Origin: Rhizodiscina lignyota
Taxonomy: Eukaryota
Reading direction: 5' to 3'
Assembly: GCA_010015805.1 (NCBI GenBank)
Contig: ML978123.1
Coordinates: 3,100,001 to 3,164,000 of the forward strand
DNA length: 64,000 nucleotides
Part shown: piece by piece, positions 1 through 64,000 of the stretch
Position numbering within the stretch: position 1 is the stretch's first letter
Layout: each line of letters starts with the position of its first letter
Program-made: the position numbers and the translations under genes
The notes under the pieces: model-generated
Told to the model about the DNA's origin: nothing
Seen by the model: the letters and a program-made list of their open reading frames with translations, nothing else
The model's database searches: none

Positions 1-1573
1 GAGACTCCAACTCCGAGCTACTGGACTTCTCACGGATATGCTATTGTTCGCGCCGATGAAATTGGAACAGGACAGTCACCAGGGCTCTTGGATACTCTTT
101 CTGCAGCAACCATCGATTCCTTTCACGAGCTTATTGAATGGGCTTCTGAGCAGTCCTGGTCTACGGGGAAAATTGGGCTTTTAGGCATCAGCTACTATGC
201 CGGCACTCAATGGCACGTAGCTGCACGGCACCCCAAAGGACTGGAAGCAATCGTCCCATGGGAAGGATTTACGAACCTTTATCCCTCTTTCCGTCATGGA
301 GGAATCTTGAGCAATGAATTCTTAAAGTGGTGGTGGAATCGTCAATGCGCTTCAAACCAGTATGGCTTGCCGGGTAGAGCTGCGCGTCACTGGGGCCCAG
401 ATACCATCGAAGGAGATCTGACGGAAGAAGAACTGAAGGGGAACAGAGTGGTGCTCATGGATGAGCTTCCACACGCTCGATTCCGAGACAGCAAATTCTA
501 CACATCCACTAACTTCAATCTGGAAGACATCACGACACCAATGCTCAGCGTCGCGAACTGGGGCGGCATCTTGCTCCATCTTCGAGGTAACGTGGAAGGC
601 TACATGCAAGCCAGCTCTGAGTTTAAGTATCTTCGCTTCATCGTTGGCCGACACGACTTGCCGTTTTACTATCCAGAGGAAGTTGAAGTCCAGCGCAGCT
701 TCCTCGACGCATTTTTGAAAGGTGAAGATCGGGTGGGATGGTCCCGCAAAGGCGCAGTGCCAGCAGTCGACCTTGTCCTGCGAAAAGGAGACGTCGGATA
801 CAACAACCCGGTTAATGAGAGGAAATTTCCACGTCGGCAAGAGAATGAATGGCCAATTGCGAGGACACAATATACGAAATTTTATCTCACTCCTTCTCAG
901 GAGCTTCGGACGACACCTGTGGATCCGGCCACACCACGCAAGATTGGCTACAAAGCACTTGGTACCGCTGATTCGCAGCAGCTCATCTCCTTCAGTACCC
1001 CGCCGTTTGAAGTGGAGACTGAAATCACTGGTCACGTCGTTGCTCACCTGAATGTGTCCGTCACTCCAACCCCAGGTAGCCCCGCGCCTTCCGATATCGA
1101 TCTCTTCTTGAGCCTTAGACATATGTCGTCCTCCGGCAAAGAGGTCTTCTATACTGGAACCGGAGGGGAAGCTGTTCCAATTACGAAAGGGTTTCTTCGC
1201 GTCAGTTTGAGGAAAACAAATCCAGACCACCCGCAGCATCGTCCGTGGCTCCCTCATCGAGATTACTATTCGACTGATGTCCTCCCAGTCATTCCTAATG
1301 AAATTTATGCGGTGGATGTTGAGATCTGGCCAACAAACGCTGTGTTTGAGAAGGGCGAGCGGCTTGTGCTCAACGTCAGCTCTGGAGACACTGATGGCAC
1401 CGGATGGTTCCGCCATAGCGATCAGACCGATAGGTAGGTTTGAGCACAGCACTTCAAGAGTTGTGACAACTAATTCGAACAGACTGGAGAACACGTTTGG
1501 AGGCACAAACTTTATTCATTTTGGCCCAAGGTACTTGAACTACCTGACCGTACCCATCATTCCGCCAAAGTAG
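1..1573 (+). CDS. CocE/NonD (peptidase S15-like) serine hydrolase, 5' end truncated by window edge
   Basis: GISYYA nucleophile motif, WEG motif and C-terminal PepX_C-like domain. Intron 1434-1482 (GTAGGT...CTAAT...AG) joins the last exon LENTFGG...IIPPK*. Confidence 0.9.
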
Positions 1574-2333
1574 GTTGATTTAGCTGAAGGAAGTGCCAAA
1601 TATCAAATCTAACCATTGAAATCACCTATGCCAAGCAAAACAGAATTTTCCTCCCCAAGTGAAAATCATTTCCCGATCTCAACAATGCGCAAGAGGGCAG
1701 GTCGACTCCCTATTGCATTATCTCGACCTGACCGCGTCCCAAACAGCACAATGACTCGCAGCATTCACTCCAAAATCCTGCAAGAGTCTTCTCCCAAATA
1801 ACCAATCATCATCTCCTTATCTTCATTATATAGCCAGATAAGCCATTCGAGCGACGACCGTCCCCAGCCTCGAGCATATCGGCCATACAAGTTCAGTTCC
1901 GGTTTCGTTGGACCTGGCTCCTCTGACTCGGAAATCGACCGAACTTCTTTAGAAGCTGTAATATGAACCGATTAAAATGACATGGAAGATTTATTCATCC
2001 TCAGTTTTGCGCCATGAAGGTCCCAGGACCAGTGTCGAAGAAGCAATGGCTTGTGCGCATTCACGCACACGGCACAAAGCACAAGGCAGTTTTCTCATAG
2101 ATGAATTGTACGGCATCGAAACCAAGAGAATAATGCAGATAAAATGTATGGTCAAGCAACTTCTCTCATGTGATTCGCTCACTCAATTTTGATGATAGAC
2201 CGATCATCCGTCGGCAGAGGTATCTGCAAGGCTCAATTCTGAGTGGAACAAGCTCCACAGCGCCGACCCATTCATGCTCTGCAGCGCTAGCCTGCCCTTG
2301 TAATTTTAGCGACCCCTGGATAAAAGGAACTTC

Positions 2334-4383
2334 TCAGACGCCAGAGTCCTGTTCCGTAACGCCGCTGCCATCAACATACGTCTCCCACGCGCTGCAAGTC
2401 GAGTTCAGCACGTCAAAGTCTATCAACGCCCGAGCCTCTGTGTATCGTTCAACGAACTGCATGTCAAGCCCTTCCGAAGTATGCCACCCAATGTGGCAAT
2501 GCATCAGCCACGCTCCTGGATTGTCTGTCTTAAACGCTATGACGAGATATCCCGCAGCGAGGAGAGTCGCGACGTCGCGGCGCGGCGGATTGTCATAATT
2601 GAGCGTTACTGAGGAGTTGTATGTTGCCGAGCCAGCGCTTGCCATGACGTAGAAGTCGTGGCCTGAGTGGATTGTTAGCGGGAAGAGTACGGTTTGCATA
2701 AACATATATGGTGGAGTAAGTACCGTGCAAGTGAATCGGATGCGGCACAGTAAGTGTCGACTCAATAATGAAATACACCCATTCACCAGCGTCATCAAGC
2801 TCGATCACTGCCTCCGCATCTGTCCAGTCAGTGTCGTTGTTATAAATTTGAAGTAGTGTCGGATTTTCCCATTCCACTTCCATGGTTGTGCTACCAATGC
2901 GCCATTTGAACAGATTGCCGCTAGTGCTGAGAGCCACGCTCAGATCATCGCCCGTATCGCTGTCGGTAATGGTGCCAACTGTCTGGGATAAATATGGTAC
3001 CAAATTGGAACTGTCTTCGTCGACGCACTCATTGTTGTTGCTGTAGCCGGTACTTGTCGGATCGGAAGTGCTGCTGGAATCATAGCGGATAATGCCTTTG
3101 ATGTCATCGGCATTGGCATTCTCGCTGCAGGAAGATTGAGGTATTGCGCGCATCCAATAATCGGCGGTCGATTGATCGGCTTCGACTATAATGTCATAGC
3201 GTTGCCCTTAGACTCCATGTCAGTGACTTATAAAGCAAATTCGTCGCGCAGAAAATAGTCCCCACTGCTTACCCATTGTAATGTCAAGCACCTCGGTGGT
3301 GTACGGAGTTATTGGAACAAGGTCAGAGGCTATGACAGTCATAGTGTGATTGTCCATGGAGAACTTGAAGTAAGTATCGATGGCCGAATTGATTACTCGA
3401 ATGAGGTATTTCGTTCCTGAGGAAAACGTGGTTTCGAAGCGTGAGCCAACAACACTTCCGCTGTCGTTGTATGTGTTTGTCCCATTGATGAGTCCATTGT
3501 CTAAAGTCGGAGGTCCCACAGTTTGGGCATAACTGTACAGTGCATCGACGGTTTCATGGCTCCAGTCAACAAGAGTCAATGGACCCAAATCCACATCCCA
3601 ATCGGCAGTACTTGGACCATGAATCACAATAGGACCTAAGCACATTAGTGAGAGTTATCACAGGTATCGGCAAAGGAGCACAGCAGTACCGAAAACACCC
3701 TCCCAAGCTTGCAGTGAGAAGTGCGAATGGTACCAAGTTGTACCATACTGAACGGCCTTCCAGGTGTAAGTCATTGATTCGCCGGGCTGTATCATTGTTA
3801 GAAGAGTACGAAAATCAGCGCACGCGGTGGTACTTACTGCGATTGGGCATTGGGTAAGTGATGGCACGCCATCATTTGGATTTGTCCAATTTTGTCGTAT
3901 GCCATGCCAATGAAGGCCCGTACCGTTATTCTCCAAGCTATTCGTGACGTGGACTACGACAGTATCCCCCCAATTCGCTTCGATCGTTGGGCCGGGTATG
4001 GATCCATTGACGGCAAGGACAATGCGTTCAACACCGTCTGGAGATGCGGTAGTATTGGTTATTTCAAACCAGTACTGTAAGCGCAGTTAGAATTCAGCCA
4101 AACTGAATCCGAGATGCGAATCTCATTGTCTTGAGGGGGTCGTCCGACATACCTCAACAGTTTCTCCAGTCGTTGGTCCGTCTGAGTAGTAGTCCGTATC
4201 TATGCTGAAATCACACCAAGTTGATCTGTCGCTAGCAGAGTTTCCGGTACAAGTGGAGATGGCGGCAGATGAGGTTGAAGTAACTGAAGCTGTAGAATTT
4301 GCAGAGGAGCTTGCCCGACGAGCAAAATGCGTGATACCTGCAGTAGTGAGCGGAAAGAGTATGGAAAATATTAGAGAAAACAT
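2334..4383 (-). CDS. Secreted laccase / AA1 multicopper oxidase, multi-exon
   Basis: Signal peptide MFSLIFSILFPL. All four Cu-binding motifs present: LHWHG, WYHSH, HPIHLHGH, HCHIGWHTSEGL. First intron 4152-4075; further short introns between the ORF pieces. Confidence 0.95.
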
Positions 4384-5634
4384 CGTGATGAAGAGATTGA
4401 GAGAACCGATGAAAAATGTTGCAAAGAAGGGAAGTTGATTATTCTTCTTACAGCTGTAGCGTACGACTTGATATAAGCCTCTATCTGATCTTTCAACTTG
4501 GTTCTCTCGAACCTTAGCACTTTCAAAGGAGATACTAGTCAGTCTCATAGACTAGTGGCAAGAACGCATTAAGGGACGCGTCAGAAACTAAAAATGGAAG
4601 TCTTGTTCAACCGCGGGACGGGTGTCGAAGTTGAATAGCGCTCCGTGTGAGAGCCTCTTGACTCGGCGGATTTTGGTAAAGCCTGTGTACGAAGTCTTTT
4701 CAGCACACGAGGCACTATTCAATAGTCACGTTCGAGTCAGTGCCGCCAGCAAAGAGACTCCATGATGCGGTAGACCTATGCTGGCCAAGCCCCACAACGG
4801 TGGTCCACGAACGTTTCGCTGGAGTGCATCGCCCTTGAACTGTGCCACAAACTATGGCGTACGACGTCCAGACAACGCCCTAGGAGAATTCCTTGAAACA
4901 ACCAGGCCTGTGCACGTAGAAAAGATTAGGGTTCGGATGCAGCCCGAATCCCCGAATAGGGAGAGACTCCTGAGTGCCAAGTCTATACCGTGAAGCACAT
5001 CATATTGTACGCGTAATTCATGTTAACTGCAAGATCGGCGGCTATCATGACAGACGGAAAGGAACCAGATAACTGAGGACGGAAAGGCGCACAGGAATGT
5101 TTAGGCCAAATGTAAGGAGCACCCTTGTCGGGAACGGCGTCTTTTCCTGTTCTGGATTAAGGAAATCTCCGCGTCAGCTTCATCACCAGATCTCGCGCTA
5201 GCTGATTCAAACCCTTCCAACCTCCTCCTCATTTCGTTATACCATCCCCGGCCGCGCCATTATATCTGCCATGCCCTATATACCTCCTCACTGCGTAACC
5301 CTCGACTGTGCTGCGCTCTGAACACGCGTCCAATACAGCATCTTGATCGACTGCGCCGCTCTCGTTCAGGAGATGGATTTCGTTGATGTACACGTACTTC
5401 TGCTCCACCGCTGGATCCGCACTATATGCGGCTGAATGGTACCCTAGGATACAAGTGAGCCGGGAAATAAGCATTGCGCGGCACTATGTTGGATGTGGAC
5501 GATGTTGATGGTGTCTATCCTCACGTTCTCGGTTTAAGAGTGCGCGATCTTGCATTGCCGTAAATTTTTCCGTCTCTGCACCAAATTTCAAATCATTTCT
5601 ATTGAAATTTTACTCTATAAGTTTCAATTAAATC

Positions 5635-6315
5635 ATGAAATATTATCAACCTATTATCCTCCTTTTCACATTCCTTTGCGGCTCTCCATGGCTCAACGTA
5701 AATGCTCAATCTCAGCTTGCTAAGCGAGCCTCGGGCTTTTCACTGTATGCGTATGGAGCAAACATTTCCGGCTCTAGAGTCTTTTACAACAACGGTACGG
5801 TACTGACACTTCTGGTGTCCATTCGCTCTAATTTCATCTAGGAGGAGCGTATTGCGGTCCATTCGGGGCACCGTCCGCAATTGCTGCCGCGAGAAACGTG
5901 ACATGTATGTCCCTCCCTTCACACGAGCTGCACACTGTGCTCGGCTAAAAATGTCCGCGTAGTCTCAATCTCAGGCATATCCTCTATCGTGTTTGCCCCG
6001 GAAAACTCTACCGCCAATGGAACGTCAGGCTCACTCCTGTACATTCCAAACACTGATTCCGGCCCTCAGCCTGTGGGTTTCAACAACGCTACATCGACAG
6101 AACGAAACAATACCGGCTTTGGCTTCTACGGGCCTTGGCTCTTCCACGTCGCCAGTAACGGGGACATTGAGATGAATTGGTACGCATTGCCAACAAATCA
6201 GACCGACATATTTCGGATTGAATGGGGTAGCTCTGCGGTGTCATCAACTCAACCAAGTGCAACCCTTGTAGCATTGAGGACGGCAGCACCGGTTGTCGGT
6301 TCTCCGAAGGAATGA
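5635..6315 (+). CDS. Small secreted hypothetical protein, 3 exons
   Basis: Signal peptide MKYYQPIILLFTFLC and KR site. Two GT-AG introns link SGFSLYAYGANISG to GFGFYGPWLF...VALRTAAP. Confidence 0.7.
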
Positions 6316-6505
6316 TGCTGATGTTCAATCTGTCCAGTGGACGTCGGACGTTCTGGTATCGACAATGGGTTACATATCTCGTTTACTGTTTCAATGATCA
6401 TTACAGCTAGCTCTATATTTGCCGTGGTTCGCAGTGTACTGTTGTTCTTCACTATAACCATATTGATTGACGGGAGGTTCTATTAATGATTGCGCTCCAG
6501 GATTT

Positions 6506-7699
6506 TTAAGTTGTACCGCTGAAATTGCTGATGAAGACCACAAGGACAGCACAATAAGCGGCTGATGCAGCAAAGATTTCGTGTCGCTTTGCAACCGTGA
6601 GCGCACCCATCGCACCAGAGAACAATAGTGTGAAGACCACGAGGACTGCAATCGCATTGAATGTCGAGTGCTGTGACCGGCTAAGGCTTGTCATCTTGTA
6701 CATGACCACGACAGGGACCACAAGGAGTATGAATATCAAGCTGGTGATGATTAGTCCCACGAAGAACTCAACACGCGACCTCGAATAATAATGGACATCC
6801 TTGTCGTCGGTCTTTTGCCGCAATTCAGGAGTGGAGAACATTTTCTGCCACACTCGAGTCAGTCTGAAGAAAAATCGCAGTGACCACAACACTTCGCTTA
6901 CCCGCACTAGTGAAGACTTCATCCTCATCAGGACAGTCTCTACTATTCCATCAAAGGTGGACCATTCCCTTCCATTATTGAGAGTGATGATATCTTCTTT
7001 GTGTCTAATAAATTCTTTTTCCTTTGTCACGAATGGTGCGGTATTCGAGAACCATGTCCTCACGCTTTTGTAGTCTCTCTCAGATGGCTTTTGGAACGAT
7101 GCTATTTCTCTGGCTTGTTTGAGGATTTTGCCTGCCGGAAAATGTCAGCAACAAGGTCTCATGCTACAAGCCGGAGAGGGACATGCCGTATTCTGTGATC
7201 TTTGCTTTAATCTCTGCTAAGATGGTCTGTCTGTTTCTCTGTGGCGTTCCTTGTTCACTTTCACTGTTGCAGCTCCGAATGTCTTTCCTTCTGGATTTCA
7301 GACGCGCTGTCTCGCCATTCGCCTTTTGAATTTTATCAAGCCGGCATAACTCATCTTCTAAGACAACAATTTCATCTTGGAGGTTCAAGAGCACACGGGA
7401 ATAAAGATAGCTGAAGCCGCGGTAGAGAGAGAAATTCGGTTCGCTCGACAAGAACGCAGCGGTGCGGGAGTAGCCTTCGGTGCAGTCTTCCACTGTGCGC
7501 ATTTCAGCTGCGAGTCATTCAAGTGATAGACGGATATTTGAATCTTACGCTTGCGTACTGCTATGGAGCTTATCTCCTCCTCGGTCTTCTTCCGTTCCTC
7601 GCATTCTTTTCGGCGCTCCTCTCTTGAATTCCGATACCAAGGCCGATTGATGAATGACCACCAGCCTGATGAGCGGCAGTGTAAGTCACGACGCGTCAT
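6506..7699 (-). CDS. DUF6594-like membrane protein (C-terminal TM helices), multi-exon
   Basis: N-part GYSRTAAFLSSEPNFSLYRGFSYLYSRVLLNLQDEIVVLEDEL. C-part is hydrophobic and ends AKRHEIFAASAAYCAVLVVFIS, which I recognise as the DUF6594 signature. Confidence 0.85.
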
Positions 7700-8133
7700 T
7701 TAAGAAAGAGGCAGTGGCAGTGCGTACCACGTGTTGGTGGTGCTTGACCAGCTTCTTCATCGTAAGCAATGTTCAGAGGCTTCGTACTCGAGACGCTGCC
7801 TGAACTAGTTGGAGAGACTTGACCCGAGCTCTCAATGCTCGGGCTGCACTTCTCCTCCATGCCTGGCGGATGCCAATTTTGAACAGAAAGTGATTAATGA
7901 TGTTCCTCACAAACATCGAAGGGGATATGCACAACTTTGAACCAAAAAAGCTCTATTTGGCCCCTCAATTCAGCTCGACCTCTACAATCGAAATAGAAAC
8001 CCTAACGCGTTTCACCGGAAAGATTTCGTTGCCTCGTTGCCTGAGAGAACAAGGCTGTGCACATGCATCCAATACATTTACCGCCGGTGAACCAGGACAT
8101 ATGCAGCTTCCCCGCCCGAGGCACATTCAAGCC

Positions 8134-8412
8134 TCATTTCAGATCGTACAATTCACTTTCGTCGAACCAATCCCCGCCTTTATACAATATGTTGGAACCC
8201 TTTTTCTCTTCCAGCTGATACTGATACGTATTGCCATCCTTGACGTATCTGCGTTTGGCGATGAAGAACGTGAGGCTTGACATGTGGCCGGATTCCTCAA
8301 CGGTCATGGATACTTTATCGCCCTTCTCATACTCCGGTTCGACCTGTTTGGTTTAGCGAGAATGCCGATCGTAGTGTCAAAGTTTGAAAAGTTTGTCTAC
8401 CATTCCAGCCAT
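8134..8412 (-). CDS. Small 73-aa hypothetical protein (SH3/KOW-like beta pattern), 2 exons, absent from the ORF track
   Basis: Exon 1 8412-8401 (MAGM); intron 8400-8344 (GTAGAC...GCTAAAC...CAG); exon 2 8343-8134 is open for 69 codons: VEPEYEKGDKVSMTV...YQYQLEEKKGSNILYKGGDWFDESELYDLK*. Confidence 0.6.
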
Positions 8413-9239
8413 TCTTGGGCTAACCTGGGATTTTTCTTGGGGGGATTCAACCCTCTCCAAATTCTGATTACCAGCAATCAGCAAAAATGTTCAAACGGTG
8501 CCATATTGCGGCAAAGAGCTGACCAGTGTTTGATCCGACATGCTGGGCGAAATGATTTAAACGCTGACAATTTCAATGCGAGCTAGAATTTCAATAGGAT
8601 TGGTCGTCTATTAGAGTTAAATATTTAGGAACACGGAGAGTCAAGCCCTGACACCTCCCTTAAATAGTGTCACAACCATTTTGACGCTGATAACAAACAG
8701 TCTTCTGCCTTGTGTCCCAGCTAAGCCTTACCTCCTTGCCTTCTCTTGCCTTACGCCGGGGGTCCAAGTTCTCCCACAATTCCAGAAACTTGGCAAGCCG
8801 CAACCGTGCAATCGAATTTGTGAAGCTAATGAATATTCTGCAAATCAAGTTATCATAACATTTTTGCATTTAATTTACTTGCTGTTCAAAATATAGCGGA
8901 GATGGGAGGATAACCGCAGCGAAATGCAAGCGACTTTCGAAAGGCAAGTGAGCCCAAGAATTGGGGCGTTGAACCAAGCCACAATCAGAAAATCGCGCTG
9001 TGCTGTTAAGGCAAACAATCTTAATCACCATCAGGACAATGTCTATGGGAGGGCACCGCCTCCAATCAAGGCAATTGTTAGTTCTGATTTGGAACGATCG
9101 GATTTGAGCCGCAAGGCTGGGGTTTCGGCCTTGTAATAAAGACCATGCATCAGCATGCCAATCAATCATTTATATGCCCTGCTTTTCATCTAACCACCAA
9201 CCATACACTCACAACTGACACTAGCGCTTTCTGTGAATC

Positions 9240-10732
9240 ATGTCGACTACAGATGCGCCTATTGTTAGGCTGGATATGCAGTCAGTCGACAACTCATGCG
9301 CTTTGGAGTCTCAAGCCCTCATCGCTGGGCCTCCTGAAGCGCGCCCAATTCCTGACGATGAGCAAAAGTCGCAGCTCGCTGCATCTGAAATGCAGCTCTG
9401 GTGGAATGAAGGATGTGGGTCAACTGGGTACAAGCATGTGGCGGTGTTGCTGGTCAAGTGGATTGATGAGTTGGATGATCTAAAATGTGGAGAAGAGGTC
9501 CGTCCATAGGCTTGTTAAGTTGAAATTGTTTAATGCTGTGTTGACAATCCTTTTGACAGGTTTATCGCCTCCGGGACGTTTTCCGCGACTCATTCCACTA
9601 CGAAGCTGAGGTTGTCGAGCTCAATATCGCAACGAACGTTGATATTCAACTTTCATTACATTTCACAACTTTTCTGAAAAAACATGACGGGCAAGACACA
9701 CTCATCGTCGTGTATTATTCCGGTCATGGATCTCATGAAAAGAAGTTGGAAACTCTCACTTTGCACCCGTAAGGCCACTCGTGTTGAGAATTGAACCATA
9801 CTGACGCTCGCATTAGGACAAACCGGATATCAGACACTAACAGCCAGACGGAACATAACTGGCAAGCAAAAGCGGTCTGGGAGAAGGCTGAAGTGCATCT
9901 TCTAGAGAACGCAAAGTGCGATGCACTGTCAATCCTTGATTGCTGTTTTGCAGGTGATGTCCATAAAGGCGGCATTATGGATGATGATAGAACATATCAG
10001 CTTCTAAGTGCTGCAGGACGACAAAAGCCAACAAATCGGCCCGGGCCGCGATCGTTCACGTCTGCACTGATCCAATCTTTAATGGGACTTCTCGAGGAAC
10101 GCCAGGGACGACCGTTCACCACGTTACAGCTTCAGAACCGCATCTCACAACAAGAGCATCGAACAAGGAATCCGCCGTTCCTTTGGCACCGTCTCAAACG
10201 AGATGAGCGTATGATCTTCCTGAGTCCCTTGGCAAAGCGATCGCGGAAGAACTCTCTGGACAACGTCGAGCCTAGCCGCGCTTTTTTGACGTTTCGCATA
10301 GCCTTGTCAGAGGAAAGACTCAATGAGAAACAAGTGAAAGAGCTTGGGAAGGGCATAACTCAAGCTGCTGAGACGTCAGGTGCTCCAGTCCGACGCATTG
10401 ATCTCGTCAGCTACTCGCTGTCAACACGCAGGAGCACCTTACTGCAGATGATCAAAAAAAACACAATTGCAGCGATTAGATTCCGGCTTGGCTCAAAAGG
10501 GAGCTCTAGTCCCGTCCAAAGTGCTTCTGAGGATCGTATGTTTCCGGTGACTCCAAGTTCTGACGCTGAGCAACCGTCGGATGATATCCAGGACGAATTC
10601 AGAGATGGCGCCTTGTCTTCCTCGATATCGCGAGAGCTACTACAGCAGATGCCAAAGAAGCGACGAAGATCATTAGGGTCGAGATCTACGGGAGGTAGTC
10701 AAGAGAGTCCGAAGAAGTCACGCTTGGGGTAA
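9240..10732 (+). CDS. Caspase-like (clan CD / peptidase C14-like) domain protein with low-complexity C-terminal tail, 3 exons
   Basis: GYKHVAVLLVKW, LIVVYYSGHG (catalytic His) and LSILDCCFAG (catalytic Cys), followed by YQLLSAA and SFTSALI. Introns ~9498-9559 and ~9768-9815. Confidence 0.8.
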
Positions 10733-10842
10733 ATGGGTGAAACGTCATATGCTCGATGCCGCAGTTAGCGGATGACAGCTCAGACTCATTTTTATTTAAT
10801 GGAGTCAAGAACCAGATGGGTGGTCAGCGTCTGAGATATGAT

Positions 10843-12014
10843 TCAGTCTATCGTGGTCACTTGACCACGTTCTGAGCTCTGCAACACTTTGTCAAGTAGA
10901 TAGTGCATCTTCAAAGCCTTCTCGAAATCCATATATGAGCCTTTATCCCCCTTTGCGTACTCTTCATAGAGTCTGCCGATGTTAGCCGCCCACGGACCGA
11001 GCTTCGAGCACTCGTCTTCTTCGATCGGAACTTCTTTCTCTTCTTCGTCTGTCGTCTTGATACGAATTTTCATTCCGTCTGGGCCACACCAGATTGCGCA
11101 GATTGGAGAAGTCACTTGAATATCGCCATTCTCTCCGTGAATGTTCCAAACGCAACCCAGTCCGTTGATAGGTTGGCCTCCGCGTAAAGTGAGCGAAAAC
11201 ACTGCGCCGGAAGTGAGCCGACCCTGGACATAGACGTGGTCAGGTGCTGGCTTTGGAACGTCTTTTTCAATAATTTGATTTGTTGCACGGTCGACTAGAT
11301 CCACAACGGGGTATTGAACTGGTAAAAGGCTCGACAATGAGTTGACTTGGCCAAGCGTTGCGGTGAACGTCGTCATCCCTTTTGTTCTGGATTAGCGCGA
11401 TAATTGAAGTGAATTAGGCCGGAAATGAAGACCCTCTTACAGTGCGCAAAGTATATCAACGGTAACATCCCAGATGACTCTTTTGGAAAGAGATATTTCA
11501 CGGTTGCTGCTTCTACACGGCCTGTACCAGATGGCACAAGCATGGTCTCGCTACTCGTTATCCGTCCAATAGTCCCACTTTCGACCAACTTTTTCACAGT
11601 ATGGCCAACCGGCTCGAGACCACCTTGAGCGCCGACTATAGTTTTAACGCCCTTCTCTTTCGCCAGCTGCGCGAGCTCTTCAGCTTCTTGGAGCGTGTAG
11701 CCAAGTGGCCACTCCACGTACACGTTCTTGCCGGCCTCAAGCACGGGTTTGGTGGCCGCATAGTGGTCTGGTGCCTTGACTGAGACAACTACCAGATCAA
11801 TATCGGGATCCTTTACAAGTTCGGCGATAGATCCGTATGCTTTGGTACTTGAAGGCAACCCAAAGTCCTTGATTGCAGCCTGAGATGACTCCTCAGACGA
11901 ATTGACGATCGCAGCTATTTCATAATGTGGAGATTTCGAGAGATATGGGAAATGTGCAGTACGGGCCCAGCCTCGTTTTGAGAGTCCAACGAATCCGATT
12001 CGGATCGGAGACAT
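10843..12014 (-). CDS. Gfo/Idh/MocA family NAD(P)-dependent oxidoreductase (Gal80-like)
   Basis: MSPIRIGFVGLS, AH-P, DIDLVVVSVKAPDH and VYVEWPLG motifs. One intron starting at 11440. Confidence 0.9.
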
Positions 12015-12697
12015 CTTGTGAGATGGTTTTGCTGAATGCAAACGGCCGGAGCTCACGCGGTTTGCATATGATACTTCGCCTAAGATCGTAATTCGATTTT
12101 GAGTTTCAATTGAACCAATGAATCTGTCAATTGTGAAAATTGGAGGTTGATATGAACAACATAATTGGGAGGAGACTGACAAAGGACGAGGCGGAGTCCA
12201 AATGATGGGTGCCCCGCCCGGAGATTGCGGGTTTACATTTCAAAGCAAGTCCGTCCAAAGTATCTTCAAACAGCTATCCTATTCACGCGGATGATCAAAG
12301 AAGAGAGGACGAACATTATGTGTGCCCATGAAAGGATGTTCTAAACAGTGTCAGCAAAGTACTCTACAGTCAATCTGCGGAGACGATGCGGAGGAACTTC
12401 TTCCGGGACTATCCATAATTAGATATATATTTCTACTCGATCGGTATCATATCCCTCTTTTGGCTAGTAATGCCCATATTTCGTCTTGCTTCATACTGAC
12501 GGAGAGATGGGGCTAGCCGACTCCGGAGGCCTCTCTCTACCGAGATTTAGTTGCAGAGGACCTGGGAGTCTATCTCTCACAGTACATTTTCTCAAGAATA
12601 ACCCAGCTGAGATCTCATTCAGGTTTCAAATCTGAGTATCCACACGAATTGGGACCTTTGGAATACCCAAAATACGATAGTGAGAGCCTCTGCAAGA

Positions 12698-13798
12698 ATG
12701 GCCGAACCTGCCCCGACAACGGCACTCAAGATTGTCTTCGGTGCGATGACAATCGGTAAAGAAGGTCTGTTATCTCGACCAAATATTACGAATGATTTGA
12801 TATCAAAACCATCCAACTGAGACTGAACAGGCGCCGAACAGGCGCGAGTCTACACGCATGAAGAAGCTGGGGCAATTCTTGACACATTCTGCGCTCATCA
12901 TCATGCTGAGCTCGACACGGCTCGTTCATATGGCGGTGGCACTTCTGAAGAAATGCTAGGCGAGCTCGAATGGCAGAAACGCGGCATCATCATGCAGACT
13001 AAACTCTCTCCGCGCGCCAAAATCGGTCTGCCCGATGGCGTGACTACAAACCACTCTCCAGAGCACCTTCGGCGTGGACTTGAGATGAGCCTGAAGGCAC
13101 TCAAGACAGACAAGATCGACATGTGGTATCTCCACGCTCCAGATCGTAACACGCCGTACGAAGTGACGCTCCGCGAGGTGAATGCGCTCCATAAGGAAGG
13201 AAAATTCGACCGCTTCGGTATTAGCAACTTTATGGCTTGGGAGGTTGCGCAGATGTGGGAAATATGCGATCGCAACGGGTGGATCAAGCCATCCGTATAC
13301 CAGGGTGTGTATAATGCGCTGCATCGCGCTATGGAACCAGAGCTGTTCTATTGTCTACGACACTACGGCATCGCATTTTATGCATATAACCCGCTGGCCG
13401 GCGGATACCTAACTGATAAGTACCATCGGCAACAGACTGATCACGAGCTAGGAAGTAGATTTGATCCTGAGAGACACCAAGGCGTACTTTACAGGAGGAG
13501 GTATTGGCAGAACGAATATTTCGATGCACTCGACATTCTTCGGGCTGCAGCGAAGAAGCACGGTATGAGTGAGGCCGAGTGTGCGTTGAGGTGGATGACG
13601 AATCATTCAGTACTTAGTAAGGAACATGGAGATGCTATCATCATTGGAGCGAGCAGCGCGAAACAATTGGAAGCAAATTTGGTCAATCTTGAGAAGGGCC
13701 CGTTGCCGGATGATGTTTTACAAGCACTTGACGAGGGCTGGGCAACGGTGAAAGGCGTGTGCAAGCCATACTTCCAACCACCAGTAGGTGATAGGTAA
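12698..13798 (+). CDS. Aldo-keto reductase, AKR7 (aflatoxin B1 aldehyde reductase-like)
   Basis: KIVFGAMTIG, ELDTARSYGGGTSE, YLHAPD, GISNF, YQGVYNALHR and YNPLAGG motifs. Intron 12765-12830. Confidence 0.92.
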
Positions 13799-13972
13799 AT
13801 TATGTTCTATGTCATCTATGATGAATGGATGTTGCGGAGTGTTTTGAGTTGAACCACTCCCAACACAAGATCAGTTTTCATGGAAGAATATAGCATGGCT
13901 CAGTCATACTCAATAGCGTCGTTGATGGAATAGGAAGGGTTGATATATCGTATGCTCAGCATTTGGTGGTTT

Positions 13973-14308
13973 CTATGATTCCTTCACTCCGGATTTGTCA
14001 AGGTAATGACATTTGCAACTAAACCTGTGCTCGTGAAAGCGATAGAACAGTTTCCACATTTCCCACAAGGACATCTCCCCCGAGAATTTCGGATGTATTC
14101 GTGGCGAGATAGATACTGGGCCACTTGAAGGTGGTGCGTTCATCCTTGGCCATTGCATAACAGAACTTCCCTGCGCGAAATCGCAGTCACACTGATATCT
14201 TCTTCGATGAAGTGCCAAAGCGGCGGCAGCTTCATCAAAGATGTCTTCTGCCTCGCGCATGTACACAAGCTTTTCTTTCGACTCGTCGTGGGTGCGTGCG
14301 CGGTACAT
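13973..14308 (-). CDS. Small orphan protein with two H-x2-R-[YF]-x-C-x-C motifs
   Basis: 111-aa ORF with internal motifs HRRRYQCDC and HEHRFSCKC. TATA-like TATATAAG on the minus strand near 14405-14413. Confidence 0.35.
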   Translation of the reverse strand: MYRARTHDESKEKLVYMREAEDIFDEAAAALALHRRRYQCDCDFAQGSSVMQWPRMNAPPSSGPVSISPRIHPKFSGEMSLWEMWKLFYRFHEHRFSCKCHYLDKSGVKES

Positions 14309-14935
14309 GCTGGAAGTGTAGATGTTGTAAGATCTGGTTTCCTTGGAGAAGCAGAGGACATGCTGAATTATGAAAATTGGAGGGGCGCAGACGGAGGTGA
14401 TATTTCTTATATAGTGCTAACCTGAAAAACGCAGCATTCTGTTGATCTCAATCGTTAAGCTGATTCGAATTTACGTAGATCGTGGCTACTTTATTTACTA
14501 ATTTGGTGAGAAAATGGGGCAGGCTCAAAAAGACATGGTCACTATCCCATCAAAACCAAAGTTGTGAAATGCCATTGAGTGGAGATCGAATTGTTGTTCG
14601 ATAAGTGTTTCATGAACTCGTCCCATTTCTGTGCTTGTATCAAGTCCAGGGCAAGCCGCAAGAAAACCAGCAGAGAACCTGTCATGATTCCTAACGCCTG
14701 AGTACAAGTTGAACCGCCTCTTGCGCTCCCGAAGACCATTTGAGTGCAAGAATTTCTGTGACTGCAAATTCACAAAAATGCAATCTTGTGCCGATTTGCT
14801 CTAACTTTCGAGGGCTGTGGCTATCGTATTCCCATTCCGTATTGACCTTCTATCCCGTATGATAGTTCGCTCCACATACGTACCCTGCGTTCGATCTGTA
14901 TCCGGACGATGTGTTCGGTACGTGCGAAGGTCTTT

Positions 14936-15400
14936 TCATTGCGTACGACGGTTGTCCGGCAATTTGAGGTCCTGCCTCGCTGCCGCCTTTGCATAGTTAA
15001 GGTCTTTCATCGGTTCATCGTCACCCAGATACGCCAAAGCACGACACAGATTCTTGAGCTCAGTGTGCAGGGTGAATAGCTGTGGCCTGGCCCAGCAGCG
15101 GCCCCCGGATTGAAAATGGATGAGGTCCCATTTTTCGAGTCTCGTTGCCCAGGAATTGAAGCAAGTAATGCGCTGCTTCAACACGAACGCCATATCCTGT
15201 TGTAGCTGCTTGTTGGCAAGGAAAAGCGCGACGGCAGTTCGTCGGAAGCGTTTGTGTTTATCGTGTTGATGTCTTGAGGGCTTGGGCAACGGTATGTCGA
15301 TAGCGTAGGAAAGTATGACCTGTCGAACTTCTGGTGGAAGAGAGAGCAGGTGAGGCACCGGGTTCGACTGCATATCCGTGGCAGCGAGGGCCTCAGCCAT
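14936..15400 (-). CDS. Orphan ~154-aa protein with N-terminal F-box-like motif
   Basis: LLSLPPEVRQVILSY...ALFLANKQLQQDM; single exon. Confidence 0.6.
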   Translation of the reverse strand: MAEALAATDMQSNPVPHLLSLPPEVRQVILSYAIDIPLPKPSRHQHDKHKRFRRTAVALFLANKQLQQDMAFVLKQRITCFNSWATRLEKWDLIHFQSGGRCWARPQLFTLHTELKNLCRALAYLGDDEPMKDLNYAKAAARQDLKLPDNRRTQ

Positions 15401-16476
15401 CTTGGAGTTTCTGAGATAAGGTAATGGATGTGTGAAGTGGCAAATCGTATTGAAACTTGATGTTTTACCTTTGGAAAAAGATGGGAGAGCTGAAGCGTTA
15501 CTGAGATTTGCAGAATCTATACCGGAGGCAATGTGTGCAAAGGTCTAATCGTAGCAATGAGGCGCAAAGGATTAGCATCCTGGCGTTTACACTGCAGTCA
15601 CTGTCACAAGAGTGTTGGCTGCACCCATGTCATAATACCTACCTCCTATATGAAGTGGACGCAGCTGAGAAATGCTCTGACGCTATCGGCTGAAGGGTCA
15701 CCTCGACGAGGTAGCAAGTGGGTTACCAAAAAGTTGAGTCGTGGTTACAACATGTCGAACAGCAAAGATGTATATCCTCGTTAGCCAAATATAAATTATA
15801 TACAACCAAGCTGCGTAAATTAGATAAGTGCTTTCCAGTGCACACTCAATCGATGCTTCAGGGATGCTCTTATTTATATTGGAGAATAAAACTTGTTCTT
15901 CTTGCTGCCTTTCAATAATCGGGCTCAACTAATTTTGTCACTCCGTGGGTAGCAGGCTGTGGTACTTGACACCGCAGCGGCCATCGAGAATGTCCTTTGA
16001 GCCCACGAGACACAACATGAAGAGATAATTGAAGACTTATTAACCGGTTCATACGCCTGAAGATCAACGCCCGCTTTACCTTATTGGGTTAGGATAGCGC
16101 CTCCCCTTTTCGCATTTTTCCTTCCTCACCCGCCCAGGGGAACGTCAGCAACCACTTGTGGATTGGCATCAAAAGCACCCTCCACGTCTCAGCATGCGCG
16201 GCAAAATTTCTTCCCAGTCTTCCCCCTGGATAACTCAATGACGATGACTTTTCGAGCTACACATCCAACGACCTTGGTCTCAAAAGCACCGACATGCCCT
16301 CTCCGTTCTGGAAGAACTATCGAACCCCGCAGACGGGAAACCATTGACTGCGGTACACCCATTTGAGTTTTGTATACGGGCCGGATAAAATAGGTTAAAA
16401 TGGAACCCCATTGCTCCGGATTGGACGTATATCTAGAAGTTCTGAAGTCGTGCAATCATGTGTGGTAGCGGTAGGC

Positions 16477-18576
16477 ATGGCTTCTCTTTTGTTCCAGCTG
16501 CTCGCAGTCCTTGCGACAGCAGCGGCTGCTGTTTCGCCGGCGTCTTTGGATTCTGACCTCACAATTTTAATCCATAATGATCTGCAGGGTATGGTGGAAT
16601 GTTGAAATGACCGGGAGTGTCTTGTAGCTGATTGAAGGGCAGAATCGAGTTCACCGTATGCTAACAGCGGCTTCATACTTCTGGACGAGCAAACATGGAA
16701 CGACGCTAATAGTGCCTGCAAAGCTCTCGGAGAGGAGCTTTGGGAGACTGGAAATATTCAGGCCAACTTGGATTATCTTCTTTACGAGAGAAAATACGCC
16801 CCGTGGCAACGGTTCTGGATTGGCGGTTCCAGCCCAAGTACGATTGATGCGGAAGGTCATGTCCGGTCTGGCCATCGCGATGAGTGCCTGCCAGTCCTTT
16901 GCACCCAAACCGCGCCGTATTCCAATGGGACGCAGCAAGACAACAGCACTACCTGGCAGATCATGGTCAACTCAAACAATGAGTTGCTGACAGGGTTGGT
17001 CACCGTCGATATCTCAAATAACATAACTAACTTCAGCAGATTCCGAGATCGTCTCAGCTTCCGCTTCCTTGGAATACGCTACGCTCAACAGCCGGAACGT
17101 TTCACGTACTCTACGCCATACACCGGCGACGGCGGAAAAGCATCGGCGCTCGATTACGGGCCAATTTGTGTGCAAGGGACGCCGCCATCGGGATCCGAAA
17201 ACTGCTTGTTCTTGAACATTTGGACGCCGTATCTTCCAAGGGGAAAGAAAACTGCCAAGAAGGACTTGAAAGCCGTAATGTTCTGGATCCATGGAGGGGC
17301 GCTTACTGGGGGTGAAAGCTCTGACCCCACATTCGATGGAGCAAACCAGGCCTCCCGAAGCGACGTCGTTGTGGTTACAATCAACTACCGTCTCGGCTCT
17401 CTTGGATTCCTCGCTCTGGATGATGGCGAGACGAATGGAAATTATGGCCTTGCGGACCAAATCACGGCGCTTGAATGGGTTCAAAAGAACATTCAAGATT
17501 TTGGAGGTGACCCTGATAGAGTCATGATCTTCGGACAATCGGCAGGGGCTGGATCTGTCCGTGCATTGATGGCTTCATCAAAGGCGATTGGGAAGTACTC
17601 TAGCGCCATCATGCAGAGCAACCTCGGAGGCCTGGCGTATGGAACGACGTATTCGCAGTACTACACAATTCCACAGGAAGTAGCTGTAGCAGGGAACGCG
17701 ATCCTCAATGCGACTAACTGCACCGATGTTGCTTGCCTTCGCAAACTCTCTGCGATGACTATTGCCAGTGTCCCGACTGTGGCCAGATTTGTCGTCGTCG
17801 ACGGAACATATATAACAACCAATGATCTGCGCCTAAATGGGACTGGACCAGCAGCGCATATTCCTCTCATGTTGGGTACCATGCGAGACGATGGTGCTGC
17901 ATTTATCAGCTATCCGACAGCAAACGAGACTTTCCCAGAGTTCCTCAACATCTCTGGTCTCCCCGAAAGCGTCGCATCCACCAGCTTATTCCCCGTCCCC
18001 AACGGACCAAATCGCACTCTCGATGTCTTCAACGCAACAGCGCGAGCTGGCACGGATGGAATCTTCCGCTGCGTCGACGAAGCTACGGCCTATGCCGGTG
18101 TAGTCAATGACATCTTCCCTATAACGTATTTCTACGAATTCAATCGCTCGTACCAGCTCCTCGGCTACTCTCCCAACTTTCCCGTCTGCGAGGCTCCGCC
18201 AACTGCAGGCTATCCGAATGGCAACCCAAATGCAGAGTACTTCAAATGCCATTCCGGCGAGCTGTACTACGAGTTCGGCAACGTCAAGCGCATCGGCTTG
18301 CCCTTCCGTGACGCGAACGATCTGCCATTTGAACAGTTCGTTGTGGATACTTGGGCGAGCTTTGCGCGCACGAACAATCCAAATCCGGATTGGAGATATC
18401 TCCAGGCGAGAGGGTATACGAATACGATGAAGGAGATTGAGCGAGTGGGGAAATGGGATCCTGTGACCAAAAGCGATCAGATCTTACGGAGGTTACAGTG
18501 GCCAAGCGAACACGCCAAGTTTGGTGAGGAGCAGCAGTGTGATGCTTTGGGATTGCCGCTTGACTATTACATATGA
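16477..18576 (+). CDS. Secreted type-B carboxylesterase (cholinesterase-like)
   Basis: Signal peptide MASLLFQLLAVLA, ENCLFLNIWTP, WIHGGA, NYRLG, FGQSAG nucleophile and CHSGEL His motif. Intron 16589-16642 plus a short in-frame intron near 16995-17039. Confidence 0.93.
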
Positions 18577-18903
18577 GGAGCGTGACTGAGCAGTTAATGT
18601 TAGCTTTGATAATCGTGTCATGCACTATTTATCAAGCGTGGTGCTCTTTTTCTGTCCTTACTTGCAAGCAGAAGTGAAGTAGTGAGTGCGACAGGTACTA
18701 ATGATGCATGAACTGAATGCGCAATAGATTGTATTGCGAACTTTGCAAGGCCGAGGAACCAGGGATGCCAGTTTTGTTTTCAGAAGGTAAGGGTCTCTTT
18801 ATACAATAGTATAGTATGTTTACTATGTTTTTGAATAAATGTCCATCCAAGCTACACACTTTGTAGCAATTGGCAACGCTGATAACTGATGCGCGTTGAA
18901 CAT

Positions 18904-19344
18904 CTAGAAACCCCTCCCGGTTCGAATCTTTTCCAGGTCCGGCACTGTACCATCCAGCAGAAATTCATAGGCCACTCGTAACGCCCACATTTGGTATACG
19001 AGTGCCACTATGTTGCACCCAAGGGATGCCATCTCCTCATTCGACTGCTTCTGGGATTCCAATGGTTCCCATAGTTCTAATTCAGAGAGACACTGCCTAC
19101 TGCCTGCTCTCATTTGAATTAAGATAATCCTACGGACTTCGCACCGAATTTGGGAGTTGAGTGAGGCGAGGCAGATGATTGGCTTGACCGTGGGTTTGAG
19201 GAACCAGTTGAAGTGTGGCACGAAATGTCCGGCGATGGGAATCCAGACAGGATAGCCGATGCAATATCCAATGATTTGTTGACGGATTTCGGTTGGAAGG
19301 CTCATGAGGCTGGTCTGAACAGAATGAAACGTTTGTGTTGCCAT
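18904..19344 (-). CDS. Orphan ~146-aa protein with N-terminal F-box-like motif
   Basis: MATQ...LMSLPTEIRQQIIGY...CLASLNSQIRCEV; single exon. Confidence 0.6.
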   Translation of the reverse strand: MATQTFHSVQTSLMSLPTEIRQQIIGYCIGYPVWIPIAGHFVPHFNWFLKPTVKPIICLASLNSQIRCEVRRIILIQMRAGSRQCLSELELWEPLESQKQSNEEMASLGCNIVALVYQMWALRVAYEFLLDGTVPDLEKIRTGRGF

Positions 19345-19888
19345 TGCGTTTAAGATTTGGCAATGCTCGATGCGTGTGGAAGGTGCTGTTGTTTGTGAGG
19401 AAAGAAGGTTGATGTTCGATTGCCTCAAGAGAAAATAGTTGGCAATCTTAAGTGTCAGTTGACAGTACTAAGAGTGTGTTGGGCTCGGTTATACTAAAGC
19501 CAAAAAAACAACAACGATGGGACACTTCTGTAAGAAGTTTGCTCTGCGTGGCTCCTGGGGCAATATTCAAATACTACAAGCAGCTCTGCTTCATGCATGT
19601 TTCGATGAGTGGATGAGAAGATTCATGGAAAGGGTAGTTGTAATTGAAGTGATTCAACTCGGCGCCTGGCAGTTCAGGAAGGAACCACCTGCACTGCCTT
19701 TGCTGAGACGTTAACTTTGTCGCGCTCTACTAACTATATACACTGAACGCTCGTAATTCTGAAGGAAATTTGGGTTGCTTGGAGCGTCTCTCATTCTGCC
19801 CGAGACATGCGCCGCGACCTTGAGGTTAACTCCTATGCACTTTTGAACCTCAGGGCCCGTTCCTGTATCGACCTACAGTTTCCCTCTC

Positions 19889-20350
19889 CTAAAAAAGCGC
19901 CAGGCTAAAGTCACATGTCTTCTCGACCAGTATTTCCCACTCCGGTTTTACCTCTTTCACACGCTGGCCCTTCAGCTCAAGCAGAACATTGTCCAATGCC
20001 TTCAATTCAACGCTCGTGGAAAGGAGCTCGTGCATAACCTGATCGCGTGTGTCCTTGCCAACAGGGAATAGCTCCCAATATGTTAAGAGTTTGTGTCTGT
20101 CACTTTTTGCCTTCACCACAGCGTGTCTTTTGTTGATGACGTGGAGCAGTTCTTCTCGAATCTGGCGATTGATGCCCAGGAGCGCACCAAGATAGCGGCC
20201 TTGGTATCGAATTTCGTTCCTTTTTTTGACAGAGTAGTTATACCGGCAGAACTGTTCGCGAGGAATCGGCTCTTCGACGACATTGTCGAAAATTTGCTGT
20301 CGGAGCTCGATCGGAAGGCTCATCAGGCCAATAACTTGATCTTGCGCCAT
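19889..20350 (-). CDS. Orphan 153-aa protein with N-terminal F-box-like motif
   Basis: LMSLPIELRQQIFDN...ALLGINRQIREEL; single exon. Confidence 0.6.
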   Translation of the reverse strand: MAQDQVIGLMSLPIELRQQIFDNVVEEPIPREQFCRYNYSVKKRNEIRYQGRYLGALLGINRQIREELLHVINKRHAVVKAKSDRHKLLTYWELFPVGKDTRDQVMHELLSTSVELKALDNVLLELKGQRVKEVKPEWEILVEKTCDFSLALF

Positions 20351-21310
20351 ATTTGAAGAGGCGGAATGTTCGTAGATGTCGAAAGGCGAAGGCGTCGATT
20401 GGATTTGAAACTATGTGTGATGATTCTGAATGTTCTTAAACGCAGAAAGGTGAAAGACGTCGATGGATTTTGAACCCGTGTGATGATTGATGCACTGTGA
20501 TATTTCCATGAAAATAGGATTAATCGAAGTAGTATGTCGTCGCCAGGTTTCTCGAGCGCCAGCGACACTTGGGTTCCTGGAGGCTGGGGCGGCTGGTACC
20601 CGCCTTCCTGGGAACGCGCCACAGCCCCAATTAATGTAGCGATTGAGGTGTCGGGTTTCTCCGGCCTGCGTGGGAAAAAGAAGGCAGGGATTGTTAGAGC
20701 AAAGAATTTGCCATTTGTGAAAGATGCTAAACAACAAACAAGAACTGCGTATGACTTTAGAAGTGACGCGAGAGAGCTACGGTGGCGTATGCTGTTGATG
20801 TGCTGTGGAGGGAGTCCAAGTATGATATAAGACATTGATGGACCAAGGAAGATAGGGAGACTTCAGCAATGGCGAGAAAAAAGCTGATCAATCCTGAAAA
20901 TTGGGGTTCATGCTTACTCCCCGTTGATTCACTGCAACAGTCTTTTCTTTCATCCTCGCACTATTCTCGAATCCGCTAACACGACGCTCACACAAAGCTT
21001 TTCGGGCATATCAAGTTTTCTTGCAGCACCTCCGCAAGGATGTAGTACTTCCTCGCTGCCAATACCTGTTCGAGATCCTCATTTTCATATAACGCACTCT
21101 CGCCCTCAGCTTCAAAATTCAGTGAGAAGCAACGCCAAATATGACACCTCCCAGCAATGTCTCGTGCCGACGACATCGAGCTAGAATTCGCGTAAATTTG
21201 ACGTTCGAGGTTCCAGTATCTCTCCCGTAGCTCTTGCCATGGTATCAAAGGCCTCAAAATCGGATTTCCAAACCGGCCCCAGAGGAAAAGGGGGGGAACT
21301 CGTAATGCGT

Positions 21311-22123
21311 CTATTTTACAACCATCCACCACCTTCCCTTCTTCACTCTTTCTTCTTCTCCGTCATCCTTCTTCTCTTGGTCTTGTTGTTGCTCTCTCAG
21401 CTTCTCCCTCTCCACAATATCATGTACACCCTTCATCATCACCGCCAGCACATCCCATGCCTCCTTCGCGCTCTCCTTCCCCAGGCTTTTCTTCCCAAAC
21501 CCCTCCATGTCATCGTAGCACCGCCTCACCAACACGTTAACCTCCTCCCTCTCCTTCCCACTCCGCGCGCGCAGATCGTCCACCTCGTCGAACGCGACGT
21601 CGATCCACCCGGCCGTGCTTGGCATGTACTGTCCGTAATTCCGAGCTGCAGATCGGAGCCATTTGACCTTCGCTTCTGCTTCTCTTTCCCCATCCGCCAC
21701 AGCGCTTCTACTCCGTGCACCGTCAACAATCCCCCTCCGCTCCCTCAGCACCCGATGCCCCTCCCCCGCGCTCTTCATCACCCTCGCAGCGCCAAAGTAA
21801 TAATACCATCCCAGACATACCGCCAAGCTCGCTACTGCTCCAGCAACGGCGCCTGTGAATGCTGGGTGGAAGGATTTCGGTGGTTCTTTTGGGGGACGAC
21901 GGGTTGGCTGGAAGTCTTCGGGGTGCAGGCGCGCGCGGCGGAGGAGGGGGTGCTCTTCCAACTCTGCAGATGATGGAGTAGGAGCAGAATGGGGAGGCTT
22001 GGATGAGGATGTGGTTTGAGAGTTGAGACGAATTTGATGACGAGAGTTGTGGATGTGATGTTGTCGTCGCGGGAGACGGAGGGGTGTGCGGAGGATCGGA
22101 CGAGGAGCTGTTAGAGAGGACAT
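21311..22123 (-). CDS. Hypothetical single-TM protein with Arg-rich mitochondrial-presequence-like N-terminus and helical C-terminus
   Basis: 270-aa ORF with TM segment GAVAGAVASLAVCLGWYYYFG and a charged helical tail. Confidence 0.55.
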   Translation of the reverse strand: MSSLTAPRPILRTPLRLPRRQHHIHNSRHQIRLNSQTTSSSKPPHSAPTPSSAELEEHPLLRRARLHPEDFQPTRRPPKEPPKSFHPAFTGAVAGAVASLAVCLGWYYYFGAARVMKSAGEGHRVLRERRGIVDGARSRSAVADGEREAEAKVKWLRSAARNYGQYMPSTAGWIDVAFDEVDDLRARSGKEREEVNVLVRRCYDDMEGFGKKSLGKESAKEAWDVLAVMMKGVHDIVEREKLREQQQDQEKKDDGEEERVKKGRWWMVVK

Positions 22124-22828
22124 TGTGTGTAGTGTGAGTGATGAAAGGAAGGCGAGGACAATTCAGCTAATATACAAATGATTGGAAGAAGAACTAAATT
22201 TTCTATTATTGTACAGATTATTGTACCATTGGTGCTGGCCATCGACGATGGACGAGGTGACGTTGGAGCTCTGCAAAAAAGTTCGACCACCCCGTCCGAA
22301 TTTCGACCATCAGGCCATCCCAGAAACAGCATGAGCACGTCTTCGCGCCTCACCAAATAATTAAGAGATAATTTGCAGCGGAATAACGAGGACAGCCAAC
22401 TTATAGTGGCAAATGATTTTATTTTGTTTTATCTATTTTTCGAGTGTGTGGAGAGTGAGAGACTGATCTCTAACGTCACAACATGAAGAAAATCTAAGCA
22501 GGACCCAGAAAGCCAGTGGACGTTTTGAGTCCAAGCGACAAACCCATATCGCGGCTCCCCAAACAGAGGAGCAGTCAAGAACGCATTCCATGCAAAAAGC
22601 CCTAGTCGAAAGAAAAGACCCATCTCGCAGACGTAGCAAAACCCTATTCCACCTAGCCGGTCGTCGGCCTTGCAATTCGAATCGTCATCTCCATGCGCAG
22701 ACGTTACCCTGGTCATAGGATCTCGAATCCCCACCCGTGCAAATGTCCCCAGCCAGAATGAGTCCTAGAAAAGCAAAAATAATAAAACTTCGTTCGCAAC
22801 AGAATAGAACCCTCTCCGCGGTGACAAC

Positions 22829-25036
22829 TTACGACGTCTCGTCCATCGCCTCGCCCACACTCCGATACACATGGCCCACCGCGCCCTGCACCTCGCTCCA
22901 CTCCGCCATCAACTGCCTCTCCACGTTCTCGGGAACCCACGCATCCTCCCTGGCCGCCAACTTGCTCGCGTTCCCGGCCCACGTGTGGAACTTGCTCAGC
23001 AGCTGCGAGTCCTCCGAATTCACACTTCCAATGCGCTCAGGCACGTGCTGGAGTAGCGCCTCGGTGACATGGTCGAGCTTCTTGACCTGCGGGGAGCGTA
23101 CGTCAAATTCTTCGAATAGATCTGTGTCCTGAATGGGGAGTGGATTGTATAAACTTAGAGGAAAGGAATGGCTTACGAAGCGGTCCAGGTGAAATTCGAC
23201 TTGCAGAGAGTTGGAGCGGCCGATGAGTTGCAGGAGATCTTTGCAGATCTTGTTGCGCTCTTCGCGCATCTCCCTCTCCAGCGCAGTGTCGTTCTCTCCT
23301 TCTAATGAGCCAGTCTTCCAGAACAAGTCGACGAGATAGAAACGCGTGGCAATTGAGCTAGCATCCATAGTGGCCTTCTGGATGGCAATCTGTTGGTTGC
23401 GTTGCTCTGTTGCCTCGTCGACTTGACTCTGGTTCGCCTTGCCGTTTAGAAAATCCTGAAGCTGGCGGTAGGGATTTACAGGAGTGTCGGGCAAGGAGGG
23501 GATTGCCTTGCACGCATCCAAGCATTCTTTAATTAGTGCTCTCTGCTTTGACGGGTCTTGCTTCGCCTTGGATGATGTCGATTCTGCGTCAGACAACGGC
23601 ATGATGGACTGATACACATTGACAATGCGCGTGAAACCTGTGAGCTCGGACATGGTGCCATATGTCTGGGACTCGAAGCTGTTGTTGAAGATGTGCACAT
23701 CATCGCGTTCGAGTGGGAGAGGCGTCTCTCGAGAGGAGGGAGCGAAGGAGAACGCAAGCTCGACACATTTCTCGCCTAGCTGCTGCATGATCTTGACGTC
23801 AACGAAAGTCTTCCAGAAGATGCGTCTTGCCAGTTCTTGCGTGATGAAGTCGATTTGCGACACCGGCTTTCCCTCCGAGTCGAAGCCCTGCTGCTGTTGA
23901 ACCTGTAGATCAGTAGGCGGCAACTCGAGACTTCGCACGATAGTCAGAGTCTCGGCGAGATATCTCCGGCACTGCGGTGCACGATTGCTGCTAGCGTGGG
24001 CTTGAGCAATGAAGTAGCTCGTTACAGCGTCGTAAATGTTCAGCTCATCTCGGTCCAAGTAGGCAGGGCCACGCGCGGTCGTGCAGGTGCGCAGGCAGTG
24101 GTCAACGAGAGATTTATGATCGCGGAACATGTGCTCCTTGCCTGCAGCTCGAAGTTGCATGCGCGAGCGTTTCGGGAAAGCCGCTACGAGAGCACCAACC
24201 ATGGCTGCGATCAGCGCGACAAAATATCGGTTGTGGACATCGTCGCGACGGCGAAACGCTTGCATGAAGGTCGTCTCGTGAGGGAAAGGGGCAAGTGGGT
24301 GAACGTAGGTGAAGAAGTCGGCAATCATGCGCTCGACAACATCCAGCGAGCAAATTGACTCGGCGGACATGGTTGTAGGCACAGAAGATAGAGCTGCAAG
24401 TGCTTGTGCCGCATGAGTGGGAGACGACGGAGAGGACGGCCCCGATGGTTCATCTGCTTCCAGTCGCCGGCGCTTGATAGCTTCAGCATGTCGATTTGGA
24501 GGACCTCGTCGTCGGCTGGGCCTATCGAACGTACAAGGGATGTCGAGGTTCGCGCATGCGCGACATGGCGGGCCTTGCTCGTCACACTGCAAACACCAAA
24601 GGCATTAGAGAGACTATATCATTGCTATTCAGCGTGAACCACATCAGAGCTCACTCACCTTGACCTTCCGTATGCTGCAAGAATCGCAAGCCTTCCTCAA
24701 CCGGTTCGTCCTTGGACTCGAACCATCCGGTGGCGGCGCGTTCACTCCAGCCGTGCCCTGATGTCCTGGCGACTGATCAGATATTCCTCCTGCTCCATTT
24801 GGGCCATCATTATCAATCTTCGTCCGATTGCTAAGCTCCGCGATAGTAGCTTCAACCCCCGAGTATGAATTGTGGTCAACAGGCCCGCCGTAGTTTGCCT
24901 GTTCCGACAGCGCAGCGCTGAGCTGCAGCTGGTCGATGGCAGAGGGCGACGAGGACTGCGGAGGCGCGGTCGCAGCGGGGTAGGCGGACTGGTAATGCTC
25001 GTCGGGAGGAGGGTAATGCGACAATCGCGAGTCCAT
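22829..25036 (-). CDS. Zn(II)2Cys6 fungal transcription factor
   Basis: ACDSCSIRKVK|CDEQGPPCRACANLDIPC is reconstituted across intron 24658-24587. Fungal TF middle region present (FFTYVHPL, ELARRIFW). Confidence 0.93.
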
Positions 25037-25635
25037 CGCGTCGAGAATGGTGTTGCGCCGTAATCTCGGTCTCTTTTCGGGTGGAGAGTTTCAACGACGA
25101 CGTCGCGGCGAATCTGGGGAAAAGATGGAATAAATCCGCGAGGTTGTAACGGTGGCGATGGCGACGATGCGATGCGGCGAGGTCGGCCGGGAGCGTTGTT
25201 GTTGTGAAGAAGGGAAAGGGTGGTGCAAGCTATTTGACGTGCGCGCCAAGACGTGTACTCTACGACAGAGTCGAGGTGGCGAGTGTCGCCACGAAAGCAT
25301 CAATTCGAAGGGACACGCTCACTAAACGCTCACACACGCGATTGAGCAATAGCTTGACGACGGGTTGTTCTCAATGCGCTGCCTGCGACTTCACATCGCG
25401 GCCGAAAGAGACGATGTTGACAAGTGAAGCTGCAGCGGCAAGTTCCGAGACCAACTCTGCACTTCATTTGAAAGAGTATTCGTTCCTTTCGCGTTCATAA
25501 TCCCCTATTTGATTCGATGGATAGACAGAGGCAATTACTCTATCATTACTTTATATCCAGCGGAAAGGGATGCTCTCCATTCGGTAAATTTTGCGCGATT
25601 CTATCTATCACATACCCTCATTGAGTGAGTATCAC

Positions 25636-26222
25636 TGCTCAGATGATGCGAAAGGCATACCTTCTCCTACTGGTGTCGTAGGTCTCGTATGGAAATGTAA
25701 ATGTACTTTTCTCGTCATGATGACCCATGAACAATCCTTCCAATCTGTTGACATAAGGCGCCACGCTGTATATCCCAATGGGCCAATGCGTCTGAAGTCG
25801 CCAAATCGATCCGGAACAGCGACCTCCTGCTCGGTATACAGAGAATGGACTCGTCTTGAGCGATGGAACAGAGCTGAAGGCGGATTTCATTGTATATGCG
25901 ACCGGGTTTGTTGGTGACTCGCGCACTGTTCCCCGCTCCATTGTCAGTCCCAAAATCGGAGATCAGCTGTATGACATTGGGGGAGAGTGGATCCTGAACG
26001 TGAACCTCGCACTCTCTTAGATATACGGGACGTAAGTTATTGTCTCCCGGCGAATAATAATTGTCGCTCGAATTTCTTACTCTGAAATGAGCTAACCTGA
26101 GTCTTTGAATAGATCCTGGAATATGTTTCACGGTAGGGGGCATTGCTACGTCCAGATTCGGGGGCAGGTTCATTACGTTACAAATCAAGCCCATGCCGAT
26201 GGGTATGCCGCTGGTAGTATGA
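25636..26222 (+). pseudogene. Degenerate C-terminal fragment of a flavin-containing monooxygenase
   Basis: RYTENGLVLSDGTELKADFIVYATGF motif, frameshifted GVDPE segment, retained intron 26032-26112, then PGI..GG...SRF/RFITLQIK. No N-terminal FAD-binding part found. Confidence 0.7.
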
Positions 26223-26449
26223 CAAACCTGGCATGGAGCTTTCTGTTAAGCACACAAATCCAAGCCACAACTATAGATTTATGGTTGGTACTTGGCTTGC
26301 CCCTCATGGTCTGATTGAGGTTCAGGAGAGGCGTCAAAGACTCAGTTCAAGCAGCAAACCTGGTCTTATTTCATGTGGTATCTACTAGCGATACAATTGT
26401 TGATTTGCTGAGATACAATTGACATATAACCCACCACACGTCCCGCGCA

Positions 26450-29400
26450 TTAGTTCGCAACGCCAAAAGCTTCTGGGAAGTGATATCGTACTGGCTGCAG
26501 GATTTCCTGGAGCTGCTTCTGATCATACTTAACATTCTGATCGATCTTATGAAGCGGGTCGCGCCAAAAGACCGCGGTTGGTTTCAAAGTTTCTACATTC
26601 CAGAAATAGACGCCATCGTGCACTCCATCGTCGTCACTGGTGCGCCGAACCTCCCAACCGTCCGGAATCGGTTGCGATAAGATGTATGACGGCAGAGGCA
26701 ACTCCAAAATCTTCCGTTTCGCTTCCTCCTCGTCTGTCTCGTACGATTCTGGCAATGTAAATGGGGCTGGGTGGCGCTTCCCAAATGCAGGCTCTACAAC
26801 CAGGGTTGCTTCGATGCCAGAGCTATTTATGGGCTTGACAAGACTTACTACAGAAATGAGATTAGAGAGTTCATCCATGTATAGAGTTGCACCACTTACC
26901 TCTAGCCCCTCGTGCAAAGTCCACACTCTCTTTGACTTTGAATTCTATCCATCCGAGAGCTTCGTTGACGTTGGTTGTGCGATAGAACCTGATCTTGATC
27001 GTGCTCGACAGCTTTACGTTCCTTTTAACGTTAGAATGTAGTAGATGATGACATAAGACGAGCATACATTGTATAGTCACGCCAAAATGGGTCAGTGCTC
27101 TTTTTAACGTCAGATGAATCGTGTTTCTGCTTGTCACACCATGTAGTAAAAAAGACACTCGGTCGACCTGCATTCAGTTAGTCTCATCTGATTCATCTTG
27201 CCATGAGACTATTATCCCATACGGAAACCTAGTATTTTGGGAACCTCGCTGAGATACAATGAGCTTATAATGATTTGCCTCCCCGAGAGACTATCCGCGA
27301 TTGCCTCCTGCTTCTTCCTCAGGGTTTCAGTAAGTTGATCGCACATCGCCCTGCACTCAATGAGGTTAGATTGATGCTCATGATACCATCCCTGAATTTC
27401 TTCGAAGGAGTTGGCCATCCCTTGGCTCAGAGCGGTCGCAGTCTGAGCGGCCAGCGCTCTAGCCCGATCTAAAAGCCGAAATTCGCGCCATTTACCGAGA
27501 ATCAAAGCACCGGTAGCAAAGAATAGGATGTCCCAGACTAGCCCAAGGATATCATCCAAGATGGTCCACAGGCCTGCGACCAAGTTCGTTGCTTGCCGAA
27601 GCGGACAGTTACAAAGCTCTGGACAATGAGAGAGCGGAAGAACAGATGCGTCATCTATGAGCTTGTCAAGCCAATGATAGGAATTGAGACCGTCTGGCGA
27701 TTCGAACCTGTGGAAATTTGCTGCTAGGTCAATTGTAGTCTTTAGCACCTCAATCACTTCCTCTTGATCATCATTCGCCCAGCCCTTAAAAGATGCTCGC
27801 AGTTTCTCAAAGGCACCATCTACGGCAGTTACGACGTATTTGGTCGCGAGATACACTGCATATGTTGTATTCTGTGCCAAGGGAAACTCACTGAAACCGA
27901 TGTCGCTTCCCAGTTTATGGCTGAAGACAGTATACGGTGTGGCAGTGTATTTTGGAACAGTCCTTCGAAATAAAGAAGCATGTTTGTCATCCCTCTGGAA
28001 TTCTTTCTGGTATCGAGTTGAGATGGTCCAAAGTGGTGAAACAGCTTTTTCATTCTGGGATCCTTGCCAGTGGCTTAGTTTCCCTGCGGCAAGCTTGACG
28101 CCGTTTGCATTGGATTGTCTTTCAATGGCTGAACGTACTCTTTCGCGAACAGATAGAACAATATTGGTGAATTCCCGTTCATCGATATGGTGGTCTGGTT
28201 TTCCGTGCTTTTCATCTTCAGCTTTGACAGCATTAGCCAGCTCCGAACGATCAAAGTTCCATTTCATCTTGGCAGCGGCCTTATAACATTGCTCCTCCAC
28301 AACGGTGCGAGCAAGCCAACCACTTTTTCTCCAGTCCAGGTGATGGAATGCTCGTTTGAGGGGCAGCTCGAAAGCTTCCTTGCCGGCGGATGGAGAGTAC
28401 TTTGAGCGAAGGACTTTTGCAATCATGCAGGGAGCATAGTCAGACGCCATTTCCCCATCATCCGGAGTCCAAGTACTCGATTGACTGCGGTGTGTGCTAG
28501 TGCTTGTGGAGCGCACTGGTTTGGTCATCAGTGCAGGACCAGAGCTCCCTAAATTAAGGTTGAGTACGAATCCTAACAAGAATACAATCGAGAACTTACC
28601 CTCAGGCTTGTTTGATGGAAGATCTTGCTCCATGTTAGGCCCAGCGACAGTAACTGACTGAGCCTCGACGACAGTCTCCTCTTCATCATCCTCACCGACG
28701 GGTAGGATAACGGTCTCAAGCCATTCCTTGATCAGATTGCGGTGTTTCAGGATGACATTCTTGTCAATTCCTTCCGCTTGAAGATCTCTTTCAGCAGCCT
28801 CGGTCGTTTGTTTGGCTTGCTCCTCGGGATGTTCCATCCTCGGCACTTGAGAGTAGGCTGGAACGTTTTCTTTCCCTTCCTGTAAATCTCTATAAGTTCT
28901 GACGAACACTTGAATAATATCTGCTTGCTGCTTCAGGTACTCCAGAGCCTCCCTTTGGCTAGCTGATGATTCATGCGAGGCTTCGCGCAAAGCGTCCGTG
29001 CTAAACTTTGGTCATTTCAAAGACAACATTTTCCCGATCAGAGCGCTCACGTTAGCATTGTGTGCAAAATCGCCAAATTCCCTGTATGTCGCTGCAGCTT
29101 TTCTCGTGCCGATCCAATATCGCCAAGCATATCTGCCAGGATGTATTTGGAGCGGCTTGTCGCGCGTTTGATCCAAGAGGCACTCGTGTTAAGGTCTCCG
29201 TATTTGCTCCGTATTGCTTCCACACCGTGTAAGGACTCTGCACAAGCTTCAGCAAGCTCTTTAAGCTCATCTTGCTGTGGAACAAGGAGGTCGCAGTCTC
29301 GGTTTTTCTCAGACTCCCAAAATCGATGAATATTCCGGAGGACCAGATGGCGTTTCCAACGTCTCGGCCAAGGTCTCTTAGTTCAGAGCCAGAGTTCTTG

Positions 29401-29573
29401 CATTTTTCGTACACCTGCTGATTGTAAGTTTCATCATCTCGAGACAGGCCGTGGCGAAGCGGCAGAGCGCGGATAAAGTACGCCAGCACATAGTGGGGAT
29501 GGAATGCTCGACCTACTGAGAATGCGAACTGAACGACAGTGAAGAAATCACCGACGCTGTACCCGAAACTCAT
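26450..29573 (-). pseudogene. Multi-exon gene with HeLo-like N-terminal domain, EF-hand-like pair, C2-like domain and WW domain; 1-nt frameshift near 29350
   Basis: MSFGYSVGDF start; intron 29516-29415; frame break at GGA AAC GC CAT CTG GTC. Intron 29050-29001 splices correctly only from the shifted frame. Later motifs: AFHHLDWRKSGWL, DHHIDEREF, KKSTDPFW and IPDGWEVR...YFWN...WRDP. Confidence 0.7.
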
Positions 29574-30244
29574 CGTTGAAAAGTTTCAGGGAGTTGTGTC
29601 AACGGGACATGTGAAACAGCGAAAGGAGATTCAACCTTAGCGTTAGGAGAGGAGAGCTGAAAGCAGTCGAGATACCAACGGTTAGAATATCAGCCGTTCT
29701 TCTAGAAGTAAAGCAGGATCGATTTGATCGATGAGAACATGAAAGCAGCGAAAGGAATTTAGCAATGACTTATATCGAGAAATTAGGACAGCCTTGCGAA
29801 ATACTCAGCCGCAGAGCCCCGCATGCTGAGTTCTCAGCCTCGATGCTGGGAGACCGCGAGGCTGCATGAAGATTCGCGAAAGTGGACGAATGATAAACCT
29901 GCAAGGTGCTGGACCACTAAGCCCGAGTGTGTGGCCACGATATCTACCTCTACAAGTAGGTAAACATGAAACAACAGTTATGAGCAGTGACACTGTCAAT
30001 TCAGTGGCTAATGATTCCTACATGTAGAGTTTCATTGGTGCGGAGTGACATTCATGTTGGGGAAAGTTGTACAGATAAATCCGAGATTTTGCCGTACTCG
30101 GGCCAGGGCCCGGGGGAGAAATGCCAAGACATTTGCCGAGCTAGCAAACATGCGCCTCACACTCCACCACGAAAATTGCCGAAACGACATCTTCACGACA
30201 ACGACACCCCACATATCCATCTGCGAACAGAGAAATCAGTCAAG

Positions 30245-30969
30245 ATGGTAAGAACTAGTCCCATTTTTAATCCTACAATTGGTCGTGATGCGATGGCGAT
30301 GGAAAATCTGCTACACCGAGACACGAAGGCGAACCGACAGCAACAGCGAGTCACAACTTGATAGAATCACCGCGCAATCAATCCGACCCTTTTAGAGCCC
30401 GATGATACGACAAGGGCGGTTGGAAGCTACCGCGAACTTAACATCCTCTTCAACGCCGCAAAATCAATCAAAGAAACAACCCCCATACCCATGGCCAAGG
30501 GACGACGACGAAAGATCCTTGGGCACCATGCTTCTGTGCTTTTGAGTTTTGTGGAATATATGAGGACCTGTAACTGATGAGATACAATCCAGGTCAACGT
30601 TCCAAAGACCCGACGAACCTACTGCAAGGGCAAAGACTGCAAGAAGCACACCCAGCACAAGGTCACACAGTACAAGGCTGGCAAGGTCCGCGATCCCCGT
30701 CCTGCCCTCTATACTTCCCGCCTCTAATGTGATCGAAACCTTAGGCCTCCCTCTTCGCACAAGGAAAGCGCCGATACGACCGCAAACAGTCTGGTTACGG
30801 TGGTCAGACGAAGCCCGTGTTCCACAAGAAGGCCAAGACCACGAAGAAGGTTGTCCTACGGCTAGAATGCACGGCGTGCAAGACCAAGGCCCAGCTGGCG
30901 CTCAAGCGATGCAAGCACTTTGAGTTAGGCGGCGACAAGAAGACTAAGGGTGCGGCGCTGGTTTTCTAG
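30245..30969 (+). CDS. RPL42: 60S ribosomal protein eL42 (L42/L44/L36a)
   Basis: ATG, intron 30248-30592, [16 protein letters not shown]..., intron 30686-30744, then ...[12 protein letters not shown]...KGAALVF*. Residue 56 is Pro. Confidence 0.97.
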
Positions 30970-31223
30970 ACGTGTTGCATGGGCTTCTGGTTCTTGTTTC
31001 CTTCTTTGCATAAGGATACGATGGGGAGCTTTCCTGCTCAGTGAATGGAGATGGCAAAATTGAATGGTTTCGACGTGCAATACTTCAGAGAGTGCAGAAC
31101 ACTAGAGCATGCTGCAGGAGCTATACAATAGGGATCGTCAAATGCTGAATCGATTCTGCCATCTACATGGTCTTGAGGTATTGTGCTTTTGATGAGTAAA
31201 CAATTGCGGAGCCTATCGGCCCT

Positions 31224-33218
31224 TCAACTCTGCTGCATTTCCTCGTCCTCTTCCATCCTGCACAACCAAGTAGACAAACCCCAAAGTGCGCTTATCGCCT
31301 CCGCTCTGTCTTCGGACAGGAAAAGATCGAACCAGCGAGATCGTGAAATATGTAGCATGTTCTCTTCCGATTCTGTCAGTTCTGAATCTGGCCATTCTCC
31401 AGCTGTGATGGCATCCAAATATTGCTGGTGGACCCGAAGCTTTGATATGCTGATATGGTGATTGAGTGCAGAGACCAGGAAAACCTACCAGCATGTCAGC
31501 TTGCGAACAGAACTCTACTCGGCAACAAAGCTATACCTCATCGTACTCAGAACCTTTCATTCTTCCAATCGGCTCGTACACTACCTTTGGGTCCCAGTAC
31601 CCGACTCCAGGCTTAAGCACCTTCCACGCCTCTACCGCCCTCTTGACCGTCGGCTTTCCATCGGGATGTTTTGGCCTCCCGACAACATCATTAAGACCAC
31701 CGACACCACCCGACTCAGCCCCCTTTCCCACACCCAATACCTCAACTTTATCTACCACCGCATCGCCAATCTCCCCGCCCAATCCCCCACCCCATCTCGC
31801 CCTCTCCGTCCACCACTGGCCCTCCCCAGGCTTCTTTTCCACCCTCCCACACCTCGCCCGCTCCTGCGCTAAGAGCAACATCGCAGCAACCTCACTCACC
31901 CCATCGACCACACTCTCAAGACTGTCCGTCTCAAACCGCGTCTCGCTCCGACAGCTTACGCCGAAGATCGGGCCCTCCAGCCAGCGCTGCTGGGCGCGCT
32001 CGCGTTCAGGTGGGATCCGCCACACGCTGTAGGCGAGCTTAACGGGGGTGAGCAGATTACCGGTGAGTAAAAGAGGGGGGCGACGCGGTGGTTGGATGGA
32101 AAGGCCGAAGGGCCAGATGCAGGATTCGATCAGGCAGCGGACCGTGTCGAGGCGGTGCGTGTCGGGCATTTCGGAACCGGTCGACATACGGTGGCCGCGG
32201 TAGGTGCCTGGGGGGTAGACTGGGCTGGGTTTGGCTGATGGATGGTGTCTGCTTGATGGGACGCGCGGAGGAGCAGTCGAATGGAGACCATCTGTTTTCG
32301 CGCGTTTTCGTGGTTCATCTGTGGAGGGGCTTTGGGCCTTGACATCCAGTCCTCCGGCATTTGAAGAATTCTCCTCGGCAGCTTGCTCATCAGATGGGTC
32401 CTTGTCTTTCGGTAGAATATATTCGTCTTGTGAAGTGTCCCAGTAAGATGCCATCCCGTCCAAACCTTCCCAGAAACGCCTCAACTGAGCCAGTCGTGGG
32501 GTATTAGCGTCTGGCCGGGTTCGGCCAGCGAGCATGTCATACCCTGTCTCGTTCGGTACGAGTGCTTCTCGAAGGCGAATGGAGAAGTCTCTGAAGCCGG
32601 GAGCCTCGCGTCCATTGTGCAGCTGCTTTGCATCGGCCGGTGGATAGTTGTCCAGCTCAGTTTCAGTGTGCCGCTCCCGATTAGTCCATGAAACAGGCGG
32701 GAGATATTCGCAGGGGATGATATCATTTATCGCAACATCCGAAGTGGTTTTCAGATTCAAAGATTGCAATAGATCAACTTTGAGATCGGACGGTCTTCGG
32801 ACTTCAGAAATTCTCTTTTGTAGATTTGAAATAGATGAGCCATTTGCGGTCTTTGATGATTCATCAAGAGTGAGTGCGCTCAGACTGGGGAAGCGGATTG
32901 ATGTCGGCAGCGGAGGCGGCTGTCTCTCCTGGGTTGGATCTCTCCTCCCAGCAAAGATATTTGCTTCAGTCTATCAGCCAGTGTCTTCTTTATAAATGGC
33001 AATCTTCTCGTTTGAAAAACATGGCAGCAGGTCTTAGTAATAGAGATAAAATCTTGAAGATCGGCTTGAAGGCCGGTACGGAAACCTGACATGAAAACAA
33101 CGAGGGAGAAAATCGGATATGGGTTCATTCTCTTTCGTGCATATAGATTAGACATAAGAACCGCATAATCAGTCGCATTATCCAGCAAGGCTACGCCCAT
33201 CGTCGTTTCTGGGTCCAA
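31224..33218 (-). CDS. Fungal hypothetical protein, multi-exon (5' end uncertain)
   Basis: 412-aa core ORF 31531-32769 spliced to last exon VFLVSALNHHISI...SRWFDLF...QQS*. The reading frame stays open upstream to ~32970. Confidence 0.7.
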
Positions 33219-33736
33219 GAGACGGTGATGTCACATGGAAATTTGGGCATGGGAGGATGAAATGTGGGCAAAGAAGCGAACGAACTCACAGCCGCCACCC
33301 AGGATGCCGAACATCTTGTATTCTCCTTAACCGCACCCAAATACTCCGCACTCTTCGATCATCGCCAGTTAGTTGTCGACGTGTGCTTTCATCTGGGTTT
33401 GCAGATAACGTTAGAGATGTGGTTGGAATGTCGGTCTTTCACGCTTGTCATGCACCCCTTACCCTCCGACCCAATGCGCTGGGCTCTGCAGTGGTTCATG
33501 CGCAGAGCCGCTGTTTCGAGAGGGAAATTGGAAATTAACCAAGATGACAACGCGCCAAAAAGGTATCACGATTGCTAGCATAAATGTAGCTACCAATTTA
33601 TGTACAAAAGGACGTGATGAAGTTGCCGCTCAGAACTCCTCGCATTGCGAAGCGAGTGTCGCCAGAAGCCTGCTAACGAACGACAACTTGTGAGTACAAG
33701 CCACAACTGTCCATTCTGAATCAACTATCCGTACCC

Positions 33737-34381
33737 TTATGCTGTCGCGGCCTGTGTCACAGTCTCTATTTCCACCTTTGGTAGCGGTGCATTGGTACCA
33801 CCCAAATCTGTCTGCTTGGCCTTAGGGTTCTTCGTGTAGTAATTTGAAATGGCGGACTTGATCGCGTCCTCCGCAAGCATAGAACAATGCACTGTTGAAA
33901 CGGCATGTCAGCACCTTATTCTCCAACCATCGAGTGCCATCAACTTACGCTTGACGGGTGGCAAGCACAGCTCCTTTGCAATCTCTGTATTCCTTATCTT
34001 CGCCGCATCCTCCAACGTCATGCCTCTCACGAGCTCAGTCAGATAACTTGAACTCGCAATCGCCGAGCCGCAGCCAAAGGTCTTGAACTTGACGTCGCTG
34101 ATGGTATTGTCGTTGGGATCAACGCGGATCTGGAGCTTCATCACATCGCCGCACGCTGGCGCGCCGACGAGACCCGTACCGACGTCCGTATCGTTCTTCG
34201 GCATCGATCCGACATTTCGCGGGCGATTATAGTGGTCTAATACTTTCTCATGATAGCTCCTTCGAGAATTGGCCTGCGATACAGCTGGTGCGGTTGCTCG
34301 TACTGAAGATGATGTTATGACAGGGCGAGTGGCGGCAGAGGAGAGCAACCGCGGTGCGGCTGTGATAGCGCGACGGAACAT
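33737..34381 (-). CDS. ISU1: Mitochondrial Fe-S cluster scaffold IscU/Isu1
   Basis: Presequence, YHEKVLDHY, GAPACGDVMKLQI, FKTFGCGSAIASSS, and LPPVK|LHCSM across intron 33948-33892. Confidence 0.97.
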
Positions 34382-35418
34382 CGAGATGAATTCGTTCGAT
34401 GGATATGCCGTGGGATTCGTCGATTGTGCACTTGAAAGAGTCTCTGAGAAGGTAGATTCGTAGGTTGTGGATGTGTAAGGAGCGTTTTGTCACGAAATAG
34501 TTCTAGAAACGGATTGAGGTCATGACACGTGACATCTCTTGGCGCGGGGAGATTCCGAGCAGTCGGCGATTTCGGCGTTAACAACGAAAAATCTGATAAT
34601 TCGCTGCTCTCGGGTTTCATCGCCCTTTATCTTCACCATCGGAAGCTTGCTCCATCATCGTCGCTGGACATCTCCAAAGTCCCACTTTTAGGCTGCCATT
34701 GTTTGCGTTTGTCCTTGGATTGTGTTCGAAAGCGACATTGTGATTACACCGGACTGCCGGACGCAGTCATGGTGCTTGCTGGAGTATTTACACTGCTGGA
34801 CACGAGCTTCTGACGCCTTCATAGCCTACTCACTTCTCCTTGGATGCAGCGTGATTGTCAGACCATCAAGGTCGGAAATACGGTACATCAATCGCCGAGC
34901 CTCTCGTAAAGGGCAGAAAGGATCGCCCAAGAGCCCAGGGCCTTCCCCAGATACTCCGCAGTCCCTGCATACTTTATTGCATGTTGATATTCTCCAACTT
35001 GAGGCTAACAAGCAAAGTTGCCCAAAGAGACTCGCAATGGTAGTTCAAGCCTTCATCCCCGGCATGGCATTCTTCATGCCACTCATCGACATACCTCTGA
35101 AACCGAATGCCTTTCCAATTACTCCGCAGTTATGAAAAGCTTGAATCAAGACTGTATCTATCATTCTTGTTTAAATTTCTCCGTCTGTGCGAGGCAATTG
35201 ATCTGACTGTTAGAAAGCATATGATCCGAAGAGACCGAGCGGAGTCTCACATCTCTTCTCCCCTTTCTCTTCAGAAGTGATATATTCTTTTCATCAATCT
35301 GATAGATTCAGTTCCTCTCAATGGCAGATATTTAGAGGGCTGATCCCTCATACTCGTTTATTTGATTGCATCATCTGCTGATTGTGCTGGTCGCCTCTCT
35401 AGTTGAATCAGTAGCTGT

Positions 35419-38196
35419 ATGATGGCGATGATGAAGCGGTTTCTAACCCTCAGCATATTCTTAGTCCATCTCATCACCGTGGCTCAAGGCGCCGCACCAC
35501 ACAATGATACTCTAGGTATCAAAAACGGATATCTCTCTTTCGAAACGAAGGATTTCTACGTGCAACTCGTCAAAGACGCTCAAGTTCTTGCGTCCCTTGT
35601 TCCAAAATCTGCGGCACCGTTCGACTTTGCCCCCTTTGACTTTCTCCCTAGGCGAGCGGCCGATGGAAATTATCACACTGGAGATCTGATCGTTCGGTGG
35701 AGAGGATCGCGAGACTCAAAATGGCTTGAGCAAAATACTGCATGGACAAGGAAAGCTGTAGCAGCACTGAATCCTCCAGACAAAGCCACATTTGCGGCTG
35801 CGAACCTGGGACCGACTTTCAATGCCTCGATTCCCTTCAGCTTAACCAGGACATGGAGCAGGACTGATGCAGGGGACTTGAGCATGTCATTTTCGATAAA
35901 GAATACACAGAACTCAGCCTTGGAAATCGGAAGTGTCGGCTTCCCAGCCGAATTCAACTCAATCTTCACAGGGCTGGCTGCAGAGGACATACAGGCCAAT
36001 TGTTCTTTGACAGATCCGAATATTGGGCTGAATGGTGGCTATCTGCGGGTCACTCGAGTCAATGGATCGCCTCCTGCACTTGTTGTTACGCCGTTGAACG
36101 ATGATAGCAAGTTTGAGGGCTGGGACTTTCTCACCGAGAATGGGTCCGTTGGTGTTCAATCTGGTTACCAGACCTCCGACTTTGAGGGACTTTATCAATG
36201 GATGGTACATACTCGCGCCTACGCTGAACAAGAATGGAATGCCACGATCCCTTGGAATACACCAACGTCGCGAACTTTGAAACCAGGAGAGGCTTTTACT
36301 GTTGGCTTAGTATTCAAGATGGCAAGCCAAATTGATCAGATTGAAGACACACTGAGGAAGACAGGCAGCCCAGTAGCCGTTGGAATTCCGGGCTACATTA
36401 TTCCTCAAGACATGGAAGCGCAACTTCTTATCGATGCTACCGCTGCGATTTCATCAATCTCTACAAAGCCAAAGGGTGCTTTCAAGACCCAGCTTCGATC
36501 GGGGAAAGCTCTTTCGTTGACACCAAGCCCGACTGCATTCGGACGCGTGCGACTCAATATCAAGTACAGCGATGGGAAAGAGCAGTCGATCCACTACCAC
36601 ATTTCCAAATCCGCTCCGCAAGCTGTCCAGGACGTAGGCACATACCTCTCATCTAAACACTGGTGGACAAACGAGTCTGACCCCTTTGGTCGCGCGCCAT
36701 CATTCATGGCAGTAGACCACTCAGGCGGTATAGGGCAAAAGATCCTCCAACTAGATCGCGTTTGGCTTGCCGGTGAGTGCCACGAAGCAGGTGCTTCTTG
36801 GCTCACGGCCGCAATGAAACAGGTTGCACAACCAGTTGCGGAGGAGGTGGCAAAACTAGAAACTTTCATTCACAAGGTGTTGTGGAAGACAATCCAGCTT
36901 CGTGATAGCTATGCCGTTCGTCAAAGCATCTTCTGGTATGATCCCACACGGAAAGACTTCTGGTACGACCCGAGACTTCCGTACGAGTTGCAGACACAGA
37001 CGCACTACAGTAATAGCTGGAATGCTGCAACAGCAAATGTGACAACACGGGGTTACGGATACATCTTTCCTGCTGCGACTTACTGGGCACTGTATCGCGC
37101 TGGCAGGGCTTTCCCAGAGATGCTGAAAGAGGCACCGTGGCAGTGGTATCTCAACCAATCGTACCAGACAGTCAAATACGCGTTTGGCGTGCTTCCAAAC
37201 GGAACTCATCCCGTGGACTACTGGAACCTGGGGCTAATGGGAGAGACCATCATCGGAGAGTTATTAAAGGATTTACAGAGAGAAGATTGGACCTCGCAGG
37301 CAGACGAAGTTATTTCACTCATGAAGGCCCGATCCGACGTGTGGGAAGTGACTGCTGTTCCCTTCGGAAGTGAGCTCCACTGGGACTCAACTGGCCAAGA
37401 AGGCGTCTTCTACTGGTCCAACTACTTCGGCCGCGAAGCCACTGTCAACAAGACCATTGGCACGATCATGGGATATACACCTACTGTCAACCACTGGGGC
37501 TACAATGGGAATGCGCGCCGCTATTGGGACTTCCAGTTCGACGGCAAGATCTCGAGGATCGAGAGGCAGATACACCATTATGGGTCGGCGCTTAATTCGC
37601 TACCATTGTTGGGGTACTTCCGATCAAAGACTATGCCGTTGTACGTTCTACGTATTACATTTGGAGGGGTGTTTGCTCCGCTGTCGAATATTCAGGACGA
37701 TGGATTCGGGTCCACTGCTTTTCATTCTTGGGCGGATACGCTCGCTTGGGAAGTCTACAGCGGTGACTACGGACCTGCGTTCTTAGGGATGATGCTCGGT
37801 TCCGCGACGTATGTCGTAGACGATGGAGAGCTTAGCTTGACGGCGTTTGGGGGGCAGCTCGTCCAAGGATCGGGAAAGAGGTATACGGTGATGCCCTTCG
37901 ATGCGTTGAGGAAGAGAATATACTTCCAAGCGGAAGGATTATATGTTGAGCTAGACTACGGGGCGGTCCAAAGTGCAGAAGTGTCTTCGAAACAGCTGAA
38001 GTTGAAGCTCGTGCAGCGCCCCACGCCTGCTGCTACTGCGGCAGGCGAGGCCATTTTGTGGGTGGAGCGAACTACGGCAACTTCAATGAGTGTTAGCAGC
38101 GTCAATGTGTCTGGCAAGGCCTTGATTATGAAGCGCGGTGGCTGGGCAATACCTCTCGGAGCAGGTACAGCTTCAGTAACTCTCACACTAAAGTAG
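35419..38196 (+). CDS. Secreted DUF5695-family protein (putative glycoside hydrolase), single exon
   Basis: 925-aa ORF with signal peptide. Motifs DPFGRAPS, GLMGET, PFGSE-WDSTGQEGV, HWGYNGNARRYWDF, ERQIHHYGS-LN and YSGDYGP. Confidence 0.85.
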   Translation: MMAMMKRFLTLSIFLVHLITVAQGAAPHNDTLGIKNGYLSFETKDFYVQLVKDAQVLASLVPKSAAPFDFAPFDFLPRRAADGNYHTGDLIVRWRGSRDSKWLEQNTAWTRKAVAALNPPDKATFAAANLGPTFNASIPFSLTRTWSRTDAGDLSMSFSIKNTQNSALEIGSVGFPAEFNSIFTGLAAEDIQANCSLTDPNIGLNGGYLRVTRVNGSPPALVVTPLNDDSKFEGWDFLTENGSVGVQSGYQTSDFEGLYQWMVHTRAYAEQEWNATIPWNTPTSRTLKPGEAFTVGLVFKMASQIDQIEDTLRKTGSPVAVGIPGYIIPQDMEAQLLIDATAAISSISTKPKGAFKTQLRSGKALSLTPSPTAFGRVRLNIKYSDGKEQSIHYHISKSAPQAVQDVGTYLSSKHWWTNESDPFGRAPSFMAVDHSGGIGQKILQLDRVWLAGECHEAGASWLTAAMKQVAQPVAEEVAKLETFIHKVLWKTIQLRDSYAVRQSIFWYDPTRKDFWYDPRLPYELQTQTHYSNSWNAATANVTTRGYGYIFPAATYWALYRAGRAFPEMLKEAPWQWYLNQSYQTVKYAFGVLPNGTHPVDYWNLGLMGETIIGELLKDLQREDWTSQADEVISLMKARSDVWEVTAVPFGSELHWDSTGQEGVFYWSNYFGREATVNKTIGTIMGYTPTVNHWGYNGNARRYWDFQFDGKISRIERQIHHYGSALNSLPLLGYFRSKTMPLYVLRITFGGVFAPLSNIQDDGFGSTAFHSWADTLAWEVYSGDYGPAFLGMMLGSATYVVDDGELSLTAFGGQLVQGSGKRYTVMPFDALRKRIYFQAEGLYVELDYGAVQSAEVSSKQLKLKLVQRPTPAATAAGEAILWVERTTATSMSVSSVNVSGKALIMKRGGWAIPLGAGTASVTLTLK

Positions 38197-39391
38197 AGAG
38201 CGGTATGTCAATTGATTTCTTTTGCTGAGTGTGTGGCGAATGCGATATGAAGATCTTCTCGAGTATACAGAAATATCTCGATTCAAAAGCCAAGTGATTC
38301 GTATACTGTGTCATGCTTGAAGACGGTACAGAACGGCGTCCGGTAAGATTGTCTCATAGATCTTGCACATATTTGCATTTGCGGCCACAATGTTGGCTGC
38401 GTTAGCGAAGGACACTCAACGAAATCTTAAATCCAAACAGAAATAACATCTACCGATGCGGTTAGAGCATACGATCAAGCCAATGGGAATTGTATTCGCC
38501 ACATCAGAAGGTTAGAGACTTACGCGGCACCAACGCTCATTGGCCATCTCGGAGCATCGCGTCCAGGATAACGGCCGCCACAAGCTCGAGACGACGGCGA
38601 GGGACTTGGGAATCCAAAGTTATCTCTCCTTCTCAAAGATGAGAGGTCAGAGGAACGATACTGTATCTGTCTGAGTGTCATATTGTTGTATGCGAGTTGC
38701 AAACCCAATTTTGGCATTGCGGTTTCGGTTTGTGTATCTCAAAGTTGCTCGTTTCGCCAAGAGAGGCAAAACATGGTCTCCAAAGAGAGCTAATGCCTAA
38801 CGCACCTTCTCATGCATCCGACGGTATCTAACGCAAAATAGAATTGGAAGAGCTCTATTAGAGAGCACAGAACTGAGAGAGTTGGTGAAGAAATACACCT
38901 TACCTCTCAATTTGTGGGTCTCCGTTCCAATGATTCCATCAGTTTAGATATTATAACCTACCGAATGCAGCCCTCAAGTGGCGTTTAGGAGTTAGTTCTC
39001 CGAATGAAGTATGACACCAGCTGTTTAACGTTACACTGTCTTACAGTAACCCTCGCTATAAGATTCGACTTGTTGTATCGTCGTCATTATGTAGATCAAT
39101 TGCTGGCAAAGGCAACACCCAGGGAGATGATAGAAGACCACTGCTCGCGATTAGCATCAGCTTGTGGTCTTCGGCCCCACTAGCTCCCTATTAACGAGAC
39201 GCCACTGGGCCACCAATTCATCCGGAGATGTGTCAACTTTCTTCTAATATTAATCGCCGGTTGTCCTTTACTTTGTGAGAAATTAACCCAGTTGAATGAA
39301 CTCGTTTTCATGTCTAGTCCTCTCAGTTCTGTGGATTTTAGCAAATCCTCAAGAATAACACTCCGTCGCACTCTCCAAGGACATTAGCAGC

Positions 39392-41154
39392 ATGTTGCCT
39401 GCACAAGACGTCCAGCCCGCTTCTGTCAGTGTCGCAGAAAAGGAGCCTCAGCACCCGGATGACAATGATGAGAAGAACATCGTTGATTCGCCAACGGTCG
39501 AGTCACAAAAGCCGGAAGGGACAACCGACCTCAGCGAATTCCCGGAAGGCGGAACAAAGGCTTGGATAGTGTTGTTTGGCTGCTTCTGTATTTCGTATGC
39601 CACGGAGTCTGTGAGGTTGCAGCTAGCGCTAACTCATTCTCAGGTATTCCACATTTGGATGGCCGTTTGGTACACATATCGTTACAGTCGCGTCTACGTT
39701 AGAATGTTAATGCTTTGCAGCTATCGGGGTGTTTCAGAACTACTATGAGCGTAACCAATTACGCGGAGAATCGAGAACCTCGATTTCAGTCATTCAGGGT
39801 CTTGAGCCGTTCTTTCTATTCTTCCTTGTAAGGATGCATATCATTTTCGTGGCCTAGAGCTGATGCAGTCCCAGGGACTGCCTGTGGGTGCGCTGTACAG
39901 TCGTTTCGGCCCGCGGCCATTGATCTGGATCGGGACCTTTCTCCATGTCTTCGGTATTATGATGGCGTCACTGTCGAGAAAGGAGTACCAGCTGGTGCTT
40001 TCGCAAGGCATCTGGTCTCCAATAGGACTTGCGATGTGTTACCATGCAGGTGTGGCAAGCTGACCATGGGGGATGATGAGATATCTAACAGCTAGCAGCG
40101 GTGCAGACCTTAGCAACTTGGTTCCTGGAGAAGAGAGCCCTCGCAACTGGGTTGTTCATGATTGGATCGTCTATTGCTGGTAAGTGTGCGACAGCTTAAT
40201 GAAGACTGCTACTGATTGTGAAAGGGATGATCAATCCCATTGTTGTCTCCAATGTGCTTCGCGAATCTGGATTCCCGTGGGCAATGAGATCAGCCGGTTT
40301 CTTAGTATTATTCATGTTAGTAAGTCAAAGTCACCAGCGGTTCCACGAGAAAGCTAGATTGTTGATAATCGTTCCAGCTCATCGGCTGCGTCACTGTGCG
40401 CTCTCGTATTCCTCCAAACCCAGTTCGAGTCACCGGTGCCGACCTGGCAAAGCCGTTCAAAGATCCAGTCTGGGTCGTTCTGGCCTTTGCGATCGCGGTA
40501 TTCATGTTGGTCTTCTGGATTCCGTACAACTATCTAGTTGTCGAGGCCACAAGCGATGGAGTGTCGGAGCGATTGGCGGGATACTTGTTGACAATTTTGA
40601 ACGCTGCAGGGTTTGTAGGCCATTCGGGATGCAGCCTAACTGTGCTTACGCGAACAGTTTGCCATTTCGACTCGTCTTCGGAAAATTAGCTGATCGATTT
40701 GGTCGCTTCAACGTTACAATATTCTGCAACATCCTTTGTGGAATTATGAGCTTGGCGTTGTGGATTCCTGCCAACTCGAACACACCGCTCATAGTATTCG
40801 CAGTGTTTTACGGTATCTTCTCGAGCGGCTGGCTGGTAAACGTGAGTATATGCGCGGCCTGATCCATGCCTCCATATAAGTATGATTGACTCTCCAATCT
40901 CACAGGCGCCAGTCTGTGTCATGCAGATAACACCGGACATTCGCGAGCTGCCCATCAGGTTAGGAATGATGTTTCTCGTTGGCAGCACGACAATCATCGT
41001 TAGCCTTCCCATAGCCGGTCAAATCATTTCAGACAACAACGGAAGCTATTGGGGTCTCAAGGTATATACTGGCGTGATTAGTCTCCTTGCGGCAGCGATT
41101 ATGATTGCTGCGAGAACTCTGCATGTGGGTTGGAAGATTTTCGTCAAAGTTTAA
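39392..41154 (+). CDS. MFS monocarboxylate-transporter-like (MCT/Mch) permease, many introns
   Basis: FPEGGTKAW, GVFQNYY, GALYSRFGPRPL, TWFLEKRALATG and GKLADRFGRFN motifs with multiple TM segments. Confidence 0.9.
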
Positions 41155-41628
41155 GAAGAAGAGGTGACCGGGACACTTGGACTAAGAGTAAATAGAGAAG
41201 CATGGGATTGATATAAATGAGAATTGATTTTTTTCTCATCAGACTCTTGAGAACAAAGCATGACACGTAGCAAAGGAGATTGAATGATCAAGCACGTCGA
41301 GAGCAGTTTGAGGCCGAAGGATAATACGATGGTTGAACCTTGGTTTACGCGCAGTATAATTAATAGAACTGAGTTCAATCAATCTCGTCAATACAATGTT
41401 CACATAATAATCGAATAATACTAACATCGTCCTCAAATACGTGGACAGAGCATCGATGTGGCTGAACGTCTCCTTCAACGCGGCAAGGCGGGAGGGGCGC
41501 TTTGCCAAAAAGGGTCTGGTGCCATCGCGTCGACGCGTCTTCCCGTGCGGCTCTTGTCTGATAGATCGTAGCATTCTGTCCCGCACAATTTCAATTCCAC
41601 CATCATTCTCATCTTGCATCTTTACATT

Positions 41629-43094
41629 ATGCCGGATATAAAGGCGCAGCTTGCATCATTAAAAGATGAACTCAAGGTGTGGGAGAAGAACTTCGCCAAT
41701 GCGAATGGAGGCCGCAAGCCCACGAAGGGCGACATCAAGGCCGACCCCGCGATAGGTACACTTACTCCCATATATACGATAGGACGTTTGCTAAGTCCCT
41801 ATCAGCCCAGAAATACAAGGAGTATAATAAGTTGCGAGACCCAAAAATATCTCAGCCGGAACAAGAAACACCGAAGAAGCGCAAGTCTTCGTCTAATCGG
41901 TTCGAATTCGAAACCCCACGACGAAAGGTATCTAAAGGATCGCCGATCCCCGAAGCGAAAGACAAAGAGAACGATCCTGCTCCTGATGGTTCCCACTTCC
42001 TCAGTCCTACAAAATCCTCTCCTGTCACTGCCATTGGACCAACGCCACAGAAAGACGGCGCAGTACTAGGCCTATTCGATAATATACCCTCCACCACACC
42101 GCGTAAACAGACGCGGACAATCCTCAGCGAAGTTACTGGTAATATTGCACAAACCCCAAGCAGAAAGCCAGCAGTCGTAGACGAGCACACTCCGCAGATC
42201 ATAAGAAAGCGAAGCCGCACCCCCATATCCACAGGGAAGCGCTTCCTTCTCGATACGTTCGCTACACCAACTAAACGGAAGCTCGATGGCGACGATGGCA
42301 CGCCGAATTCGTCGAAGAGACTCAAGACTCCAAGCTTCCTGAGACGATGTTCGGTGACACTGGATACAGTGGCGGAGGAGGAGCAGGAGATTGCAGTGGC
42401 CCGGCCGTGGCAGCGACGGAGCTTTGGCAGGAGCTTGAGCAGCATGATACAAGAGATGCGGAAGAAGGAAGATGATCAATTCGAAGATGAATTGGAGGTG
42501 ATGCGGGAAATGGAGGATGGATTTAACCCAACGGCCGCGACTAAGATTGGTGCCTCCGACGGTCTGCTTCTCGGCGAGGAGAGCGACAACAAGACACCAA
42601 TAACCACAGAGGGGGCCGGTGGACCGGAGAAAGCAGATACAGCGCGAAAGCCATTCAAGAAGAAGGGTCAAAAGCGACAGACCAGGAGAGTTATCAGTGA
42701 GTCTATGTCGAAGCAGATGGCCAACTGCCTACTAACAGCATCATCAGTGCGCCCAGTACGGACTCGACCAGAAAAGAAGCCAGAAGCACGAGACCATAAT
42801 GAGAGTGATGAAGATGATTACGCCAAGCCTGTCAATGCTACGGAGAAAGACGAATCGGATTATGGAAGCTTCGTTGATGACGATAGTGCCTCATCTGGTG
42901 ATGAACGCAGGAGGGAGCAGCAGTCGAAGAAAACGAAGGGGAAGGAAACGAAGGAGAAGGAAACGAAGGAGAAGGAAGCAAGGGGTAAAAAGAAGATCAA
43001 TCCGAACGCCACAGCGCACGCAAACTTCAGGTCCCTGAAGATCAAGAATAAAAACTCGAAAGCCAAAGGACGCGGAAGGATGGGCCGGCGTTGA
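41629..43094 (+). CDS. SLD2: DNA replication regulator Sld2/Drc1
   Basis: LKDELKVWEKNFANANGGRKPTKGDIK, IGPTPQKDG-VLGLFD, many S/T-P CDK sites, KKKGQKRQTRRV and AHANFRSLKIKNK. Two introns. Confidence 0.9.
42943..42977 (+). repeat. 15-bp coding tandem repeat (GGAAACGAAGGAGAA x2+) encoding KETKE repeats in Sld2
   Basis: ggaaacgaaggagaa ggaaacgaaggagaa ggaag read directly. Confidence 0.75.
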
Positions 43095-43413
43095 TGGCTT
43101 GGTCGGCCTTGAACGTTGCAACACTGCAATGGAATATCAAATAGCAATGTGCTCCTACGGATTAGGACAAAAATGTCTCAGTTTCATGTCCTTTCGAGGA
43201 ACCTCTCTCTATACATCATATCTTACCACGACGTCGTAGCGCCGTATGCGCTAGAGTGTCCGAAGTATGCTCCTAGTTGTGTAGTGATACATATATGTAG
43301 GACCGTACGCCTCGCAATGCCTCGTCAAAATGCCAAATGGTCTCGAGGCCCATCCCGCCTCTTCAATGCTCTTTGCTCTATTCACCGATGCGCTCAACCG
43401 AATCAGATCGTCC

Positions 43414-44122
43414 TCAAGGTACGACGCCGATGCCTATACTGCCAGCCTGTGCCACCACGCTCCGACACAAGCCCTCCAAACTCAAACCACTTAACCGCGT
43501 CTCTTGCTGCTTAATCTTCGCAATCTCATAGACATGCTTCAAGCTGACAGTCCCCAACATCGATATACCGGAATTCCCGTTGACGGCGGTCTGTCCTGCA
43601 GCCTTTCCAGTAGGCCCTTTCGTGCCATCACCGTATGCCTGGGCGGCTTCCTTATTACGATTGGGGCCAGGCACATTGCCCGCACCGCGCACGCGGTTCT
43701 TCTTCACGCCCACGCTAGCGGCAGCAAAGAGTAATGTAGCGGTGGGGGGAGTACGCAGTTCGAAGTGGAAGGAGCGGTCCGGACGGACAGTGACGCGCGC
43801 AGGGATAGGTGTGCCAGTTGTGTAATGAGTTGTACGGGCGTTAAACTCCTGCGGTCACCATCAGCGACAATTCCACTACAAATACGAGACAACAGTTTAG
43901 AAAGCACAGCACTTTAGGACACTGATAAGAGAAGTGAAGCCGATTGAGGAAGAATGCGCGCGATTGGAAAATGCGGTCATTAGTCAGACTCACTTTGCAG
44001 AAGTCCATGCTCTTGACGCCTTTGCTTCCCAGCGCAGGACCGACTGGAGGCGAGGGCGAGGCTTGTCCAGCTCCGACGATGAGCTTGACAATGACCTCTT
44101 TGGCCATCACTTTGCGCGACAT
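43414..44122 (-). CDS. MRPL19: Mitochondrial ribosomal protein uL11m
   Basis: [38 protein letters not shown]...[13 protein letters not shown]; one intron. Confidence 0.95.
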
Positions 44123-44924
44123 CTTGATTGATGTGCTGCGCGGGGCAGGCTATTCTGGAAGTTGAATGCGACAGAAGAAAAAGTTGAGACGGGAGCTTGA
44201 ACGTAGGATAAAGGTGAGATCGTTCGGCAATCTCCGAAGCGAGCGTCAAGACACTAGGTAATCTTACGTCGCCAGCGAGGGTCCTTGGGGTGTCTTCCTT
44301 CTCGGCAATAGGTACGCTTGAACCGCTTGTTCCTTTTCCAAATATATTATAAGATTTAGACAAATCCTATCACCCTGTTCCCTATCGTGTGTGGAATTCA
44401 CGGCTTTTACTGGCGACATCGTGAACATCTCCGATGATTCAGCTGACTCCTTGTCTTCCGTGTCCTCCATCAGTTTCTCGCAATTTGTGAGATAACCAGG
44501 AAACGCCCAACACTCCCGCTTTCTATCATATTGCCCTTCGCCATTATTTGTTACGTAGTTGCTGTTTCGTTCAATTTGGTTAATGCTGCGCTTTGATACA
44601 CTTAACATCAGTTTTAGACCGGGATCGCAATCACGTCCCGACATGGCATCTTTGGAGATGCGCAGAGCGTAGTCTTGTGCAGATTCCCCAAAGATTCAAT
44701 CAGTCCTAAGGCGTAAGTACTCATGTCGAGCCTCAGGCGTGGTGTACGAGTTCAATTCGGAAAGCCGATATTTACAGTCTGCGATTTTGTTTTGTAGGGA
44801 GTATTTGCAAAACATCTTACGATGACATGACGGAGCACTCGATCTCACATGCCAAGCATTCATCTCATCATCAGATCTATCTCACACCTCATTCATAAGG
44901 CTGTAATGCTGAGACGGGGTGGCA

Positions 44925-44932
44925 TATATAAA
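44925..44932 (+). promoter_or_regulatory. TATA box upstream of the small Cys-rich peptide gene
   Basis: TATATAAA about 130 bp upstream of the ATG at 45058. Confidence 0.5.
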
Positions 44933-45057
44933 CAGTACTGTGGGTGCGGCCGGCGGCCGCGCTGCGGCGTATATACTCACGACTCCAGCTATTATCATTC
45001 TTCACTCTCTCCTTCTAGTATCCAGACATAGTTTCCTCAATCCTCATTTCCATCAAC

Positions 45058-45258
45058 ATGCAATTCTCCTCCATCGCCGCCTTCATGAGCGTCCTGCTCG
45101 CAGTAGCCGTTACCGCCGAGCCGGTCTTCAACACCGGCCGTACTATCTTACCACGCCGCAATCTCGGCAAGAGAGTCGTAGTCTGCCCCATCGGGCCCAA
45201 CAGCGAAGAAATATGCTCTAGCATGATGTGCTGCCTCGAATCATGCTGTAACGAGTAG
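45058..45258 (+). CDS. Small secreted cysteine-rich prepropeptide (66 aa)
   Basis: Signal peptide MQFSSIAAFMSVLLAVAVTA, propeptide ending KR, and mature part VVVCPIGPNSEEICSSMMCCLESCCNE with 6 Cys. Confidence 0.7.
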   Translation: MQFSSIAAFMSVLLAVAVTAEPVFNTGRTILPRRNLGKRVVVCPIGPNSEEICSSMMCCLESCCNE

Positions 45259-46218
45259 ATAGAGGGAAGATTGTTGGGAAGATGGAATGAACCAGGCCAA
45301 CAAGACGAAATGAGATTGTAGAGAGTTGCGTGGCTGCTTTGCCCCATGCTTTACCGCATCTGCGTACAGCATTTGAGATCAGTTGCTTGTCATGAGATCA
45401 TGAGTCTTATGAAAGGGATTGGAGGGGACCTGGAACGACCGCTGTATGCTTCAGATCAACTAAAGGGTCAGGATTGGATTAGCGTAAACTCTCAGTTTTA
45501 CAGCAAAATAATACATTTGCTCCTGAATTAAGTCACTAATAATCGGAGCAATCAAATAAGAACCACAATCTTTCATAAGATTAAAGTTCCATTCTAATTG
45601 TCATTGGGATGGAGGAGCCCGGAAAACGCCGCGGCCCTGACTTCAACTTCAATTCCTCGCTCTCTCACCGCCGAATCAAAATTGACATGCCGCTGCTTTC
45701 GCACCTCGTCGGCATCATTCGTCACCCCCGCCGGGCGGATACGCATACCCCAGATTAAGCTTGAGCTAGCGACGACCCCAGATTCTTAGATCGCCGACCA
45801 AGAACGGGAGATATGAGCCAAAGGATAAGTAGTTCCAGTCTTAGTAGTGCTTAGTCGAATTCGCGTAGACTTCTTCGTCAGCTGTTCAATTATCGGTTGG
45901 AAAAAGGATGTTCATTTTCCGCTCTCCACTCGCCCGTTATTTGATCACTTCCCATCCTATTATCAGGCATCTTTACCATTTTCGGCCATGTCGGTGGCTG
46001 GTCTAGATTTCGCTAAGTTGAGCGACGGTGAGCCTCGTTTAGAGAGCATTGTTTTCTCGTCGGAATTTTTTATCCAATGCCATGGGCTTTGAGAATATAA
46101 TGATTTGGCAGCCTCGCACGCGTTACGTGTGCAAGAGCTACTGTCACTTATAGTCTCAATTTTTCTTCAAGAAAAAGAACTGGCCTCGGAATTCAGGTCC
46201 AAAGACAACACGATCACC

Positions 46219-48318
46219 ATGTCTGTTGACAAGACCGCTCACGTCGAGCATACCGATGACGGCTTAACCAGGCACGACTTGGACACGGAGGATGTCAGGG
46301 GCCGTGACTTCACCGTCGAGGCATCGAATCTGCCACCGGGCTATTTCCGAAGTCTGACGTTTCTTGGCTCCATGTTTGCCATCGGCGCCAGTTTTGCAGC
46401 AGGCGTGGGTGGGTTCTCCTTTGCGGCTCCAATTCTCGCTCAGATCAATGCGGATATCGGTCCTGACGCCAATCTGACTTGGGTCGCGCTGAGCTACCTT
46501 TTAACTACTTCAATCGGCATGATTTTCGTCGGTCGCGTTACGGATATTTTTGGTCGGAGATGGTTCTTCATCACTGGAAATTCCATTGGCCTCTTGGGAA
46601 GTATTGTCTGTGCAACAGCGCCGAATATTCCTGCTCTCATTGCAGGCGAGACCTTAATTGGTGTTGGAGCCTCAGTCCAACTGTCGTATGCCTGTTTGTG
46701 CCCTTTATCAACTTACTCCTGGACTTAACTGATCTGGCAATAGTCGCTGTTGGTGAGATTGTCCCAACGAAGTGGAGATTCCTTGCACAAGCATTCGTGT
46801 ACAGCTTCCAAGTCTGCCCCAAAGACGGCATCCAAACTAATAGCCGACAGGTTTTCATGGGCAATCCCGACGAGTGGGTTTGCGGCAGCCATTGCATATG
46901 CATTCTTGCAGACCAACGCGGGTTGGAGAGGGTGAGCCTAATCCTGGAACGCTGTGAGAAGCCACCACTAAATAGAATACAGCATCTACTACCTCCTAAT
47001 TGCCCTTAATGCTATGACCACTGCTGCATGGTATCTCTTCTATCGACCTCCTTCATTTGAGATGAAGCATGGCAGAGGCCGCAAGCTGCAGTTCCTCAAG
47101 GATTTCGACTATGTAAGACTTACCTCGCCGAACTCCTTGAGCATGTATGATCTGACTTTCGCAGATCGGTACCCTAATGGTTACCCTCGGCCTTATGCTC
47201 TTCCTCATGGGCATCTCTTGGGGTGGCGTCCTGCACCCTTGGAAATCTGGCCATGTTATCGGCACCATCGTGTCCGGAGCCATTCTCCTGATCGGATTCT
47301 TCTTCTACGAGGCATATATGCCACTTAAGGAGCCGCTAATGCCCGTCCGGTTGTGGCGTAACAAGGGATGGTCAGTCATTATCATCTTGTGGTCACTCGG
47401 TGCGGCCGTGTACTACGCTTTAGCAATCCTGTGGCCGAGTATGGCTGCTGTCCTGTATGCTGGCACCCATGGGACCAGTTGGATTGGCGTGTTCAGTTCC
47501 ATCTCTAGCTGCGGTATACTCTTTGGTGAATTTTGCGGCTGCCCCTGGAAGCGTTGGACACATTGGCAGATCAGAGCTGTCTTTACCATCGGGAGTATCT
47601 TCCTCGCATGTGAGCCTTCCATGAAGTGCTAAGATTTAAAATTCATCATTAACATTCTCTAGGCATGGCAACCTGCGATCCGGATACTCCAGTTCGAGCT
47701 GCAATCTTTGTTTTCCTCGCTGCCTTGTTCATCGGCTGGAACGAGATCCTCTGCTCAACGGTCTCAACCATCTGCATCGACGATCAGCGTGAAATCGGAA
47801 CAGCCACGGGCGTTGGTGGCTCGTCACGCTCGTTCATTTCCACAATTTGTTCCACGTATGTCTTTCCACCCCTTCATCGCTTCCACCGCGAATATAAAAT
47901 GCTAACGGCCATGACCAGCGTCTACACCGTCATCCTCTCCAACCGCCTCGCCCAAACAATCCCCGCACAAGTCCCTCCCGCCCTCGTCGCCGCCGGCCTG
48001 CCGACCTCTTCAGTTGCCGACTTCCTCACCGCGATCGCTGCCGGCACACCTGCCGCGTGGTCTGCTGTGAAGGGACTCACGCCTCAAATCCAAGCTATAG
48101 GGGTGCGCGCGTATCAACAGGCTAACTCCGACGCGTATAAGACAGTGTTCTTGAGCACGATTGCGTTCTCAGGGATCGGGGTGATCCTGTCGATCTTCTG
48201 TCCCAATGTGGACCATTTGCTCAGCAGTGATGTGGCGGTTACGCTGAGAGAAAGGGGCACGGAGAGGGTAGTTGGGGAAGGGAAGGAGGGGGCGGTGGAG
48301 GAGGAGAAGGCTGTCTAG
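46219..48318 (+). CDS. MFS transporter of the Tri12 / fungal efflux (siderophore-transporter-like) type, multi-exon
   Basis: LPPGYFRS-FLGS, INADIGP, GRVTDIFGRRWF, FYRPPSF-MKH, DQREIGTA-G and AYKTVFLSTIAF motifs. Confidence 0.9.
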
Positions 48319-48460
48319 AGGAGACATGCATGACGGAATAGTGCTTTTGTATCATGTATTGTCCGTCGTCTTCCCTGTGGTCCCGCTTTGGATATCATAG
48401 TCATAATGAACCACTTGAAGCTACATCCACTGTCTCCAGCTGCATGTAAACCGTCAGAGA

Positions 48461-50131
48461 CTAGCTTTCGCCCTTCCGCCTCTCGATGACCTTCATCACA
48501 TCCGTAGCACTATCTTTATCACCCTTCCGCTTCTTCGGTCCCCTCTTCCTTTTCTTACCACCCCTCTCCCTACCTTCCATATCTCCCTCATCGTCATACG
48601 ATGCGCCTGTACCCTTCCACTCCGACAGCTTAACCTTTCCATCGTCTTCGGCTTCTTCGTCACCGAACCTACTGGAACCGAAGCCCATATCGATGTCTTC
48701 CATGTCGCGATCTGTAGCAGATAGCATGGCAGCGCGGCGTTTGAGACGTGCTGCTTCCTCTGGATCTTCAACGTCGGTTGCAGCTTCGTCTCCTAAAGTT
48801 TTGCTGGCCGCATTTTTGAGTGCTGCTAGGACAGCAGGGTCATTGAGCGGGTTCGTCGGCTGCTCGAAAATTGGTTCACTCGATGTGGAGGTGCTGAAGT
48901 AGTTCCGTGTTGCTGAAGGCTTCGTTTCTAAAGATGATTCCGTATCCTTCTCTTTTGGAGGTGTAGTTTTCGATGCTGACGGCTTATCGTCTGCCACCTC
49001 ACCATCCGAGCTGTCTTCATCGTTCTCTCCAAGCGCTGCAAGTGGATCATACTCCGCGCCTACGCCTTCGAATATATCGTCGTCGCTGTCTTCTTTCGGC
49101 GGCGGAACCTGTTGTGGCAAATCTGCTTCTTCAATTCCAAGTGGCTTGGCATTTTTGTCTACCTCAAGCAATGGCTTGGATTCCGTTTTCGTCTCTTCTT
49201 CAGCTTTTGCCTTTCGAACTTTGCGCTTCACTTTCCCATCCTCGCCAACAACGATCAGCACCTCCCTGCCACGCTCATCCACTTCGATTCTCGGCTCCTT
49301 TTCGGCGCCAATTCTTCGGAATTTTGATCCCAGCTGAGGTCGTGCTGGTTGTGCTGCGGCTGCCGCTTCAGCAGCAGCTTTTCGTGAAGCCTTCAGCTCC
49401 GCCAAAATCGCATCACGGCTGCGCTTAGCACCGGCAACGGGAGGTGGAGGCGCCATCTCACCTTTCTTGACAACCTTCTCACGTGCCACGGGCGCAACTT
49501 CTCGTTGCTCCAGCTCGTCAAGCTCCTCATCTACGCTCTTGGTGCTCTTCTCTTGTTGTTCATCCTGCTCAGATTTGCCATTCATGACATCCTCGCCTCT
49601 TCTCACTCGCTCCAGCAGCCTCCAGTCGAGGCCCTTGACTAAATGTGTCGCATCCACATCACCATCTGTAATATCCTCTCGCAGCTTCTCAAACGTCTGT
49701 TGGTCGATCTGGCCGAGCTTGACCTGCTCTTCCAGCGCTTTGATCCTCTTTCCACGATCATCAGCATCGTCGTCATTACGGTCCTTTGTGCGATCTTGGT
49801 AGCCTGTGGCGAGTCTCGTACCCTTTGGTGCGGCTGAGGATTTAAATTTCTTGTTAGCATGAGCTGTGGCATTGCGCTCGGCGAGCTGGCGCGCAAAATC
49901 GTTGTGGTGGGAGGCGCCTTTGACTGTGCGACTAAAATGGACTTTAGTTTAGGTTAAAAGCGTATAATCCAGGTCGAGGAGAACGTACGGTGTCATAGGA
50001 ATGCTAGATTTCGACCTCGAACCCAGCGCATCCGAAGAGGGCGAGGTGCTTACTTTTGGAGGGCTTACGGCATCATTTTGAGGGCGACTGGGAGTGTCGA
50101 GGACAAGTCTTCGGAACTGTTGGTTATTCAT
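48461..50131 (-). CDS. RED/IK-family spliceosomal protein (RED N-terminal domain)
   Basis: MNNQQFRRL start, GYQDRT, THLVKGLDWRLLERVR, DDDIFEGVG-EYDP and KRKRGPKKRKGDK motifs. One intron near 49988-49934. Confidence 0.85.
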
Positions 50132-50687
50132 CGTAGCTCAATTCGCGTCTCTCCAGCCACACTTCAATGGCCAGAAAACCAAATCTGAGTGTGGTCAAAA
50201 TATGCCAGTGGAATCTGGGCCGTATTATGAGCCCAGAGAGCATAGAATTATCGCTCTAAAGGTATTGTTGATGGTGTTGGTGGTGGTGTCTTTTCGGACA
50301 TCCAAGAAGTCGATCTTGGGTAAACTAGATATCGTATCGGAGCTTCCCGTTGAAATATTACGCCGTAAAGAGACTAGCGCATTGGCCTTCCACGCTACCT
50401 TAAAATTCTTGGCCGTGACGAGAGCTCACTCACAGGTTGCTGATGAACTTATAGTTATGAGAAGATTGCTTCCGCAAAGGACTAATGAAGTCGCTCTAGC
50501 ATTGTATAAAAGATGGCGAAGATGACCCGGCCCAGCCGCCCAGCTATTGATGTTCCCCAAGGCTGTAGCCTACCTCTAAGCCACGATTGGCGCAGGCCAG
50601 ACAGGTGACATATATCCTTCTACGTCCTTTTCATTCTTCAGTCTTCAATCTTCAGTGCTATGTGCGATCGAAATATTGCCATGCCTA

Positions 50688-53167
50688 ATGGCGGATCCAA
50701 TCGGTCTTGCGGCAAGCCTCTTGACCCCACAGATGCTGCGGTCAAAGCTGGGACGTTTATCCGCAGAATCCGTAACTGCCCAGCCGAACTTCTTGCAGTC
50801 AACAACGAGCTCAGCGATCTTCGATATGTCCTTGCGGAGGTGGAGAGACTCCATGATGGCGCAGAAGCTCCAAGAGAGTCTAATTTAGGGCGTACTTTGG
50901 AACGCTCTCAACAGCTTGTAGCGGAGATTCTAGGTGTGATCCAGAAGATCGAGGGCAATGATGGTGGCCGATTCTCTGTCATTGATAGAGTCAAATGGTC
51001 AGTCGTACAGAAAGAGAAGGTTGCGGGCTTAATCTCGCGGTTGAGAGAAGTACGGTTTCAATTTGATACGCTCATCGCAGCTAGTACTGCGTAGGTGTGC
51101 CCTCGACCGAGAGGAGTGCAATACTGACTTTTACAATATAGACGAGCAGTTCGACGGGTAACCTTAGTAGTCGAAGAGCTTCGCCTTGTTTCAACTCCTA
51201 CTCCCACTAGGATATCAAAGTCGGATGTCGATGAGCCAGCTGACGCTTCTTCACTCAGTGCAGACGACAAGATGGATTTAGAGAAAGGTCCAGATCAGGA
51301 GCTACTGACGTTGACAAAGGCTACACCATCATTCTCTACCGAGAAAGACGGTGCACCCCCTAGCTACGTGTCTCTTACTATGGTAAAGCCGCCGTCTTGT
51401 CAGGGGTGGTGCAGTTGCCGTTGCCACTGGCCAACGTATCTGAACACACCTGCTATTCTCAATCAGATCTTCGGTTCGCTATTCTTAGGTTACACCGGCT
51501 CTCCTCTCCGAAAAGTAGCATGTAATGTGCATTCGTGTGCAGCATATTCCAGCCGCGCAACAGCGCGAGCAACAGCGCGAGCAACTTATTTCTTTCCATC
51601 GTGGTTCTTCTCCAAAGCAATCGATGCTGCATTATAGCGGGGAGCATATGGAGACATCTCTACAAAAATTCAAATTAGAGGAGTCCAGGATCGAAATTCG
51701 CGAGTCTTTGATACAGTGGCAATCGGTGACATCGACATGCTCCAAAAGCTCTTCTCGGACGGCCTGGCGAGACCTACAGACATTGATCACCAAGGCACTA
51801 CTCTCATCTATGCCGCCGTTGCTTATCGACGAAAGCACATTGCCAATTTTCTGCTTAGCGTTGGGGCAGATCCTCATTATCCCAACAGAGATAGAATCTC
51901 CGCGTTCGATAGAGCGTGGGATGGCATCATCACTTGCAAATCCATACACGATCACTCGCATCATCAGATGCGGGAAGTATTCAACGACACACGAGAGCTA
52001 GATACATGGCAACTCACGCAAATTCACAAAGTTGTGCTTGGTCTGTTATCTTCTCGAAGCCTGGAGGAAGAACTCGAGTTCTCGACGCAGGACATCAACA
52101 CTGTCGACTCACATGACCGCACTCCGCTCTGGTGGGCAGTTGCAGTAGCTGACCTGAAGGCAGTAGGGACATTACTGGACTACGGCGCCGATCCTAACAT
52201 CGCTGACTGCGAAGGCACGGCGCCTTTGCGGAAGGCTACTGCTGCAGATAGCTTTGACATATTCCTGCTGCTGCTCAACCGAGGTGCTGACCCGAACTGG
52301 AGGACATTGCTTGGAATGCAAATAACCCATACTGTTATGACATATAATCTCGATCTCTAGTACCTCGAAGCTTCGCTTAATCCTGGATTGGACCTGAACG
52401 CACGAGGAGGATACAGTGGCAATACGCCGCTTCTGATCGCCATCAGAGCAAATAACGATACAAAGATGCGATGGCTGCTGGAACATGGCGTGGAAGTCGA
52501 TAAGCGAGACAGAGATGGATACACTCCTCTTATGTTGGCTGTCTTCAAGAATTTACATGAGTGTGCTAGGGGTTTGCTGGAGCACGGCGCGGACTGGACG
52601 TTGAAAGATCCGTACGGCAGCACTATCATCACGCTCACGGCAATGTATGGCGTGAGAGACACATACAACGTGCTCGCATCATTTGGCGCTGTGAAAGGCG
52701 TTGACAATCTGAAGGCAGCCAAAGACATACTGCTCCTCGATGGATTCGATCCGGGGGGCAAGTCTGCGTTCCTCCGCCTACTCAACACAGAAACCTGCGA
52801 GCGCTGCATGCTGGATGCAAGAGCTGGTGTCTCTGCTAGCGTGAGTTTAGGGTGTATCAAGTTCGAACTAGCACGCACAGATGAGAGTGCTGAGGTGTTT
52901 CACGATGCCGTCGACACGCACCAGGTACATCATACGCATCCGGATGCCCCAGAGTGCTTGTTAGATCGAGATTTGGAGGGCGAGGAGATGGTGGTCGATG
53001 AGGATGGCAGAGTCTATGTTCGGAGCTTGTTCTGGCCGGACCTTTGGATGCAGCAGCAGCCTGGGCAGGATTTGGTGGCACAGAATCGGGTGATGGCGAA
53101 GCAAGTTGATAAGGTTATTGCTAAGGCGGGTGATATGGAGGAGCAAGAGAAGCAGAAAGACGGCTAG
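50688..53167 (+). pseudogene. HeLo-like N-terminal domain plus ankyrin-repeat gene disrupted by one frameshift and two in-frame TAG stops
   Basis: MADPIGLAASLLT (frame break at 50727) TDAAVKAG...NELSDL. Intron 51091-51141. C-C-C-H motif CQGWCSCRCH. TAG at 51635-51637 and 52358-52360, both in the frame of the ankyrin repeats (RTPLWWA, GNTPLLIA, GYTPLMLA). Confidence 0.85.
51557..51585 (+). repeat. 12-bp in-frame tandem duplication (GCAACAGCGCGA x2+)
   Basis: gcaacagcgcga gcaacagcgcga gcaac, encoding RATARATARAT. Confidence 0.8.
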
Positions 53168-54245
53168 TCGCAGAACATACTACATAACTTTTCCCCGCAG
53201 GCGTAAGAGCAGGGTACATAAGGGAACGCAGTATCGCATACTCATTATTGTCTTAGTACCGAATCACACCCCGCGTATAATAAGTTGCTCTCTCTTCACT
53301 AGACGTCCTCCGACACTTTAGACCAGGGCACTTGAAGTTTCATTTCATATGCTCTGGGCCGCGTTTGTCATGGTTTGCGCCATACTCTGAATTTCGTTTG
53401 AAGTATACGTGGACTACCATCCCGCCGAGAGTTCGCGACGGCGCAGCGCGCATTCAAACCCTGACAATCGCTCTTCTTCCAAGATGCCGTAGCGCCATCA
53501 AGTGGAGTTTGAAGTTCGTTGACTGTTCTGATGTCAAGTTGACACGAGGCCGGCATCATCGATTCAACCGCAGGCAGCTCTTCCTCTACCGCCTCATCCA
53601 GGCACTCCAGGTTCGCAGAGCTTAGCAGTTGCCCCTTCGGATATTACTCGCTTAAGATATCTCTAGCATCGTTTAGATTACTGAAATCCATTATTTTGCA
53701 CTAAAACACCGCCGCTAAGTAGCCTCCAGGCATACTGTGCTTCGTAAGACCATTAGGAGTACTAATTTCGGCGTTTGAAGGGACACGGGCTGTGTGATTC
53801 GAGGTTATAGTTCTATAGAGCATAGAAACTAATCTTAGAAGGGCTGCTGTTCATGAACTCATGACGCTGGTGACGGGGTTCAGAGCATCGCTCGCACTAG
53901 TCCAATACTCGCTCCAGTTGTTCTGCACCCACTGTGCTTTGCTTCTGTGGTTTTCCAGGCTCTGAATGCGTTCTCGGCACCGCAGCATTCAAGCATCGTT
54001 ATCTCTCCTTCTACCGCGTTCACCTAAAGTGCATCTCTTCTTGGAGCTGCAATGATTGCTGTCCTGTCAAATTGCTACAACATGTGCAGCGCCAGCTAAA
54101 TCATGTGCGGAGTTTCTATACGCGTAGACTACGAAACATATGAGTTCGAACATCAAATTGCTCAGATCCATTTGTTCTCTATTGTCAAGACCCGCCGACG
54201 TCGTCTTCAGTCTATATATGCTCCACAGCTAACAGCTCTTCCTGC

Positions 54246-55752
54246 TCAGAGGTCATACGGCGATACAACCCCCTTCCACTTCTCAACCGATGCTCGCTTC
54301 TCGCTGTACGTCTTGAAGAACTCCAAAAACTCTTGCTTCAAGCCACTGGTCTCAAACCCACCAGCCATGGTCTCTTCCAGTGTGGGCACTTCCCTATTGG
54401 CCATAGCCGACGCCCAGCCATTCGTACCGACCTCCAGAAACGCACACAGAGCCTCGACGTCTTGCGTCCGAAGCGCTTTCCCGTCCTCACGGAAAAGAAC
54501 AACGCTTCTGATCTGACCGCTCCATGGCAACCTCCCCGCCCATAACCTGGCTTTATCGCTGGAAGTCTCACTGTAGATGAGATCGGCTGCTTCGGAATTT
54601 CTGAGGTCATCATCCGATTTCCAACTCGCAGGATCCGGCAGGAGCGCCCAAATTCGGAGGGGCAGGCCGAGTTTCAGGGAGACGCCCAGAATCTGCGATG
54701 CTTGGACATTGAACATTGGATGGCATGCTGGTGCCGTGATCTGCTCATAGATGCCAGCATTCGACAAGGCCCTGTCGCCCTTGTTGTTGATACGGACGCC
54801 GTGGTATCGAAGGCCTGGGGATTGATCATCGCCAAGTCGAGTGAATGGAGCTGATGGAGGCGCAGGTGCAGATGGAGCAGCATCGTTCTCTTGGTCATCT
54901 CCTGCTCCGGTGGGTGTCTGGTTGATTTGAAGACCAGACCAGTCGGCACACGTCTCAGGGGTGTTGCATGTCAGCCAATCGACAACATGCTTGTAGTCTC
55001 GAGGATTCAAGTCTCGACCGTAACCTGCATGGAAAAGGTATGGGCCCCCCCTCTGTACGAGGCAGAGACCATTTGTGGCCTTGAAGATACTCTGATTTAC
55101 TGGACAAAGTGTTCTGGTGTCCTGGGGCCCTCTGAACCAGCAGTAAATCGGCGTTCCAATGTCTCGCTGAAGGGCCTGGTTCTTTCGCAGTACGAACGCT
55201 GTGGCCACCGCCTTCGCGTCCGTCATCTCTCGAGCTTTGAGCTCTCTTCTGATAGCGTTGATGTCCACCTCTTTATGATTGGTGTCCTTGATCTTCAGAA
55301 ACACCCATTGTGGATCTCTCTTCTCCTCGGGAAAAAGAATGGCACGGATGTATCCCTGTGGCACTTCTTTAAAGTCTTTTAAAGACTTGCATAGAGGCTT
55401 GTGGAGTTTCCAGTCGAGCTTCTGGCAGGTGGTCGAACAATAGTCAATATAGTCGCATTGTGGGCAACTCGAGTTTTTAGGCAGATCCGTGGTTGCGCAC
55501 ACGGCACAGCCTCTCTGCTCTTCTCGTGGACACTTGTCGGAGTCGGGAAGGGCACGGAATTGTTTCAGCGGCTCGTTGATGTGCTCTACAGTCTGGGTAA
55601 GGAGGTCTGCAAGGAGTTCCCGTGCCCAAGGTTGTCTTTGATCAATAGCCAGCGTGAGCTTGTTTGGAAGTTAGCTCTGTATGGACGTGAGAGTAACATT
55701 GCTGTCATGAGAATGGATATGGCGGACTTACTTGATCTACCATTGCCTCCAT
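54246..55752 (-). CDS. MYND-type zinc-finger protein
   Basis: CAVC...CPQC..YCSTTCQKLDWKLHKPLC followed by RAILFPE. A short first exon MEAMVDQ with GTAAGT donor is inferred. Confidence 0.85.
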
Positions 55753-56149
55753 CTTGGAAAGAGCTTGGAAATATCATCAAAAAGTTGGGCCTGAGATCAG
55801 GGAAGAGTGCGGTGCTTTCATAGATGGGCCCAGAAGCCGTACTTGTGTTCTGGAGCCAATTTTTCCTCCGCGGAGCGAGATCGCACAAACGACAACGGCA
55901 GGTGTTAGTTGCCGTGAGGTCATGATCGTTGCCCCGTTCGAAAACTGCGAAAGCCACGTGTTATGTGTTATGTCGTGTGTCGGAAGCTTAAGCCGTAATG
56001 AGTGTTGGAACCTCTACCACACACGAGGCGACGCCACCACCGTCTTATATAAACATCGGACAGCTGAAATATGTACAAGTAACAGGCGATATTTACAAGA
56101 GTGTAATCGGCAAGCCATGATGACAGACGATCAGAAGAGCTGGGGTTGT

Positions 56150-56340
56150 TCGGCACCCGATCAGTAAGAAGCTAAGCCCAGTGGTTGCCGACAGCGGTAT
56201 CATAGAACACCGCATTTCCATCGTTGGAACTTTCTCCAATGCCGATAGTGGCTCCGAATTGCTGAAACAGATCTCCTGCAATACCGTTTTGTCAAAAAGC
56301 GTCCGCTGCTTCAGATTTGAGTACATTACTCAAATGGCCG
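56150..56340 (-). pseudogene. Relic of the C-terminus of a GH5 endo-beta-1,4-mannanase
   Basis: Translates as AF*QNGIAGDLFQQFGATIGIGESSNDGNAVFYDTAVGNHWA*LLTDRV. This resembles the fungal GH5_7 end (G-DLFWQ-G-T---G-S-NDG---Y...LVTDHV) but carries stops. Confidence 0.55.
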
Positions 56341-56626
56341 TCTTTTCAATGCTTTGATGATCCAATTAAGCAGCTCGGGAAGCGCAGTCGACCCCAACGG
56401 CCATCGAAATGCAGTCCTCATTCGGAACGCTTTCTTTCTAAACGTGATGACCACGTCCGAGAAAGAACCCGCGGTGAGACGTACCCACGTGAGTGACGTG
56501 AATGCCTTATCTTGGGGATGTATCTCCAACTGGACTATGACTCTGCTAGATGGAAGGTATATGATCCCTGTTGCGATCAAGTGCCATGATACCGTTTCAA
56601 GGTTGTGCACACATTGTCGCCTACGC

Positions 56627-57386
56627 TCAACGTGGGCTGGTGTGTTCGCCAGTCGGCACCGGGGAGCCGCTGAGCTCGACTGGTTCTTGGGCTTCATTTC
56701 CAGGTAGCTCTACCTTAGCCTGCGTATGGCTACTGTCCAGTTCTTGTGGAGGCATTGGAGACCCAGCTTCAACTGGTGGGTACTTCGCTTTGTACACATT
56801 GGCAGATCCATCCAACTCTGGGACATTGCCTGCAGCTCCCATACGTTTGCGGTTGCGACGGAAGAGAAACCAGATCAAAGCGACGATAATTATCAAGCCC
56901 ACTACCCCTCCAACGACGCCACCAGCAATCGCGCCTGTATCGCTGGAGCTCGGTGTCGAAGTGGGAGACTGTGTGATGGAGGGGGTCGATGTTTTCGAAG
57001 AGGATTTGGTCGCTAGACGTCTCGAAACTTTAGCAAATCTCATCCTTGACTTTGCACTTGCACAATGGCTCCGCTGGAATCAACCCACGTTTCGGTTTTG
57101 CAGACTGTACCTCCAAATAAGCCTCCCCTGGTTGTAATGTGTGTGCAGAATTAGCACAGCCATCCGAATTCGAGTCACTGCTGAACCCTTTCAATGCGGG
57201 AGCACAGCAAAAGTATCCCTCGTTGTTATACAGCTGCCATGATGTATCTGCACAATATGGGCCGGTCTTTATGATGTCCGCCGTACAATTGGTGTTCCGC
57301 TTGTCGCAACAATACGCGTTGTAATAATTCAGGTTCTCCGTCGATGGGCTATTGAACCGAGATCTGTTAGCATTGGCGACGGCCAT
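56627..57386 (-). CDS. Single-pass membrane protein (Cys-rich ectodomain, S/T stalk, Mid2-like TM, ELxG tail repeats)
   Basis: [20 protein letters not shown]-rich region, [29 protein letters not shown], and ELDG/ELPG/ELSG motifs. One intron near 57088-57012. Confidence 0.7.
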
Positions 57387-59340
57387 TCGAGTATCGAAGG
57401 GTATCAGTCGTACCAGAAAGCGCCGTGCGGGCAGCAGGCATGAAAAGGACCCCAAGTTGGACCGCAATCGACTTCTCCCTGGTTTGAAAAACATGAGCCG
57501 TTACGGCGGATAGCAAAACCTTCGCTGCTCATTTTCGGGCGCTTCATATGCCAAGGTAACGACAGAAACGAAGAACGGCTTCGGCCAAAGATGGTGGACA
57601 GGAAGAAATGAAGAAAACGAAGATCAGAGACAATTGTCAGCGAGAGACAGCAGCCTTGAGGGATTCCGGTTAATCACAGATGTAACAGAAAGGATGAAGA
57701 GTTCTAAAAACGCCTAACGGCAGCCAAGCTCCGTAGGATTCGACGCACTTAGCAGGTGGTTAAAGACGGGGAATGTCGTTGGTGGCTGGTGTTGTGCTAC
57801 CATGCCACATCCTGGCACTGCGACGCCCAAGCCTCCCCCGATCGGGGATGTGGGTCCCATCACAGCCACTACCTATTGAAAATGTATATTGCCCTATGTA
57901 TACATTATGTATCTCGAGGATAGAGGCTCAACGAGCATCTGGCTGATGTTCTGGACGAGGTGAAGTGGAATGTCAGATGGATTGCTGGCAGCTGATGCTC
58001 GCAGGCACTGCCGAGGCTGCAATTTATTTATTAGGACAGCTTGTTTACTTTCCGGATGCAAATGTGTTTCAGCTGCACGCCCTGCCTGCAGAGGCAATTC
58101 CCAGCTGACCGTGTTCTCTAGGCTTTCAAAGCTGTAAAGCTGAGGCCTGAGCAAATCTAAAGTTTACGTAGTATTTACTACGGTTAAGCGGCGTCGTACG
58201 GCTGAATTTGAGCCTAAGAATGCCAGCTTACAGCTGATATCTTCATTTTTCCGCTAGAGCTCTGGGTTCCAGCTGGCCTTTAGTAGATTTTAGCTGTACG
58301 CTACCAAAGTCCGGCCCTACGCTATACAAGTAAGCTTAAAGATAGCGACGTATTTTTACATCTGAATCTTCATCTACATCCGGGAAGTGAACAAGCCATA
58401 TCTCAAACGAGCTTAAAGCGAACAACATCACACCCCACATATTCTTCTCAACCGGGATAAAGAAGGATACATCTCTAAACGGTCCTGGTATCGTTACGAT
58501 CTCCTCTTCAAGTGTTGGGCAGCGGAATGATTACCCTCCGGCTCTCTCTTCCCCGCTTGGGCCTCCATCTGGACATTTAAACAACTCTCCTGGAGTCCTG
58601 AATTTGTCTACATGTATGTGCTTTGTCATCTACATCTGTCATATAATATGCATATGTCCTAAATTCGAACGTGGCATGGAGTACTTCCTTGCAATTAAGC
58701 TTCATTCAAGCCATTCGAAGGTTTGCATCAAGGCTAAGTAGGGATACGATGAAGCATTCAAGGACCCAGAAATAATCGTGAAGCAGCAATTTTGCTTGTG
58801 AAGTTACGAGGTAACGCTAACCAGAGCCAGACAGGCAAATGGGGCTACGTTGAGACTGTTCCTGCCGCCATAAACCACTTAGCGGCCACTGCATCCAGCG
58901 TTTCAACCCCAGATACGCGAGAAATTTTTACCCTCGCTGCTGATATATTCACCATATTGCGGAAGAGTGGCCTTGGAAGAATATCTTGTTCTATCCAATT
59001 ATGGACGGTGATAGAACGACCGATTCCCCGCAAGCGAACATCTTCTCCGCATGTGAAATCACGATGGCTGGGATGTTCGTTTTCCATAACCGGTTTAACT
59101 CAGGCACGCTTCAAGCTCACCAGTGACCGACTGGCCAGCGCCTAGATGATCTCCAATAATCTTGGATAACAATCACCCGAGTCTTTCTCATTCTTGCATG
59201 GTGCTAGCATGTCCGTCGAATCCGGGGAAGCCCAGAAAGTCGGGGTAGACGAGAAGCGTGGATATATTCCGTCCAGCCTCCCACTTCGCACTCGCTCGTT
59301 CGTACATCTGCGTCCCGTTCAGTGGGTGGGTGCCATCATC

Positions 59341-60657
59341 ATGTTATTTGGAGGTATCTTTGTCCTGCTTGGTGGCCTTTCCAGCTTCGTCTACGGCCAA
59401 AGCACGAATCAGACTGGTACCGGCACAGCTACTGGCACCAGCACCAGCACAAGTACTACTTCAGCGACTGCTGCAACCGCTGCTACCTTTACCAACCCTG
59501 TTTTGAATCAAGTTGGAGCTGATCCGTATGATGTCTCCTTTTCCTCGAGTTTATACAATTCTAATGGTGGTACAGATGGGTCATTCGCTATGAGGGATAT
59601 TACTACATGACTTTTACGTATGCTGAAGCTTCTTGCAATAAGCCATTCCAATAATTGACTAGAATTTAGGACTTCTTCTAACATTCAATTGCTTCGGAGT
59701 AAATTCCTTACGTACGTCAACAATGAGTCCACTGCAAATATGGGCATCTAACCATTCCACAGCAATTGGAACAATGTGGACCGCAAAACAATCTTTCAGC
59801 CATCTCCTGGCATGAATTATTCGACCGATCTCTGGGCTCCAGAACTGCATCATCTCAACGGCAAATGGTATGTCATCTTCACCGCAGATCCGAACAGCGA
59901 TTCTCCGCCGCCGGAAGTTGACATGTACTGCGACTATACCTGCCCAGCGGTGCACCACCGGATGTACGTTATCGAAGGCAGCGGTGATGATCCTTGGAGC
60001 GCTTCTTTCAGCATGAAAGCTCAATTGAACACATACGATCAGTTCGCAATTGATGGGACGTACTTCCAGCATGATACCGGACTTTACCACATCTACAGTT
60101 GCTGGTACAGGCAGTACGACGGCTGGCCGGCCAACCTCTGCATAACCAAGATGTCAAACCCTTGGACCGTGTCCTCCAACTTCTCCGAGCGTGTAATTCT
60201 TAGTGTACCTTCCAATCCCTGGGAGAAAACACCGTACGGCCGCGCCGTCAACATTCGTCTGTCTTCCAATGAAGGTCCGCAGCAACTCACGAATCCGCAT
60301 ACGGGACAGCAGTTCGTAATATACTCAGCCGCCCGATCTGACAACCGGAACTACTGCCTCGGCCAGCTGGAACTTGTTGGCGAGGATCCAATGAATGTAC
60401 AGGACTGGCGCAAGAACAATGAGGGGTGCGTCTTCTACCAGAATCCGATGGGAGAGACGTACGGAGTGGGACACGCCAGTTTCACGAAGAGCCCCGACGG
60501 AAAGGAGGACTGGATCGTGTACCATGGCATGCAAGATCCCACAAATGGATGGGGCGCAAGGACGATCCGTACACAGCGCTTTACGTGGAATAAAGACGGG
60601 GCGCCAAAGTTTCCGCGGCCAGGGTATGGACCGTACGAGGTGCCATCTGGACAATAG
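59341..60657 (+). CDS. Secreted GH43 glycoside hydrolase (arabinofuranosidase-like), multi-exon
   Basis: Signal peptide and T/S linker, then FTNPVL..GADP|W, LWAPELH, AIDGT, NEGPQ and GVGHASF motifs. Confidence 0.93.
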
Positions 60658-60713
60658 AGTTCCAATCTATCATATTACAATCTACGGAATACCTTACCAA
60701 GTCCCTGTGTTTA

Positions 60714-64000: not shown

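What the first reader, a model, noticed from the sequence alone, without database searches (positions are those of the whole stretch)
6506..10732. Candidate protease-gated defence/cell-death module: DUF6594-like membrane protein + tiny beta protein + caspase-like protease
Seen: three adjacent genes form a compact divergent unit among unrelated metabolic genes. They encode a DUF6594-like protein (soluble helical N-part, hydrophobic C-terminal TM helices), a 73-aa protein, and a clan-CD protease with both catalytic motifs intact (YYSGHG, LDCCFAG) but without the long P/Q/N-rich prodomain of canonical Mca1 metacaspases. Established: fungal gasdermins are often encoded beside their activating protease (het-Q in Podospora), and caspase-like proteases sit next to membrane effectors in bacterial defence loci. 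Inference: the protease may cleave and activate the TM protein, with the small protein as adaptor or inhibitor. I know of no described function for this combination.
Basis: partly seen in the sequence, partly recalled or inferred. Interest (0 to 1): 0.72.

Follow-up and report, generated by a model that had tools for sequence, protein, structure and literature searches.

The report
Fungal protease, microprotein, membrane-protein trio
Three neighbouring fungal genes (a caspase-type protease, a tiny barrel-shaped protein and a membrane protein of unknown function) stay together in distant fungi, and other copies of the membrane protein sit beside a different, unrelated protease, which suggests an undescribed membrane switch that is turned on by cutting.

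Summary
Observation confirmed: three intact spliced genes, DUF6594 (three C-terminal hydrophobic helices), a 73-aa SH3/Tudor-like barrel, and a clan-CD protease (His142, Cys199) outside this genome's Mca1-type metacaspases. The linkage is conserved. The trio recurs at a second locus of this genome. Of 8 distinct metagenomic fungal loci with long flanks, 6 carry the trio and 7 have DUF6594 within 6 kb (about 1% expected per locus). Bogoriella accessions fit the same layout. Also tested here: 7 of the 19 other DUF6594 loci in this genome lie beside a Ddi1/retropepsin-like protease instead (0 of 39 control stretches), and protease type follows DUF6594 clade, as with fungal gasdermins. Best reading (0.42): the protease cuts DUF6594 and unleashes a membrane-acting defence or death effector, with the barrel as regulator. 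Cleavage, toxicity and binding are not shown. There is no fused sensor, no allelic diversity signal and no match to a known pore fold. Non-lethal signalling and a sensor/anchor role remain open. Searches for DUF6594 and PF20237 found no paper. This scan noted the trio before in six findings on other genomes, and the retropepsin pairs separately.

The parts
6506..7860 (-). Gene A: DUF6594 membrane protein, ~379 aa. Exons 7860-7728, 7665-7549 (boundary uncertain), 7507-7187, 7131-6902, 6844-6506. Variable N-terminal extension of ~90 aa, helical cytosolic domain, three C-terminal hydrophobic helices
   Evidence: AlphaFold model of the close homologue P0018 is all-helical, pLDDT 75.9; weak RNA hint for intron 4
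6518..6781 (-). Three predicted transmembrane helices of A (residues ~289-376), the most conserved part of the family
   Evidence: hydropathy and conservation in 92 homologues
8134..8412 (-). Gene B: 73-aa SH3/Tudor/chromo-barrel-like protein (exons 8412-8401, 8343-8134); no Pfam family
   Evidence: model pLDDT 95.4; fold matches to Tudor/chromo barrels, best Z 7.6 and 7.5; 226 representatives at E<=0.001
8413..9239 (.). Intergenic region between the divergent B and C genes (possible shared promoter; not tested)
   Evidence: gene coordinates
9240..10732 (+). Gene C: 460-aa clan-CD (C14-like) cysteine protease. Exons 9240-9497, 9560-9768, 9817-10732
9725..9727 (+). Catalytic His142 codon (YYSGHG)
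9944..9946 (+). Catalytic Cys199 codon (D-C-C; Asp197 two residues before). Which Cys is catalytic is assigned from the recalled metacaspase D-x-C motif
   Evidence: invariant in alignment A1
10271..10489 (+). Small conserved accessory region after the protease domain (residues ~308-380), found in the homologues; beta-alpha-beta-alpha pattern judged by eye
   Evidence: alignments
10652..10729 (+). Basic C-terminal tail resembling a nuclear localisation signal; five homologous loci end in a hydrophobic tail instead

Best explanation
A conserved three-gene protease-effector module of ascomycetes. Shown: the three genes are intact and have stayed linked across divergent loci, and DUF6594 paralogues of another clade are linked to an unrelated protease. 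Inferred: the cytosolic clan-CD protease, probably cutting after Arg/Lys, cleaves the cytosolic N-terminal part of the DUF6594 protein. That releases an inhibited state, so that the three-helix membrane part oligomerises or otherwise disturbs a membrane and causes growth arrest or death of a hyphal compartment under attack or stress. The small barrel stands in for the sensor/regulator that gasdermin-linked proteases carry as fused domains: it would gate the protease or bring it to DUF6594. The trigger is unknown.
For: Linkage: second trio in this genome. 7 of 8 distinct well-flanked fungal metagenome loci have DUF6594 within 6 kb and 6 of 8 the full trio, against about 1.1% expected per 16 kb. 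Bogoriella protease and DUF6594 have accessions KAI9710485.1 and KAI9710487.1 on contigs of the same length. Catalytic His kept in 13 of 14 exons examined. Second protease clan: retropepsin-like ORFs beside 7 of 19 other DUF6594 loci vs 0 of 39 control stretches (Fisher p 1.7e-4), and their profile hits Ddi1-like structures at E 4e-7. All 9 caspase-linked DUF6594 rows fall in one clade (99/93), and all 7 retropepsin-linked rows in another 11-row clade (93/81). This parallels gasdermin clades tied to S8 or CHAT proteases (PMC8851545, passages). The best NCBIfam match of the protease is the EACC1-associated caspase, whose partner forms a pore after cleavage (bioRxiv 10.1101/2025.11.14.688446, abstract and passages). 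Five homologous proteases end in a hydrophobic tail that would place them on a membrane. The barrel domain also occurs in gene models with HET, TPR-kinase and DUF6590 domains.
Against: No cleavage, toxicity or site is shown, and no conserved motif stands out in the N-terminal extension. The protease carries no NLR, TPR or other repeat sensor, unlike most HET-Q2-like proteins. No allorecognition-type diversity: two of the five near-identical assemblies compared differ by 27 mismatches over ~4.3 kb, and close DUF6594 homologues keep 45-66% identity across many ascomycetes. This protease and its close homologues end in NLS-like basic tails, which fits action away from the membrane. 12 of 21 DUF6594 loci in this genome have no protease detected above threshold. 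1 of 8 well-flanked protease loci (L065) and 2 of 4 family-like proteases in this genome (C12, C24) have no DUF6594 nearby. Protease-DUF6594 tree congruence is weak once one pair is removed (Mantel r 0.71, p 0.004, n 9; r 0.23, p 0.22 without the window and Bogoriella). One assembly has lost B with no indel in A or C.
Confidence: 0.42

Rival explanations
1. DUF6594 is the upstream membrane sensor or anchor, not the substrate. It holds the protease (through B) and releases or activates it, and the protease then acts on other targets, possibly in the nucleus.
For: NLS-like basic tails in the window's protease, in most close homologues and in L051, L060, L066 and L069. The membrane helices of DUF6594 are its most invariant part. 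A sensor role was first proposed for EACC1 too (PMC7159879, passages). DUF6590 and other domains are fused to the retropepsin partners.
Against: Two unrelated protease folds as partners are more simply explained by a shared need for cleavage than by a shared binding site (inference). Five homologues have a hydrophobic tail and so would not travel. EACC1 turned out to be the substrate.
Confidence: 0.25
2. The protease cuts DUF6594, but the output is non-lethal signalling or turnover: a released cytosolic fragment or an opened transporter/channel acting in stress or development, in the manner of DDI2 and NRF1.
For: The second partner class is Ddi1-like, and DDI2 cleaves and activates ER-resident Nrf1 (PMC5001836, abstract). 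Steady conservation and short branches of the linked DUF6594 clade. No immune sensor domains in the trio.
Against: The N-terminal extension is not conserved, so it is a poor candidate for a conserved signal. About 21 paralogues with swapped partners, and HET, patatin or kinase-ankyrin neighbours at some loci, look like conflict-system expansion, though no control was run for those neighbours.
Confidence: 0.2
3. The small beta protein B is the true substrate or effector (as Pepco and EACC1 are), and DUF6594 is accessory.
For: B was found only at protease loci: 0 of 19 other DUF6594 loci and 0 of 39 controls. Two database gene models join protease and B. Small protease-activated beta effectors exist in bacteria.
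Against: B is a compact hydrophilic SH3-like barrel with little to remove. The fused models may be gene-caller merges, since a close relative of one stands alone (P0168). L062 pairs protease and DUF6594 without B.
Confidence: 0.06
4. The three genes are only old neighbours, with no shared function.
For: The loci share ancestry, so they are not independent events. Tree congruence is weak.
Against: The trio survives duplication within one genome, a change between divergent and tandem layout, and divergence to 14-25% identity in B. The window's flanking genes differ in kind from those noted elsewhere, although flank synteny was not tested systematically.
Confidence: 0.03

Closest known systems
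Fungal gasdermin / HET-Q2-like protease clusters (Clave et al. 2022, PMC8851545; passages seen)
   Same: A protease gene beside a candidate membrane effector; several paralogous clusters per genome; effector clades each tied to one of two unrelated protease types.
   Different: DUF6594 is all-helical with three C-terminal hydrophobic helices and has no gasdermin match. The proteases are C14-like or retropepsin-like rather than S8 or CHAT, lack fused repeat/NLR sensors, and come with a third small gene. Cleavage is not shown.
Bacterial EACC1-caspase modules (PMC7159879; bioRxiv 10.1101/2025.11.14.688446; passages seen)
   Same: A caspase-like protease next to a membrane-acting partner. NF047832 is the protease's best NCBIfam match (E 2e-11).
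   Different: Score 43.6 bits against a cut-off of 140. EACC1 is a small alpha/beta protein forming beta-strand rings, unlike DUF6594. The bacterial caspases are fused to sensors.
Type I metacaspases (Mca1/Yca1)
   Same: Clan-CD His-Cys dyad; Asp two residues before the Cys; an acidic residue where metacaspase-4 has the Asp of GCVND.
   Different: No proline-rich prodomain, an extra C-terminal region and tail, and a separate clade from this genome's Mca1-type genes. Pfam score borderline.
Ddi1/DDI2 retropepsins and NRF1 processing (PMC5001836; abstract seen)
   Same: The alternative partners of DUF6594 have the Ddi1-like protease domain; cleavage of an ER-linked protein.
   Different: Applies to paralogous loci, not to this trio. 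DUF6594 has no known DNA-binding domain.
Tudor / chromo-barrel (SH3-like) domains
   Same: Fold of protein B (Z up to 7.6, rmsd 1.5-2.9 A over 56-60 residues).
   Different: Scores are in the range of a common small fold, and no Pfam family matches. Methyl-lysine binding was not tested.

Membership tests
DUF6594 (PF20237) | Pfam profile over the curated cut-off | tested here: met
   83.9, 42.1 and 69.4 bits on three exons, cut-off 30
Clan CD / Peptidase_C14-like protease | His-Gly and D-x-C catalytic motifs in a C14-type domain | tested here: met
   His142, Cys199; PF00656 22 vs 21.4 bits; homologues P0003, P0014, P0016 over the cut-off, P0002 just under
Clan CD / Peptidase_C14-like protease | Proteolytic activity and P1 preference | not testable with these tools
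   Arg/Lys preference inferred from acidic S1-position residues (and recalled metacaspase motifs)
Type I metacaspase (Mca1) | N-terminal proline-rich prodomain (PMC13304501, passage) | tested here: not met
   ~50-aa N-terminus without such a region; present in the genome's own L172 gene
Type I metacaspase (Mca1) | Groups with Mca1-type proteins in a tree | tested here: not met
   19 fungal family rows form one clade (SH-aLRT 97) apart from 2 own metacaspases; quick tree on ~135-residue pieces, long branches
EACC1-associated caspase (NF047832) | Score over the NCBIfam cut-off | tested here: not met
   43.6 vs 140 bits
Gasdermin / HET-Q2-like cluster | Effector has the gasdermin fold | tested here: inconclusive
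   The model of homologue P0018 is all-helical and Pfam assigns DUF6594; no gasdermin is listed in the fold searches, which does not formally exclude it
Gasdermin / HET-Q2-like cluster | Partner protease of S8 or CHAT type | tested here: not met
   Only Peptidase_C14 was hit
Protease-effector module (functional class) | Conserved linkage of effector and protease genes | tested here: met
Protease-effector module (functional class) | Site-specific cleavage of the partner unleashes toxicity | not testable with these tools
   needs co-expression or in vitro assay
Allorecognition (het) locus | Highly divergent alleles or idiomorphs within a species | tested here: inconclusive
   No second isolate of this species. 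At one homologous locus five assemblies are near-identical apart from one deletion in B
Tudor/chromo-barrel reader | SH3-like barrel fold | tested here: met
Tudor/chromo-barrel reader | Aromatic cage that binds methylated Lys/Arg | not tested
   cage residues were not mapped on the model

The most novel reading that the evidence does not exclude
DUF6594 is a large, undescribed family of protease-licensed membrane death effectors of ascomycetes, a helical counterpart to gasdermins. It has been wired, clade by clade, to two unrelated protease clans: caspase-like proteases gated by a stand-alone SH3/Tudor-like microprotein, and Ddi1/retropepsin-like proteases. This would add a new cell-death executioner fold and a first immune role for retropepsins in fungi.
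Probability: 0.35. Interest if true: 0.9.

Novelty: new variant of a known kind. Interest (0 to 1): 0.68.

Why it matters
DUF6594 has about 21 loci in this one genome and no paper in the searched library names it. Linking it to two unrelated proteases gives a direct, cheap test (co-expression with wild-type and catalytic-dead protease). If it holds, fungi have a third widespread membrane-effector family beside gasdermins and HeLo domains. It would also give a role to a non-Mca1 branch of fungal caspase-like proteases, where substrates are a long-standing gap (own knowledge).

Tried and rejected
Complex prediction (protease 45-346 of P0001 + P0018 85-370 + B as partner; alignments were not used by the tool): no answer, score 0.00; neither for nor against binding. 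Fold searches of the DUF6594 model: no Foldseek match at E<=0.001, and only generic three-helix bundles at Z<=9.6 over residues 282-370; the N-terminal domain was not folded alone. The Atlas gave no usable hit outside DUF6594. B alone found no homologue by the word search, none in the own genome, no Pfam family and only unnamed Atlas clusters; a profile was needed. PADLOC: weak caspase hit only. PDB sequence search with alignment A1: nothing; with A6 only metacaspase-4 at E 0.03. RNA evidence: one small-share run covered only part of gene A, and no cover of B or C is no evidence. Co-phylogeny with B was not significant (A-B r 0.22, p 0.25; B-C r 0.48, p 0.053). Protease-B fusions (P0217, P0247) are counted as synteny only, since they may be merged gene models. 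The retropepsin-like ORF L035:8857-9552 was not recovered in leave-one-out, and L036 and L039 look retropepsin-like only by eye; none of the three changes the 7 of 19 count. Some long hits of the B profile (Ig-repeat, fibronectin, BNR, Tudor-repeat proteins) were treated as false or distant; 7 were dropped before building the second B profile. A horizontal origin from bacteria was not claimed, because the bacterial-like rows were selected by similarity to the query. A profile comparison of A with C showed nothing. Literature: 'DUF6594' 0 papers, 'PF20237' 0; five combined-term searches listed no paper on this trio by title or abstract start. Supplements were not searched and could list these genes.
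Full report
1. What is in the window. The window is contig C3:3,100,001-3,164,000 of a 33.4-Mb genome. A protein identical to the window's protease over the searched region is labelled Rhizodiscina lignyota by NCBI (P0001). That database model is 349 aa and stops early. The open frame to 10732 gives 460 aa, matching homologues of 452-461 aa. Gene A (minus, 7860-6506) hits Pfam DUF6594 on three exons; its second intron has several open solutions. It has a variable ~90-aa N-terminal extension, a helical domain and three C-terminal hydrophobic segments. Gene B (minus, 8412-8134) is 73 aa. One short RNA-library contig skips intron 4 of A exactly, with 19 bases on the short side.

2. The trio is conserved. 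In this genome, Pfam found 36 matches that collapse to 21 DUF6594 loci, a lower bound. The protease has one clear paralogue, at C18, about 2 kb from a DUF6594 gene in the same divergent layout, with a small ORF of the B type between them. Two more distant caspase-like ORFs (C12, C24) have no DUF6594 nearby. 25 of these belong to the fungal family; by identical ORF layout they collapse to 16 distinct loci. Eight have long flanks on both sides (L055, L057, L060, L062, L064, L065, L069, L073). Seven of these 8 have DUF6594 within 6 kb and 6 of 8 have the full trio; L062 has a kinase-ankyrin gene in between and no B, and L065 has neither. Of the 8 short or one-sided loci, L066 shows B at the contig edge and 7 show nothing in the DNA held. 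None of the other 34 loci (bacterial-like; taxonomy not checked) has A or B. The chance of a DUF6594 in a 16-kb stretch is about 1.1% at this genome's density. The loci share ancestry, so the result shows maintained linkage, not independent origins. B always lies directly upstream of A on the same strand, while C is divergent (window, L031, L060) or tandem (L055, L057, L064, L069, L073). In Bogoriella megaspora the closest protease and DUF6594 are KAI9710485.1 and KAI9710487.1, on contigs of the same length; the gene between them was not seen.

3. Protein B. The eight seed ORFs were picked by eye from the gaps and are only 14-23% identical to the window's. Their profile finds 226 representatives at E<=0.001. 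A second profile, built from 142 domains among the 150 listed hits, scores all eight seeds at E 3e-6 to 6e-24, finds L066 independently, and finds nothing at the 19 other DUF6594 loci or in 39 control stretches; some database hits are near-copies of seeds. The model is a confident beta barrel (pLDDT 95.4) like Tudor and chromo barrels (Z up to 7.6), a common fold that gives no function. The domain also occurs in gene models with HET, TPR-kinase and DUF6590 domains, and in two models joined to this protease family, which may be merges. One of five near-identical assemblies has an 80-bp frameshifting deletion in B with no indel in A or C; this could be an assembly error.

4. The protease. The family forms one clade apart from this genome's Mca1-type metacaspases (quick tree). 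The His motif is kept in 13 of 14 exons examined (L064 read by eye; L053 has lost it); the Cys motif was the search pattern, so it is not a test. An acidic residue aligns with the Asp of metacaspase-4's GCVND, so a basic P1 preference is inferred from recalled metacaspase biochemistry. After the catalytic domain come a small conserved region and a variable tail: basic and NLS-like in the window and close homologues, hydrophobic in L053, L055, L057, L064 and L073. The best NCBIfam match is the EACC1-associated caspase, far under its cut-off.

5. DUF6594 has a second, unrelated protease partner. Scanning neighbours of the other loci showed D-[TS]-G ORFs. A profile from six seeds found two more; leave-one-locus-out recovered 7 of the 8 ORFs; the alignment hits Ddi1-like protease structures at E 4e-7. 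Such ORFs lie in the 10-kb stretch around 7 of the 19 non-caspase loci and in 0 of 39 evenly spaced 10-kb controls (Fisher p 1.7e-4). So 9 of 21 DUF6594 loci in this genome have a protease neighbour. In a 45-row tree (six near-duplicate loci left out; several rows gappy or long-branched), the 9 caspase-linked rows sit in one 27-row clade (99/93). That clade also holds 16 database homologues of unknown neighbourhood and two unlinked long-branch paralogues. All 7 retropepsin-linked rows sit in a separate 11-row clade (93/81, just under the tool's star). Direct protease-DUF6594 tree congruence is modest and depends on one pair.

6. How it most likely works. Shown: intact genes, conserved linkage, two protease clans partitioned by DUF6594 clade. 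Inferred: N-terminus in the cytosol with three membrane helices; cleavage of the cytosolic part by the cognate protease; activation of the membrane part; death or growth arrest as output; B as gate or adaptor. The inference rests on analogy. In fungi, 80% of 1,884 gasdermins lie near a protease, clades go with S8 or CHAT, and cleavage was shown (PMC8851545, passages). In bacteria, EACC1 forms pores after cleavage by its caspase (bioRxiv 10.1101/2025.11.14.688446, abstract and passages). Against a death role: no fused sensor, steady conservation, near-identical alleles at one locus, and NLS-like tails. I give 0.42 to cleavage with a toxic output, 0.20 to cleavage with non-lethal signalling (DDI2-Nrf1 type; PMC5001836, abstract), 0.25 to DUF6594 as sensor or anchor (as first proposed for EACC1; PMC7159879, passages), 0.06 to B as effector and 0.03 to mere synteny.

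7. Novelty. Full-text searches for DUF6594 and PF20237 gave 0 papers. A 2025 review of fungal cell death has no occurrence of 'DUF', 'SH3' or 'metacaspase' (PMC12881547, term search and passages). A 2026 metacaspase review showed no such family in the passages seen (PMC13304501). Subscription journals and supplements were not covered. This scan has noted the trio or pair in six findings on other genomes and DUF6594-retropepsin pairs in four findings, three in this genome. I reached both readings before seeing those notes, and they are not counted as evidence. It works like a protease-effector module, but it is not a member of the gasdermin, EACC1 or Mca1 families by the tests above. Verdict: a real, undescribed module, a new variant of a known kind, with function untested; interest 0.68.

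Noticed in passing
L034:5023-5691, L035:4889-5317 and 8857-9552, L037:5130-6011, L040:5470-6180, L042:3607-4257, L046:4166-4633, L050:3430-4758 (own genome): Retropepsin/Ddi1-like ORFs beside DUF6594 paralogues; the L037 one is fused to DUF6590 and has DTQ for DTG.
   Followed up: yes
L036:5775-6236 and 3742-4110; L039:8906-9340: ORFs that look like degenerate retropepsins by eye, below the HMM threshold, beside further DUF6594 paralogues of the same clade.
   Followed up: partly
L033:1654-4332 and 5627-7972 (own genome C3): A DUF6594 domain in a 782-aa open frame lies next to the circadian clock gene frq (PF09421).
   Followed up: no
L034:1968-3938, L041:460-2772, L036:8220-9563, L038:4030-5775: HET-domain (or HET-protein-like) and patatin genes lie within a few kb of DUF6594 paralogues; no control for enrichment.
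   Followed up: no
L062:2357-9920: DUF6594, a kinase-ankyrin gene and a long caspase-like protein in a row, without the small gene.
   Followed up: partly
L065:6591-9452: Two caspase-like domains in tandem; no DUF6594 or small gene within 8 kb.
   Followed up: partly
L053:1445-2428: Family member that has lost the catalytic His motif and ends in a hydrophobic tail: a possible pseudo-protease.
   Followed up: no
L075 about 10257 (vs L073:10245-10324): 80-bp frameshifting deletion in the small gene in one of five near-identical assemblies.
   Followed up: partly
L060:11074-11289: A second DUF6594 piece on the other side of the protease, at the contig end.
   Followed up: no
window 7132-7186 and 6845-6901: Intron 3 of gene A is a predicted GC-AG intron; intron 4 is 57 bases with no stop in frame, so it could be retained.
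   Followed up: partly
P0003, P0004: Database names 'phosphatidylinositol-4-phosphate 5-kinase' on these protease homologues look like mis-annotation.
   Followed up: partly
window 5632-6315 (+): Small spliced gene with a signal-peptide-like start and no Pfam family, convergent with gene A.
   Followed up: no
L032:4543-5001 and L169:4903-5757 (own genome C12, C24): Distant caspase-like ORFs without DUF6594 nearby.
   Followed up: partly
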